Assembly (NCBI RefSeq): GCF_030013595.1 | Contig: NZ_CP122768.1 | Source: Escherichia coli | GTDB lineage: Bacteria; Pseudomonadota; Gammaproteobacteria; Enterobacterales; Enterobacteriaceae | Length of the DNA stretch: 64,000 nt | Reading direction: 5' to 3' (one strand) | The notes under the pieces: model-generated | What the model saw: the letters and a program-made list of their open reading frames with translations, nothing else | Told to the model about the DNA's origin: nothing | Databases searched by the model: none | Position numbers and translations under genes: made by a program | Part shown: positions 1 to 64,000 of the stretch, one piece after another | How the letters are laid out: each line of letters starts with the position of its first letter | Numbering within the stretch: the first letter of the stretch is position 1

Positions 1-241
1 ACGGGAGATTATCAATTTAATGTTCAGCCAGGGTATATCCTGGATAACTGCCGTGCGTATCAGGCATAAACTATCACTTGCTGAAGTAAGTAAAATGTTA
101 GGTATCTCCATTAATTCTCTAAAACAGATCGAAAAGACGGAACGGCTTAGTTCAAACATCAAAAGCAAAATGGCAGGAATTTATGGTTGTCCACCAGAGT
201 TGCTGATATGCCCTTCCTGGATGACGGCTGAACATAAATGA
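1..241 (+). CDS. XRE-family HTH protein, 3' portion (reading frame open to window start)
   Basis: Frame is open from position 2 to the stop at 239-241; LSLAEVSKMLGISINSLKQIEKTERL resembles an HTH_3 motif; N-terminus lies outside the window. Confidence 0.35.
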   Translation, partial: REIINLMFSQGISWITAVRIRHKLSLAEVSKMLGISINSLKQIEKTERLSSNIKSKMAGIYGCPPELLICPSWMTAEHK

Positions 242-339
242 ATAGATTCGTGAATAGATACTTGAATGTATTTTATTTTCTATCCATATGAAAAATAATA
301 GTAAATCTATAAATCAGTTGCTATTGATGAATAGATACT

Positions 340-368
340 AAAAAGCCGGAGCAGTCTCCCGCTCCGGC
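340..368 (-). terminator. rho-independent terminator downstream of deoD
   Basis: GCCGGAGC / GCTCCGGC 8-bp stem with 8-nt loop (345-368), followed on the minus strand by a T-run (340-344). Confidence 0.5.
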
Positions 369-401
369 TTCACAAGGCAATCGCCTTTCAGCAAAACACA
401 A

Positions 402-1121
402 TTACTCTTTATCGCCCAGCAGAACGGATTCCAGTGCGATTTTGATCATGTCGTTGAAGGTGGTCTGACGCTCAGCGGCAGTGGTCTGCTCGTGAGTGCG
501 GATGTGGTCAGATACGGTACAGATGGTCAGGGCTTTCGCGCCAAATTCTGCAGCGACGCCGTAGATACCAGCTGCTTCCATTTCCACGCCGAGGATGCCG
601 TATTTTTCCATCACGTCGAACATTTCGCCGTCCGGAGAGTAGAACAGGTCAGCGGAGAACAGGTTACCAACGCGAGCATCAACGCCCAGTGCTTTAGCCG
701 CGTCTACCGCGTTACGCACCATGTCAAAGTCAGCGATAGCGGCAAAGTCATGGTCTTTAAAACGGATACGGTTAACTTTGGAATCGGTGCAGGCACCCAT
801 ACCGATAACGACGTCGCGCAGTTTTATGTGTGGCAGAACAGCGCCACAGGAGCCTACGCGGATAATTTTCTTCACGCCGAAATCGGTGATCAGTTCTTTG
901 GTGTAGATGGAGCAGGACGGGATACCCATACCGTGACCCATTACGGAAATTTTGCGGCCTTTGTAAGTACCGGTGAAGCCCAGCATACCGCGAACGTTGT
1001 TCACTTCACGGGCATCTTCAAGGAAAGTTTCAGCAATATACTTCGCACGCAGCGGGTCGCCTGGCATCAAAACTACGTCAGCGAAATCGCCCATTTCTGC
1101 ATTAATGTGTGGGGTAGCCAT
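402..1121 (-). CDS. deoD: purine nucleoside phosphorylase
   Basis: Translation from [28 protein letters not shown] matches DeoD; ATG at 1121-1119; 239 aa. Confidence 0.95.
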
Positions 1122-1177
1122 TGTTTTATCCTTTTTGTGACATAACAAAGGCGGAGTCAACGCTCCGCCCAAATCCA

Positions 1178-2422
<1,245 letters not shown>

Positions 2423-2452
2423 TCAAATTTAAATGATCAGATCAGTATACCG

Positions 2453-3775
2453 TTATTCACTGATACGACGATAGACAGTTGGTGTGCTTTCCGGTGCTTT
2501 ATCGGCAAGTTTAATTGCCGCTTTCACCGCTTTAGCCGCTTCCTGCCAGCTGTTTTCGTCTTTCGCGTGGATAACCGCCAGCGGACGCTGACCGTCTACC
2601 TGGTCGCCCAGACGCGCCATATCAGTAAAGCCGACGCTGTAATCGATGGTGTCAGATGCCTGACGGCGTCCGCCGCCCATTGCAACCACTGCCATCCCCA
2701 GCGCACGGGTATCCATTTCACTGACAAAACCTTCGGTATCAGCATAGACTGCTTTCGTCAGCATCGCTGTCGGTAGATACTTCGCGTAGTTCTCAACGAA
2801 GTCAGTCGGGCCTTTTTGTGCCGCTACCATACGACCAAAGACTTCTGCCGCTTTACCGTTGTCCAGCACCGCCTGCAATTTCGCGCGCGCTTCGGCGTCA
2901 TCTTTCGCCAGTTTGCCGGAGATAAGCATCTCTACGCACAGCGCCATCGTGACATCAAACAGACGCGGGTTACGATACTCACCCGTCAGGAACTGCACCG
3001 CTTCACGAACTTCAACCGCGTTACCTGCACTGGAGGCCAGTACCTGATTCATATCGGTGAGCAGCGCGGTGGTACGCACGCCAGCGCCGTTAGCCACGCC
3101 AACAATCGCTTCGGCAAGGGCTTCAGAGAGTTCGTAGGTCGGCATAAACGCGCCGCTACCCACTTTCACGTCCATCACCAGCGCGTCCAGACCTTCCGCC
3201 AGTTTCTTCGCCAGAATAGAGGCGGTGATCAGCGGGATGGAGTCCACGGTTGCGGTAATATCACGGGTCGCGTAGAAACGTTTATCCGCCGGAGCCAGTG
3301 AGCTGGTCTGGCCGATAATCGCCACGCCGACGTCTTTAATAATTTCGCGGAAACGGTTGTCATCCGGGAAAATGTCGAAGCCAGGGATGGATTCCAGTTT
3401 GTCGAGCGTACCGCCAGTATGACCGAGGCCGCGACCGGAGATCATCGGAATATAGCCGCCGCAGGCTGCGACCATCGGCCCCAACATCAGCGAAGTCACA
3501 TCGCCGACGCCACCGGTGGAGTGTTTATCAACAATTGGGCCATTCAGATGCAGGCTTTTCCAGTCGAGAACGGTTCCTGAATCTCGCATCGCCATGGTCA
3601 GCGAGACACGCTCAGGCATTGTCATATCGTGGAAGAAAATGGTCATCGCGAGAGCGGCAATCTGCCCTTCGGAGATAGTGTTGTCGCGAATACCGTTGAT
3701 AAAGAAACGAATTTCTTCATCGCTCAGCGCATGACCATCACGTTTTTTACGAATAATTTCTTGTGCGAGAAACAA
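2453..3775 (-). CDS. deoA: thymidine phosphorylase
   Basis: Translation (M)[24 protein letters not shown] matches DeoA; TTG start at 3775-3773 preceded by GGGAGG; 440 aa. Confidence 0.92.
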
Positions 3776-3852
3776 GGTAACCTCCCGTGGAAAAGAGACG
3801 AGGTAATCGGGGAACCGGATGAGCATCGCTGCGTCATCCGGCAAATCAAGCC

Positions 3853-4632
3853 TTAGTAGCTGCTGGCGCTCTTACCGTCGCCGTGGCCCAGAGCCTTCAG
3901 CAGGCTTGCCAGCAGGCTGGAAGCGCCAAAGCGGTAGTGACGCGCATCGGCCCAATCAGCGCCGAACAGTTCATCGGCGATGGCGAGATATTTCTGCGCA
4001 TCTTCCGCAGTACGCACGCCGCCCGCCGGTTTGAAACCAACGGTTTTTTCTACGCCCATATCACGGATCACTTCCATCATGATGCGCGCGCTTTCCGGCG
4101 TCGCGTTCACTGCCACTTTACCGGTAGAGGTTTTGATGAAGTCAGCACCCGCTTTGATGGAGATTTCAGACGCTTTACGGATCAGCGCTTCGTCTTTCAG
4201 TTCGCCGGTTTCGATGATCACTTTCAGCAGTACATTCGCTGCCGCACAAGCATCTTTACAGGCTTTCACCAGGTCAAAACCAACCTGCTCGTTACCTGCC
4301 ATCAGCGCACGGTACGGGAACACTACGTCAACTTCATCGGCACCGTAGGCGATTGCCGCACGGGTTTCTGCCAGCGCGATGTCGATGTCATCGTTACCGT
4401 GTGGGAAATTAGTTACCGTAGCGATACGGATTTCCGGGGTGCCCTGCTCTTTCAGCGTTTTGCGAGCAATCGGGATAAAGCGAGGATAGATACAGATAGC
4501 GGCGGTATTGCCGACCGGAGTTTTGGCCTGATGACACAGAGCAATTACTTTCTCGTCGGTGTCGTCGTCATTCAGGGTGGTCAGGTCCATCAATTTCAGT
4601 GCACGCAGGCTGCTTGCTTTCAGATCAGTCAT
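3853..4632 (-). CDS. deoC: deoxyribose-phosphate aldolase
   Basis: Translation [29 protein letters not shown] matches DeoC; ATG at 4632-4630; 259 aa. Confidence 0.95.
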
Positions 4633-4889
4633 TTCATTCTCCTGGCTTGTCGCCAATAAAATTCACCTTGCGAGTTTGTTAGTATTCTAACATCTACTCC
4701 GCAACACACTTCGATATACATCACAATTAAGGAAATCTACTTACAAGTTTGCATCACTGTAATGCGATCTGGTTCAAATAATTCACTTTCAAATGAATGC
4801 GTCAGTGGTGGCAAACGCATCAGGATCAAAGTGAACATCACGAAACTTCTTACAATGGCGCATCACCTTCGGCATAAAAGGAAAAGAAG

Positions 4890-6440
4890 ATGCCCACTTC
4901 TCATGAGATTGCACTGCAACAACGTTGCCAGCAAATTGTCACCAGTCCGGTACTTAGCCCGGAGCAGAAGCGCCATTTTCTGGCGCTGGAAGCAGAAAAC
5001 AATCTGCCTTATCCGCAGCTTCCTGCCGAAGCCCGCCGCGCGCTGGATGAGGGTGTAATCTGCGATATGTTTGAAGGTCATGCGCCGTACAAACCGCGCT
5101 ATGTCTTACCCGATTACGCCCGTTTTCTGGCGAACGGTTCCGAATGGCTGGAGCTGGAAGGCGCGAAAGATCTTGATGATGCACTCTCTCTGCTGACCAT
5201 TCTTTACCACCACGTACCGTCGGTCACATCGATGCCGGTCTACCTGGGGCAACTAGATGCGTTGTTGCAACCGTATGTTAGAATTCTAACACAAGACGAG
5301 ATCGATATTCGAATAAAACGTTTCTGGCGTTACCTCGACAGAACCCTGCCAGACGCCTTTATGCACGCCAATATCGGCCCGTCTGATTCGCCCATCACCC
5401 GTGCAATCTTACGTGCAGATGCAGAGCTGAAGCAGGTTTCACCGAACCTGACCTTTATCTACGATCCTGAAATCACCCCTGATGACCTGCTGCAGGAAGT
5501 GGCGAAGAACATCTGTGAATGTAGCAAACCGCACATCGCCAACGGTCCGGTGCATGATAAAATTTTCACAAAAGGGGGCTACGGGATTGTGAGCTGTTAC
5601 AACTCACTGCCGCTGGCGGGTGGTGGCAGCACGCTGGTACGCCTTAACCTGAAAGCCATTGCCGAGCGCAGCGAATCGCTGGAAGACTTCTTTACGCGCA
5701 CTCTACCGCACTACTGCCAGCAGCAGATCGCCATCATCGATGCGCGGTGTGAATTCCTCTATCAACAATCACACTTCTTTGAGAATAGCTTCCTGGTGAA
5801 AGAAGGGCTGATTAACCCTGAACGTTTTGTGCCAATGTTTGGCATGTATGGGCTGGCGGAAGCGGTTAACTTGCTGTGTGAAAAAGAAGGGATTGCCGCG
5901 CGCTACGGTAAAGAGGCCGCCGCAAATGAAGTGGGTTATCGCATCAGCGCGCAACTGGCGGAGTTTGTCGCCAATACCCCCGTGAAATATGGCTGGCAAA
6001 AACGCGCCATGTTGCACGCACAGTCGGGGATCAGTTCTGATATCGGCACCACGCCGGGCGCACGCTTGCCGTATGGCGATGAGCCAGATCCGATCACCCA
6101 TCTGCAAACTGTCGCCCCGCATCATGCTTATTATTATTCCGGCATCAGCGACATTCTGACGCTCGACGAAACCATCAAACGTAATCCGCAGGCGCTGGTA
6201 CAGCTTTGCCTCGGTGCCTTTAAAGCCGGAATGCGTGAATTTACCGCCAATGTCAGCGGTAACGATCTGGTTCGCGTTACCGGTTATATGGTGCGTTTGT
6301 CGGATTTAGAAAAATATCGCGCCGAAGGTTCACGTACCAACACCACCTGGCTGGGCGAAGAGGCCGCACGCAATACTCGTATTCTGGAACGCCAGCCGCG
6401 CGTGATAAGCCATGAACAGCAGATGCGCTTTAGTCAGTAA
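4890..6440 (+). CDS. yjjI: YjjI family protein (glycine-radical-enzyme-like)
   Basis: 516-aa ORF in the conserved position between deoC and yjjW; translation matches YjjI as recalled. Confidence 0.88.
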
Positions 6441-7275
6441 GATTATCCCCTTCTCCTGCGTTGACGGGCCAGGCAGTCGTCTGGCTCTGTTTTTGCAGGG
6501 CTGCAATCTGCGTTGCAAAAATTGTCACAATCCGTGGACGATGGGACGCTGCAATGACTGTGGAGAGTGCGTGCCGCAGTGTCCGCATCAGGCGTTGCAG
6601 ATTGTTGACGGCAAAGTGGTGTGGAACGCTGTGGTTTGCGAGCAATGTGATACCTGCCTGAAGAGGTGTCCGCAACATGCCACGCCAATGGCGCAATCCA
6701 TGAGCGTGGATGAGGTGCTTAGCCATATCCGCAAAGCGGTGCTGTTTATTGAAGGGATAACGGTAAGCGGCGGCGAAGCCACGACCCAACTGCCGTTTGT
6801 AGTGGCGCTGTTTACTGCTATCAAAAACGATCCGCAACTGCGCCACCTCACCTGCCTGGTGGACAGTAACGGTATGTTGAGCGAAACCGGCTGGGAAAAA
6901 TTGCTCCCGGTGTGCGACGGCGCAATGCTCGATCTCAAAGCGTGGGGGAGCGAATGTCATCAGCAATTAACCGGACGCGATAATCAGCAGATTAAGCGCA
7001 GCATCTGTTTGCTGGCAGAGCGCGGTAAGCTGGCGGAACTGCGTTTGCTGGTAATCCCTGGCCAGGTGGATTATTTGCAACACATCGAAGAACTGGCGGC
7101 GTTTATCAAGGGACTTGGCGATGTTCCGGTACGCCTGAACGCGTTTCATGCCCACGGCGTGTATGGCGAAGCGCAAAGCTGGCCGAGCGCCACACCGGAA
7201 GATGTTGAGCAGTTGGCTGATGCGTTAAAGGTGCGCGGGGTGAGCCGGTTGATATTTCCGGCGCTGTATTTGTGA
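6412..7275 (+). CDS. yjjW: radical SAM activating enzyme YjjW
   Basis: 287-aa ORF with cysteine clusters ([23 protein letters not shown]); overlaps yjjI end; true start may be slightly downstream. Confidence 0.85.
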
Positions 7276-7308
7276 CATGCCGGATGTGGCGTAAACGCCT
7301 TGTCCGGC

Positions 7309-8088
7309 CTACGGCACGTTAAACACTGCATACGTGTTATTAAGCAACACTTCGGCAATCTCATCTTCTGGTTCCGGGCGTAACTCGCAAAGCACGGCAA
7401 ACACCCGCGCGGCCTGTTCCGGGCGATTAGGCTGCCCCTGAAAACCGTTGAGCGGCATATCCGGCGCGTCGGTTTCCAGCAACAACGATGCCAGCGGTAA
7501 TTTTGCGATGACATCGCGGGTTTTACTGGCGCGTGGATAGGTGATAGTACCGCCTACGCCGATTTTGTAGCCCAGCTGTACAAACCGCTCGGCCTGTTGC
7601 AGGCTGCCGGAAAAACCGTGAACCACGCCAGTGCGCGATAAATCGTGGCGTTTAAGATGCATCGCCAGTTTGTCGTGCGTGCGCCGTGAATGCAGGATCA
7701 CCGGCAGATCGTAGCGTTTCGCCAGTTTCAGTTGTTCGTCGAGTAACCACTGCTGCCTCTCAAATTGCGGATCGTCGCCGAAGAGATCCAGACCGATCTC
7801 CCCCACTGCCACCACCTTCGCCGGACGCCTTTCCAGCGCCTGCTGTAGCTGATCAAGAGACACATCGCTATGTTTTTCTAACATCCCCGGATGCAACCCT
7901 AACGAGGCATACAGCGGTTGATAATTTTCCGCTAATGCCAACACACGGGCAAAATTTGCCGCCTCTGTCGCCGGAACAATGATCTTGCCTACGCCCGCTT
8001 GTGCCGCGCGTTGCAGGCTGGCCTCTTCATCGCCACTAAAAGGCGGGAAATCAAAATGGCAGTGGGTATCGATAAAACGGCAAATCAA
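7309..8088 (-). CDS. yjjV: TatD-family metal-dependent hydrolase
   Basis: 259-aa ORF; N-terminal FIDTHCHFDF motif typical of TatD family. Confidence 0.85.
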   Translation of the reverse strand: MICRFIDTHCHFDFPPFSGDEEASLQRAAQAGVGKIIVPATEAANFARVLALAENYQPLYASLGLHPGMLEKHSDVSLDQLQQALERRPAKVVAVGEIGLDLFGDDPQFERQQWLLDEQLKLAKRYDLPVILHSRRTHDKLAMHLKRHDLSRTGVVHGFSGSLQQAERFVQLGYKIGVGGTITYPRASKTRDVIAKLPLASLLLETDAPDMPLNGFQGQPNRPEQAARVFAVLCELRPEPEDEIAEVLLNNTYAVFNVP

Positions 8089-9194
8089 GCCAGATCCTCA
8101 TTGTTAAATGTCGGGTCGTTCGCCTGCGGAGCGTCGCTCACTTCGGCAACCAGCGTATCGTTGGCGACTGGCGCAGGCGGAATGACAATCGATTCCGGCG
8201 TCACCACTGGCACCAGATGGCGGGTTAGCGGCGCTTTTTCAGTTAATAGCTTGCCAACCGTTGCCAGGAAATAACGACCGCATAAACGCCCAAGTTTATA
8301 GTCTTCACGCAGCGCCGGAATCCGACTGCCAAGCGCGATACTATGCAATGGCTTCGGCGGATAAATTTCGAATATCCGCAGTTTGCCCGGTGGTTTCTCA
8401 ATAAATTGCTGAATGTCACGATAGCTGGTTTCATGATGCTGCACCAGATTGACCAGCGGCTGCAGGCTACTGTCACCCAGCCAGCGTTCCATGCGTTTGA
8501 ACCACTGCGGCGTGTAGTACATTTGCGACGGCACGGTGCGGATGACGACCAAGGTTTTTGCTCCCTGCCTTGCCGCCTCTTTAACCGGAATCGCATCACT
8601 GATCCCGCCATCCAGGTAGTTAATGCCTTCCAGCGACACTCCGCTACGATAAAAGCCAGGTATCGCACTGGAGGCGCGAATCACATCCAGCCAGTTTTGT
8701 TTGGTTGGTAAAAAGTAATTCGGCGCATAGTCATCCTGACGACAGGCGCACATATAAAACGATTTGCCGCTGTCAAACAACCGCGCGGCGGTATCCATTT
8801 GCAACGGCATCTGGCTTGCAGTGGCCTCCACCAGCCAGTCGAGATCGATAAGATTTCCTCCACGGACAAAGCGCAATGGATCGAAAAATTCGCGTTTTGT
8901 GGTATAGCGCATGATGACTTTGCGCGCGTAACCGGGCTGATTGCAGATATACGCCGAGAGGTTCTGCGCCCCGGCAGATGTGCCGAGATAAAGATCGAAA
9001 GGATTAAACTGCGCGCGCATAAACTCATCCAGCACGCCAGCCGTGAAAATTCCACGCTGTCCGCCGCCTTCGCACACCAGAGCTATTCGTCCAGGCTGGA
9101 ACGGCCTTAGCGACAACGGCGCAATATTACCAAGCGTTACAGGTATTCGCTGCCCCACCTCTGCCTTCCTGTTTTTGTTGTGAAAGAATGACAA
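8085..9194 (-). CDS. yjjU: patatin-like phospholipase
   Basis: GGGQRGIFTAGVLDEF and GTSAGA patatin motifs; exact start codon uncertain. Confidence 0.8.
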   Translation of the reverse strand: MSFFHNKNRKAEVGQRIPVTLGNIAPLSLRPFQPGRIALVCEGGGQRGIFTAGVLDEFMRAQFNPFDLYLGTSAGAQNLSAYICNQPGYARKVIMRYTTKREFFDPLRFVRGGNLIDLDWLVEATASQMPLQMDTAARLFDSGKSFYMCACRQDDYAPNYFLPTKQNWLDVIRASSAIPGFYRSGVSLEGINYLDGGISDAIPVKEAARQGAKTLVVIRTVPSQMYYTPQWFKRMERWLGDSSLQPLVNLVQHHETSYRDIQQFIEKPPGKLRIFEIYPPKPLHSIALGSRIPALREDYKLGRLCGRYFLATVGKLLTEKAPLTRHLVPVVTPESIVIPPAPVANDTLVAEVSDAPQANDPTFNNEDLA

Positions 9195-9279
9195 AGTAAC
9201 GCAATTTATTATTCGCTAAAACCGCAAAAGCCAGTCCGCTGGACTGGCTTTGGATAAAATTTTCTTAATGGTCTGAAAT

Positions 9280-9441
9280 CTAGGGTCGTTTTCGGCCCAT
9301 GAACAAACTCACCAGGAACAGAATAATCCCGACGACAAAGACAATTTTAGCTGCGCCTGCAGCGGTACCGGCCAGACCACCAAACCCAAGTGCGGCGGCG
9401 ATTAACGCGATAACCAGAAATATGATGCCCCAACGAAACAT
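9280..9441 (-). CDS. ytjA: small membrane protein (DUF1328)
   Basis: [53 protein letters not shown]; 53 aa from internal ATG of the 63-aa ORF. Confidence 0.7.
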
Positions 9442-9567
9442 AAGCGTCTCCTTTACCATAGTTAATGTCACCGCTTGATATGAGCGTGAAAATCACACAA
9501 TGCGATATTTTTAGTGTGGTGCACATCGCGCCTCCCGACAAAGTTCGGGAGGACGAATTACGACGAA

Positions 9568-10173
9568 TTACTTAGTTTTCAGATCATTTTTAACGCTTTT
9601 CACACCATCTACCGCTTTGGCGATACTTTCAGCACGGTCGCTCTGTGCCTGGGAATCGACGGTACCGGAGAGCTGAACCACGCCGTCGGTGGTTTCAACT
9701 TTCACATGACGGGAAGGGACGATATCGTCCGCCAGCAGTTTGGCTTTGATTTCACTGGTGGTGGCGGTGTCACCCGCGTAGCCCTTCACAGAGCCTTCTT
9801 TAGCGTCGCGAACGTGCAGTTTGTCGCTGACAGAGGTCACGCCTTCAACGCCTTTCGCCACTTTCACTGCCTCTTCGGCCTGGGCCTGGCTTTCAACGAA
9901 ACCGCTCAGGGTCACGACTTTTTGATCGGTTTTGACAGAGATATCGGTGCTCTTGATGTTGTCATGATCCACCAGGGCCGCCTTCACTTTCGCGGTGATG
10001 GCGCTGTCATCCATGAAATTACCGACTTTATTCATAGAGCTATCGACTTTTTGCCCTGCGCTTTCATTGGTAGTCTGCGCGTTGTTTTCTGCGTAGGCAG
10101 AGCCGGTCGCGACGGCAGAGGTCAACATTACAGCCAGCAGAGTTTTCGAAATCTTCAGTCTTGTCATAGTCAT
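9568..10173 (-). CDS. osmY: osmotically inducible periplasmic protein OsmY
   Basis: Translation [28 protein letters not shown]... with two BON-like repeats; ATG at 10173-10171. Confidence 0.93.
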
Positions 10174-10565
10174 CGATTTATTCCTGTATGTTTGCTCGTA
10201 ATTTGAGCCTGGCAACACGAGGTTGCATTGCTGAATAGGGAGAGACTTCACCCTCTACAGAAGTCAATGGTCGCCATCACAAAAGCGATGGGTGATGAAT
10301 AACGACCATTACAGCCTCTGAATCAGTTATTAATATCGGTAGAATGACAATCGACGGCTTTAGATACTAATATCTACGCATTGAACGGTATTTAATGCCG
10401 TCAGAAATGTCATTACTTTGTTAAATATAGATCACAATTTTGAAACCGCTCGTGATATCAGCGAAAACATAAGCAAAAGTGAATGTTTTAAGAACATTCC
10501 GTAAGCGGCTAATAAGGAAGGGAAATTGACAGGGCGCAGCGGCTACCGCGCCCTAGAGGCAAGAA

Positions 10566-12152
10566 TTAATGCTCGCGGGTCTGGTGGAACTGAACGTCCG
10601 GATAACGTTCCTGCGCCAGACGCAGGTTGACCATGCTGGTAGCGATGTAAGCGAGGTTATCGCCGCCATCAAGCGCCAGTTGGCTTTCGTTCTTACGCTT
10701 GAACTCTTCGAATTTCTTCGCGTCCGCACATTCTACCCAGCGGGCAGTGGCAACGTTGACTGACTCATACACTGCTTCAACGTTGTATTCGCTCTTCAGG
10801 CGCGCTACCACCACATCAAACTGCAGCACACCAACTGCACCAACGATCAGGTCGTTGTTGGAGATCGGACGGAACACCTGCACCGCGCCCTCTTCGGAAA
10901 GCTGTACCAGCCCTTTGAGCAGCTGTTTTTGCTTCAGCGGATCTTTCAGGCGGATACGACGGAACAGTTCCGGTGCGAAGTTCGGAATACCGGTGAACTT
11001 CATCATCTCCCCCTGGGTAAAGGTGTCACCGATCTGAATAGTGCCGTGGTTGTGCAGGCCGAGGATATCGCCCGGATACGCTTCTTCAACGTGCGAACGG
11101 TCGCCCGCCATAAAGGTCAGCGCGTCGGAGATCACCACATCTTTCGCGGTGCGCACCTGGCGCAGCTTCATGCCTTTTTCATATTTACCGGATACCACGC
11201 GCATAAACGCCACGCGGTCGCGGTGTTTCGGGTCCATGTTGGCCTGAATTTTAAATACGAAGCCGGTAAATTTGTCTTCGCTCGCTTCTACGGTACGGGT
11301 ATCAGTCTGACGCGGCATCGGCGCAGGTGCCCACTCCACCAGGCCATCCAACATATGATCGACGCCGAAGTTACCTAGCGCAGTACCGAAGAATACCGGA
11401 GTGATTTCGCCCGCAAGGAATAATTCTTTGTCGAACTCGTTAGACGCGCCTTTCACCAGTTCCAGTTCGTCACGCAGCTGCTGCGCCAGATCTTCACCAA
11501 CCGCAGCATCGAGATCCGGGTTATTCAGCCCTTTAACAATGCGGACTTCCTGAATGGTGTGGCCTTTACCACTCTGATAAAGATAGGTTTCATCTTTATA
11601 AAGGTGGTAAACGCCTTTAAACAGCTTGCCGCAGCCAATCGGCCAGGTGATCGGCGCACAGCCGATTTTCAGCTCGTTCTCAACTTCATCGAGCAGTTCC
11701 ATCGGGTCGCGGATATCACGGTCAAGTTTGTTCATAAAGGTGAGGATCGGCGTGTCACGCAGACGGGTAACTTCCATCAGCTTGCGGGTACGATCTTCAA
11801 CACCTTTTGCGGCGTCGATAACCATCAGGCAGCAGTCCACCGCCGTCAGGGTACGATAGGTATCTTCCGAGAAGTCTTCGTGCCCCGGGGTGTCGAGCAG
11901 GTTAACCAGGCAATCGTGATACGGAAACTGCATCACAGACGTAGTAATGGAGATCCCACGCTGCTTTTCCATCTCCATCCAGTCCGACTTAGCGTGCTGG
12001 TTGGAACCACGGCCTTTTACTGTACCGGCGGTCTGAATGGCCTGTCCGAACAGCAGCACCTTCTCGGTGATGGTAGTCTTACCGGCGTCTGGGTGAGAAA
12101 TAATTGCAAAGGTTCTTCTTTTCGCTACCTCTGCGGCCAAAAGGCTTGTCAT
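10566..12152 (-). CDS. prfC: peptide chain release factor 3 (RF3); 5' end replaced by prophage attR sequence
   Basis: Translation [25 protein letters not shown]... matches PrfC; N-terminus here is [16 protein letters not shown] versus my recollection [17 protein letters not shown] for E. coli K-12, with the K-12-type 5' end found displaced at 57451-57501. Confidence 0.92.
12091..12104. repeat. attR core (direct repeat GGGTGAGAAATAAT)
   Basis: Identical 14-mer at 57437-57450; flanking sequence diverges between host and phage on each side. Confidence 0.65.
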
Positions 12153-12172
12153 AATTGTTGTCTCGTTGATTA

Positions 12173-12287
12173 TGTACAATCATATGTACAAAGAAAAATT
12201 CATGCCGCTGATTGTACATTTTGGAGGTATCAGAGCATAGCAGAACATGATCAGTAGGTGTATTTGTAGCCAAAGCTCATTTGTACA
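12173..12287. repeat. cluster of four TGTACA hexamers (putative integrase arm-type sites, attR arm)
   Basis: TGTACA at 12173, 12185, 12213 and 12282 in A/T-rich context just inside the prophage; similar cluster at the attL arm. Confidence 0.35.
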
Positions 12288-12306
12288 TGCCGCAATCTTC
12301 GTTCTA

Positions 12307-12356
12307 TTGACACTGTTTATTCACCCAGTTAAAAATAAGACTGTATACAAACACAG
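12307..12356 (+). promoter_or_regulatory. putative sigma70 promoter with LexA (SOS) box
   Basis: TTGACA at 12307-12312; CTGTATACAAACACAG (CTGT-N8-ACAG) at 12341-12356, immediately upstream of the dinI-like ORF. Confidence 0.6.
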
Positions 12357-12371
12357 TATAGAGGGAATTTT

Positions 12372-12591
12372 ATGCGTATTGAGATCTGCATAGCCAAAGA
12401 GAAAATGACTAAACTGCCAAACAGCGCTGTGGATGCGTTAGAAGGAAGAATTAACCCGACGCACCGGTAAGCGTTATGAAGATGTAGAGGTGATCGTAAA
12501 AGCCACCAGCAATGATGACCTTTCTGTTACACGCACCGCCGATAAAGATTCAGTTAAAATTTTTGTTCAGGACACTCTGAAAGATACCTAG
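12372..12591 (+). pseudogene. DinI-like protein gene, apparently frameshifted
   Basis: Frame 1 gives [23 protein letters not shown] then stops at 12468; an overlapping frame continues [49 protein letters not shown] to 12591; together they resemble DinI. Confidence 0.6.
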
Positions 12592-12644
12592 GAATTTGCT
12601 GACGAGTGATTTAGTTCATCATCTCTGGACACAATTCACTTGTA

Positions 12645-12673
12645 TTGACTTTAAGATCATTAAATTGTAATAA
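12645..12673 (+). promoter_or_regulatory. putative promoter of the membrane-protein/RT operon
   Basis: TTGACT at 12645-12650 and a TG-extended A/T-rich -10-like element about 17 bp downstream; AAGGA Shine-Dalgarno before the ATG at 12683. Confidence 0.4.
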
Positions 12674-12682
12674 TTCAAAAGG

Positions 12683-13387
12683 ATGGGGCAGTTTTTTCCT
12701 CTTGCGTATGCAAGGGCGGCTCTGATAATGAACAGTAATATTTTACTGTTGAGCTTATGCTCACTGATCCTGCCGAGCAGGATGTTCAACGGTTCCAATA
12801 TATCCTGCCCCTTCCGCTTTTTAAAAGGATATTTTATGCATGAAAATATTTGGTTTACATATAAAGCCCGTATTCAAGCGCACCATAGACTAGAATGGCT
12901 TGAAAAACACTCTCAATTTATCCTCGTTTGGTATGCTATATTGAGTGCGGTACTTTCAATTATAACGTTACGATTTCCAAAATTTCTAGGAGATAATACA
13001 GATATCGTTGCGGCAATACTTTCAGTGGCTCTACTGGGTATTTCTCTGATCGTATCTAACCTAGATTATCGTGGTCGAGCAATAGCCATGAGAAGGAATT
13101 ATATTGCACTACAGAGACTCTATTTTGATATTAATAACGGCCAACAGTTAACTCTTGAACAGAAAGAAAAATATTTTAATTTGCTCAATGAGGTTGAGAA
13201 TCATCGTGACATAGATGATAAAGTTTCAAGGGTAACTCAAGTTGGACTTACGACTAGACTCCCCACACAAAAAGAAAAAATAATTGTTAAATTATGGATA
13301 TTACGTCGAATGTTTATTACTGTCGGCCTTTATATCCTCCCATTAATATGTCTTTGGATTGACTATGAATGCAAGCAGAGTTTTTAA
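12683..13387 (+). CDS. multi-helix membrane protein, partner of the reverse transcriptase
   Basis: 234-aa ORF with hydrophobic segments (ILLLSLCSLILPS, FILVWYAILSAVLSIITL, IVAAILSVALLGISLIVSNL, ITVGLYILPLICLWI); overlaps the RT gene; alternative start at 12836 also has an SD. Confidence 0.7.
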   Translation: MGQFFPLAYARAALIMNSNILLLSLCSLILPSRMFNGSNISCPFRFLKGYFMHENIWFTYKARIQAHHRLEWLEKHSQFILVWYAILSAVLSIITLRFPKFLGDNTDIVAAILSVALLGISLIVSNLDYRGRAIAMRRNYIALQRLYFDINNGQQLTLEQKEKYFNLLNEVENHRDIDDKVSRVTQVGLTTRLPTQKEKIIVKLWILRRMFITVGLYILPLICLWIDYECKQSF

Positions 13388-14735
13388 AAAGTCATTCTCG
13401 AAAAAAAACCTTCTAAAAGTATACAATGAAAAAATCAAAGAATCAGGAGCGATTGGCATAGATCGGATTCGTCCATCAAAACTTGATTTAACAATAAAGA
13501 ATGAGATCACTTTTATTTTTGAAAAGGTTAATTGTGGAAATTATAAATTTACAGCATATAAAGAAAAATTAATATCTAAAGGGGCTAACTCTATCCCCAG
13601 ACAGATTTCCATACCAACTGCCAGGGACAGAATTACCCTTAGGGCTCTCTGTGAATGCCTTACAGAAATATATCCTAACTCCAGATTAAAACTACCACAT
13701 ACAGTAATTGACTTATTGAAAAATGCATTAAACAGCGATCTATATGCTGAATATGCAAAAATAGATCTCAAAAGTTTCTATCCTTCAATTGAACATAAAT
13801 TGATATTTAATGCAATAAAAAATAAGATTAGAAAAAAAGAAATTAGGCAGTTAATAACATCATCATTAATCGTGCCTACTGTAAGTGGAAGTACAGGAAG
13901 CAAAGGTGTCCCTAATAATACCAGAGGAGTACCTCAGGGGTTAGCAATATCAAACATTTTAGCTGAAATATCACTATCTGATTTCGACAATGAAATCAAT
14001 AAAATGCATGACATATGGTACATGCGATACGTTGATGACATTCTTATTTTAACGCAAAAAGATCAAGCAACAAAAATTGCATCTCATATCATTGATAAGC
14101 TTCAATCATTAAATTTAAACCCACATCCATTAAATGAAGAGAACTCAAAATCCAAAGTAGGCAGCTTGGATGAAAGTTTCAACTTTTTGGGCTACCACAT
14201 AAAAAATCGAGAATTATTGATAAAACATGAGAGCATTCTTAGATTTGAGTCATCCTTAGCAAAAATTTTTACTGCATATAGACACGCTCTACTACAAGCT
14301 AAAAATAAGCGCGATAAAGAACGAGCTGTTGCATATTGTCAGTGGAAACTAAATCTTAGAATTACGGGGTGTGTGTTTGAAGGTAAACGATTGGGATGGG
14401 TATCGTACTTCTCACAAATAACGTCAACAGCTCAACTTCGAGCTGTTAATCATACGATCAATAATCTTATCCGCCGATTCGGCCTTTCATCAGAAATAAA
14501 ACCAAAGTCTTTGATTAAAACTTTCTATGAACTCCGCAGGGGTAGAGCGGAGACTTTTAAATACATACCTAACTTTGACAATCTACATATATCTCAGAAA
14601 CGAGAAATTGTTTCTATGTGGATAGGGAAAGAGAATGAAAAAAAACTTAGCAATAGTGAAATAGAGAGAAAATTTAAATTTAAAATTGCGAAATCAGTAA
14701 AAGAGCTTGAAGAGGACATTTCAGGGATATCATAG
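13365..14735 (+). CDS. reverse transcriptase (Abi/retron-like, family unassigned)
   Basis: RT motifs in canonical order: KIDLKSFYPSIEH, GVPQGLAISNILAEISL, YMRYVDDILIL, FNFLGYHI, plus a ~170-aa C-terminal extension; ATG at 13365 (TTG at 13359). Confidence 0.88.
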   Translation: MNASRVFKKSFSKKNLLKVYNEKIKESGAIGIDRIRPSKLDLTIKNEITFIFEKVNCGNYKFTAYKEKLISKGANSIPRQISIPTARDRITLRALCECLTEIYPNSRLKLPHTVIDLLKNALNSDLYAEYAKIDLKSFYPSIEHKLIFNAIKNKIRKKEIRQLITSSLIVPTVSGSTGSKGVPNNTRGVPQGLAISNILAEISLSDFDNEINKMHDIWYMRYVDDILILTQKDQATKIASHIIDKLQSLNLNPHPLNEENSKSKVGSLDESFNFLGYHIKNRELLIKHESILRFESSLAKIFTAYRHALLQAKNKRDKERAVAYCQWKLNLRITGCVFEGKRLGWVSYFSQITSTAQLRAVNHTINNLIRRFGLSSEIKPKSLIKTFYELRRGRAETFKYIPNFDNLHISQKREIVSMWIGKENEKKLSNSEIERKFKFKIAKSVKELEEDISGIS

Positions 14736-14847
14736 ATATGTAATCCATTAAATCCTTTATATATAAAGCAATAAACACACTATTTAAATTCACAAATCAG
14801 CCGCAGTATCCTGCCATGACAAGTTGCTGCGGCATATCACAAAACGA

Positions 14848-15432
14848 TTACTCCATAACAGGGACCGCAGGCCACTCAATATCAGGTGCAGTTGATGTAT
14901 CAACACGGTTCAGCAACACCCGATACTTTTTCCAGGCTTCCAGCAATGAGTTTTCTTCCTCCGTTGCGATTTCCAGATCTACAGCATCCTGAAGTGGCGC
15001 AATATGCTCACTGGCTACCTGCATCAGGTTGTTTTTTGTTTCTTCCGCCTCCCGGATCCGGAACAGTTTTTCTGCTTCCGTATCCTTCAACCAGGCTGTG
15101 CCGTTCCACTTCTGATATTCCCCTTCCGGCGATAACCAGGTAACATTTTCCGGTAACGGACCGAGTTCAGAAATAAATAACGCGTCGCCGGAAGCCACGT
15201 CATAAACCGTTTTACCCCGATGATCTTCAACGAGATGCCACGATGACTCATCACTGTTGAAAACAGCCACGAAGCCAGCCGGAATATCTGGCGGTGCAAT
15301 ATCGGTACTGTTTGCTGGCAGACCTGTATGAGGCGGAATATATGCGTCACCTTCACCAATAAATTCATTAGTTCCGGCCAGCAGATTATAAATTTTTATG
15401 GTCCGTGGTTGTTCACTCATTCTGAATGCCAT
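14848..15432 (-). CDS. tfa: tail fiber assembly protein
   Basis: 194-aa translation [37 protein letters not shown]... matches lambda Tfa as recalled. Confidence 0.92.
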
Positions 15433-18400
15433 TATGCAAGCCTCACAATATAGTTAAATGCGATGTTTTTGACGGTGTTTTCCGCGTTACCAGCAGCGTT
15501 AACGGTGATGGTGTGTCCATGTGAACCAATCGCAACGGAGTGCGTGTGTGCACCAATACCGACAGTATGTGCGTGTGCACCTGCAGATGCTGCTGTGCCG
15601 GACAGTGAGTGGCTATGGTTACCATCTGTACTGGTATTAGCTAACGCCCCCGTAGACATACCTACTGAGCCTTGTACACCCCAGGTATTTTGACCTGAGC
15701 TTGTATAACCATATTGATAAGTATCTTTAAAAACACTGGGGTTAAATCGACGGCCATCTCTATGGCTGTGATTACCAGCTGCATTCGTGCTGCCACTTAA
15801 ACTATGGGTATGCGCACCAGTGTTATTCGTGGATTTAGTGCCGTAATCAAACGACGATGTGGTTTTCGTCCCCAAATCAGTACTGGATGCGCTGGCGCTG
15901 TGGGTATGCGATTTTATGCCGTCCTGTTCCTGAGACAATACGGCACGACCACTGGCGGGCTTGCCCTTAATCGTCCAGCCACGCATATCAGGGATCACGC
16001 CTGACGGATAAGCGGCTGCAAGTTTCGGGTAGGCAGATTTGTCAAAAGTCTGCCCCTGCATCAGGGCATAACCAGACGGAACGGTATCTGATGGCCACGG
16101 AATTGGTGCGCCAACTGGGTAGCTTTCTGGTGGAAGATTTTTCGAGGTATAAACTTCTGCCCAGCCTTCCTCAAAACCATAGCCATCTCTTGAGGAACGG
16201 TAGAACAGACCTCCATTTCTGTAATGCGCCTTCATCTGCAGGGTCCGGCAACTTCCGACTCCGGTATAGAAGTTAACCAGAATATAGCTGTCGCCAGAGC
16301 GGGTGACATTGTAAGCGCCTGATTCGGCATTCCAGGGAACGCCACCATCCGCATCGGCATATGTATCCGTTGCCCTTCTGGCAAAAGCAGCCACATGCGC
16401 GGCGGTTAAAGTAATATCTTTTGAACCATCAAACTCAACCCCAGAAACCAGTCTTGGCGTTTGCAGCTTTGTTGCTGTCAATGCGTTACCGTTCAGACTT
16501 GCAGACAGTTTGGTTCCAATAACCAGTTCGCCGGTTGCGTTATCAATAGCAAACGGTCTTAATGTATTCCAGCCACCATAAACATCACCTTGATTGGTAA
16601 GCAGCAGGTAAGTTTTAGCGCCATCATTACGCCATAATGCCCCATACTCCCCACCTATCATTCGAATCTGATTACCACCACGCGCTACAATTTCGTCTGT
16701 GGCAAAAAGTTTTTTGCACGACAAGTTATCGTTAACGATTAACGAATGGGACTCATAAAAACCACGCCCACTCTTAAAATCAAGGATAACGTCCGCCGCG
16801 ATACATTCAGTCGCCGGATTTGTTGCCCCAAACTTATAGGTCGTATCATTAACAACGAGATCAGCACCAGGTGCGGATATTGACAGGCCATCTTCGATAA
16901 ACGCAAAAACAGGGAAAGCAGCGCCATCAACATAGAACACAGAGCGCAAATCATCGCCCTTATTACTCATCATTATTGAGTGGATGGCTCGTTCATTGTT
17001 TTGATATTGCCAGAACATTCCATAAGCATAACGCCCCCTGTCAGTCCAGCCACCAGGCATAACAAATCCGTTAAACTCGCAGTTATTCATCGGATCGCCT
17101 GCGGTTCTCGTTGCCGTGGTGATAATGACCCTTGATGCCAGTTCGCTTACTGAGCCAGCAGAACGCATAACAACAACAGGGTAATATTTTCCAGATGTTG
17201 CACCTGCAGGAGCGTTAACCCGCACATAACGCATACCACGCTTATCAGCAAAGTCTGTTTTACTGACCGCGTTAATGTTGTTCAGGAAGCGTCCCTTATC
17301 GGGTATATCAGCGCCGTTCTGGTCTTTCTGCAGACGTTTCTCTGCATTGTCATAGGCTGATTTTACTGCCTTTGGCGTTGCCGCCAGCGTTTCAGACGAA
17401 CTGTTGGTCGCACAGCTGAGCTGTACTATCCCCTTTTTCGTCGTACTTGCATCCTCAAGCGCCACGGCGGATGCAATATCCTCTGCCCGTTTTGCCGCTG
17501 TCTCGGCGCGCGTTGCCGCGGATTCCGCCGTACTTTTGCTCTGTGCTGCCGCCGTCGCACTGCCAGCTGCCTCTGTCGCCTTCGTGGATGCTGTCGTGGC
17601 GCTGCCCTTCGCTGCGGACGCTTGTCTGGTCGCCTCATCTTTTGAAGCAGACGCCGATGATGCCGATGACGCCGCCGAACTGGCGGACGATGCAGCTGCC
17701 ATTTTTGAGGATTCTGCGCTGGTTTCCGACGCTTTCGCGTTCGTCTCGGATGTCTTCGCTGCGGAAGCAGACCTCGCTGCTGCGCTGGCCTGTTCAGTGG
17801 CTTCGCCAGCCTTCGTTGTGGCTGTTGAAGCAGACGATGCGGCACTTTCTGCCGATTTTCCGGCGGCGGTGGCACTGGCTGAGGCCTGCCCGGCACTTGT
17901 TGACGCGGCACTGGCAGACGACGCAGCCGCTGTTTTTGAGCCTGCCGCAGCCGAGGCGCTCTGTCCCGCTGCCGTTTCAGAAGACCTGGCGTTTGTCTCA
18001 GACGTCTTTGCCGCCTTCGCGGAATTGCCTGCCGCCGTTGCCGAGGAAGCGGCACTACTGGCGCTTGATGATGCGTTCGTTTCTGATGATTTCGCTGCCT
18101 CTTTTGAGGCCGCCGCATCCCGGGCTGAGGTGGCTGCTTCTGACGCCTTCGTGGTCGCGGCGGATGCAGAAGTTGCTGCTGATTGTTGTGACGCTGCCGC
18201 ATTCGTTTCTGACGTTTTCGCCGCAGCGGCACTGGTAGCTGCCGCGCTTTTTGAGGACTCTGCAGCAGCAGCACTTTTCGATGCTTCACTGGCCTTTGTT
18301 GATGCCGTTCCTGCGCTGGAAGATGCTGACTGAGCCGACGACGCGGCCTGTCCGGCTGACGTGCTGGCTGCGCGTGCTGAGCCTGCAGCATCAGTCGCAT

Positions 18401-18836
18401 GGGTTGCCGCCTCACGGGCTGATGTGCAGGCATCGCTGGCTGACTTCTTCGCGGCTGCCGTGTTCTGTGCCACCGCGGACGCGTTACGCGCCACCTCTTC
18501 CACCATCAGTTCAAAACGGCGCAGTGCCTCAGGACGGGCATCATCCTCCGTCATGGCACCGAGAAAATCATTCAGCGTACCGGGTCGGGAATCTTCATAC
18601 ACGGTGATGGTCCCGGCATGTGACGGCGGGAATCCCTCCACCAACAGAATAACGCTGTACTGCCCGTACTCAACGTCCATGCTGTAACGCCCGGCTTCAT
18701 CCGGATTTTCTGAGGCCAGCGTGTTCACCACCACCGTGGTGCTGTTACGTTTTGCTTTCAGCTGGATTGTGCAGTTCTGTACCGGTTTTCCTGTGCCGTC
18801 TTTCAGTACACCTGAAATCTTTACTGCCATATTCAC
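15432..18836 (-). CDS. stf: side tail fiber protein
   Basis: N-terminus [26 protein letters not shown] as in lambda Stf; long Ala/Ser-rich repeat region; C-terminal HxH repeats (GAHTHS, GNHSHS, GAHAHT, GSHGHT) and NYIVRLA end. Confidence 0.9.
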
Positions 18837-18837
18837 C

Positions 18838-18868
18838 CCACAAAAAAGCCCGCCTGAACCGGCGGGCT
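18838..18868 (-). terminator. rho-independent terminator downstream of lom
   Basis: AGCCCGCC / GGCGGGCT stem followed on the minus strand by TTTTTT. Confidence 0.5.
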
Positions 18869-18894
18869 GTCATAACACTGTGTTACCTGGCTAA

Positions 18895-19494
18895 TCAGAA
18901 TTTATAACCGACACCCACAATGAAACCGTCAGTGCGCCAGTCACCACTGCCGGAGCCTTCATAAGCAATATCAATGGCCACGGATTCGGTCGGGTTAACC
19001 TGCACGCCAGCTCCCCACGCCAGAGACGTGTTGCTGTGGCGACCGTCATCACTTCCGGTCAGCACGTCGTGCGTTTTCCCCTTGTTGTCAGTTACGCGGA
19101 GATAATCCCCGGAGAAAGTCGACACACGGCTGTAAGCCACACCCGCCATCGCATACGCGCTGAACCATTCATTCACGCGCACAGACGGCCCCGCCATTAC
19201 GCTGAACCAGCGGTTACGAACGGAATCTTCATGCCAGCTGGTATCGCTGTAATGCGTTTTTTGCTCATCTCCAGCGTTGGCATAACTGAATGACGTAATC
19301 AGCCCCAGCGTGTCCGTAAACTCATAACGGTATTTCACGTTAATCCCGTTCAGATTATCGCTGCCGGGAGCGTTCGTACGGGCATGAAGATACCCTGCGC
19401 TCAGTGTGGCCTGCTGCTCAGACGCCCATGCAGGCGCACCGGATACGGCCAGACAGATGGCTGCGGACAAAATGGCTGCACAAACTTTACGCAT
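18895..19494 (-). CDS. lom: Lom-like outer membrane protein
   Basis: 199-aa ORF with signal peptide (MRKVCAAILSAAICLAVSGAPAWA), C-terminal VGVGYKF, Ail/Lom-type beta-barrel. Confidence 0.88.
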   Translation of the reverse strand: MRKVCAAILSAAICLAVSGAPAWASEQQATLSAGYLHARTNAPGSDNLNGINVKYRYEFTDTLGLITSFSYANAGDEQKTHYSDTSWHEDSVRNRWFSVMAGPSVRVNEWFSAYAMAGVAYSRVSTFSGDYLRVTDNKGKTHDVLTGSDDGRHSNTSLAWGAGVQVNPTESVAIDIAYEGSGSGDWRTDGFIVGVGYKF

Positions 19495-19517
19495 AATTAC
19501 CTCTCGCTTTTCTGCAA

Positions 19518-19543
19518 TAAAAAAGGCGCCATTTCTGGCGCCC
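19518..19543 (-). terminator. rho-independent terminator downstream of J
   Basis: GGCGCC-ATTTCT-GGCGCC hairpin followed on the minus strand by a T-run; position corresponds to a post-J terminator. Confidence 0.55.
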
Positions 19544-19561
19544 GTATATGGGTTATAAAAT

Positions 19562-22500
19562 TCAGCTGATACTGATGCCTGCGGTGGCTTTCTTCATCAC
19601 CACAACCAGCAAATCGCTGATACTTGCTGTGGGATACCAGTCATTTACCAGCCATGATGACACCGAAAACTCCAGCGTCATGTGGCCGCGACCAGCTGGC
19701 ATATCAATAACACCACTGTAAATCAGCGTATTATCCAGCGCGGTACGGTTATAAATTTCAGCACCGTTTTTCCGTACTATCAGGCGGCATGACGAATAAA
19801 TATCGTTATTCTCCCTCTCATGTTTAGCGCCGCTGAATGCCACCGCCGGAATAACAATCTGCCGGTCAAACGGCTGATCGTCATAAACCCTGACGGTGAT
19901 GGTCCCTGATGGCCACCGTTCCGGTGCACGGGAGTCCCGGGGGAAAGCTTTGCCCACTGTTTTAACGAGATCGCCTTCAATCTGGTTGGCGGACAGTTTT
20001 CCCAGAACCCGACAGTTCTCGTTAATCGTGACGTTGTTGAGCGTCCCGGAGTTCGCATTCACGTTACCGCTGATATCGGCATTTTTCGCCGTCAGCCGCC
20101 CGTCCGGTGTCAGGGAAAATACCGGAGGATTACCGCCGCTGGTAATGGTGGGAGCCGTCAGGCGTTTCAGGAACACGTCGTTCATGAATATCTGATCGCC
20201 CTGCCCAACAAACATCGGCTTTGTGTTGCCATTCGCAGGATTAATCATCGCAATCCTGTCTGCCGCCAGCAGCACCTGACTCTGCATGCCGTCAGGGGTG
20301 TTCTCAATACCGGCACCAATACCCGCGATATAAAGGCGTCCGTCCTGCATCTGCTGCAGCTTCACAGCCCACATGCTGTTCAGGTTATTATTTGTATCAA
20401 CCTGAACCTGCTGTATCTGCTGAATTGCCGCACTCTGGTCTTCCAGTTTCTTATTGACGGTCTGCGTGATTTCATTGCTGACATCCGTAATGGACGTCCT
20501 GATTTCAGCCAGGTCAGGCGCAAGCTGACCGTTATCAATCTGCGTCCACAGCTCCTGAGCCAGATGGGTTTTCCCTATCTCGCCTTTGAAAAAATCCAGA
20601 TAGCCGGATGCGTCATCACTCGGCTGACCAACAGCCTCCACGAATGCCGATTTGCCAACGGTGTTCACACTGCGAACGTAAAAATAATAATTATGGCCCG
20701 GCCTGATATTGATACTGGCGGCTATCCAGTACAGCGCCGTGCCAAGATAGCGTGCTGTGGTTTCAACCTGCCTGATATCCGCAATCCGCTTTTCCGAGAA
20801 CCAGAACTCAAACTGTACCGTCGGATCATAAACCGCAAGATGCGGCGTGGCGGTTATCTGAAAATAGCCCGGCGTCAGCTCAATCCGCGACGGCGCTGCC
20901 GGTGCGGCAATCCGGAACGATACCGACGCCGGATCGCCCTGCTGCCCCCACGCATTTACTGCCCGGACTGTCAGCCTGTAGTTCCCCAGCGCCAGTTGTG
21001 TGAAGCAGTAAGTGGTTTCCGTCGTCCGGGCCGTGCTGACCAGCCGCTCACTGCCGTCATCCGCTGCCACGGTCAGGCGAAGCAGGAAGCTCACGCCCTT
21101 CACCACCTTCGGCGTGTCCCAGCGCGCCAGCACCTGATATTCCCCGCTGTCTGCGGTGACTTCGGCAGTCAGGTGCTGCACTGCTGGCGGCGTGACACCA
21201 TTCACCGTGGCGCTCTGGTCACCGTCAAAGTGCGCCCCGTTATCCACGATGGCTTCTTTTTCCGGTACATGCTGCACGGCGGTGATGGCATACGTGCCGC
21301 CGTCGTTCTCACGGATACTCACGCAGCGGAACAGGCGCTGGCGCAGCGTCGGCAGCTTCAGCCCCCACACGCTGTATTCAGCAACACCGTCAGGAACACG
21401 GCTCACTTTCACCTTCACGCCGTCGGTGACGGACTGAACCTCCACGCTGACCGGATTGCCACTTCCGTCAACCAGGCTTATCAGCGTGGTACCGGAGGAT
21501 GGCAGCGTGATTTCACGGTCGAGCGTCAGCGTCCGGGTCTGGCTGTTCACCGCCAGCACGCGCCCGCCGGTGCTGATACCGGCATAGTCATCATCGCAGA
21601 TTTCAATGACATCGCCCGGTACATGGCGAAGCCCCTCAGCACCCACGCTGAAGTCCACGGTCTGCGTTTCCAGCAGCTCCGTTTTAATCAGCCACAGCCC
21701 GGCGCGGTGTGCCTGCCCCCGGCTGGTACAGCCAAAGGCATCCATCTTCGTGACGTTACGACCGTAACGGACAATGGCCTGCGTATCCTCCACAAGCTCT
21801 GTCGCCGTCTCCTGGCCGTTGTTCGGGTCAATCCAGTTCACCTCAACGGCATTATGGCGGTCCTTCAGGGCGCTGAAGCTGTAGCGGAACGGCGCGCCAT
21901 CATCCGGCATCACCACATTACTGCGGTTATAGGTCCACACCTTATCCGACGGTCGGTCCTGCACGAACGTCAGCGTCTGCCCGTTCCATACCGGCATACA
22001 GCGCATCGCCGAGCAGAAATCACTGAGTACATCCCACGCCTTGCGCTGTGTGGTCAGGTAAGCGTTACAGGTGATGCGCGGCTCCGTGCCGCCAGAGCCG
22101 TCCGGCACCAACTGGTCGCAGTACTGACCGATGACATACAGTGCCCATTTATCCACATCTGCCGCACCAAGACGTTTCCCCATGCCGTAGCGCGGATGGG
22201 TCAGCATATCCCACAGACACCAGGCCATGTTGTTGCTGTATGCTGGCTTTAACGTTCCGTCCCAGATACCGCTGTATTGCCGCGTCTGCGGGTTATAGTT
22301 CGACGGCACCTGCAGAATGCGCCCGCGAAGATGATAATTACGGCTCACCTGCTGGCTGCCGAACTGCTCCGAGTCCACCTGCACGCCAACCAGTGCCGTG
22401 TTCGGGTAGCACTGTTTCACATCGATGATTTCGGTGTATGACGACCAGAGCGTTTTGTTCTGCAGCTGGTCTGTGGTGCTGTCCGGCGTCATCCTGCGCA

Positions 22501-23041
22501 TCCGGATATTAAACGGACGCGGCGGCAGATTATCCACCACTACCGAGGCCAGATACTGCGAGGTGGTTTTGCCCTTAATGGTGATGTCTTTTTCCGTCAC
22601 CCAGCCACCGTTACGCTGTATCTGAACCAGCAGGCGAACTTCCGACGGATTCCGGTCCCCCTTTGAGGTGGTTTCCACCAGTGCCTGCACGCCGAAAGTA
22701 AAACGCAGACGGTCAATGTTTGCCGACGTGATGGTCCGGGTGATCGGCGTGTCATATTTCACTTCCGTACCCAGCACCGTCTCGGAGCCGGAGGATTCAA
22801 ACCCCTCCGGCGGTATCTGCTCCTGCTCACCGGCCCGGAACACCACCGTGACACCGGAGATGTTGGTATTCCCCTCACTGTCCAGCACCGGCGTGCTGTT
22901 CAGCAGCACGCTTTTTAATCCATCCACCGGACCTTCAATCGGCCCTTCGCTGATTGCATCAATCACACTCAGCAACTGCGTGGACTTCAGATTGTCCTTC
23001 GCTTCGCGCGGGGTATGCCCCTTACTGCTGCCTTTACCCAT
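19562..23041 (-). CDS. J: host specificity / central tail fiber protein J
   Basis: 1159-aa ORF in the lambda J position and of similar size. Confidence 0.92.
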
Positions 23042-23101
23042 GTCTCAGACCCCATAAACGACAAAACCGCCCGAAGGCGGTTTCACATAAAACATTTTGC
23101 A

Positions 23102-23749
23102 TCAGCGACCAATCACCACAACCGGACCACCGTCCCCTTCATCTGCCGTGCTGATCTCCTGAGAAACCACACGAGACCCCACACGCATTTCACCGTACAG
23201 AACGGGCAGAACATTGCCCTGGGCAACCATGTTATCCAGTGACGAGAAATACGTGTTCTGTTTGCCGTTATCTGTACTGGCTGCCGTGGGCGTCCTGGCT
23301 TTCGGTGCCAGCATCTGCGCCACACCACCCAGGATCATACTGGCCCCTGCTGCATACAGACCCGATACAGCCGCGGCCCCCAGCCAGCCAACAGGGCTCC
23401 ACCATGCCACCGCAATCAGCGCCGCACCCAGCACCGCCTGAAACACACCGCCACTTTTGGCACCCGCCAGACGCGGCACGATGTGGATCACGGCACCATT
23501 TGCCAGCGGCTCATTAAGACGGGCAGACAATTCGGTTTCACCTGCATCACGCCCGGCAATGCGTACCTGGTACCAGCCGTCGCTCAGTTTCTGACGAAAC
23601 GCCGGGATCTGCATAGCCAGCGCCCGGATGGCTTCGGCCCCCGTTTTCACTCGAAGGTCGATGCGGCGGCCAAATCGTTGTAAATCCCCGTAAAGGCAGA
23701 TGCGTGCCATGCCCGGTGACGCCAGAGGGAGTGTGTGCGTCGCTGCCAT
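23102..23749 (-). CDS. I: tail assembly protein I
   Basis: MAATHTLPLASPGMARICLYGDLQRFGRRIDLRVKTGAEAIRAL... matches lambda gpI. Confidence 0.9.
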   Translation of the reverse strand: MAATHTLPLASPGMARICLYGDLQRFGRRIDLRVKTGAEAIRALAMQIPAFRQKLSDGWYQVRIAGRDAGETELSARLNEPLANGAVIHIVPRLAGAKSGGVFQAVLGAALIAVAWWSPVGWLGAAAVSGLYAAGASMILGGVAQMLAPKARTPTAASTDNGKQNTYFSSLDNMVAQGNVLPVLYGEMRVGSRVVSQEISTADEGDGGPVVVIGR

Positions 23750-24390
23750 TTGTCGGTGTACCTCTCTCGTTTGCTCAGTTGTTCAGGAATATGGTGCAGC
23801 AGCTCGCTGTCACCACAGTAAATGGCGGCATGATTCGGCACCGATGAACCAAAACAGCACAGCAGCACATCGCCCGGCTGCGCCGCTGACAACGGCACCT
23901 GATACAGCCCTGTGGCCTCCAGATTATCCAGATAGAGATTCTGACCGTTACGCCACCAGTCATCCCCGCGATGAAAATCCGGCATCTCAATCCCCGCCAG
24001 ATGGTAAGCATCCCGGAACAGCGTGTAACAGTCCGTCACCCCGTGCTCAAAGCGCCGCCCGGTGAGATGCGGCACACAGCGGAATTTATGAATCTCACCC
24101 CGGCAGACCAGCCACCACGGCAAATCACTCTGCACCTGCAGCCGCCGGTCAGCCTCACTCAGCCAGGGCAGACCACCGGGGTGGCTGTGGACCAGCGCCA
24201 CAATCTCACCCTGCATTTCTGCCCGCAGCCAGTCCTCCGGCGACATCCGGAAATACTCCTCCGGCTCACCGGAGATATTCACGCAGGGAAAATATCTTTC
24301 TCCCTCCGGCGTTCTCACCACGAAGCCGCACGACTCCGCTGGCGCACATCGCCGGGCGTGCGCCAGAATCGCTGATTCTGTTTCTGTCAT
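23647..24390 (-). CDS. K: tail assembly protein K (NlpC/P60-like)
   Basis: MTETESAILAHARRCAPAESCGFVV... in the lambda K position; overlaps I. Confidence 0.88.
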   Translation of the reverse strand: MTETESAILAHARRCAPAESCGFVVRTPEGERYFPCVNISGEPEEYFRMSPEDWLRAEMQGEIVALVHSHPGGLPWLSEADRRLQVQSDLPWWLVCRGEIHKFRCVPHLTGRRFEHGVTDCYTLFRDAYHLAGIEMPDFHRGDDWWRNGQNLYLDNLEATGLYQVPLSAAQPGDVLLCCFGSSVPNHAAIYCGDSELLHHIPEQLSKRERYTDKWQRRTHSLWRHRAWHASAFTGIYNDLAAASTFE

Positions 24391-24395
24391 GGGAT

Positions 24396-52973: not shown

Positions 52974-53593
52974 TGACCACATTTACCGATAAAGAACTGA
53001 TTAAAGAAATCAAAGAACGAATCAGCAGCCTAGAGGTTCGAGACGATATTGAGCGCCGTGCTTATGAAATTGCTCTGGCATCGCTAGAAGAGGAGCCGGT
53101 GGCATGGCTGCATTCAGAAAATGGCTTAGGTATTCCGGCAATAACGAGGAGTAAAAACATTGCTGACAGTTGGTTATCAAAGGGCTGGTATGTTCAGCCG
53201 CTATATATAGCCAAGCCAGTGCCGGTGGTGCCAGATGCTCGTCCGTCTTTAAATAATGGCATAGTCGGTTTTGATGAAGGCTGGAACGCCTGCCGCGCCG
53301 CCATGCTTCATGGTGCCGAACCTGTAAGCCAGACTTACAAGTTGAACAAGCTGTCGGGCAACTCTCCAGTAACTCCGGATGGTTGGATAAGCTGTAGTGA
53401 GCGAATGCCGAACGATAAACAGTATGTTTGGTGTTGGGGGAAGCCTTACGGCTGGACTGAGTGCGATACCTTCGAAGGGTATTACGATTGGTCGAGAAAC
53501 AAATGGTGGGCAGTTACTGACGATAGGGAAGAACCGGCATCGAAAGTAACCCACTGGATGCCGCTACCGGAGCCGCCGCAGGAGGTGAAGTAA
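52973..53593 (+). CDS. DUF551 domain protein
   Basis: C-terminal VTHWMPLPEPP motif typical of DUF551 proteins in lambdoid early-left regions. Confidence 0.5.
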   Translation: MTTFTDKELIKEIKERISSLEVRDDIERRAYEIALASLEEEPVAWLHSENGLGIPAITRSKNIADSWLSKGWYVQPLYIAKPVPVVPDARPSLNNGIVGFDEGWNACRAAMLHGAEPVSQTYKLNKLSGNSPVTPDGWISCSERMPNDKQYVWCWGKPYGWTECDTFEGYYDWSRNKWWAVTDDREEPASKVTHWMPLPEPPQEVK

Positions 53594-53787
53594 TGAACAA
53601 CTTAATGACAACTAAACAAGTCGCCGACTTCTGTGGCGTTTCAGTATCGACTGTTCTTCGCTGGAACAGCGTAAACAGGAGAACTGGCCAGAAATACAGG
53701 CCTGACTTTCCAGATCCTGATATTAAATCCTGCCCAAATAAATGGGCATCACGCAAGATATACAGATTTGCTGGAGTTATTGAGTAA
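53593..53787 (+). CDS. AlpA/excisionase-like small HTH protein
   Basis: 64-aa ORF, TTKQVADFCGVSVSTVLRW HTH-like segment, near the integrase end. Confidence 0.45.
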   Translation: MNNLMTTKQVADFCGVSVSTVLRWNSVNRRTGQKYRPDFPDPDIKSCPNKWASRKIYRFAGVIE

Positions 53788-54025
53788 CGTGTATTATCTC
53801 AGATGGGAGCTGACATATCTATGGCACAGACCAAACTAATCTGACAGTCAAGTCTGTGCCAAGAGCAAACGTTGCTAATTTAATGTTAAGTTGTTTCTCT
53901 TGAAGACGATCACGCTATGATACAACCTATAAAATTATCGATATCTGAGAGAACCAGTAAAAAGTTTAAGTCAAGGGTTCTATAAGTGTGTTAATTTATT
54001 GGGAAGCAATAAGCTTCCCTTCTCT

Positions 54026-55726
54026 TTATTTAGGTACGCTATCAACACTTTTGAGAATCGTTGATGTTAAAGGCTGCGACTTTAGTAAGTCTCGAGAAAT
54101 ATCCGGATCTGGTATAGCTATTTTTACTAAACTCTCAAGTTTTTCAAACCACTCCCCATCATTCATTGAGAATAAGTTATGAAGAGCTTCATTTTTATTT
54201 TTGAACCCCCAAGCCTTATAATTATTACCACAGTATTTTGACGCAGCAGTTAGAATATGCCAGCGTAATTTTGAATACTTCCCATCAAACCTCTTATTTG
54301 AGATAAGAGCCTTTAGCCTATACAAGCAATAGCAAGATATATAATAATCATCCTCGAGGGCATCGGAAGAGAAAACCTCATTAAGTAAGTCACCAGTTAA
54401 CCTATTTGGATAACGACTGGAATAATCTGGTCTCATCATAACAATAGCAGCATATGCTCGCGCAACTTCTCTGATATCAAATATGCGTACTGGAGCTATA
54501 CTTTCTGAACTATACTGCCCCTTTCTTCTCTCAAAATAAATTTTATTTCCTTCAATAGCACCTTTAGCATTAAAATAATGTTCTAATTCCCTTAATTTTT
54601 TTAGCGTTGAAATGAACTGTGCATCTTCAACTTTAGATTGTCTATTCGTAGCTCGTACAATGTCATCAAGGATCGCTGGCTCATCGGTTTCAATTAATTT
54701 AATCATTAAACTAACTGATTCATCTACTTGAATGTCTTTTGATATAAGAACATTAGACGTTTGACATCCATTAACAATTTGAAAATCTCGTATAAAAATT
54801 TCTTGCCCTGCAGGCCTCACGCTTGATGCAACTATTGTCACTCCATTATTCATTAAACCAAATCTTGCTTTTTTTCCATCAGTATCTAGTGTTCCTGCAA
54901 TTTCTGAATTTACGTCACCATCAATTCCCAGAAAATCTCTAACATTTTCTTCGAATAATTTTTTTCGAGGGTTTCCATTTTTGTCTTTAAGTATAGAATC
55001 AATAAAACTACGAGCTTTGACTGTAGCTACATAGGCATTATTAATATTAGGGGCCGCTGGGAATGGAGCATAGCCTATTGTAGGAAGTTTAGCTTCTATT
55101 GGACCTTCCGCAGCAAGCCAAAGCTCATGAATCATGTCTTTGTGAGCCATAATGAAGGATGTTTCATGTGAAAACCCGAGTGACTTTAAGCTTTTTTCAC
55201 CCGATGCAAATGCAGCTTTTATTTCTCTGGCCTCTGTATTTTGTGCAGCACTAAAAAAATATGCGTATAAGTCTGGAAGGCCATTTTTGACTCTGCCGAT
55301 ATTAGCAAATATCAAGTTGAACATTTTTTTAAAGTCCGCTAGATATTCACTGTGGGGTTGTTGTGGCGCTGGTGAAAGATAATCTCTTATTGACGCAATG
55401 TAAGAGTCTATTTCCTGTTTGCTCCACTTCTCCGATGACTTAGCTTGCGTGAATACTAATGAAACTTGAAACTCGCGACGTGAGTTTTGGAAAATCTCCT
55501 GAAGTTCTTCAGTTGAAAAAATGGCTCTGTCGTCTAAAAATAAAAATGCTCCATCAATACCAGGGTCCGGGCCTTCATACACAAGATCACTGACCTCAAC
55601 TTTGTCGCCTGAGTATTTTGAAAAAGCACAATAGTTCACAAACGCCTCAAAATTTTTGGTCTCCTCATAGGGCGCAGCGAATGCTTTGCAAAAGGCATCG
55701 AAATAAGATTTCGTGACTAAATGCAT
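54026..55726 (-). CDS. AIPR-family abortive-infection-like protein (tentative)
   Basis: ~566-aa AT-rich ORF between AlpA-like gene and integrase; FQIVNGCQT motif as I recall for AIPR proteins; ATG 55726 preceded by AAAGGAG. Confidence 0.6.
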   Translation of the reverse strand: MHLVTKSYFDAFCKAFAAPYEETKNFEAFVNYCAFSKYSGDKVEVSDLVYEGPDPGIDGAFLFLDDRAIFSTEELQEIFQNSRREFQVSLVFTQAKSSEKWSKQEIDSYIASIRDYLSPAPQQPHSEYLADFKKMFNLIFANIGRVKNGLPDLYAYFFSAAQNTEAREIKAAFASGEKSLKSLGFSHETSFIMAHKDMIHELWLAAEGPIEAKLPTIGYAPFPAAPNINNAYVATVKARSFIDSILKDKNGNPRKKLFEENVRDFLGIDGDVNSEIAGTLDTDGKKARFGLMNNGVTIVASSVRPAGQEIFIRDFQIVNGCQTSNVLISKDIQVDESVSLMIKLIETDEPAILDDIVRATNRQSKVEDAQFISTLKKLRELEHYFNAKGAIEGNKIYFERRKGQYSSESIAPVRIFDIREVARAYAAIVMMRPDYSSRYPNRLTGDLLNEVFSSDALEDDYYISCYCLYRLKALISNKRFDGKYSKLRWHILTAASKYCGNNYKAWGFKNKNEALHNLFSMNDGEWFEKLESLVKIAIPDPDISRDLLKSQPLTSTILKSVDSVPK

Positions 55727-55982
55727 AAAAACTCCTTTCTGAAATAAGATAAGTTTATTAGAAACAACAAGATAAAGATAAAGATAATAGTAATACAAGT
55801 TAAAGACATACTGCATCACATAAGTTGGTCAAGATCAATAAATCAATAAGGATCCCCTATGTTTTATGTATTGTTGATAATTCTATCACCTCTTACTTCT
55901 GGTCTAAGCGTAACCTACTCAAGAATGCCATTGAAAATGTCCACTGTTCGCTCAAAACAGACTGTCAGGGCTACGCAAGCTG

Positions 55983-57206
55983 TCAGGTAGATTCTGGGCC
56001 AGTACAAGTAACGATCGATTCAACTCTCTCCCACCATGCCTGATATGCTTTACGCTGTTCTTCTAGATAATCGCTCTTGTCATAAACCTGCCAAACCCCT
56101 GGCAGTTTATGGCCGAGCATTATTTCTGCAATATGAGGAGCAGTAAGATCAGAAAAGTTTGTTCGTGCTGTTCGCCTCAAATCATGAAGAGACCAATGAG
56201 GGAATTGATGCCCCAAACGCCTCCATGCGTACTGCATTAAATTGTAAGGCAGCGACTGCAATGATGTTCGACCAACGGGTTCCCTGCTTCCTTCCTTAGT
56301 AAAAAGCATATCGGAACCATTGTTCATAGAGATAGCGTTCTTTATAAGCTCCTCCACCGGTTCAATAATGGGCCTCTTTAGCGGTTCGCCTGTTATCTCT
56401 CCAGTCTTATGTCGTTCTGGTGGTACAGTCCATACCTTATTAATGAAATCAAAATCGCCCACCCTGGCAGTAATTAGCTCTGAACTACGGCAGCCAAAAT
56501 GCAGCAATAGCTTAATGAAGGCCCGGTATTTAGGAACCATTCGAGAACCATCGATCGCAGAATAAAGGATTTTAATTTCATCATGTGTCAGAAACCGTTT
56601 CTTCTGACCTTTACGGATATCCATATCTTTACCCGTGATATCCGACAGCGGGCGAGTTTCAATGAGCTTTCTCTTATACGCCCAGACATGGGCCTGCTTT
56701 GCGTTAATTAGCAATCGGTCTGCTATTGCTGGAGTCTTAGTGCTAAGAGGCTCCAGGACTTCTAACCAATCATGCAATGTAGCTGCATCGTGAGGGATAT
56801 TCCCGATTTTAGAGAACAGGTGCAGCTCAAACGAGCGGAGTATCTGTTCAGAACCTTTTTTATTTTTTACACAATATGCTTCATACCAGGCACGGATCAC
56901 AGACTCTACCGTCATGGCTTCAGTAGCTTTTCGTTTTTCAGCCTGCTTGACCAATCGTGGATTACGGTTTGACTCAAGTTCACCACGGAGACGGATAACT
57001 TCTTCTCTGGCCTCTTTTAATCCAGTTGCCGGGTAAGTTCCGATATCAAGACGCTCACCTTTCCCTGCCCATTGATAACGATATTGGAACACTACGCGAC
57101 CTTTCGGTGATACTCTGACAGACAGACCATCACGATCGGATTTAACCAAAACCTTATCACGTTCCTTTCCAACGACTGAACGCAACCACGCATCAGACAA
57201 CGCCAT
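55983..57206 (-). CDS. int: tyrosine integrase (P4-like, N-terminal arm-binding domain)
   Basis: 407-aa ORF; N-terminal LSVRVSPKGRVVFQYRYQWAGKGERLDIGTYP; catalytic-region motifs LHDLRRTARTNF and IMLGHK. Confidence 0.9.
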   Translation of the reverse strand: MALSDAWLRSVVGKERDKVLVKSDRDGLSVRVSPKGRVVFQYRYQWAGKGERLDIGTYPATGLKEAREEVIRLRGELESNRNPRLVKQAEKRKATEAMTVESVIRAWYEAYCVKNKKGSEQILRSFELHLFSKIGNIPHDAATLHDWLEVLEPLSTKTPAIADRLLINAKQAHVWAYKRKLIETRPLSDITGKDMDIRKGQKKRFLTHDEIKILYSAIDGSRMVPKYRAFIKLLLHFGCRSSELITARVGDFDFINKVWTVPPERHKTGEITGEPLKRPIIEPVEELIKNAISMNNGSDMLFTKEGSREPVGRTSLQSLPYNLMQYAWRRLGHQFPHWSLHDLRRTARTNFSDLTAPHIAEIMLGHKLPGVWQVYDKSDYLEEQRKAYQAWWERVESIVTCTGPEST

Positions 57207-57225
57207 TACTCACCTTGTACAAATC

Positions 57226-57272
57226 GCAAAACACCTCTGCTGTTTTGTACATTATGTACAAGCATATGTACA
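57226..57272. repeat. cluster of four TGTACA hexamers (putative integrase arm-type sites, attL arm)
   Basis: TGTACA at 57226, 57246, 57255 and 57267, between the int start and the attL core. Confidence 0.35.
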
Positions 57273-57436
57273 GATTTTTGATGAAAGCAAACTGATCGAT
57301 TTAAAGTTACATGAAAGAATTTTCAATTAAAGAAGCCACATAACCAAATGTATTTAAATGAGTTATATAGCTCAAGCTCAATTAACTGAAAGGATTTTGA
57401 AAGAGTAAAAGAGCTTTAATTTGGGCTTAATTATTG

Positions 57437-57450
57437 GGGTGAGAAATAAT
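57437..57450. repeat. attL core (direct repeat GGGTGAGAAATAAT)
   Basis: Identical to 12091-12104. Confidence 0.65.
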
Positions 57451-57501
57451 GGCAAAAGTGCGGCGCTTCGCCACCTCTTGCAAATAAGGAGACAACGTCA
57501 T
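57437..57501 (-). pseudogene. displaced original 5' fragment of prfC
   Basis: Minus strand reads ATG ACG TTG TCT CCT TAT TTG CAA GAG GTG GCG AAG CGC CGC ACT TTT GCC ATT ATT TCT CAC CCC = [22 protein letters not shown], then diverges into phage sequence with a stop. Confidence 0.75.
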
Positions 57502-57590
57502 AATTCTTTCTTCTTGAGTAAGCGGCATCGCGCCGCGCTTGTTGAAAACGAAAAATTGCGGCTATTTTACCCATCAACGGGGGGAGGCAA

Positions 57591-58268
57591 TCAGTGTTTA
57601 CACAGGAGCTGCTCCAGTTCGTGCAACGAAGAAACGGTCCAGGTAGGCGCGATGCCTTCTGGTTGCTCGCGATTGTGCGCATTCAGCCAGCAGGTCGCAA
57701 GCCCGGCGTTGATGCCACCGAGAATATCGGACTCGGCAGTGTCGCCAACCATCAGCACGCGTGAACGGTCAGGATTGCCCGCCTGTTCCAGCGCATAATC
57801 GAAAATTTTCTTATTCGGTTTGGCAACGCCAACTTCTTCGGAAATCACCAGCAAATCGAAATAATCACGCAGGCCCGTGCGTTCCAGACGCACTTGCTGC
57901 AAGGCGCTAAAGCCGTTGGTGATGATGCCAATTTTAGCGTTGCCACGAATGGCGTTAAGCAGAGAAACCGCGCCCGGCAGCGGCGTACAGATTTCCGCCA
58001 TCGCATTAATAAAGGCTTCGTTGAGTTTACCCGGCTCGACGTTCAGCCGTTCGGCCCAGCTCTCAAACCGCCCGTGCTGAAGCTGTAATGAAGTGATCGC
58101 GCCGTTTTGATAATCCACCCACAGTGGCTTGTTAACGGCCTGATAGTCCTGAAAATCTTCAGCGGTAAAGGTGACGCTGTAATCAAGAAACATCCGCTGC
58201 AGGCCGGTGAATGAGTCAAAGGTAAACAGCGTTTCATCGGCATCAAAGAAAATCCAGTCCCACTTCAT
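57591..58268 (-). CDS. yjjG: HAD-family pyrimidine 5'-nucleotidase YjjG
   Basis: 225-aa translation [18 protein letters not shown]... matches YjjG; conserved position upstream of prfC. Confidence 0.92.
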
Positions 58269-58282
58269 TATTCCACCTTGTC

Positions 58283-58729
58283 TTACATACTGATTGGCAA
58301 CGCCATGATGATGGCGTCTTCGCGACCGTCCGTGGTGGGGTAGTAATTGCGGCGAATTGTCGCCTCGTTAAAGCCTAAACTTTCGTACAGGGCAATGGCG
58401 GCAGCGTTTGAAGCACGGACTTCCAGCCATAGCGTCGCCACGCCGCGTTTTTCCAGTTCGTCGATCAGATGTTCCAGCAGCGCCCTTCCCAATCCCTGAC
58501 GCTGATAGTCAGGATCGACCGCAATATTGAACAATGTAGCTTCATCCAGCACCACTTGCGTAATCGCAAACGCCGCCATTTTGCCGTTTTGCGTTAACTG
58601 AAAGTTGAGATAACGCTCGCCCTGATTACTGGCAAAGGTTTTTTCACTCCACGGAAAGGCGTGGGCGCGTTGTTCAATGTGGTAAGCCGCTGGTAAATCA
58701 GTCGTTTCGAGGGAAGAAATCGTGTTCAT
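58283..58729 (-). CDS. rimI: ribosomal protein S18 alanine N-acetyltransferase
   Basis: 148-aa GNAT ORF ([21 protein letters not shown]); synteny holD-rimI-yjjG. Confidence 0.92.
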
Positions 58730-59111
58730 ATGTGCAAATTTGTTGCCATAACGCGGCGCGTGCCGTTGGGTTTGCCCGTAATTCGGTGAGCGCCGGTGAT
58801 GCCACCTGAGCGCCTTCCAGTGATAGCGGTTCGTCAGTACCCAACCGCCAGCTGTTGCAGCGACTGCCTTGCGGCAGCATCGCGATTTTTTCTGGCGTCA
58901 GTTGCAGCACTTGATCGGGGCTGACGGTTAATGCGCGCAGAACATCGCTCACTAAAGGATCGGTCAGGGCGGGAAGATCGTTTGCCACCATCACCAGACG
59001 GACGTGTGCCGGGATCGCAATGGCAATCTCCCCCTGCAACGCGCCAGGGCGACGCAGCGACCACTGGGTAATGCCCAGTTGCTGTAACTGCCAGTCTCGT
59101 CGGGATGTCAT
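58698..59111 (-). CDS. holD: DNA polymerase III psi subunit
   Basis: 137-aa translation MTSRRDWQLQQLGITQWSLRRPGALQGEIAIAIPAHVRLVMVA matches HolD. Confidence 0.9.
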   Translation of the reverse strand: MTSRRDWQLQQLGITQWSLRRPGALQGEIAIAIPAHVRLVMVANDLPALTDPLVSDVLRALTVSPDQVLQLTPEKIAMLPQGSRCNSWRLGTDEPLSLEGAQVASPALTELRANPTARAALWQQICTYEHDFFPRND

Positions 59112-59213
59112 AGCGAATCGCTCCTGTTGTCAGGGGCGCAAATATAGCAAATTCGTCGATACCGCGCCAACATATGGCTATAATCGCCGCCAGTATCAAT
59201 TGAGGAGCATTCC

Positions 59214-60245
59214 ATGTCTGCATTTACCCCGGCAAGTGAAGTCTTGCTGCGTCACAGTGATGATTTCGAACAAAGCCGTATTCTTTTTGCCGGAGACTTA
59301 CAGGATGACCTGCCCGCGCGTTTAGATACCGCGGCCAGCCGTGCTCATACCCAGCAATTCCACCATTGGCAGGTGTTAAGCCGCCAGATGGGGGATAACG
59401 CCCGTTTTAGTCTGGTCGCCACGGCGAATGATGTCGCAGATTGCGATACGTTGATTTACTACTGGCCGAAGAACAAACCGGAAGCCCAGTTCCAGTTGAT
59501 GAATTTACTTTCTCTGCTGCCGGTGGGCACGGATATTTTTGTCGTTGGCGAGAACCGCAGCGGCGTGCGCAGCGCCGAGCAGATGCTGGCAGATTATGCG
59601 CCGTTGAATAAAGTGGACAGCGCTCGTCGCTGTGGCCTCTATTTTGGTCGTCTGGAAAAACAGCCGGTGTTTGATGCCGATAAATTCTGGGGCGAATACA
59701 GCGTCGATGGCCTGACGGTCAAAACGCTGCCGGGCGTGTTTAGCCGCGACGGTCTGGATGTCGGTAGCCAGTTGCTGCTCTCGACGTTAACTCCGCACAC
59801 GAAAGGTAAAGTGCTGGATGTCGGCTGCGGCGCGGGCGTGCTTTCGGTTGCCTTTGCGCGCCATTCACCGAAAATTCGTCTCACTCTGTGCGATGTCTCT
59901 GCGCCAGCGGTAGAAGCCAGCCGCGCAACACTTGCGGCCAACGGTGTTGAAGGTGAAGTCTTTGCCAGTAACGTCTTTTCCGAGGTGAAAGGTCGTTTTG
60001 ATATGATCATCTCCAACCCGCCGTTCCACGATGGGATGCAAACCAGCCTCGATGCGGCGCAAACGCTGATTCGCGGCGCGGTGCGTCATCTTAATAGCGG
60101 CGGCGAGCTGCGAATTGTAGCGAACGCCTTCCTGCCTTATCCGGACGTGCTGGATGAGACATTTGGCTTCCACGAAGTGATCGCGCAAACCGGGCGCTTC
60201 AAGGTGTATCGCGCCATTATGACCCGCCAGGCGAAGAAAGGTTGA
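59214..60245 (+). CDS. rsmC: 16S rRNA m2G1207 methyltransferase
   Basis: 343-aa ORF with SAM-binding [12 protein letters not shown] and NPPFH motifs. Confidence 0.92.
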
Positions 60246-60444
60246 GTATCTGATATCTGTCGCCGCATACCGTGTCGGATGCGGCGTACACGCCTTCTCT
60301 GACCGACAAACGAATTATCCACAATCCGCTGATGGACATTTTTCCAGCAATTACACCTCCGGCGATAATTAACTATTGACGAAAAGCTGAAAACCACTAG
60401 AATGCGCCTCCGTGGTAGCAATTCTTTTTAAGAATTGACGGTAT

Positions 60445-60531
60445 GCGAAGGTGGCGGAATTGGTAGACGCGCTAGCTTCAGGTGTTAGTGTCCTTACGGA
60501 CGTGGGGGTTCAAGTCCCCCCCCTCGCACCA
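60445..60531 (+). tRNA. leuQ: tRNA-Leu (CAG)
   Basis: GCGAAGGTGGCGGAATTGGTAGACGCGCTAGCTTCAGGTGTTAGTGTCCTTACGGACGTGGGGGTTCAAGTCCCCCCCCTCGCACCA; first of three tandem copies. Confidence 0.93.
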
Positions 60532-60559
60532 AAAACCACGTTGATATTGCTCGCACTGG

Positions 60560-60646
60560 GCGAAGGTGGCGGAATTGGTAGACGCGCTAGCTTCAGGTGT
60601 TAGTGTTCTTACGGACGTGGGGGTTCAAGTCCCCCCCCTCGCACCA
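60560..60646 (+). tRNA. leuP: tRNA-Leu (CAG), variant copy (C to T in variable arm)
   Basis: Same 87-nt sequence except GTGTTCTT instead of GTGTCCTT. Confidence 0.93.
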
Positions 60647-60680
60647 AACGAGGCGATATCAAAAAAAGTAAGATGACTGT

Positions 60681-60767
60681 GCGAAGGTGGCGGAATTGGT
60701 AGACGCGCTAGCTTCAGGTGTTAGTGTCCTTACGGACGTGGGGGTTCAAGTCCCCCCCCTCGCACCA
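60681..60767 (+). tRNA. leuV: tRNA-Leu (CAG)
   Basis: Third tandem copy, identical to the first. Confidence 0.93.
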
Positions 60768-60805
60768 ATTATCTTTACTTCCTTTCTTGTTGCTTCCCTG
60801 TTTTA

Positions 60806-61042
60806 TCATCCCTGTTTCAAATTCATTATCATCAGCATGATGCCAGCAATAAGCGCCAGGCACGATGGCAGCAAAACGTAATGCCGCAACTGTTTGTGAT
60901 ACAGCATCACCGGCGTCAATACTAATCCCATCAGAATGACAATCCGCCACTGATCCGGCGATAAATCCGCATACATCAGCCCTGCAATCAGCAATCCCGG
61001 CAGCAACACTCCCCAGCCACTGCCCAGCATACGTTGCAACAT
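60806..61042 (-). CDS. yjjZ: small inner-membrane protein YjjZ
   Basis: MLQRMLGSGWGVLLPGLLIAGLMYADLSPDQWRIVILMGLVLTPVMLYHKQLRHYVLLPSCLALIAGIMLMIMNLKQG; 78 aa from internal ATG. Confidence 0.6.
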   Translation of the reverse strand: MLQRMLGSGWGVLLPGLLIAGLMYADLSPDQWRIVILMGLVLTPVMLYHKQLRHYVLLPSCLALIAGIMLMIMNLKQG

Positions 61043-61182
61043 GGTTTCATCTCTTTCATTGATAATGATAACCAATATCATATGATAATTTTTATCATTT
61101 GCAAGCCAGAGAAATCCCTTGCTATCGGGTAAACCTATCGCTAGGATTAGCAATCATTATCATTTAGATTACTATCCCGATT

Positions 61183-61971
61183 ATGGCCTATCGTTCCGCA
61201 CCGCTCTATGAAGATGTTATCTGGCGAACGCATCTCCAGCCGCAGGATGCTGGGCTTGCACAAGCCGTACGGGCGACGATCGCCGAACATCGTGAACATT
61301 TGCTCGAGTTTATCCGCCTGGATGAACCCGCTCCGCTTAACGCCATGACGCTGGCGCAATGGTCATCAACGAATGCGCTAAGTTCTCTACTGGCGGTCTA
61401 TTCCGATCATATCTATCGCAACCAACCAACGATGATCCGCGAGAACAAACCGCTGATCTCACTATGGGCGCAATGGTATATCGGCCTGATGGTGCCACCA
61501 TTAATGTTGGCGCTGCTGACGCAGGAAAAAGCATTAGATGTGTCGCCGGAACATTTCCACGTTGAGTTTCACGAAACCGGACGCGCCGCCTGTTTCTGGG
61601 TCGATGTGTGTGAAGATAAAAACGCAACACTACATTCGCCGCAGCAGCGAATGGAAACGTTAATCAGTCAGGCGCTGGTTCCGGTAGTGCAGGCATTAGA
61701 AGCAACGGGAGAGATCAACGGCAAACTTATCTGGAGCAATACCGGTTATTTGATCAACTGGTATCTGACTGAGATGAAACAGCTGCTTGGCGAGGCGACG
61801 GTTGAATCGCTGCGCCATGCCCTCTTTTTTGAGAAAATGCTCACGAACGGTGAAGATAATCCACTCTGGCGTACCGTGGTACTGCGCGACGGCCTGCTGG
61901 TGCGCCGCACTTGCTGCCAGCGTTATCGCTTACCGGATGTGCAGCAATGTGGCGATTGTATGCTGAAATGA
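61183..61971 (+). CDS. fhuF: ferric-siderophore reductase FhuF
   Basis: 262-aa ORF with C-terminal CCQRYRLPDVQQCGDC [2Fe-2S]-type cysteine motif. Confidence 0.9.
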   Translation: MAYRSAPLYEDVIWRTHLQPQDAGLAQAVRATIAEHREHLLEFIRLDEPAPLNAMTLAQWSSTNALSSLLAVYSDHIYRNQPTMIRENKPLISLWAQWYIGLMVPPLMLALLTQEKALDVSPEHFHVEFHETGRAACFWVDVCEDKNATLHSPQQRMETLISQALVPVVQALEATGEINGKLIWSNTGYLINWYLTEMKQLLGEATVESLRHALFFEKMLTNGEDNPLWRTVVLRDGLLVRRTCCQRYRLPDVQQCGDCMLK

Positions 61972-62008
61972 AAGCACTGCCGGGGAAGTAAACCCGGCAT
62001 CATGCGGA

Positions 62009-62686
62009 TTAATAGGGATGCAACACATTACTTGCTTCGCAATGCCGCATACATAACAGAATATCTGCGGCCTCCAACAACCCTGCATCAGAACTTACGC
62101 CCAGTTTCGACATCACATTAAATTTATGTGCACGGATCGTTTTGATATTGCGTTTAAGCTGCTCGGCAATTTGTGTCATTGAGTAGCCACGCGACATAAA
62201 GCGCAATATTTCTCTCTCCGTCGGGCTTAGCGTTCGGCTTTGATTAATGTACCACTGATTGTTCAGTCGGTCGGTCGCCTGACGTACACCATTTAATGAC
62301 AAAAAGAGTTCCTGATGAAAAATCTCCAGCGTTGACGCTTTACTTAATACACCGTCCAACGGTGATGGCGACAATGAACCAATCAGCCGAGCTTCAATAT
62401 CATCATCCGCAATAACTAAACGCCGGGTACGCGGAAACTTAATCGCCAGTTCAGTCAGGCAAGATAATCCCTCTCTGCGCTCACTTCTCATGGCAGAAAA
62501 AGAAAAAATGACCGCCGCAAACGAGATCCGCGACATGGCATCCTGAAATGACTCCTGACTGGTATAGGTATGGAGCTTATAAGGGTTACCCGCAAACTTT
62601 CTGAATAAACTCTCAATACCGATACTACTCATGACGCATTTTTCTATGAGTGCGACATTTCTCTTCTTAATTCGGCTGTGTTCCAT
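62009..62686 (-). CDS. bglJ: LuxR-family transcriptional regulator BglJ
   Basis: 225-aa ORF with C-terminal LuxR-type HTH ([45 protein letters not shown]). Confidence 0.85.
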
Positions 62687-63369
62687 TCTGCGGCATCTCC
62701 ATAAACAGAAGGCAAGTTAAGTTCTCTTGCACCCTGCGCGCTATTTATCCATGCATACATTTCAGCGTTGCTGTGAATTGCCAGTCGACGCATCGCACTG
62801 TTTTTTTGGGCGCTGATAGTTTTATTACTTTTCTTAAGCAATGAAGCTATCTGGTTGATGCCCCATCCTTTACCTAATAGCCGCAGTACCTTGCGCTCTG
62901 AAAGAGTGAGAATGACGGAGCGATAGCTAAAATCATGAGTTTCAGTCATTGCCGGAGAGGTCAGCATGGCGCTGATACGCTCTGCGTGCGTATTGCCGGA
63001 ACGTACGGTCTTGACCAGATTCTCAATGGGTTCAACATCAGACAATAACGTTGCCGTAGGGCACATAAGCAGTTCTACTGCCTGGGAATACCAGGAGCGT
63101 GACACCATGAAAACCCAGTGAATTTCCCGATATTGTGAGATTAAAGAATAATAATGTTCACAAACAGAACGTGGATCTTCACTTTCACCGGCTAAATCAG
63201 CAATGACTAATCCGGAACGACGTAATTGTAATAAGGTAAGGTCCTCCGCAGAGGCGCTGGATATTATTTCATATTCAGGGAAGTGAGTCCTCATGACCTC
63301 TTTTAACCCTGCTTGCATAACAGGTATTTTACTGATAACAATTCCATTTTTGCAGCATCCTGGCAACAT
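62644..63369 (-). CDS. yjjQ: LuxR-family transcriptional regulator YjjQ
   Basis: 241-aa ORF with C-terminal LuxR-type HTH ([44 protein letters not shown]); overlaps bglJ start. Confidence 0.85.
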
Positions 63370-64000
63370 ATTTCCTCCACATCCACTGTCTAAAAATTAT
63401 GATGGTTTATTCAGGATATTCATTCCTTAAATGTTTCCAGCAAATTAATAGATTAAGCGAATAAATTATCCTTAGCATTCACTTTCATATCAGCATACTC
63501 CTGCTGCACAACAACTCCACTGCATGTGTCAGAAGGTTAGCATCAAATGATAACCTGGTGAAATAGCCTGGAGACATTTAAAATATCTACATTAAGTTGT
63601 TAGAAATACTTAATGAAAAACAGAATTCTCATTCATTTAATTTATAATTAACTGATATCCCTTCCAGTAGAATGCAAAATCACACAATCAATATTTACTC
63701 AATAAAATCTGATAGTTTTAACTTGTAAAAAATAAAAAACGCGCCCAGTTATCTTTTATCCTGATTCGTAAAGGCTAAACAATAAATTCATTATAGTGAT
63801 AATATTCATGTGATAATTTGTTTGCGGCGAGAGATAATTCGCTTTTTATCACCGAGCTTCTCCCGATAACCAGGATTAATCAGCGCAATTTTGATCTTAA
63901 CCTACCGCAAAACAACCGTGCTTCATGATACAAATGGATTCTCATTATCTGAACAATACGCAGCACGTCTATGACAAAGGGCGAGTTATGCAAACTGAGC

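Follow-up and report, generated by a model that had tools for sequence, protein, structure and literature searches.

How can a gene remain whole when some 45 kb of phage DNA stand inside the first part of its coding sequence? The question is raised by prfC, which encodes RF3, in the stretch of Escherichia coli DNA analysed here (64,000 nucleotides of contig NZ_CP122768.1, hereafter "the window"), where an uninterrupted prfC frame begins in phage DNA and a second, truncated prfC start stands at the far end of the element (Table 1). Very probably, a phage of the prfC-integrating lambdoid group has integrated at a short core sequence, its attachment site (attP) carries a surrogate prfC start that rebuilds RF3, and the TGTACA repeats near the core are putative arm sites for its integrase (Int). 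The arrangement is common and has been described before, and the element is a member of that phage group.

Table 1. Features at and within the interrupted prfC gene, by position in the window
Feature	Positions	Strand	Basis or remarks
Hybrid prfC (RF3, 528 aa)	10566..12152	-	Uninterrupted ORF; PGAP calls the same hybrid prfC in NCCP 15734
Core identity (crossover region), prfC-body junction	12091..12104		Repeat search and K-12 alignment
Phage-supplied surrogate 5' coding segment, 16 codons	12105..12152	-	Departs from K-12 right after the core
Lambdoid prophage, ~45.3 kb, between prfC and yjjG	12105..57436		NCCP 15734 annotation, ORF list, blastn
Phage arm upstream of hybrid prfC	12153..12300		Four TGTACA: 12173, 12185, 12213, 12282
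Promoter-like site TTGACA-18-AAAAAT before the dinI-like gene	12307..12356	+	Promoter scan match
dinI-like gene, frameshifted	12373..12590	+	Sequence; NCCP 15734 annotation
Excisionase, 64 aa, helix-turn-helix	53593..53787	+	phrog_1553 excisionase, E = 7.7e-36
Tyrosine integrase, 407 aa, arm-DNA-binding N-terminal domain	55983..57206	-	phrog_1 integrase; homologue domains
Phage arm between core and int	57207..57436		Four TGTACA: 57216, 57246, 57255, 57267
Orphaned native prfC start, 24-codon stub ending NN*	57427..57501	-	K-12-identical from 57437; ORF read
Core identity, int-side junction	57437..57450		Repeat search and K-12 alignment
Native yjjG-prfC intergenic region, with host prfC ribosome-binding site and presumed promoter	57502..57590	-	K-12 alignment

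The two ends of the element are marked by a 14-mer, GGGTGAGAAATAAT, which has exactly two copies in the window, at the places claimed for it in the preliminary description, and no chance match in 100 dinucleotide-preserving shuffles of the window. As the empty-site reference we took a K-12 strain in which osmY-prfC-yjjG-rimI is uninterrupted, and aligned this locus to both junctions. At the right junction the window is identical to K-12 from the core (57437) rightwards, through the native prfC start, the intergenic region and yjjG, and leftwards is unrelated to it; at the left junction it is identical to K-12 from the core leftwards, through the body of prfC, and rightwards of the core has diverged from K-12, yet still encodes a prfC-like start. 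This alignment to a prophage-free locus, which had been proposed as a check, finds host DNA reaching the core on both sides, and it bears out the claim that a prophage interrupts the 5' coding region of prfC, as each junction matches the empty yjjG-prfC locus up to the core. Base 12090, outside the repeat, is T in the window, C in K-12 and NCCP 15734, and G in the phage attP, and is thus a silent host polymorphism. A transposon-style target duplication was ruled out as the origin of the repeat, given the tyrosine integrase, the excisionase and a site that is fixed in hundreds of genomes.

A perfect 7-bp inverted repeat brackets the attP core, AATTATT-GGGGTGAGA-AATAATT (window 57424-57452); the host site, attB, has the right half only. 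The two halves of this repeat plausibly serve as the pair of core-type sites that Int binds on either side of the overlap region.

The hybrid gene opens with an ATG at 12152 on the minus strand; its first 16 codons are phage DNA and the remainder, 10566-12104, is host DNA, so that the intact 528-residue frame does start in phage-side sequence, as had been claimed. The hybrid measures 1587 bp (PGAP, NCCP 15734) against the 1590 bp of K-12 prfC, which in the locus alignment begins MTLSPYLQ. The surrogate begins instead with MTSLLAA, and the hybrid RF3, one residue shorter, departs from the native protein only at residues 3-8, one of them deleted. The surrogate's last nine codons spell EVAKRRTFA, the same as the native gene, even though 8 of their 27 nucleotides differ, every one of them synonymously (AGA AGA for the native CGC CGC among them). 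In simulation, eight random substitutions keep this peptide in 1 of 2,000,000 trials (~5e-7). Its retention despite so many synonymous differences argues for selection on the encoded protein. Because the phage brings a replacement for the first 16 codons, the gene stays whole.

The phage origin of the replacement N-terminus is seen in related phage genomes. To rebuild attP (542 bp), we placed the phage flanks of the two junctions on either side of the core, that of the right junction first, and compared the product with a phage collection. Phages 2H10 and cdtI match the rebuilt site collinearly over its full length and Ayreon over 85% of it, at 95-97% identity, which upholds the proposal that the phage attP carries a prfC 5' surrogate. 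In all three genomes the surrogate lies beside int, so that the replacement N-terminus is phage DNA, and in the free phage genome it forms a 23-codon mini-ORF reading toward int. The window and the three phages agree at every base of the segment but one, an Ayreon base just past the core; none of the eight TGTACA sites varies in this alignment, in contrast to the neighbouring arm sequence. The Ayreon base (L086:2746, corresponding to window 12105) is G, not T, which matches host attB and lengthens the attP/attB identity to 20 bp. Ayreon was propagated on K-12, and this G could have been left by an earlier cycle of integration and excision, or by heteroduplex repair.

The start that the host gene has lost is found at the other junction. 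The native ATG (57499-57501, minus strand) opens a stub that enters phage DNA and stops two codons later, and which PGAP marks in NCCP 15734 as a partial hypothetical protein. The minus strand on the int side does therefore still encode a truncated native prfC N-terminus, identical to that of K-12. The distance of 90 bp that had been given between this start and yjjG is correct for K-12 and not for the window, where a G-run one base shorter puts the yjjG stop codon 89 bp away. Also as described earlier, the presumed promoter of the orphaned start faces int, since prfC', the arm region and int share the minus strand. A terminator scan predicted no terminator between the orphaned start and int, which makes it plausible that host transcription reads through into int.

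Between the two cores lies a prophage whose late region is 98-99% identical by blastn to that of the prophage at the same site in NCCP 15734 (97-99% with int and the junctions). For the latter, RefSeq annotates tail fibre, Lom, J, tape measure, a head protease/capsid fusion, portal, terminase, lysis genes, antiterminator, repressor, xis and a tyrosine integrase, and the large ORFs that correspond to these genes are intact in the ORF list of the window. The NCCP 15734 annotation of the late region and the ORF map of the window together give a lambdoid virion, lysis and regulatory gene set; the element was rightly called a prophage, with lambda-like tail genes, portal, terminase, lysis cassette, antiterminator, repressor, int and xis.

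From 38200 to 55900 the window is a mosaic relative to NCCP 15734, with much of the lysis and early region unmatched or only patchily matched. At the prophage end beside prfC (12683-14735, plus strand), a gene for a SLATT-domain protein (PADLOC RTasSLATT, E = 2e-57) overlaps one for a UG17-class reverse transcriptase (RT_UG17, E = 8e-159); the pair, by these matches defence-type cargo, is annotated in NCCP 15734 as well, and phage cdtI has cdtABC at that position. An AbiU-like abortive-infection protein of 597 aa (PADLOC AbiU, E = 3e-111) is encoded between int and xis at 54026-55819 on the minus strand, where an unrelated gene for a 413-aa hypothetical protein stands in NCCP 15734, so that the int-adjacent position looks like a cargo hotspot. 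The dinI-like gene is frameshifted in the window and in NCCP 15734, whereas phages 2H10 and cdtI have it intact; before it, at 12341-12356 on the plus strand, stands a CTGT-N8-ACAG sequence, CTGTATACAAACACAG, a good LexA-box-like match to the consensus.

The integrase gene starts 230 bp from the core. Homologues of Int carry PF13356 (Arm-DNA-bind_3), PF22022 (Phage_int_M) and PF00589 (Phage_integrase), and Int has the features of arm-binding tyrosine recombinases of the P4/SXT type, with an arm-binding N-domain and core-binding and catalytic domains. When 14 homologues, down to 50% identity, are compared, the columns listed as conserved show R204, K232, R344, H366 and Y375 without variation and H341 almost without; these are the presumed catalytic R-K-H-R-H-Y residues. 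By tblastn, Int is 98.5% identical to the Ayreon integrase and 96.8-97.5% identical to those of Stx1a/Stx2c phages, and in IMG/VR it is found at 97-100% identity on 80 prophage contigs.

TGTACA repeats do lie in phage DNA upstream of prfC, as had been noted, and there are four of them; another four lie in the arm on the int side. These eight, of 14 in the window, form two clusters flanking the core, within ~170 bp. Over the whole window the hexamer is not enriched (14 copies against 11.6 expected), and only its concentration in the two arms is significant. There, copies in tandem are spaced by 12 bp, and both orientations occur. Most likely the N-terminal domain of Int binds these repeats as arm-type sites. 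The int-proximal copy overlaps the int ribosome-binding region, an overlap that suggests autoregulation of int through this putative arm site.

The same layout recurs in more distant relatives, in Salmonella (Int 84% identical), Xenorhabdus (64%), Pseudomonas (52%) and Shewanella (51%). In all four, prfC is cut at the same point of the native N-terminus and int lies ~230 bp downstream of the orphaned, cut prfC start; relative to the int ATG, each of the four genera has one GTACA overlapping the ribosome-binding region (-14 to -20) and several more clustered between -42 and -80. Scans of IMG/VR for the other junction, or for a contiguous attP, of these non-E. coli relatives recovered neither, giving only near-identical E. 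coli prophages or fragments ending at int; that surrogates occur more widely than in E. coli is a point supported by the SXT literature. Still further afield, the integrase of Klebsiella phage 5 LV-2017 (L095:1-235; 46% identity) has no prfC alongside; the phage sequence begins with ...FSIIAHID, which we take to be the start of lepA, and its repeats are of the GTCCAT type. In Moraxella phage Mcat15 (L094:1280-1510; 41% identity) prfC does not adjoin either: the integrase there comes after an orphan MMPTPSHLTTISIIGH, which looks like the beginning of a different P-loop NTPase, and the repeats are TGTGTACATAAT.

A temperate lambdoid phage of the cdtI/2H10/Ayreon/Stx1a-Stx2c(prfC) group has, on our reading, integrated by tyrosine-recombinase site-specific recombination at prfC codons 18-22 (I-I-S-H-P), just before the GTPase P-loop, with the crossover falling within GGGTGAGAAATAAT. 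Beside the core, its attP carries a diverged prfC start, that is, the start codon, 16 codons and whatever upstream signals are used, so that integration splices the surrogate onto the body of the host gene and rebuilds a full-length RF3. The native start, ribosome-binding site and promoter region stay behind at the other junction as the 24-codon stub facing int. The arm upstream of the hybrid start (12153-12300) must also hold any promoter or ribosome-binding site that serves the hybrid gene. We infer that hybrid prfC is expressed and functional.

Such junctions are widespread. Among 5426 complete E. coli genomes, the hybrid-junction query is covered in 699 and the int-side-junction query in 700 (~13%), these being two separate junction-specific queries, tallied independently and not paired per genome; the counts make both junctions equally frequent. 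Carriers include APEC O1 and O145:H28 strains. One hit whose match ended 9 bp past the core had hinted at another kind of prfC element, but on inspection the site was simply empty.

It could be argued that the frame is restored on paper only, prfC being effectively silenced in the lysogen and the loss tolerated as RF3 is dispensable. Upstream of hybrid prfC, a strict consensus scan of the minus strand gave no sigma-70 promoter, a relaxed scan gave weak matches (8-9 of 12) that overlap the TGTACA sites, and the Shine-Dalgarno sequence of the hybrid is weak. The strict scan gave no match on the relevant strand at either junction, whether for hybrid prfC, native prfC or int, and the sole candidate for the native prfC promoter, within 57502..57590, is a relaxed match, TTGCCT-15-TAAAAT; because such scans barely detect the native promoter either, their negatives carry little weight. 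Ogura et al. (2007; PMC2323221) state that expression of hybrid prfC is unknown and call prfC non-essential, from which an intact but silent ORF is possible, and Bobay et al. list prfC among prophage-disrupted genes (PMC3603311). Yet a segment that was never translated should not hold nine residues through eight substitutions, all of them synonymous and with the simulated frequency given above. Nor does silencing sit well with a surrogate that is identical across independently sequenced phages, bar the one Ayreon base, while the nearby arm varies, or with a hybrid ORF that is kept in ~13% of genomes; for SXT, moreover, the literature reports a promoter supplied at this same site. Silencing is thus, in our judgement, quite improbable. 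Virtually no credence can be given to the notion that MTSLLAAE is merely a host prfC allele, with the prophage just upstream and the 14-bp repeat a target duplication or a coincidence. Nothing speaks for it beyond an N-terminus that differs from K-12, and the presence of the surrogate beside int in free phage genomes already refutes it. The native start survives at the other junction, the junction counts match, and a search for a prophage-free prfC starting MTSLLAAE met only MTLSPYLQ, at every empty site inspected.

The part assigned to the TGTACA repeats must be weighed separately. They might be mainly promoter or operator elements, recognized by a phage regulator or forming part of the -10-like TGTACATAAT, rather than arm sites. 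TGTACA is palindromic, as many operators are, and TGTACATAAT includes CATAAT, a -10-like hexamer that precedes int as well as hybrid prfC. On the other hand, repeats on both arms, in mixed orientation and spaced by about one helical turn, form the classic arrangement of arm sites for Arm-DNA-bind integrases, and the repeats co-vary with Int across genera, the 46% identical relative having the GTCCAT type instead. An operator role as the main one is therefore unlikely, and the two roles are not exclusive.

A further possibility can be put forward, tentatively and with less than even confidence: that integration swaps promoters reciprocally between prfC and int, and that the Int lineage has retargeted among P-loop NTPase genes. 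In the free or excised phage, the phage promoter and the 23-codon surrogate leader would lie directly upstream of int and may drive it; once integrated, the phage signals may drive prfC, and the host prfC promoter and native leader may drive int. Expression of int may thus always be fed by a "prfC-type" leader, restrained only by Int binding to TGTACA over its own ribosome-binding region. As for the lineage, it may retarget among the 5' ends of such genes (prfC with IISHP, lepA with IIAHID, and the Moraxella one), and the retargeting seems to follow conserved coding sequence for the nucleotide-binding motif.

Little new biology is added by all this, prfC having long been recognised as the attachment site of SXT/R391 and of lambdoid, Stx and Cdt phages. 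The case does illustrate that a gene-rebuilding integration site can be recovered correctly by reading raw sequence. The level of hybrid RF3 expression in the ~13% of E. coli strains that are carriers has been an easily testable question since 2007, and the conserved GTACA arm repeats offer a handle for studying site recognition in this integrase family. With its ORF rebuilt, moreover, prfC is not well described as "disrupted", and surveys that count it so (e.g. PMC3603311) overstate the damage.

The closest known systems are the other prfC-integrating lambdoid phages (cdtI, AB285204; 2H10; Ayreon; the O103 Stx1 phage; the CC119 Stx1a/Stx2c phages). With these the window element shares Int at 97-98.5% identity, the same core, surrogate and TGTACA sites, a collinear attP, and lambda-like structural genes, and RF3 has its N-terminus replaced alike (K-12 alignment; PMC2323221). 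Ogura et al. (2007; PMC2323221) described how an Stx1 phage of O103 in prfC changes the N-terminus of RF-3, its integration removing the native prfC ribosome-binding site and promoter, and prfC is now a routine prophage locus in STEC lineages (PMC10132054; PMC8065619). It is in cargo and early region that the elements differ, the window having the UG17 reverse transcriptase with its SLATT partner, and the AbiU-like gene, in place of cdt or stx.

[quoted passage not shown] Insertion at this 5' end with a new N-terminus is thus common to both and does not by itself define the family; the SXT core may also cover the I-I-S-H-P-D codons of prfC. Whereas SXT/R391 are conjugative elements of ~100 kb whose int needs SetCD, the window element is a 45-kb phage, filled with phage structural, lysis and regulatory genes and with no tra, setCD or setR gene annotated; lacking a conjugation backbone, it is not SXT/R391, though alike at the attachment site. 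An integrase near-identical (~99%) to IntSXT would be expected of an SXT/R391 member; the cdt1-phage Int belongs, per the literature, to the same cluster and is not near-identical (PMC8138268).

Elements that target dusA (IMEVchUSA3 and its relatives) offer a parallel, in that the 5' end of a conserved gene is entered and its ORF restored with an altered N-terminus and a new promoter; target gene, integrase lineage and type of element all differ from those in the window. In phage 21 and e14, which integrate in icd, and in the phages of tRNA genes, attP holds a diverged duplicate of the interrupted end of the gene, and the target is rebuilt; Campbell's reviews of phage insertion sites are said to treat such cases. 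Those phages replace the 3' end of their target and so have no promoter or ribosome-binding site to supply, whereas the element in the window replaces the 5' end of prfC together with all of its expression signals.

Follow-up and report, generated by a model that had tools for sequence, protein, structure and literature searches.

A decayed prophage dinI cassette with two putative LexA operators directly upstream of a DRT10 module in Escherichia coli

Directly upstream of a reverse-transcriptase (RT) operon in an Escherichia coli prophage lies a predicted LexA-controlled promoter followed by a dinI-like gene that is split between two reading frames, and the locus raises the question of whether this gene is truly dead and whether SOS-induced transcripts from its promoter could run on into the RT operon. 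The chromosomal dinI gene of E. coli is under SOS-box control. We analyzed the locus within a window of 64,000 nucleotides, the whole stretch of DNA considered here (RefSeq assembly GCF_030013595.1, contig NZ_CP122768.1).

The window holds a lambdoid prophage of about 45 kb in the E. coli chromosome. In a comparison with K-12, host homology stops at 12132 and restarts at 57437 with an overlap of 42 bp, which places the phage within the 5' end of prfC, the N terminus of which has been replaced by a phage-supplied MTSLLAAEV... sequence. The dinI cassette forms the att-proximal end of the prophage, within its last few hundred bases, and has the prfC att arm on one side and, on the other, the genes preceding those for tail fibres and their assembly. 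The landmarks of this setting are the following.

10566-12152, minus strand: prfC
14848-18836, minus strand: tail-fibre assembly and tail-fibre genes
50592-51284: CI-type repressor of 230 aa, read from its translation as an HTH plus a putative S24-type self-cleavage domain (GDSMCPT motif)
57.6-59.1 kb: yjjG, rimI and holD

The cassette itself is made up of a promoter, two putative operators and the gene.

12307..12336, plus strand: PdinI core promoter (-35 TTGACA at 12307-12312, 17/18-nt spacer, -10 TAAAAA/AAAAAT at 12330-12336; 10/12 matches in a promoter scan)
12311..12330, unstranded: putative LexA box 1, CACTGTTTATTCACCCAGTT, filling the -35/-10 spacer (matrix score 19.0, rank 3 in 64 kb)
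12339..12358, unstranded: putative LexA box 2, GACTGTATACAAACACAGTA, an exact CTGT-N8-ACAG (matrix score 19.3)
12372..12620, plus strand: dinI-like pseudogene, identified by alignment to intact alleles, Pfam DinI, PDB 1GHH and the PGAP label 'frameshifted'

An earlier sequence-only reading of this DNA had reported a near-consensus TTGACA, which is indeed found at 12307-12312, and a single LexA box. That box exists, with the CTGT-N8-ACAG core CTGTATACAAACACAG at 12341-12356, but there are two boxes, and the one at 12311-12330 had been missed. Box 2 begins 3 nt past the -10 and spans the expected transcription start, and the two putative boxes flank the -10 and overlap the promoter, as is looked for in operators of the SOS (LexA) regulon. 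With an approximate LexA weight matrix derived from published E. coli sites, so that its scores are rough as well, only three sites in the whole 64 kb scored above 11, at 50801 (22.1), 12339 (19.3) and 12311 (19.0), while the background in the window was 10.8 or less. The CTGT-N8-ACAG pattern occurs three times in the window against 0.65 expected, a number that was reached in 1 of 100 shuffles.

The layout is shared widely among alleles. Box 1 has the perfect ...ATACAG form in most of them, and the positions relative to the ATG (-61/-62 for box 1, -33 for box 2) are kept in alleles down to about 60% protein identity; a single strong box is found at -34 in Klebsiella phage P18-100 and at -39 in Gifsy-2. 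On the 5' side, conservation of the cassette begins precisely with the -35 hexamer (ten loci, five att sites), the record of phage mEp460 annotates the same promoter, and a Shine-Dalgarno sequence, AGAGGGA, lies upstream of the ATG at 12372. The window promoter differs from that of E. coli IHE3034 at 5 positions in 65 nt and is not visibly decayed, which may mean that some function has preserved it or only that it is short. We also considered promoter conservation as a sign of selection and discarded it as uninformative, since 5 of 65 nt is about the neutral divergence expected for the haplotype.

The coding part is in a very different state. Lesions were called by aligning the window allele with the intact 82-codon gene at the same locus of IHE3034 (WP_001217550.1) and with eight further copies, and four were found: a single G inserted (+1) at 12441 in the context TTA-G-AAGG, where there is no homopolymer; W73 changed from TGG to TAG at 12589-12591; W79 changed from TGG to TGA at 12607-12609; and an 8-bp deletion, GTTCATTA, after 12612 between GTTCAT direct repeats, with which the original stop is lost. 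A frame offset had been noticed near 12441-12450 from the letters alone, and the inserted G falls within that interval; the alignment to intact homologues, which had been proposed as a check, reduces the offset to this one base and reveals the other lesions. From the dinI start codon only a 32-codon ORF (12372-12470) is translatable. The +1 frame, KEELTRR...LKDT*, terminates at 12591, where the gene had been taken to end; the frame does end there, but this stop is itself a nonsense codon (TGG to TAG), with the TGA and the 8-bp deletion downstream of it.

The pattern of substitution points in the same direction. Against the consensus of intact alleles, the window allele has changed nonsynonymously at 12 codons, including the two nonsense codons, and synonymously at 5; between intact alleles the differences are mainly synonymous, with up to 13-14 synonymous versus 3-4 nonsynonymous (e.g., 13:4). 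The 12:5 codon pattern fits a gene from which constraint was lifted some time ago. PGAP/RefSeq labels the gene 'DinI-like family protein, frameshifted', and this label and the four lesions bear out the inactivation that the sequence-only reading had suspected. Judged by its coding sequence, the dinI-like gene is a true pseudogene, from which a DinI-like protein would be impossible to make.

That the gene is DinI-like, as had been proposed, is confirmed by a match of the repaired window translation to Pfam DinI PF06183 (E 2.1e-10) and by an end-to-end match of the intact allele to E. coli DinI (PDB 1GHH, residues 1-81, E 2.9e-13). The NCBIfam PRK10597 match (1.7e-20) reaches 73 bits against an equivalog cutoff of 111, and this family is therefore a paralogous phage family. 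E. coli chromosomal DinI (PDB 1GHH; RecA-DinI complex 7YWA) and the intact allele have a C-terminal TWESAD(E/D)WF motif in common, and both tryptophans lost from the window copy are part of this motif (TWESADEWF), which is common to E. coli DinI. An uninterrupted ORF of about 80 codons with a C-terminal TWESAD-WF is absent from the window copy, which is, on these alignments, a DinI-family (PF06183) pseudogene and not a functional member.

Comparison across loci indicates what kind of element has decayed here. Homology among copies runs from the -35 hexamer to the stop codon, and the flanks differ between loci on both sides. Copies are found in lambdoid prophages with att/integrase settings at prfC, yecD, ssrA, dusA and tRNA-Pro, and the slot between the cassette and the tail-fibre assembly gene is occupied by DRT10, ynaM/ydfK/pin, the type III secretion system (T3SS) effectors EspM2/EspW, NleC, DUF4236 or nothing. 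At least 1344 of 5426 complete E. coli genomes (about 25%) carry the cassette, some in up to 5 copies, and it matches 96 sequenced phage records at the DNA level and 133 at the protein level, among them cdtI, mEp460, VT1-Sakai, many Stx phages, BP-4795 and Gifsy-2. By these boundaries the promoter and gene are a discrete module, and the cargo beside it is variable.

The DinI-like genes of lambdoid coliphages (cdtI, mEp460 gene 021, VT1-Sakai H0001, Stx1/Stx2 phages, BP-4795 dinI) are the same cassette. They are 90-93% identical in DNA between the -35 and the stop, have the same two putative LexA boxes and lie likewise beside att/int, at the other end of the genome from the tail-fibre genes. 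The coliphage copies sampled are intact 82-codon genes, whereas the window copy has four inactivating lesions, and DRT10 lies downstream of the cassette in 0 of the 96 phage records, unlike in the window. Salmonella Gifsy-1, -2 and -3 are alike in having a prophage DinI homologue with a LexA box near the ATG (for Gifsy-2, a DinI 42.5% identical and the box at -39). These Gifsy homologues are LexA regulated, as replacement of the LexA-box region abolished mitomycin C induction (PMC3121763), and nalidixic acid induced the three genes 5-23 fold (PMC8072944). For the E. coli prophage 'DinI-like' genes, we found no SOS data specific to the cassette in the literature searched.

The Gifsy order is LexA box, dinI, antirepressor gfoA/gftA and irsA, the locus follows the replication genes, and the key product is the small antirepressor. 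The prophage in the window differs in having a CI-type S24 repressor and two operators instead of one, and only chance frames of at least 25 aa are found in 12592-12835 where a Gifsy-like antirepressor downstream of dinI was sought. We rejected a Gifsy-type LexA-dinI-antirepressor operon, as 12592-12835 holds the DRT10 promoter-like site and the predicted ncRNA, and the prophage repressor is read as S24-type, whereas such an operon goes with a repressor that does not cleave itself. Phage 186 Tum is another LexA-controlled phage gene with a DinI-like C-terminal half (PMC3121763); it belongs to a P2-like phage and is a fusion of 146 aa that acts as an antirepressor, and the window gene is without the antirepressor moiety.

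The module that follows the pseudogene consists of the following features.

12645..12674, plus strand: DRT10 promoter-like site (TTGACT, 18-nt spacer, TG-extended AATAAT; 10/12 matches with TG in the scan)
12677..12822, plus strand: predicted DRT10 ncRNA, from its fold, the consensus fold of five alleles and its layout compared with the published ncRNA
12836..13387, plus strand: SLATT_5 two-transmembrane effector gene, 183 aa (PADLOC RTasSLATT 2.8e-57; NCBIfam SLATT_5 134 bits against a cutoff of 60; start as in PGAP)
13365..14735, plus strand: UG17 (DRT10) reverse transcriptase, 456 aa, ending in Ser456 (PADLOC RT_UG17 8.3e-159, full length 1-456)

DRT10 was described in 2025-2026 as a tripartite defence system (PMC12632851; bioRxiv 10.64898/2026.04.29.721553), in which an ncRNA of 137-143 nt lies upstream of SLATT (PMC12632851) and is expressed from its own native promoter (bioRxiv 10.64898/2026.04.29.721553). 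In Eco3DRT10 the SLATT and RT genes overlap and the priming residue is S456 (PMC12632851; bioRxiv 10.64898/2026.04.29.721553). The neighbour in the window is of this DRT10/UG17 (Eco3DRT10) type, with a 456-residue UG17 RT that ends in Ser, a SLATT_5 gene overlapping it by 23 nt and, upstream of SLATT, about 140 nt predicted to be structured. The UG17/DRT10 table of PMC12632851 lists RTs with the same C terminus and exactly this SLATT sequence, which ties the locus to the named constructs (Eco1, Eco2 or Eco3) only in part. On this evidence the RT module downstream is DRT10, comprising a UG17 RT, SLATT_5 and a predicted ncRNA.

The predicted ncRNA folds (z-score -2.2) into a basal stem, in which 12677-12692 pairs with 12805-12820, and four stem-loops, with a putative template loop at 12784-12805. 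It is about 96% conserved between haplotypes, and the consensus fold comes from five near-identical alleles, so no covariation is available. A search of Rfam with 12100-14900 (E up to 1) gave only a chance miRNA match and no family for the ncRNA. The sequence-only reading had let the 'membrane/RT operon' begin at an ATG at 12683; this did not hold, as that part corresponds in layout to the DRT10 ncRNA that has been described and the SLATT gene begins only at 12836; the mechanical 234-aa ORF from 12683 is, on this comparison, the predicted DRT10 ncRNA plus a shorter SLATT gene. The block of DRT10 homology starts at about 12615, right after the dinI stop, and the promoter-like site, which is kept in all DRT10-linked alleles, lies about 30 nt inside it.

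With the parts of the locus in place, other explanations of the broken gene can be weighed. Single-base indels are the commonest assembly error, and the frameshift might have been such an error in a gene that is really intact, as the sequence-only reading had allowed. We reject this and give it practically no credence, because the inserted G lies outside a homopolymer, two nonsense codons and an 8-bp deletion follow it as independent lesions, and a 241-nt query spanning all four lesions matches 74 complete E. coli genomes from many laboratories with at least 99% identity, IAI39, ETEC, APEC and ST131 strains included, in prophages at two integration sites, prfC and yecD. Since the two frames jointly spell most of the protein, programmed frameshifting or stop read-through might still yield a functional DinI-like protein, but this would require one -1 frameshift and the suppression of two different stops, and the deletion would alter the C terminus anyway; the loss of both tryptophans of the conserved motif and the excess of nonsynonymous changes, a relaxed-constraint pattern, also make such recoding barely conceivable. 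Somewhat less remote, and still very improbable in our view, is a new role for the remnant, for example as a 32-aa N-terminal peptide or as a regulatory leader in the form of an untranslated RNA. Its promoter, Shine-Dalgarno sequence and start codon are all undamaged, and the allele has spread over two att sites and several lineages, but we see no indication that selection acts on what is left. Hitch-hiking with the DRT10 haplotype next to it accounts for the spread, because the 74 genomes carry matching dinI and DRT10 alleles, each at 99% identity or more, and dinI has decayed elsewhere in other ways (a different frameshift, a 5' truncation, an IS insertion).

A more serious contender concerns the promoter, which might serve, or also serve, as an SOS-responsive DRT10 promoter, with damage-induced transcripts crossing the dead dinI and raising the level of ncRNA, SLATT and RT. 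The absence of a terminator, asserted earlier from the letters alone, was upheld: standard and relaxed scans found no plus-strand intrinsic terminator between 12592 and the SLATT start, the relaxed scan returning only AT-only stems and hairpins internal to the ncRNA, and none was found after dinI in IHE3034 or in one non-DRT10 locus. A minus-strand 'terminator' that appeared in other loci is an artefact, being the palindrome of LexA box 2. The two elements are co-oriented, with only about 50 nt from the dinI end to the DRT10 -35, and there is no promoter-like site between the ncRNA and SLATT, so that transcripts arriving from upstream should get past the ncRNA just as any from its own promoter would. 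There is also a precedent in Gifsy, where dinI is the first gene of a LexA-controlled operon (PMC3121763), and DRT10 responds to ssDNA metabolism, being tuned by way of SbcB and an SSB-like trigger (bioRxiv 10.64898/2026.04.29.721553), a biology not far from that of SOS. Finally, of the 187 E. coli genomes that carry this DRT10 type, 181 have an identical junction. An identical junction points, however, to one ancestral insertion and not to repeated selection for linkage, and the junction appears to stem from a single such insertion that was spread by recombination.

Diverged DRT10 loci argue against a built-in link. Nine diverged SLATT-RT loci on viral contigs (RT 62-82% identical) have no dinI upstream, and up to 3 kb upstream of them no LexA box scores 13 or more except for a marginal site in L036 (14.8, at -1399); two close relatives, L033 and L034, match SLATT and RT over the full length but have kept of dinI only a 3' remnant that lacks the promoter. 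A LexA/dinI element is not a conserved part of DRT10 across these nine loci, L033 and L034, and SOS control is therefore not intrinsic to DRT10. We rejected the 181/187 co-occurrence as evidence of a functional link, given the single common junction and the diverged DRT10 without dinI or LexA boxes. Moreover, IS2 lies between dinI and DRT10 in one strain, cargo of other kinds in this slot often points the other way, and published DRT10 systems have their own ncRNA promoter and provide defence from native flanks with no SOS induction (PMC12632851; bioRxiv 10.64898/2026.04.29.721553). The early stop leaves about 370 nt untranslated, with a C/G of 1.5 at 12500-12577, which may favour Rho termination, and Rho-dependent polarity of this kind could lower read-through. 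Entry of transcripts from the predicted LexA-controlled promoter into DRT10 seems physically possible, and the comparisons suggest that any SOS-DRT10 coupling is incidental and not built into DRT10. We regard a role of PdinI as an SOS-responsive DRT10 promoter as unlikely, and a measurable, functionally meaningful SOS effect on DRT10 through PdinI as unlikely at best. The fullest form of the idea strikes us as a long shot: that in about 190 E. coli genomes of this haplotype family SOS derepression of the two-operator promoter sends read-through into DRT10, that damage or prophage induction primes a telomerase-like defence, and that in the 74-genome lineage the cassette, no longer able to encode DinI, has become a pure SOS leader for DRT10.

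We consider it highly probable instead that the locus is a self-contained prophage cassette (promoter, two LexA operators and an 82-codon dinI homologue), here decayed, and that DRT10 is separate cargo adjoining it. In an intact cassette, LexA would hold the promoter off by occupying both boxes, the one between -35 and -10 and the one over the transcription start; upon DNA damage, RecA would become active, LexA would cleave itself and the promoter would fire. The DinI-like protein would then bind RecA filaments and tune their co-protease activity, which would matter to a prophage with an S24 self-cleaving CI-type repressor. LexA binding, SOS induction and RecA modulation are inferred here from what is known of E. 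coli DinI and of the LexA-regulated dinI homologues in Gifsy prophages. In the window copy, the frameshift, the two nonsense codons and the deletion would have decayed the coding part and left the promoter and operators recognizable, and DRT10 with its own predicted promoter probably inserted right after the dinI stop, into the variable slot between dinI and the tail-fibre genes.

The finding is real, ordinary and already known in kind; the pseudogene is already in RefSeq, and a decayed copy of a very common prophage gene teaches nothing new about DinI or SOS. SOS read-through into DRT10 is not favoured. What is now fixed is the anatomy of the locus, with two putative LexA operators, four lesions and the module edges. 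The two-operator layout and the near-constant position of DRT10 are minor additions that are apparently undiscussed in the literature searched; DinI, LexA and SOS are not mentioned in the main text of PMC12632851 or bioRxiv 10.64898/2026.04.29.721553, nor in the accessible portion of the supplements of PMC12632851. This E. coli DRT10 type lies almost always directly behind an SOS-type promoter, co-oriented and with no terminator in between. The published DRT10 studies, in the portions available, are silent on this promoter, and its presence upstream is relevant to anyone cloning DRT10 'with native flanks'.

The prophage is integrated at the 5' end of prfC (12091-12152 and 57437-57530), where a 42-bp stretch common to both prophage junctions constitutes the att core. 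The original 5' end of prfC is kept as a fragment at the opposite junction, and the phage supplies a new start and N-terminus (MTSLLAAEV...) in place of the original ones, so that the prfC promoter is presumably phage-supplied as well and divergent from PdinI. The hexamer TGTACA occurs 14 times in the window, and eight of these copies are clustered in the two att arms:

12173-12287: four sites of the form (A/T)TGTACA(A/T)
57216-57272: four sites of the same form

The integrase (55983-57206) probably uses these att-arm sites as its arm-type binding sites, and the one at 12282 precedes the dinI -35 element by 20 nt.

By the approximate LexA matrix, the top-scoring LexA-like site in the window is TACTGTATGCAAAAACAGTA (50801-50820, score 22.1), which falls within the coding sequence of the prophage CI-like repressor (ORF 50592-51284), in the stretch for the repressor linker and just 5' of the probable Ala-Gly cleavage region. 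The site could act as a roadblock or as an SOS-controlled promoter within the gene, or it could have arisen by chance.

The predicted DRT10 ncRNA region (window 12677-12835) is made up of a basal stem and four stem-loops, and the loop at 12784-12805 bears GUUC-AACG-GUUC, which may be an A-B-A' template like those reported for DRT10. Where the mechanical ORF that begins at 12683 overlaps this RNA, it is probably non-coding.

The dead-dinI allele is inherited along with one DRT10 haplotype, as 74 genomes match each of them at 99% identity or more. Prophages with this combination occupy either of two integration sites, prfC or yecD, and those at yecD include prophages of ST131 strains. When the window (12372-14735) is compared with the loci L003 and L002, the haplotypes differ at 18 nonsynonymous versus 14 synonymous codons in SLATT and at 22 versus 45 in RT, so SLATT is evolving fast. 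The dinI/DRT10 neighborhood has also decayed in other genomes:

L008:3066-3313 (strain CCUG 73778): dinI frameshift by an independent 1-nt deletion
L011:2181-3409: IS2 insertion separating dinI from DRT10
L033:1402-1530, and also L034: promoterless dinI remnant, truncated at its 5' end and followed by full-length SLATT and RT matches
Search match H195: IS1 within the SLATT gene

The slot next to the dinI cassette holds other cargo as well. In phage BP-4795 (L014:248-893), the LexA-box dinI cassette is followed by a co-oriented gene for a "putative avirulence protein," and O157/O55 prophages carry type III secretion system (T3SS) effector genes at this position. Whether SOS transcripts read through into cargo is therefore a question for the dinI-bearing prophage end as a whole rather than for DRT10 in particular.

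Follow-up and report, generated by a model that had tools for sequence, protein, structure and literature searches.

A prophage-borne reverse transcriptase and membrane protein pair of Escherichia coli is a copy of the DRT10 anti-phage system, very probably a complete one, with a variant cDNA template

Introduction

At one end of a prophage in the window, the 64-kb stretch of Escherichia coli DNA analysed here, a reverse transcriptase (RT) gene overlaps a gene for a membrane protein. The original prediction saw in this pair an unassigned family and a candidate novel defence system, which raises the question whether the locus is new or a copy of something known. DRT10, composed of a UG17 RT, a SLATT-5 protein and a non-coding RNA (ncRNA), was characterised in three papers of 2025-2026 as producing cDNA by protein-primed, telomerase-like tandem-repeat synthesis, and both tandem-repeat cDNA and phage defence dependent on RT, SLATT and ncRNA were shown in homologues (PMC12632851; bioRxiv 10.64898/2026.04.29.721553; bioRxiv 10.64898/2026.06.29.735271). 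Here we show that the pair is an already known system, a copy of DRT10, and not an unassigned family. Judged from its sequence, the region 12645-14735 very probably holds a whole DRT10 anti-phage system (UG17 class-2 defence-associated RTs) with SLATT-RT architecture, a natural allele colinear with Eco3DRT10 and carried as prophage cargo.

Results

The reverse transcriptase belongs to the UG17 class

13365 to 14735, plus strand: UG17 (DRT10) RT, 456 aa (PADLOC RT_UG17, Pfam RVT_1, landmark residues, RefSeq WP_000994250.1)

The RT comprises 456 aa from the ATG at 13365, or 458 aa from a TTG at 13359. As predicted for this open reading frame, the canonical RT motifs were found in order (AKIDLKSFYPSIEH, GVPQGLAISNILAEISL, YMRYVDDILIL and FNFLGYHI), with YVDD at residues 222-225 and the Pfam RVT_1 domain at residues 79-281 (E 1.6e-20). 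PADLOC profile searches placed the protein in UG17: RT_UG17 matched residues 3-458 over positions 1-429 of its 429 model positions (E 8.4e-159, 527 bits), with Drt3a as the runner-up model at E 1.4e-37. The thumb and C-terminal domain contain R371, K385 and Y388. DRT10 requires a hydroxyl residue (Ser or Tyr) at the extreme C-terminus together with an intact YVDD, and the window RT has both; its C-terminus reads ...EEDISGIS, and the terminal serine, Ser456, is kept in all seven distant RT homologues fetched. By analogy with these systems Ser456 may be the priming residue.

That the gene represents a different RT element, namely a retron, a group II intron, an Abi-type RT, DRT2 or DRT3, is extremely improbable. 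Several such models gave sub-threshold scores: the group II RT/maturase model TIGR04416 139.9 bits (cutoff 300), Drt3a 112 bits (cutoff 200), retron_St85_RT 62.9 bits (cutoff 235) and Drt2 75 bits (cutoff 390), and the closest solved structures to the RT are group II intron and retron-type RTs. (A search of the PDB by sequence for a DRT10 RT chain and a DRT10 SLATT chain found neither.) However, all these scores lie far under the curated cutoffs, including the equivalog cutoffs of Drt3a and Drt2, while RT_UG17 reaches its 527 bits over the full length. Reclassification as a group II intron had been considered in the original prediction, but the GIIM maturase domain was not significant (E 0.13) and neither a group II intron RNA nor a retron RNA was matched by Rfam in 12200-14900. 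The sole inverted repeat near the genes is the closing stem of an RNA that matches a DRT10 covariance model, as described below.

The membrane protein is a SLATT-5 effector of 183 aa

12836 to 13387, plus strand: SLATT-5 family membrane effector, 183 aa (PADLOC RTasSLATT, NCBIfam SLATT_5, RefSeq WP_000545005.1, hydropathy)

The partner protein matched the PADLOC profile RTasSLATT, for RT-associated SLATT (E 2.4e-57), and NCBIfam SLATT_5 with 132 bits against a curated cutoff of 60. Its gene directly adjoins the RT gene and is tightly coupled to it: the stop at 13387 lies within the RT gene, giving an overlap of 23 nt, as had been estimated. A membrane protein with three to four helices and 234 aa had been proposed; the membrane character and three hydrophobic segments (residues 25-48, 54-78 and 153-177 by hydropathy) stand, whereas the length and the fourth helix do not. 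Profile matches begin only at residue 51-53 of the 234-aa frame, the RefSeq CDS starts at 12836 and yields 183 aa, and stop codons break the frame upstream of 12836 in all seven distant homologues as well as in sister alleles of E. coli. We therefore reject the 234-aa protein, whose first 51 codons are translated ncRNA gene, as is its fourth hydrophobic helix. The ATG at 12836 is preceded by AAGGA at a distance of 8 nt. In the window allele the ncRNA gene by chance forms an open frame continuous with SLATT, and a reading based on open reading frames is misled by this.

Both proteins assign with high confidence to the characterised DRT10 (RT_UG17 8e-159; SLATT_5 132 bits against 60), and the claim of an unassigned family is therefore refuted by the measure that the original prediction had itself set. 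The features it had listed as unusual, a membrane gene in first position, coupled overlapping genes, an RT of 456 aa and the lack of a1/a2 repeats, are standard for DRT10 (UG17-A). Its reading as a prophage abortive-infection module with an RT and a membrane partner was right in kind, since the locus is prophage-borne and pairs an RT with a SLATT protein of an anti-phage system, but not in calling the family novel.

A structured ncRNA precedes SLATT

12645 to 12674, plus strand: sigma-70-like promoter of the ncRNA (TTGACT, 18-nt spacer with TG, AATAAT)
12681 to 12817, plus strand: DRT10 ncRNA, 137 nt, five stem-loops (folding, covariance model, covariation)
12681-12691 paired with 12805-12815, plus strand: SL1
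12699-12716, plus strand: SL2
about 12717-12730, plus strand: Loop A
12731-12750, plus strand: SL3
12751-12762, plus strand: SL4
12767-12783, plus strand: SL5
12784-12804, plus strand: Loop B

The reading as a two-gene module misses the essential ncRNA, over whose gene (12681-12817) the membrane protein had been extended. A structured RNA of the size known for DRT10 (about 137-143 nt) lies immediately 5' of SLATT. Folding gives it a minimum free energy of -54.2 kcal/mol (z -5.3 relative to shuffles), and a covariance model for which only seven loci from outside E. coli were used (Photorhabdus, Pseudomonas, Stutzerimonas) found 12679-12821 on the plus strand as its sole match in the window (101 bits, E 1.4e-25). 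Compensatory changes and covariation support the five helices: the share of paired cells is 95.7% and falls to about 50% if the partners are slid, and in 13 pairs both sides have changed. The 3' strand of SL1 in E. coli was one column out of register in the MAFFT alignment and was corrected in the model-guided alignment. A further hairpin proposed by RNAalifold in the template loop (helix 6) was rejected, being 69.7% paired and without real covariation.

SL1 is an 11-bp closing stem (GGAUGGGGCAG / CUGCCCCUUCC) that had been overlooked when flanking inverted repeats were reported absent. It belongs to a DRT10-type ncRNA and is not a retron a1/a2 pair. The ncRNA gene has no RefSeq annotation and no Rfam 15 family; scanning 12200-14900 with Rfam 15 at E up to 1 returned only a chance match to the bantam miRNA.

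The promoter-like element that had been noted is borne out as sequence. It agrees with the consensus at 10 of 12 positions in addition to the TG extension, is invariant across five aligned E. coli alleles and would be expected to be active. The ncRNA start site is predicted at G12681; with this 5' end, 7 nt downstream of the promoter, all the published Eco3DRT10 landmarks fall in register.

The module is colinear with Eco3DRT10

Published Eco3DRT10 has overlapping SLATT and RT genes, a 456-aa RT ending in S456 and a 137-nt ncRNA. The window shares with it the order ncRNA, SLATT, RT and the gene overlap (Tang et al. 2025, PMC12632851; Ramirez et al. 2026, bioRxiv 10.64898/2026.06.29.735271), the RT length with YVDD, R371, K385, Y388 and the terminal priming Ser456 at the same numbering, and the ncRNA length with five stem-loops. 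The comparison was made through published landmarks, from which we infer that Eco3DRT10 is the allele with template CAAUGAUUC. U15, U43, G44, U62, G86, G104, U105-106, C107, G111, C116, A117, U119 and A120-U123 occupy identical positions in the ncRNA, and the anchoring features of Eco3 are all present (R371 with G104, the G86-G104 pair, K385, Y388, a 2-nt 5' linker and a 4-nt 3' linker). Among the landmarks checked only two differ, through the natural template substitutions U110C and A112G.

Sister alleles at the same prfC-prophage position carry exactly CAAUGAUUC-CAAU, the published template. Relative to the clade with this template the window has four further ncRNA substitutions (positions 12, 25, 27 and 96) and about 22 RT and 18-20 SLATT amino-acid differences. 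The DRT10 dataset of Tang et al. (Table S1) includes an identical SLATT sequence (UG17_locus_928 and 986) with a near-identical RT.

A variant template predicts a different cDNA repeat

12787 to 12795, plus strand: template (A-B segment, C107-C115), CAACGGUUC; register and boundary from published Eco3DRT10 data
12796 to 12799, plus strand: realignment segment A' (C116-U119, CAAU); positions conserved, role published for Eco3DRT10

In Eco3DRT10, protein-primed initiation takes place at C116 and the RT halts at C107, a boundary set by the SL5/G104 anchor. The A-B-A' arrangement typical of DRT10 templates is present in the window as CAA(C)-GGUUC-CAA(U) at 12787-12799, 3 nt 3' of SL5, and A-B-A' patterns occur at the same place in the template loop in all seven distant homologues and in the sister alleles. 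Exact A-A' identity amounts to 3 nt (CAA) in the window allele compared with 4 nt in the published template; the fourth position would form a dG-rU wobble. The window template CAACGGUUC differs from the tested template CAAUGAUUC, which gives the repeat GAATCATTG, by U110C and A112G. Because of these two substitutions the predicted product is (GAACCGTTG)n with a 9-nt period and the unit 5'-GAACCGTTG-3', and not (GAATCATTG)n. CAACGG is common to the templates of the window allele and of Pseudomonas homologues. Among complete E. coli genomes the window form of the template is present in 153 of the 187 carriers and the published form in 34, and the variant occurs with both SLATT/RT protein clades.

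Through the same substitutions a competing repeat arises, GUUC-AACG-GUUC, whose period is 8 nt. The product of the majority allele could thus differ in more than its sequence, through a shifted register within the same DRT10 system in which GUUC (104-107), AACG and GUUC (112-115) yield (CGTTGAAC)n or an imprecise mixture, although we regard this as unlikely. No exact A-B-A' pattern in Loop B of the window allele is longer than GUUC-AACG-GUUC, and in published work cryptic re-annealing sites lowered the precision of Eco1DRT10 and changes to the linker could re-scale the repeat. However, the published 5' boundary is geometric: copying ends at C107, which lies two nucleotides away from the G104 anchor, and G104 forms a Hoogsteen pair with G86 and is bound by R371, all of which are conserved in the window. 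Use of GUUC as A would need U106, U105 and G104 to be copied. In addition, a published mutation of the fourth base, U110A, was tolerated and simply changed the repeat.

The module is cargo of a prophage in prfC

12091 to 12132: prophage attachment-site repeat in the prfC 5' coding region (comparison with the empty K-12 site)
12372 to 12591, plus strand: DinI-like pseudogene with a frameshift, lying between DRT10 and the prophage end (annotated as such by RefSeq in IAI39, where the stretch is identical)
14848-15432, minus strand: tail-fibre assembly gene
55983-57206: integrase
57437-57478: partner attachment repeat, adjoining the integrase

The host element is a lambdoid prophage of roughly 45 kb inserted in prfC. 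DRT10 lies at its tail-fibre end, between the tail-fibre assembly gene and the prophage end beside prfC, which agrees with the predicted location between this gene and attR. The empty K-12 site (bases 3438-3479 of L015) matches both window ends; the two copies of the attachment repeat are not identical throughout but share an exact core of 14 nt, GGGTGAGAAATAAT. A 22-nt near-repeat (12169-12190 / 57251-57272), extended by eye from a k-mer 11-mer, was rejected as the att core, as the K-12 empty site puts the duplication at 12091-12132 / 57437-57478. The prophage has defence cargo at either end, with an AbiU-like gene beside the integrase in addition to DRT10 on the tail-fibre side.

GC content is 34% in the module compared with 54% in prfC, and the module is present in 187 of 5426 complete E. 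coli genomes. In this work it was met only in prophages and genomes; a blastn search of the INPHARED phage collection with the whole module gave no match.

Decay does occur at this locus, as indicated by the DinI-like pseudogene, whose counterpart is intact in other strains, and by IS1 and IS5 insertions that disrupt the module in some strains. The window copy might accordingly be DRT10 by descent that has lost defence, for instance through weakened A-A' homology or SLATT substitutions, and the 22 RT and 18-20 SLATT changes relative to the presumably tested clade would fit such a loss. We consider this very unlikely. Both open reading frames are intact and full length, YVDD is intact, and every functional residue and RNA landmark checked is kept. 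In 74-77 complete genomes the allele is conserved to at least 99%; most carriers of the module have its form of the template, which recurs as CAACGG in Pseudomonas, and 3 nt of A-A' homology were enough in published truncations.

Discussion

Defence, cDNA synthesis and SLATT toxicity would be expected of the window allele by analogy with homologues 95% (RT) and 90% (SLATT) identical to it. On the steps demonstrated by others for Eco3DRT10 and relatives, the promoter at 12645-12674 would drive the 137-nt ncRNA, which would act as scaffold for two RT monomers. The Loop B monomer would begin DNA synthesis at the hydroxyl of its own Ser456 opposite C116 and copy the template to C107, where the SL5/G104-R371 anchor would stop it. 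The nascent 3' end would then melt off and re-pair with A' (C116-U119), and the cycle would repeat. The product would be single-stranded tandem repeats of kilobase length, which the RT would make constitutively and which host ExoI (SbcB) would keep in check. During infection one homologue is triggered by an SSB-like protein of the phage, and a change in the state of the cDNA may release or activate the SLATT effector so that infection is aborted. The two groups that have published on this contradict each other as to whether infection raises or lowers the cDNA.

Compared by description, the UG17-A DRT10 E3659 of Escherichia sp. (Sanchez-Nieto et al. 2026, bioRxiv 10.64898/2026.04.29.721553), for which SbcB-controlled toxicity and the SSB-like trigger were shown, is likewise a tripartite ncRNA-SLATT-RT system with a basal stem closing the ncRNA and a template flanked by short repeats. 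It differs in its 143-nt ncRNA with six predicted stem-loops, its template ACUUAUUACU with the 7-nt repeat AGTAATA, its RT of 445 aa and its SLATT of 186 aa. DRT9 (UG28) and DRT2 (UG2), also class-2 UG RTs, produce repetitive ncRNA-templated cDNA in phage defence as well. DRT9 is protein-primed too, and its ncRNA fold reportedly resembles that of DRT10, but it is a hexamer that makes poly-dA from a poly-U template with tyrosine as the priming residue, and SLATT is not obligatory for it, whereas DRT2 builds a gene by rolling-circle copying. The window RT scored 1.3e-24 with PADLOC Drt2 and 2.9e-18 with Drt9, against 8e-159 with UG17. Telomerase (TERT and telomerase RNA) offers a functional analogy according to Tang et al., with a short internal template, A', a structured boundary element and repeat-addition processivity; it differs in priming from the chromosome 3' end and not from a serine of the protein, in its size of about 1100 aa and in serving genome maintenance rather than phage defence. 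An evolutionary link between the two is a claim of Tang et al. (PMC12632851).

The standard PADLOC profiles of 2023 already recognise both proteins and the mechanism was worked out on a near-identical allele, so that for a screen of new systems this finding is to be closed. What the locus adds concerns, among other things, variation within DRT10: the template used in the experiments belongs to the rarer allele of E. coli, and, if the variant template is active with both protein clades, this natural variation would argue that SLATT does not read the repeat sequence.

The RT and SLATT genes

Two overlapping plus-strand ORFs lie within an AT-rich island (GC 34% vs 54% in the adjacent prfC). As the original prediction had it, the downstream ORF carries the RT motifs in order, and Pfam RVT_1 matched its residues 79-281 significantly (E 1.6e-20); the 23-nt overlap of the two genes and a promoter-like element of their own were likewise recovered.

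12645-12674, promoter-like site with a TG extension
13365-14735, + strand, RT ORF of 456 aa counted from the ATG

In profile searches of both proteins, the entire PADLOC RT_UG17 model was covered by the RT (E 8.4e-159; second-best family Drt3a, 1.4e-37), while the Group II RT/maturase, Drt3a, Drt2 and retron models scored far under their respective cutoffs against it. The upstream protein was identified as an RT-associated SLATT by profile match (E 2.4e-57) and reached 132 bits with NCBIfam SLATT_5, whose curated cutoff is 60. A UG17 RT together with SLATT-5 constitutes DRT10, characterised by Tang et al. 2025 (PMC12632851), Sanchez-Nieto et al. 2026 (bioRxiv 10.64898/2026.04.29.721553) and Ramirez et al. 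2026 (bioRxiv 10.64898/2026.06.29.735271), and the DRT10 dataset of Tang et al. contains an identical SLATT sequence paired with a near-identical RT. The RT/SLATT module therefore is a known, mechanistically characterised system, DRT10. The original prediction, by which a confident assignment of both proteins to such a system would make the module known rather than new, was right about the kind of system but not about an unassigned family or its novelty.

The ncRNA gene in front of SLATT

DRT10 is tripartite and needs an ncRNA of 137-143 nt just 5’ of SLATT, as established in the published DRT10 work. Read mechanically from 12683, the upstream ORF has 234 aa, the length first proposed for the membrane protein. 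This length does not hold: 12683-12835 is non-coding, since both SLATT profile matches begin no earlier than residue 51-53 of this ORF, the RefSeq CDS starts at 12836 and gives a SLATT of 183 aa, AAGGA is located 8 nt 5’ of the ATG at 12836, and the frame 5’ of this position is broken by stop codons both in sister alleles of E. coli and in each of the seven distant homologues. The open frame across the ncRNA, fused to SLATT (12683-12835, +), was found only in the window allele. It is opened by a T/A difference at 12820-12823 (TTTTTAAAAGG vs TTTTAAAAAGG), where sister alleles have a TAA stop, and this single difference thus produces the spurious 234-aa ORF.

A structured RNA occupies 12681-12817. 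Its fold consists of a closing stem around four stem-loops, and 21 nt stay single-stranded as a loop just before that stem’s 3’ side (minimum free energy -54.2 kcal/mol, z -5.3). A covariance model whose input was only the upstream regions of seven non-E. coli loci, fetched from Photorhabdus, Pseudomonas and Stutzerimonas (RT identity 58-62%), gave a single match when the whole window was searched, at 12679-12821 (+; 101 bits, E 1.4e-25). Standard pairs filled 95.7% of cells in an 11-sequence model-guided alignment, compared to 47-57% with partners slid, and changes on both sides were present in 13 pairs, with support for all five helices. A hairpin proposed within the template loop was without support in the same alignment and was rejected. 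The DRT10 ncRNA has no RefSeq annotation and no Rfam 15 family.

Comparison with Eco3DRT10

Eco3DRT10, the experimentally studied E. coli representative, is published as overlapping SLATT and RT genes, a 456 aa RT with the C-terminal priming serine S456, and a 137 nt ncRNA with five stem-loops. Its template is C107-C115 (CAAUGAUUC, copied into (GAATCATTG)n) with C116-U119 as the realignment segment A’, and initiation occurs opposite C116. R371 binds the G86-G104 pair, the linkers are U105-U106 and A120-U123, U43 and G44 belong to Loop A, the closing stem SL1 is contacted by K385 and Y388, and U15 and U62 are situated within poly-U tracts. When the RNA start was set at G12681, 7 nt past the -10 box, all these landmarks fell at the same numbers in the window, except for two natural substitutions, U110C and A112G. 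Strains K_EC180, MS20654 and 510016 carry alleles with exactly CAAUGAUUC-CAAU at the same chromosomal site. On these landmarks, the window module is a colinear allele of Eco3DRT10. Against the clade with the published Eco3DRT10 template, 6 ncRNA positions differ, as do 22 residues of the RT and 18-20 of SLATT.

Expected cDNA synthesis

In close homologues, published work shows two RT monomers scaffolded by the ncRNA. The monomer at the template loop (Loop B) primes with Ser456 opposite C116 and proceeds as far as C107, synthesis being halted by the anchor of the preceding stem-loop SL5; the 3’ end of the cDNA then pairs anew with A’ for another round, yielding kilobase-long single-stranded tandem repeats. 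This synthesis is constitutive, toxicity is prevented by host ExoI (SbcB), and defence requires SLATT; a phage SSB-like protein is the trigger for one DRT10 homologue.

The window template CAACGGUUC would be copied into (GAACCGTTG)n. A-A’ identity is CAA, and a dG-rU wobble would form at the fourth position. A published U110A mutant kept defence with just an altered repeat, and 3 nt of homology proved enough in published work. U110C and A112G also generate GUUC-AACG-GUUC, which could set a repeat with an 8-nt period instead, but this register is unlikely because it demands read-through into the G104 anchor, which is conserved. Besides the expected (GAACCGTTG)n, the ~10-nt abortive product that the second RT monomer copies from Loop A (Ramirez et al., bioRxiv 10.64898/2026.06.29.735271) would be formed here as well. 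Loop A (12717-12730) is conserved in the window, including U43 and G44.

Prophage context

Set against the empty site of K-12, the prophage is bounded by imperfect repeats with an exact 14-nt core, one at 12091-12132 within the prfC 5’ coding region and the other at 57437-57478. DRT10 lies ~550 nt in from the prophage end that is away from the integrase, which confirms the predicted position between tfa and attR. A frameshifted DinI-like gene precedes it, and a tail-fibre assembly gene is convergent with it.

12372-12591, + strand, DinI-like gene between prophage end and DRT10; frameshifted in the window and in IAI39 (an E. coli with the identical module), intact (249 nt) in other strains
15432-18836, - strand, tail-fibre ORF
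40535-40609, - strand, tRNA-Gly(TCC) gene inside the prophage
41027-41878, - strand, AraC-family regulator inside the prophage, most like YdeO and GadX, well under equivalog cutoffs
54026-55819, - strand, 597-aa ORF adjoining the integrase
55983-57206, integrase

At the insertion in the prfC 5’ coding region (12091-12152) the prophage provides a replacement N-terminus differing from that of K-12, and the displaced original 5’ end persists near the integrase side (57437-57510). The 597-aa ORF gave a full-length match to PADLOC AbiU (E 2.8e-111) and a weak AIPR/MzaE-like one. It is another defence gene of this prophage, at the end away from DRT10. IAI39 has a different gene in its place. The tail-fibre ORF includes a long Ala/Ser/Thr-rich low-complexity segment at 17250-18500 (GC ~0.62, AT skew ~-0.4), giving rise to long spurious ORFs in several frames. 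The tail-fibre region is unlike that of IAI39, yet the DRT10 module is identical.

Distribution and template variation

The module stretch is 100% identical in E. coli IAI39, ETEC-2265 and others, and among 5426 complete E. coli genomes, 187 have at least 80% of it. Some strains have a module interrupted by IS elements: IS5-family elements in AH21C082 and 21366, and IS1A inside SLATT in strain 510016 (3197-4525 of locus L005), where DinI and the ncRNA are also separated by an additional ImmA/IrrE-HTH pair. A genome scan also detected a short fragment in Edwardsiella piscicida ACC35.1 (2501-2647 of locus L014), with 96% identity to RT residues 298-346 only, possibly a module remnant in another genus.

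Counted by short exact-word searches of complete E. coli genomes, the window-type template CAACGGUUC (12787-12799) is present in 153 and the experimentally studied CAAUGAUUC in 34, which accounts for all 187 carriers. In strain WCHEC020032 the window-type template goes with the other RT/SLATT protein clade, so that both clades carry it, and CAACGG begins the template in four of five Pseudomonas homologues. On these comparisons, CAACGGUUC is probably the ancestral template, and template type is independent of SLATT type.

Follow-up and report, generated by a model that had tools for sequence, protein, structure and literature searches.

The prfC prophage and the gene beside its integrase

The window, a 64,000-nt stretch of Escherichia coli DNA, contains a lambdoid prophage of ~45 kb, at about 12105-57436, that interrupts prfC at its 5′ end (Table 1). 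Its limits follow from a 14-nt core, GGGTGAGAAATAAT, that is present at both att sites, from which we also deduce that the prophage provides a surrogate prfC start. The gene of interest lies at the attR end, between a small HTH gene and the integrase gene. The original prediction had placed it between an AlpA-like gene and int. The position is exactly as described, and the label "AlpA-like" proves only loosely right, as the Pfam Phage_AlpA model does not match the 64-aa HTH protein; this protein also scores weakly, under the curated cut-offs, against excisionase families. The gene converges on the early-left operon of the prophage (yfdP/Q/R, a DUF551 gene and the Xis-like gene), and a GC-rich hairpin stands between the two. 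Since the T-run of this hairpin is on the plus strand, it is likely to be the terminator of the early-left operon, and it may act in both directions.

Table 1. Positions of the features discussed, numbered from the first nucleotide of the window
Feature	Position	Strand	Details
attL core GGGTGAGAAATAAT	12091-12104		Within prfC; prophage supplies surrogate prfC 5′ end
SLATT + RT_UG17 reverse transcriptase, DRT-type defence pair	12683-14735	+	SLATT 12683-13387; RT_UG17 13359-14735
HTH_17 / excisionase-type gene, 64 aa	53593-53787	+	HTH_17, E 2.9e-4
Swappable cargo cassette	53874-55971		2.1 kb; bounded by homology breaks
GC-rich hairpin	54001-54019		Between the convergent Xis-like and AIPR genes
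AbiU/AIPR-family CDS	54026-55726	-	566 aa, span includes stop codon; RefSeq WP_001419254.1
AIPR domain, PF10592	54173-54955	-	Residues 258-518
FQIVNGCQT motif	54758-54784	-	Residues 315-323; strand 316-319, then helix 321-329
Middle α/β region	54986-55285	-	Residues ~148-247
PD-(D/E)xK nuclease-like core (predicted)	55286-55726	-	Residues ~1-147; E27, D58, Q94-x-K96
Upstream DNA specific to the cassette	55727-55971	-	Candidate extended -10 promoter TGaTAGAAT, 55880-55888 (relaxed scan)
Shine-Dalgarno sequence AAGGAG	55732-55737	-	5 nt upstream of ATG; from sequence
P4-type tyrosine integrase, 407 aa	55983-57206	-	Pfam Arm-DNA-bind_3, Phage_int_M and Phage_integrase
attR core GGGTGAGAAATAAT	57437-57450		Adjoins orphaned native prfC 5′ end

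The open reading frame as listed runs over 54026-55819 on the minus strand and encodes 597 residues when counted from an upstream GTG, while an in-frame ATG at 55726 gives 566. Homologues of the protein are 565-566 residues long and their alignment begins at the methionine of this ATG; 54026-55726 is thus the correct CDS, and the GTG start was discarded. The product is 100% identical to the RefSeq protein WP_001419254.1, annotated "AIPR family protein". The early description of a ~566-aa, AT-rich gene with a good Shine-Dalgarno sequence is accurate in each respect, with 566 codons for amino acids, a GC content of 36.9% and AAGGAG 5 nt before the ATG. This 36.9% (27.9% at third codon positions) compares with 49.5% for the prophage as a whole and 51.4% for the flanking host DNA, and a 1.7-kb reading frame in such AT-rich DNA is no chance event. 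Many complete E. coli genomes, for example that of strain AR434, contain the 4 kb around the gene at 100% identity. No σ70 consensus promoter was detected upstream of the gene in a standard scan. The sequence TGaTAGAAT emerges from a relaxed scan alone, so that it is a candidate promoter only.

Membership of the AbiU/AIPR family

Assignment to the AIPR family was originally made from the FQIVNGCQT motif and the size of the protein, with a Pfam search proposed as a check. That search is positive: PF10592 matches residues 258-518 with an E-value of 8.5e-43 (147.6 bits, model positions 1-292 of 308), and the same model matches all 100 of the aligned homologues. The PADLOC model for AbiU (PDLC02357) extends over essentially the whole protein, residues 2-562 aligning with positions 3-535 of the 537 in the model (E 2.6e-111), PHROG 1841 is matched at E 1.9e-70, and the RefSeq name agrees. 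As judged by these profile matches, the product of 54026-55726 is a member of AbiU/AIPR, a known family of one-gene phage-defence proteins. It is an ordinary case of a recognised family, which is already named in RefSeq and which PADLOC or DefenseFinder would call AbiU. "Abortive infection" is a historical label attached to this family, and the defence role of the E. coli protein is a predicted one.

The family is large: clustering at 50% identity gives 3,553 clusters with E ≤ 0.001, of which 476 have E ≤ 1e-30. Proteins 70-76% identical to the E. coli protein occur in Pseudomonas, Burkholderia, Aeromonas and α-proteobacteria, and prophages and satellites are described as common carriers of the family (bioRxiv 10.64898/2026.02.27.708500; PMC9958689).

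A defence hotspot at the xis/int junction

The gene was thought to occupy a position typical of defence cargo, and comparison with other prophages bears this out. When seven related prfC prophages were aligned with the window by blastn, homology stopped at 53844-53873 and restarted at 55971-55990, practically on the stop codon of int. These sharp breaks delimit a cassette of 2.1 kb in which 245 nt of cassette-specific DNA lie upstream of the gene and which, from the open reading frames within its borders, holds one gene only. Across the eight loci, the present one included, the slot is filled by six different gene sets. An O121:H19 strain has a split BovA there, JNE23-011 has PDC-M01A/B and ETEC6334 a DUF4365 restriction endonuclease (REase)-like protein; uncharacterised genes fill the slot in O145 RM10425, in strain C4, and in UTI89 and GU2018_CL13, the last two sharing the same gene. 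The presence of BovA, PDC-M01 and a DUF4365 REase-like gene in related prophages indicates that the slot is a real defence hotspot.

Similar settings are found for homologues in other hosts. In Fels-2 and RE-2010, AbiU-type proteins are encoded at the P2 A/Q hotspot, a Pseudomonas aeruginosa homologue is located at a prophage end, and in all three of these the gene stands alone. An Aeromonas homologue adjoins an integrase fragment, a relaxase and, 2.3 kb away, an XhoI restriction-modification (RM) pair. In five of the five hosts checked, the AIPR gene has a lower GC content than its surroundings.

Could the gene instead serve the prophage itself, in integration, excision or DNA processing, or as an addiction toxin, and be placed beside int and xis for that reason? 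It does adjoin int on the same strand, with no terminator predicted between the two. The integrase family occurs in 699 of 5,426 complete E. coli genomes (~13%), however, and the AIPR gene in just 58, with unrelated cargo in the slot of others; its homologues turn up across phyla, on phages, plasmids and islands that are unrelated; and anti-phage activity has been found experimentally for the family (bioRxiv 10.1101/2024.06.14.598830; PMC13064643). The variability of the slot makes a role in the prophage life cycle very unlikely, and we give it almost no weight.

The prophage was also predicted to carry defence cargo at both arms, and a second system does lie just inside attL. It is a pair of genes matched by the PADLOC models RT_UG17 (E 8.4e-159) and RTasSLATT (E 2.4e-57), the SLATT protein being recognised also by the NCBIfam model SLATT_5. 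E. coli prophages integrated in prfC thus have, at their xis/int junction, a defence hotspot with exactly mapped borders, and the present one is an example of a single prophage with defence cargo at its two ends, AbiU at attR and RT_UG17 with SLATT at attL.

The N-terminal domain resembles a PD-(D/E)xK nuclease

Conservation was assessed in an alignment of 100 homologues, mostly 23-35% identical to the query, and the same alignment was used for an AlphaFold2 (AF2) model of the protein (pLDDT 91.6, pTM 0.71). In this model the N-terminal domain has a restriction-endonuclease-like α/β fold, and an E...D...(D/E/Q)xK motif falls on the secondary-structure elements expected for it. Glu27, on the helix 22-38, is conserved in 99% of the homologues, Asp58, immediately before the strand 59-64, in 100%, and Gln94 and Lys96, both on the strand 88-96, in 99% and 88%. 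Gln94 takes the place of the usual acidic residue of (D/E)xK. This D..QxK variant, with glutamine for the acidic residue, is the form used by Mrr/MspJI-type enzymes.

No Pfam model, whether Mrr_cat, another nuclease family or any other named domain, matches the N-terminal 257 residues of the query or of the 100 homologues. Neither the protein nor the 100-sequence profile matched a PDB sequence at E ≤ 10, and a Foldseek search of the PDB with the AF2 model found nothing. With no Pfam nuclease match in 100 family members, the nuclease assignment rests on fold and motif. It agrees with a 2026 review in which an AF2 model of AbiUi was superimposed on FokI (PMC13064643), and AbiU-1 has been listed with single-gene PD-(D/E)XK systems (bioRxiv 10.1101/2024.10.26.620412; PMC13099982). 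We conclude from the model that the N-terminal domain is a predicted PD-(D/E)xK endonuclease of the FokI/MspJI/Mrr type, and likely the effector of the protein.

An effector had been expected at the other end of the chain, to be sought there by structure prediction. This expectation failed: the domain that resembles a nuclease is at the N-terminus, and the chain ends in a poorly conserved helical bundle of ~130 residues. A HEPN domain, claimed in 2012 for the N-terminus of AIPR proteins (PMC3506569), was considered and rejected, as neither the Rx4-6H motif nor a HEPN fold is present here.

The AIPR domain and the ParB question

No other part of the protein is as rich in invariant polar residues as the AIPR domain. 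Asn261, Arg263, Asn273, Asn294, Gly295, Thr297, Asn319, Gly320, Gln322, Asn361, Glu399 and Arg400 are identical in all 100 homologues, and Asn293, Cys321, Gln363 and Arg401 are conserved in 98-99%. Within the FQIVNGCQT motif, which passes from a strand into a helix, Gln316 and Thr323 are each conserved at 97% on either side of the near-invariant Asn-Gly-Cys-Gln segment (100%, 100%, 99% and 100%).

In the literature, AbiU1/AIPR has been assigned to the ParB nuclease superfamily (PMC3632139). The signal for a ParB-like fold in the AIPR core is weak here; BrxU, SspE and a DndI-type DUF262 protein are among the weak fold matches, and JGI names for the DUF262 matches read "ParB-like and HNH nuclease domain". 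When the AIPR-domain alignment was compared by hhalign with BrxU, with the pEFER ParB protein and with a 61-sequence DUF262 alignment drawn from a second database search, the probability was below 1%, in what is a weak test given the shallowness of the profiles. Nor is the ParB arginine motif (GxxR, DGQQR or DGQHR) present, the presumed equivalent position at the strand end and helix start being occupied by Asn319-Gly-Cys-Gln-Thr323. Overall, our analysis lends weak support to a ParB superfamily placement of the AIPR core.

These observations bear on the question of which domain is the catalytic one. It has been suggested that catalysis resides in the AIPR domain, as a nuclease or NTPase of the ParB superfamily (Makarova et al., 2013), in which case the N-terminal domain would be a degenerate module for DNA binding or oligomerisation. 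The concentration of invariant polar residues in the AIPR domain fits this suggestion, as do the published superfamily placement and the glutamine at an acidic position of the N-terminal motif. Against it, conservation of Glu27, Asp58, Gln94 and Lys96 at 88-100% over deep divergence would be unexpected in a dead site, the signal for a ParB-like fold is weak, and the hhalign comparison is negative. Short AIPR-only proteins do occur, such as one of 402 residues in Brucella anthropi, but its gene adjoins an IS element, so that the truncation may be secondary. We regard catalysis by the AIPR domain as quite improbable.

A proposed mechanism

The explanation that we favour, and consider probable, is that the locus carries a single-gene AbiU-type defence system, packaged as a self-contained low-GC cassette in an integrase-proximal prophage hotspot, whose product is an N-terminal nuclease gated by its AIPR domain; the mechanism we infer is as follows. 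The protein would consist of three parts, an N-terminal PD-(D/E)xK endonuclease domain, a middle α/β region, and the AIPR domain with its helical tail. The lysogen would express the gene from the gene's own upstream DNA, and the AIPR module would then bind DNA or sense some cue of infection, possibly a nucleotide or a phage product. This event would license the otherwise non-specific nuclease, probably through FokI-like dimerisation, so that DNA is cut early in infection. A superinfecting phage would thereby be held back in its transcription and replication.

Counted against this explanation were the modest protection reported in Lactococcus, the glutamine at the acidic position, the blank σ70 scan and the empty Pfam nuclease search.

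The main alternative is that the protein restricts DNA directly and without suicide, in the manner of a Type IV enzyme. The AIPR domain would read modified or foreign DNA, possibly under NTP control as in GmrSD, BrxU and SspE, the D..QxK nuclease would cut the invader only, and "abortive infection" would be a misnomer. Comparative genomics has tied AIPR genes to RM operons (PMC2292703, PMC3506569, PMC3632139), an association that the XhoI pair near the Aeromonas homologue recalls, and the weak fold matches to BrxU, SspE and the DndI-type protein point the same way. On the other hand, neither Pfam nor hhalign reveals a recognisable SRA or DUF262 domain for reading modifications, and the arginine of ParB and DUF262 proteins is missing, with NGCQT standing in place of DGQQR or GERR. 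The lactococcal phages targeted by AbiU, moreover, are not known to have hypermodified DNA. Direct restriction of this kind seems to us unlikely, if less so than catalysis by the AIPR domain, and we retain a gated N-terminal nuclease as the preferred reading.

A wider proposal, which is possible but doubtful, is that AbiU/AIPR proteins are single-chain restriction enzymes under the control of a switch, and form a class of their own. A highly diverged ParB-like module, lacking the canonical arginine, would bind nucleotide or foreign DNA and thereby gate an N-terminal nuclease of Mrr/FokI type. If this were true, the family would amount to a "reversed GmrSD" built from another nuclease fold, and the E. 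coli prophage copy would offer a genetically tractable model of a very widespread family. Placing the likely effector at the N-terminus gives concrete targets for mutation, Asp58, Gln94 and Lys96 in the putative nuclease as against Asn319, Gly320, Gln322, Glu399 and Arg400 in the AIPR domain.

Comparison with known systems

The N-terminal domain has in common with the FokI cleavage domain, and with the D..QxK domains of MspJI, AspBHI and Mrr, a glutamate on a helix, an aspartate where a strand begins and (D/E/Q)xK in the strand that follows. The AIPR protein differs from these enzymes in matching neither Mrr_cat nor any other nuclease profile, and in that its nuclease-like domain is N-terminal and fused to an AIPR module, with no domain of a known type for reading sequence or modification.

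GmrSD, BrxU and SspE combine a DUF262 ParB-like NTPase with a nuclease. Compared with these, the order of domains is reversed in the AIPR protein, their DGQQR arginine has as its counterpart NGCQT, and no profile similarity is detected by hhalign. Their nuclease is of the His-Me (DUF1524) type, unlike PD-(D/E)xK.

The MZA system shares the AIPR core, MzaE aligning with residues 248-405 at E 6e-9. Its partners MzaA-D are absent from the one-gene cassette, and the termini of the E. coli protein are unlike those of MzaE. An assignment to MzaE was rejected, since the score is 37.7 bits where the cut-off is 1050 and the AIPR core alone is aligned.

Two P2-like phages carry AbiU-type genes, STM2723.1 in Fels-2 (E 2.7e-112 against the AbiU model) and gp14 in RE-2010 (E 7.8e-68), the match covering most or the whole of each. 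The two genes stand alone at a site already recognised as a hotspot of prophage defence, with gene A/dinI on one side and the portal gene Q on the other, and their products are at most 30% identical to the E. coli AIPR protein. Fels-2 and RE-2010 are Peduoviridae with the gene at the replication/portal junction, whereas the present prophage is lambdoid and carries it at the xis/int junction.

The founding member of both Pfam AIPR (PF10592) and PADLOC PDLC02357 is AbiU, also called AbiU1 or AbiUi, from the Lactococcus lactis plasmid pND001. A Lactococcus cremoris plasmid, pC42, encodes an AIPR protein of 589 residues (E 1.2e-177 against the AbiU model) followed by a 341-aa open reading frame, a layout that fits the two-gene AbiU locus of the review (PMC13064643); the E. 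coli cassette, in contrast, has no second gene resembling AbiU2. The 566-residue E. coli protein and the 589-residue pC42 protein are collinear, with 24% identity over 458 residues in BLASTP (E 9e-28), and the lactococcal AbiU-type protein shares the D..QxK, NVRD, NNGxT, IVNGxQT, ATNxQ and (D/E)RR motifs. Outside Lactococcus, a Vibrio AbiU has been used experimentally and the phage protein Surt validated as an anti-AbiU factor against it (bioRxiv 10.1101/2024.06.14.598830). In the review, which cites Dai 2001, AbiUi alone is described as lowering the efficiency of plating in Lactococcus to 10^-1 to 10^-2 and delaying phage transcription (PMC13064643). On that account AbiUi suffices there as a single gene, and the E. 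coli cassette consists of one gene; the lactococcal gene is plasmid-borne and the E. coli copy prophage-borne, both being carried on mobile elements.

Attachment site and low-GC cargo of the prophage

A 14-nt core, GGGTGAGAAATAAT, marks the point within the prfC 5' end where the prophage has inserted; the element itself provides a diverged surrogate start for the gene. The native prfC 5' fragment, orphaned by the insertion, adjoins yjjG and is annotated in RefSeq as a 69-nt pseudogene. Just inside attL lies an island of 33-40% GC that holds the genes of a SLATT membrane protein and an RT_UG17 reverse transcriptase, which together form a DRT-type defence pair; the original prediction of a reverse transcriptase module at the far end of the prophage is thereby confirmed.

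Other low-GC genes are found within the element. One of two morons encodes an LPS core heptose(II)-phosphate phosphatase that resembles PmrG (E 6.6e-61), and the other an AraC-family regulator of YdeO/GadX-like type (E 8.9e-42). An AT-rich cassette encodes proteins of 237 and 147 residues, which match PHROGs 7651 and 8552 (labelled there as of unknown function) and have no match in PADLOC or NCBIfam; this cassette may be further moron or exclusion cargo. Judged by eye, the 147-residue protein seems hydrophobic, with a multi-pass membrane appearance.

Features of the prfC prophage (window coordinates)
Feature	Position	Strand
prfC insertion point	12091-12104 and 57437-57505	
SLATT membrane protein	12683-13387	+
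RT_UG17 reverse transcriptase	13359-14735	+
SLATT/RT_UG17 pair	12683-14735	+
Low-GC moron	38374-38967	+
Low-GC moron	41027-41878	-
AT-rich two-gene cassette	42275-43435	+
xis/int slot	53874-55971	

AIPR gene copies and exchange of slot cargo

In E. coli AR434 (locus L001) the AIPR-int segment is identical to that of the window and occupies the same prfC site. The surrounding prophage is a degraded remnant, with truncated tail-fibre genes and with head and terminase genes absent from the 20 kb examined at the locus; the defence cassette therefore outlasts phage decay. E. coli 13P484A carries the AIPR gene twice, on the chromosome (NZ_CP019280.1) and on a 33.7-kb record labelled as a plasmid (NZ_CP019281.1). 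The latter may represent phage DNA in excised or circular form, or it may be an artefact of assembly. Since the plasmid-record copy matches over 1700 nt, compared with 1701, and is annotated as two ORFs, its sequence suggests an indel.

In related prfC prophages the equivalent slot between xis and int is differently filled: by BovA, split into two ORFs, in O121:H19 (L014), by the PDC-M01A/B ATPase pair in JNE23-011 (L016), and by a DUF4365 REase-like protein in ETEC6334 (L005). The same slot in UTI89, O145 RM10425 and strain C4 holds uncharacterised genes, which could be defence candidates.

Follow-up and report, generated by a model that had tools for sequence, protein, structure and literature searches.

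How efficiently an element integrates and excises, and in which direction, is set by the arm-type sites of its integrase, which have been mapped for only a few integrases. In lambda these sites (P1, P2 and P'1-P'3) are repeats unlike the core, with the motif C/AAGTCACTAT, that lie in both arms of an attP of about 240 bp; some are closely spaced in tandem, and separate accessory-protein sites lie beside them. Lambda Int is a heterobivalent tyrosine integrase with an N-terminal arm-binding domain, and its gene is read towards attP.

In KplE1 (CPS-53) and the HK620/Sf6 relatives, int adjoins attL and is read away from it, so that the int promoter lies among the arm sites. The arm sites of IntS, which have a motif with a conserved TAAA, overlap this promoter, and IntS and the excisionase (RDF) TorI have been shown by experiment to repress int (Panis et al. 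2010, PMC2951348). The TorI sites are arranged in blocks between core and promoter, the RDF gene is separate from int, and the target is a tRNA gene, argW.

The SXT/R391 elements (for Int and Xis, Hochhut & Waldor 1999, to the extent that it is cited in PMC4344509) cross over near the 5' end of prfC and bring a new prfC 5' end with them. Their int is read towards attP and is expressed from a distant, SetCD-dependent s003 promoter, while xis adjoins and faces attP (PMC4344509). The integrases of SXT and of the cdtI phage have been placed in one 'SXT cluster' (Smyshlyaev et al. 2021, PMC8138268). The cluster includes Stx- and Cdt-converting phages, and its SXT/R391 elements are agents of the spread of multidrug resistance among Vibrio and Proteus. 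The records of cdtI, 2H10, Ayreon and the Stx prophages have no arm-site annotation, and we found no published TGTACA arm sites, binding data or recombination data for SXT-cluster integrases in the open-access literature.

The 64-kb stretch of DNA analysed here (the window) holds a 45-kb lambdoid prophage that splits prfC (10566-12152, minus strand) near its 5' end in an E. coli chromosome. Judged from its integration site, core and homology, its integrase is a member of the SXT cluster of DUF4102 integrases. Integrases 97-99% identical to it are encoded at the same site by Ayreon and by Stx1a/Stx2c prophages at prfC, and the attP regions of cdtI, 2H10, Ayreon and the Stx1a/Stx2c prophages are 95-97% identical to that of this phage; these lambdoid prfC relatives differ only in cargo, such as the gene between int and xis. 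The same int is found at prfC in about 697 of 5,426 complete E. coli genomes (about 13%).

Like lambda Int, this integrase would be heterobivalent with an N-terminal arm-binding domain, although the N-domain belongs to a different family (Arm-DNA-bind_3/DUF4102) and the putative arm motif, TGTACATA, differs from that of lambda. The attP is longer (about 420 bp), transcription of int leads away from it, and xis does not share a transcript with int. The gene order resembles that of KplE1, in that int adjoins attL and is read away from it and the RDF gene is separate, yet the target is the 5' end of a protein-coding gene rather than a tRNA gene. With SXT/R391 the prophage shares its crossover spot in prfC, the supply of a new prfC 5' end, a homologous integrase and TGTACA pairs flanking the core. 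The cores (ATTATTTCCCACCC in the SXT/R391 element R997, ATTATTTCTCACCC here) differ at one of 14 positions; the site flank is TA here as opposed to AA in SXT/R391, and the Xis proteins are unrelated in sequence. The TGTACA sites that we describe would thus be a further instance of lambda-type arm sites and of a KplE1-like attL, which is unsurprising in principle.

TGTACA clusters in both arms of the attachment site

The prophage ends were set by a three-way comparison with the empty prfC site of E. coli B (L001), in which both junctions share a 14-bp identity (Table 1). Rebuilding attP from the int side and the prfC side gives a sequence that is one contiguous stretch in the free phages 2H10, cdtI and Ayreon (95-97% identity), and both TGTACA clusters therefore flank the core in the phage. 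Integration alters the N-terminus of RF3 (12105-12152 compared with 57451-57500), so that a host translation factor receives both new first codons and a new promoter from the prophage.

The window contains 14 copies of TGTACA against 11.6 expected, a total that is not unusual, but eight of the 14 copies fall in two short clusters just inside the prophage ends. The original prediction was of four hexamers between the int start and the attL core and four more inside the attR arm (12173-12287). All eight are present, although the interval 57226-57272, in which the int-side cluster had been placed, covers only three of its four copies and misses that at 57216-57221. Dinucleotide-preserving shuffles of the local sequence gave means of 0.08-0.14 copies per arm, with four copies reached in none of 20,000, and no 120-bp stretch with four TGTACA arose in 300 shuffles of the whole window. 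The clustering of the eight repeats is real and lies far beyond chance.

The two clusters had also been described as symmetric around the cores. They do occupy two arms, with distal sites 68-177 bp and int-side sites 164-215 bp from the core, but since the nearest sites lie at 68 bp on the distal side and at 164 bp on the int side, the layout is two-armed without being symmetric. Each arm contains a tandem pair in a 12-bp register, cTGTACAtatgctTGTACAtaat (57272-57255) in the int-proximal arm and tTGTACAtatgatTGTACAtaat (12190-12173) in the distal arm. Both are read on the int-sense strand, in the same orientation, and are 264 bp apart in the attP of this phage. We derived a position matrix from relatives (asymmetric consensus about [G/A]TGTACATA); by its scores the tandem pairs are best in int sense, the copies at 57216 and 12213 are best inverted, and the orientation of those at 57246 and 12282 is ambiguous. 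The other six TGTACA copies in the window score mostly lower, five of them at 3.7-7.5 bits and one at 10.7. Read in int sense, attP runs from a copy of ambiguous orientation through an inverted copy and the distal tandem pair to 20 nt of spacer, the ATG of the phage-borne prfC', the core, a 164-bp interval, the proximal tandem pair, a second ambiguous copy, a second inverted copy, the Shine-Dalgarno sequence and the ATG of int. This gene begins 231 bp from the right-hand core (attL) and points away from it.

Table 1. Positions in the window of the attachment-site features and recombination genes
Feature	Position	Strand	Remarks
Excisionase (RDF) candidate	53593..53787	+	64 aa; helix-turn-helix
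Tyrosine integrase (int)	55983..57206	-	407 aa; Arm-DNA-bind_3, Phage_int_M and Phage_integrase domains
Inverted TGTACA copy	57216..57221	+	touches the int Shine-Dalgarno sequence (TGTACAaggtgagtaATG in int sense)
Additional TGTACA beside proximal pair	57246..57251	.	orientation ambiguous; only in E. coli/Trabulsiella/Pantoea clade
Proximal pair, repeat 2	57255..57260	-	tTGTACAtaat; 12 bp after repeat 1; TGTACATAA invariant across 8 genera
Proximal pair, repeat 1	57267..57272	-	cTGTACAta in int sense; invariant in 8-genus alignment; 13.0 bits int-sense
CTTTCA repeats (x4)	57282..57403	-	57282, 57312, 57387, 57398; all int sense; between core and TGTACA pair
Core identity, int-side junction (attL)	57437..57450	.	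GGGTGAGAAATAAT; by comparison with L001
Native prfC 5' end	57451..57500	-	orphaned beside attL
Core identity, prfC-body junction (attR)	12091..12104	.	GGGTGAGAAATAAT; by comparison with L001
Phage-supplied prfC 5' end	12105..12152	-	16 codons; takes the place of the native start after integration
Distal pair, repeat 2	12173..12178	-	tTGTACAtaat; 20 nt upstream of phage-borne prfC ATG
Distal pair, repeat 1	12185..12190	-	tTGTACAtatg; oriented like proximal pair; 15.2 bits int-sense
Distal copy inverted relative to pair	12213..12218	+	11-nt perfect inverted repeat with 12172-12182
Outlying distal TGTACA	12282..12287	.	orientation ambiguous

Conservation of the tandem pair among relatives

An integrase alignment retrieved 80 genomic loci (98-43% identity) from Enterobacterales, Pseudomonas, Burkholderiales, Shewanella, Methylobacter, Acinetobacter and others. 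GTACA-N7-GTACA occurs no more than 120 nt upstream of the int ATG in 71 of these, usually at about -70/-58, compared with four occurrences elsewhere in the same loci (1.01 Mb), three of which resemble distal arms that previous elements left behind. The upstream pair is kept even in hosts with 65-69% G+C, and 51 of the 80 relatives have an inverted TGTAC at -35 to -5 of the int ATG, in contact with the Shine-Dalgarno sequence. These counts, together with the shuffles and the arms of relatives, refute the notion that the repeats are chance clusters in A/T-rich intergenic DNA. Such a notion could draw on the unexceptional total in the window, but it runs against both the local and the scan statistics and against conservation over phyla-level distances, including the G+C-rich hosts, and we give it practically no credence.

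In an eight-genus alignment of proximal arms, the invariant columns outside the core fall almost all within three TGTACA sites, and among 24 distinct E. coli arm variants no variable position lies within a hexamer. Across relatives from 98% to 32% identical, the tandem pair gTGTACAta-N-gTGTACAta in its 12-bp register is all that is conserved of the arm sequence. It is shared by Enterobacterales, Pseudomonas, Burkholderiales, Acinetobacter, Moraxella and the SXT/R391 element R997, and is present in both arms wherever both can be read. Five other elements with a contiguous attP, namely Acinetobacter phage ABMM1, the viral contigs L199 (integrase 32% identical), L204 (Moraxella type) and L227, and the ICE R997, have a second, like-oriented pair at a distance of 233-283 bp. 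A conserved 9-10-bp site of fixed geometry offers a practical signature with which to delimit attP, attL and attR in genomes. A scan of viral contigs with the integrase alignment returned only near-identical E. coli prophages and yielded no divergent arms. Of the 80 viral loci matching GTGTACATNNNNGTGTACAT, 15 have an adjacent integrase homologue; the remaining matches are probably mostly chance, though a few may be distal arms.

A short prfC remnant, sought by a peptide pattern given that plain tblastn was too insensitive, precedes int by 195-230 nt in 44 of the 80 loci. No tRNA gene adjoins int in the 42 loci scanned, the only ones seen (L009) being about 2.8 kb from int, which rules out tRNA targeting in these loci. 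From the prfC remnants and the lack of adjoining tRNA genes it follows that the lineage targets one spot in prfC across bacterial orders. Three loci (L018, L081 and L084, at -305, -322 and -323 from the int ATG) have an additional tandem pair that precedes the 'host' prfC remnant by about 30 nt, a hint that the remnant itself was left by a previous member of the family and that integrations at prfC have been serial. In L018 every copy at both positions is the variant CGTACA.

In a further variation, the first bases of repeat 2 and of the inverted repeat 3 are altered jointly (CGTACA/GTACG, AGTACA/GTACT) and repeat 1 remains TGTACA. This co-change is not universal; it was observed in the Pseudomonas loci L016, L017, L021, L024 and L025 and also in L032, L033, L043, L049 and L070.

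The circular record of R997 (NZ_KY433363.1) has three TGTACA tandem pairs in attP. The first, gTGTACAaatccgTGTACAaa, lies about 19-20 nt before the element's own prfC' ATG, and the second is 143 bp past the core. A third, with 13-bp spacing, is found upstream of xis and may overlap a SetCD box. All five TGTACA copies in the 5 kb examined (84300-85368 and 1-4000) are within attP. R997 Int is 39% identical to the integrase of this prophage overall (E 8e-91), with 56% identity in the N-domain and 27% and 40% in the other two domains. As int of SXT/R391 is far from the pairs, the pairs there belong to attP, and can neither be a feature of the int promoter nor autoregulate int.

Which protein reads the repeats

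The TGTACA core is palindromic, with asymmetry given only by its flanks. Monomeric arm-binding domains seldom have such sites, which more often belong to dimeric helix-turn-helix proteins. We weighed both the integrase and the excisionase as readers of the repeats.

The integrase has the Pfam domains PF13356 (Arm-DNA-bind_3, E 1.8e-16), PF22022 and PF00589, and its residues 1 to 80-96 match, by phmmer, the solved arm-binding domains of the HPI and HAI7 island integrases (3JTZ/3RMP and 3JU0). The N-domain is the best or co-best conserved part of the protein, with 48-62% identity to distant relatives, and it co-varies with the repeat. TGTCCA (L063, L078) goes with W29/F41/K52/T54, A/GGTACA (L028, L061) with Y40-S41 and GGTGTAAA (L052, L055) with N29/M41, whereas GTACA is kept in all of the 70-odd loci whose integrases have F40-Q41. 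This co-variation involves three clades only, as three independent events.

The alternative is that the repeats are sites of the excisionase, tandem RDF sites bending the arm for excision and shutting off int. A palindromic hexamer in a tandem 12-bp register would suit helix-turn-helix dimers, an xis gene convergent with int accompanies it in Enterobacterales relatives, and TorI, the RDF of KplE1, binds tandem sites beside the int promoter (PMC2951348). However, the motif is unchanged from E. coli to Acinetobacter, Moraxella and R997 while Xis diverges beyond detection: an Xis homologue accompanies int in Enterobacterales, gives only weak matches in Acinetobacter and is barely detectable outside Enterobacterales, and the Xis proteins of this phage and of R997 have no alignable similarity. 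The TGTACA pairs are, moreover, in both arms, whereas the Xis sites of lambda lie in one arm only.

A better RDF candidate is provided by a second class of repeats that varies between lineages. In this prophage it consists of the four CTTTCA repeats, which are missing from the distal arm and confined to the int-proximal one, placed much as the TorI blocks of KplE1 are. We take these as candidate Xis sites, more natural in that role than TGTACA. CTTTCA-like blocks were also seen in Trabulsiella, Pantoea and Xenorhabdus arms. In other lineages AGACA, GGACA or TCAT arrays replace CTTTCA as short direct repeats found in the proximal arm only, and probably mark sites of each lineage's own accessory protein. 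Direct repeats of this kind (AGACA x3, GGACA x3, TCAT x4) lie 10-11 bp apart just upstream of the TGTACA pair; they were seen at L080 (about -100 to -75), L064, L166 (1326-1440) and the Xenorhabdus loci L034-L062.

Because of the co-variation, the conservation of the N-domain, the divergence of Xis and the lineage-variable second repeat class, we favour the integrase N-domain as the reader, and regard binding by the excisionase as improbable. Taken with the Arm-DNA-bind_3 domain, the single attP of the free phages and the conservation of the sites, this supports the arm-type reading of the original prediction, and we consider it likely that the TGTACA repeats are arm-type sites of the prophage's heterobivalent tyrosine integrase. 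The N-terminal arm-binding domain would hold the TGTACA sites while the C-terminal domains act on the core. In the excised phage there would be a tandem pair on each side of the 14-bp core with inverted single copies outside, and the resulting intasome would integrate the phage into prfC at codons about 17-21 and, with help from Xis, excise it.

The excisionase candidate itself shares 62 of 64 residues (97%) with a phage 2H10 ORF that bears the annotation excisionase. Convergent with int, it is a separate gene and not co-transcribed with int, as is also the case in phage 2H10 and in L007-L012. Between the two lies an AbiU/AIPR abortive-infection gene (54026-55819, minus strand); since phages 2H10 and Ayreon have unrelated genes in this slot, it is a variable cargo position.

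Expression of int and prfC, and neighbouring genes

The int ATG is preceded by 66 nt that the int-proximal sites wholly occupy or frame, at positions stereotyped across the 80 loci, and each tandem pair immediately precedes the start of a gene on the minus strand, by 44-66 nt in the case of int and by 20-38 nt in that of prfC'. Such positions could be taken to mean that the repeats are transcription signals only, a duplicated promoter/operator module that serves int and the rebuilt prfC and takes no part in recombination. The TAA(T/A) conserved behind repeat 2, which gives a weak -10-like CATAAT overlapped by the proximal repeat 2, would fit this explanation, as would the placement of both pairs directly before gene starts and their fixed distance from the int ATG. 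Against it, consensus promoter scans found no sigma-70-like promoter for int or the rebuilt prfC on the minus strand in either arm, and in R997 the pairs flank the core even though int is in the s003 operon far from them. Elements that target genes other than prfC (L166, L199, L204 and L227) keep a distal pair as well, and a pure signal for host RNA polymerase would not co-vary with the integrase N-domain. We therefore think a purely transcriptional role quite unlikely.

A further suggestion is an RNA hairpin in the int leader, in which repeat 2 would pair with the inverted copy beside the ribosome-binding site and which would control translation. The two are indeed inverted repeats, and their first bases change together in Pseudomonas and Pantoea/Methylobacter relatives with repeat 1 staying TGTACA. 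For the sequence in the window, however, the predicted fold does not stand out from shuffled controls (z = -1.14; 25 of 200 did as well), the joint changes have exceptions (L023, L082), and repeat 1, the distal arm and the R997 pairs would be left unexplained. On the folding result we reject the hairpin, which we rate as very improbable.

Returning to the repeats as integrase arm-type sites, their occupancy may still affect expression. Given that the sites fill the last 66 nt ahead of int, in places that the family conserves, autoregulation of int by arm-site occupancy is plausible and even likely, and integrase bound at the int-proximal sites would probably repress its own gene, as IntS does in KplE1. 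The attR-arm copies had also been predicted to fall in the region of the prfC promoter, and they do: since only 20 nt separate the distal pair from the phage-supplied ATG that follows it, the prfC promoter has to coincide with this pair at least in part or else be situated further upstream. The promoters on which the integrase would act in these ways went undetected in the sigma-70 scans. The distal pair perhaps has an effect on prfC expression, and the TGTACA sites are a candidate link from the level of integrase to the expression of both genes.

The broadest reading is that the tandem pair in its 12-bp register, [G/A]TGTACA(T/A)A, is a universal arm signature of the prfC-targeting SXT-cluster lineage (phages, islands and SXT/R391 ICEs), with the distal copy, about 20 nt before the prfC start, fixed as a prfC operator occupied by integrase. 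If so, the level of integrase would tune the expression of int and of prfC (RF3) in lysogens and in ICE hosts. The geometry between pair and prfC' ATG in R997 matches that of this phage. Elements that do not target prfC keep a similar distance from pair to pair, however, and intasome geometry alone may thus explain the position of the distal pair. We offer this broadest reading tentatively and think it doubtful.

Two further features were observed inside the distal prophage end. A dinI-like gene (12307-12600, plus strand), intact in phage 2H10, is frameshifted here, with a stop after 33 codons and the C-terminal part in another frame; it is preceded by a LexA box, CTGTATACAAACACAG (12341-12356), and by a promoter-like TTGACA-18-AAAAAT (12307-12336). 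Beyond it is a two-gene defence candidate (12683-14735, plus strand) that consists of a SLATT_5/RTasSLATT membrane protein followed by a UG17-class reverse transcriptase, the latter matching DRT in PADLOC (E 8e-159).

Follow-up and report, generated by a model that had tools for sequence, protein, structure and literature searches.

The closest described relatives of the genes considered here are the tRNA-Leu(CAG) isodecoders of Escherichia coli. The genes leuQ, leuV and leuT (tRNA-Leu-CAG-1, the major tRNA-Leu1) are identical to one another, and leuP, which matches them at 86 of 87 positions and has the same anticodon and codon, is given a separate listing. The three identical genes carry C at position V13 of the variable arm, in a C-G pair, whereas leuP carries U, in a U-G wobble; leuQ and leuV share a transcript with leuP. 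A similar case is that of tRNA-Tyr1 (tyrT/tyrV) and tRNA-Tyr2 (tyrU), which have the same anticodon, are both present in the cell and are distinguished by one or two bases that lie outside the identity elements. Here too, tyrU is given a separate listing from tyrT and tyrV. Both pairs are paralogues with differences in the variable region, but they serve different amino acids, and the tyrosine genes lie in separate operons whereas the leucine genes form one tandem array.

Six E. coli isoacceptors have two isodecoders each, and the variant of the Leu-CAG-2-1 isodecoder has been placed at Sprinzl position V13 (bioRxiv 10.64898/2025.12.27.696718). In the same study, native MRE600 tRNA gave two ionic-current populations that match both isodecoders. 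LeuP has also been described as one variable-loop nucleotide apart from LeuQ/T/V (PMC12472396), and a suppressor tRNA with leuP as its body was abundant and moderately active (PMC13276491). Mohanty and Kushner found that leuQPV is one transcript, that RNase P, without the help of RNase E, separates it into individual tRNAs, and that its termination is Rho-dependent (PMC2190699). On structure, they mention only unpublished predictions with RNase P sites inside stems. For the mapping of the leuQPV promoter, PMC2190699 cites Duester et al. 1981.

In the window (the whole stretch of E. coli DNA that was analysed, 64,000 nucleotides), ARAGORN and an alignment of the genes confirmed what the initial annotation had proposed, namely three tandem tRNA-Leu(CAG) genes, leuQPV, with one C/T difference between them (Table 1). 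Each copy scored 48.5 bits against Rfam RF00005, for which the gathering score is 29, with the full model (1-71) matched, and ARAGORN placed the anticodon cag at position 35 of the 87-nt gene. The putative promoter matched the consensus at 10 of 12 positions in a consensus scan. The genes are flanked by rsmC upstream and by yjjZ and then fhuF downstream in the annotated MG1655 region and in other E. coli regions. The open reading frames of the window agree with this order, and tblastn found RsmC and FhuF in its flanks. These flanks identify the locus as the leuQ-leuP-leuV operon of E. coli.

Table 1. Positions within the window of the leuQPV genes, their spacers and other features discussed in the text.
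Feature	Position	Strand	Details
Putative promoter-like site	60376-60403	+	TTGACG, 16-nt spacer, TAGAAT, then G+C-rich GCGCCTCC; consensus match
Leader, 3′ part	60425-60444		TTAAGAATTGACGGTAT
leuQ, first tRNA-Leu(CAG)	60445-60531	+	87 nt; C48 = window 60492; ARAGORN and Rfam
Spacer 1	60532-60559	+	60543-60553 (GATATTGCTCG) complementary to spacer 2
leuP, middle tRNA-Leu(CAG), isodecoder Leu-CAG-2-1	60560-60646	+	87 nt; T48 = window 60607; ARAGORN and Rfam
Variant base T (U in RNA), Sprinzl V13	60607	+	Alignment and fold; coordinate from bioRxiv 10.64898/2025.12.27.696718
G55 of leuP	60614		Partner of position 48 in the predicted fold
Spacer 2	60647-60680	+	60649-60660 (CGAGGCGATATC) complementary to spacer 1
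Spacer 2, 3′ part	60666-60680		GTAAGATGACTGT
leuV, third tRNA-Leu(CAG)	60681-60767	+	87 nt; C48 = window 60728; ARAGORN and Rfam
A-C oppositions in the acceptor stem	60449/60523, 60564/60638, 60685/60759		Gene positions 5 and 79
8-C runs	60516-60523, 60631-60638, 60752-60759		One in each gene
Prophage-like region	~36000-58000		Terminase, tyrosine integrase, Rha and KilA-N genes
tRNA-Gly(TCC)	40535-40609	-	Anticodon UCC; within the prophage-like region

The middle gene is identical at 87 of 87 positions to leuP of E. coli K-12 MG1655 (NC_000913.3; b4369, GtRNAdb tRNA-Leu-CAG-2-1), with the same middle position and the same flanks, rsmC and yjjZ/fhuF. The leuQ gene of the window is identical to K-12 leuQ/leuV, and the genes of NC_000913.3 read C, T, C in transcription order at the variant position. 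Spacers 1 and 2 match the MG1655 re-sequence CP025268.1 at every base. The middle gene is thus almost certainly leuP, the already catalogued second isodecoder of the major tRNA-Leu1 (anticodon CAG). The base preceding the encoded CCA is A in the tRNA-Leu(CAG) genes, and all positions of leuP other than V13 are identical to those of the C-type genes. E. coli LeuRS recognises leucine identity through the discriminator A73 and D-loop/tertiary elements, and not through the variable arm, on which it does not depend.

The single variable column in the alignment of the three genes is position 48, and the sequence there reads GTGTCCTT in copies 1 and 3 and GTGTTCTT in copy 2. Since this is an exact sequence difference and not a statistical signal, chance is irrelevant to it. 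Folded alone, the 15-nt variable region gave the same structure in both versions,.((((....)))).., with a 4-bp stem and a 4-nt loop, in which position 48 pairs with G55. The predicted stability of the isolated region fell from -5.2 kcal/mol with C48 to -2.3 kcal/mol with T48. In this model, T48 turns a C-G pair of the variable stem into a U-G wobble while the helix remains, as the initial annotation had stated. The 48:55 pairing is supported by Tenebrionibacter (locus L019), because its middle copy combines T48 with A55, a compensated U-A pair.

The initial annotation regarded the difference as a minor polymorphism; taken to mean a change peculiar to this strain, this part did not hold. The annotation had itself named a shared difference in reference copies as the outcome that would refute it, and MG1655 carries the same difference, which makes it ancestral. 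T48 is the reference state of leuP, known from genome annotation, GtRNAdb and recent papers. The finding itself therefore matters little, beyond removing a false lead, in that T48 is not a strain marker.

The distribution of T48 outside E. coli was surveyed in one genome per GTDB species by scanning for three tandem variable-arm 22-mers, allowing C or T at position 48 and G or A at position 55. The scan returned 40 Enterobacteriaceae loci. Many familiar species, among them Salmonella enterica subsp. enterica and Klebsiella pneumoniae, are not in its output, which is uninformative since three exact 22-mers were required and short-read assemblies often break at the repeat; one of the loci (L036) is a 292-bp contig with the array alone. 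On every contig that is long enough, RsmC is encoded immediately upstream, and the 40 loci are taken as orthologous because of this linkage. The pattern C-T-C was found in 34 of the 40 species genomes, spread over more than 15 genera: Escherichia, Salmonella, Citrobacter, Klebsiella, Raoultella, Kosakonia, Enterobacter, Pseudocitrobacter, Phytobacter, Pseudenterobacter, Intestinirhabdus, Franconibacter and other Enterobacteriaceae, the family to which both Franconibacter and Tenebrionibacter belong. The remaining loci read C-C-C (Pluralibacter gergoviae and strain LSJC7), C-C-T (a Pluralibacter MAG, L020, and Trabulsiella, L040), T-T-C (Kosakonia arachidis, L030) and C, T with partner A, C (Tenebrionibacter). 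In all, 38 of the 40 species thus carry T in one copy or more. It is practically certain that T in the middle gene of the rsmC-linked operon was inherited from the common ancestor of the sampled Enterobacteriaceae genera. A one-base difference between otherwise identical tandem tRNA genes has accordingly survived since before these genera diverged.

In L020 and L040, T lies in copy 3 rather than copy 2, and in L030 it lies in copies 1 and 2, with the spacer order normal in each case. These shifts suggest gene conversion or recurrent mutation at one site. Setting aside the homopolymer-length differences of some assemblies, the only other substitutions in the ~117 gene copies of the 40 species are C24T in E. 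albertii (L004) and G55A in Tenebrionibacter, both in the middle copy. Together with C26T in E. coli O111:H8, all extra substitutions seen lie in the middle copy, which hints from sequence comparison that leuP may be the least constrained copy of the array.

Of the 5,429 matching complete-genome records of E. coli, 4,536 (~84%) contain the T variant with all 87 nt exact. An 88-nt probe, consisting of spacer 1 and the first 60 bases of the middle gene, was used in its native T version and in a synthetic C version. The T version was exact in 4,526 records. The C version placed 561 records in the top identity band, of which ~453 were partial matches from genomes without spacer 1, so that C follows spacer 1 in ~108 records once these are subtracted. 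The surrounding 601 bases match 5,425 of 5,426 complete E. coli genomes, with at least 99% identity over the 601-bp query in only 381 records; the downstream yjjZ region differs somewhat among strains.

Variant arrays (loci L003 and L044-L047) were recorded in O157:H7 SS52, the MG1655 re-sequence CP025268.1, H10407, O55:H7 CB9615 and ECCTRSRTH03. Enterotoxigenic E. coli (ETEC) H10407 and O55:H7 CB9615 read C-C-C, as does CP025268.1, whose third copy has a 9-C run that may be an artefact of assembly. ECCTRSRTH03 has two copies, C-C, and O157:H7 SS52 a single C copy. In O111:H8 (L049), T48 is retained and the second change, C26T, occurs in leuP only. Some of the C-C-C records may be polishing artefacts. 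T is the majority state in E. coli, and T, or the whole gene, has been lost in clearly viable lineages.

The rate of change at position 48 was compared with that of the adjacent rsmC, for the 29 taxa with full-length rsmC, by counting Fitch steps on a neighbour-joining tree. The third bases of 44 NNY codons with conserved amino acids, scored as a two-state C/T character, served as neutral sites; the spacers are themselves conserved and unfit as a neutral yardstick. Synonymous-site identity of rsmC between the window and other genera is ~0.5-0.6. The synonymous NNY sites took a median of 4 steps, with 34% of sites at 2 or fewer, and position 48 took 1 step in copy 1, 2 in copy 2 and 1 in copy 3. 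On this 29-taxon tree, position 48 of copy 2 is not distinguishable from the synonymous sites of rsmC. The sum over the three copies is 4 steps, and ~5% of random synonymous triplets do as well, a borderline result (p about 0.05). The test is given no weight as proof in either direction.

From these comparisons, T48 has probably persisted as an effectively neutral or very weakly selected base. Near-neutrality is plausible because lineages without T exist (H10407, O55:H7 CB9615, O157:H7 SS52 and ECCTRSRTH03), because the step count at the site falls within the synonymous range, and because the extra substitutions all lie in the middle copy, as if it were the least constrained. The initial annotation had called the change probably neutral, and this has been neither established nor overturned: the rate test is non-significant and T-less lineages occur, but the deep retention of T leaves room for weak selection.

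A course of events consistent with near-neutrality can be proposed. U at V13 converts one C-G of the four-pair variable stem into U-G, leaving a helix predicted to be ~3 kcal/mol weaker in isolation. According to the literature, leuP is co-transcribed with its neighbours from one promoter; once RNase P has freed it, the tRNA decodes CUG in the ordinary way. The U would be tolerated since LeuRS ignores the variable arm and the three C-type genes would supply most of the pool. Reversion would be rare, as it needs a specific back-mutation or a gene-conversion tract. The favoured, though far from assured, reason for the persistence of T48 is therefore a combination of a change invisible to LeuRS, a pool that is mostly C-type and rare reversion.

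The strongest alternative holds that leuP is ancestral and that its U is actively maintained by selection, either for a distinct role of the tRNA (in folding, turnover or recognition by a processing or modification enzyme) or for a precursor in which the wobble lies within a spacer helix. Such maintenance is possible, but is held to be less probable than its absence. It would account for the retention of C-T-C in 34 species of more than 15 genera, against rsmC synonymous identity of only ~50-60% between genera, and for the T copy in 38 of 40 species, including the two with T in copy 3 and the one with a compensated U-A pair. The ~117 gene copies are otherwise essentially invariant, so single-base changes in them are visible to selection, and copies 1 and 3 hold C as faithfully as copy 2 holds T. 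Moreover, the copy-number changes in E. coli show that recombination occurs between copies, which is expected to erase T faster than point mutation alone, and a conserved putative helix flanks leuP specifically. Against maintenance by selection stands the non-significant rate test, in which 2 steps compare with a median of 4 and are equalled by 34% of synonymous sites. Successful E. coli lineages (O157:H7, O55:H7 and H10407) live without T or without the gene, and LeuRS, as is generally known, makes no use of the variable arm. A literature search on whether the leuP variant is conserved or functional across genera gave no specific result, and none of the papers found reports a leuP-specific function; the GUAAGA motif of spacer 2 shows no covariation in species with C in the middle copy.

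A helix of the kind invoked above could form between the complementary segments of spacers 1 and 2 (Table 1), with 11 pairs and one bulged G. Over the 40 loci, 94.2% of cells are standard pairs, compared with 19-61% in controls that shift the partner by 1 to 3 columns. The helix is present in the RNAalifold consensus and in the minimum-energy fold of the 427-nt transcript. Spacer duplex energies are ~-12 to -19 kcal/mol; in 9 of 10 species, no more than 4.5% of shuffles were as good. One pair of the helix varies, being U-G (15), C-G (11) or U-A (8); double compensatory changes were absent across the 40 loci, and the covariation score was exceeded in 33 of 500 shuffles. The conserved complementarity, with its weak covariation, is suggestive of a helix that would enclose leuP alone in the precursor. 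Potential helices around the first and third tRNAs (leader with spacer 1, and spacer 2 with trailer) had duplex energies that, across species, did not consistently beat those of shuffles; only the pairing between the two spacers stood. No description of a helix between spacers 1 and 2 was found in the literature. The complementarity could bear on how RNase P handles the intact leuQPV transcript, a question raised by Mohanty and Kushner 2007.

A direct link between the variant base and spacer 2 was also considered, in which the variant U extends a pairing of leuP UCUUAC with GUAAGA of spacer 2. This was rejected, as species with C in the middle copy (L007, L020 and L040) keep the same spacer-2 A. 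Klebsiella and Raoultella have UUAAGA at this site, and six complementary bases are within chance expectation.

In its most far-reaching form, the selective reading would have U at V13 selected throughout the Enterobacteriaceae, with leuP functionally distinct, perhaps in connection with a spacer helix that clamps only leuP. This is considered unlikely; if true, the folding of the middle tRNA, or the order of its processing by RNase P, would depend on a weakened variable arm. The long survival of leuP T48 makes it a small natural test case for the speed at which gene conversion homogenises tandem tRNA genes and for selection on one wobble pair in a highly expressed tRNA.

Two further explanations are dismissed as extremely improbable. 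A recent, strain-specific C-to-T mutation in this isolate, which the initial annotation implied, has nothing in its favour beyond the difference itself and is contradicted by K-12 MG1655, which has this base too, as do 84% of E. coli records and many other genera. The possibility that the window contains a sequencing or assembly error draws some credit from the error-prone nature of identical tandem repeats, from the records with errors in the length of the 8-C run and from the MG1655 re-sequence that reads C-C-C, but T is what the reference carries, errors are likelier to homogenise it to C, and so erase it, than to create it, and both isodecoders have been resolved by native tRNA sequencing (bioRxiv 10.64898/2025.12.27.696718).

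Each of the three genes contains an 8-C run (Table 1). In mismatch-repair-defective lines, this run is reported to be the chief hotspot for indels among E. coli tRNA genes (PMC8510543). In public assemblies (L017, L023, L027, L037, L044 and L050), the run comprises 7 to 9 or more bases; these length differences may be sequencing errors or real slippage. The fifth pair of the acceptor stem is a non-standard A-C opposition in all three copies, which was flagged by cmscan and is invariant across all sampled species.

The leader and spacer 2 are alike in their 3′ parts (Table 1), and spacer 1 contains CTCGCAC, the same as the 3′ end of the tRNA. These likenesses may have been left by the duplications from which the array arose. 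Upstream of about 58 kb, the rest of the window is prophage-like; the region listed in Table 1, which lies upstream of yjjG-rimI-holD-rsmC, is present at 80% coverage or more in only 14 to 141 E. coli genomes.
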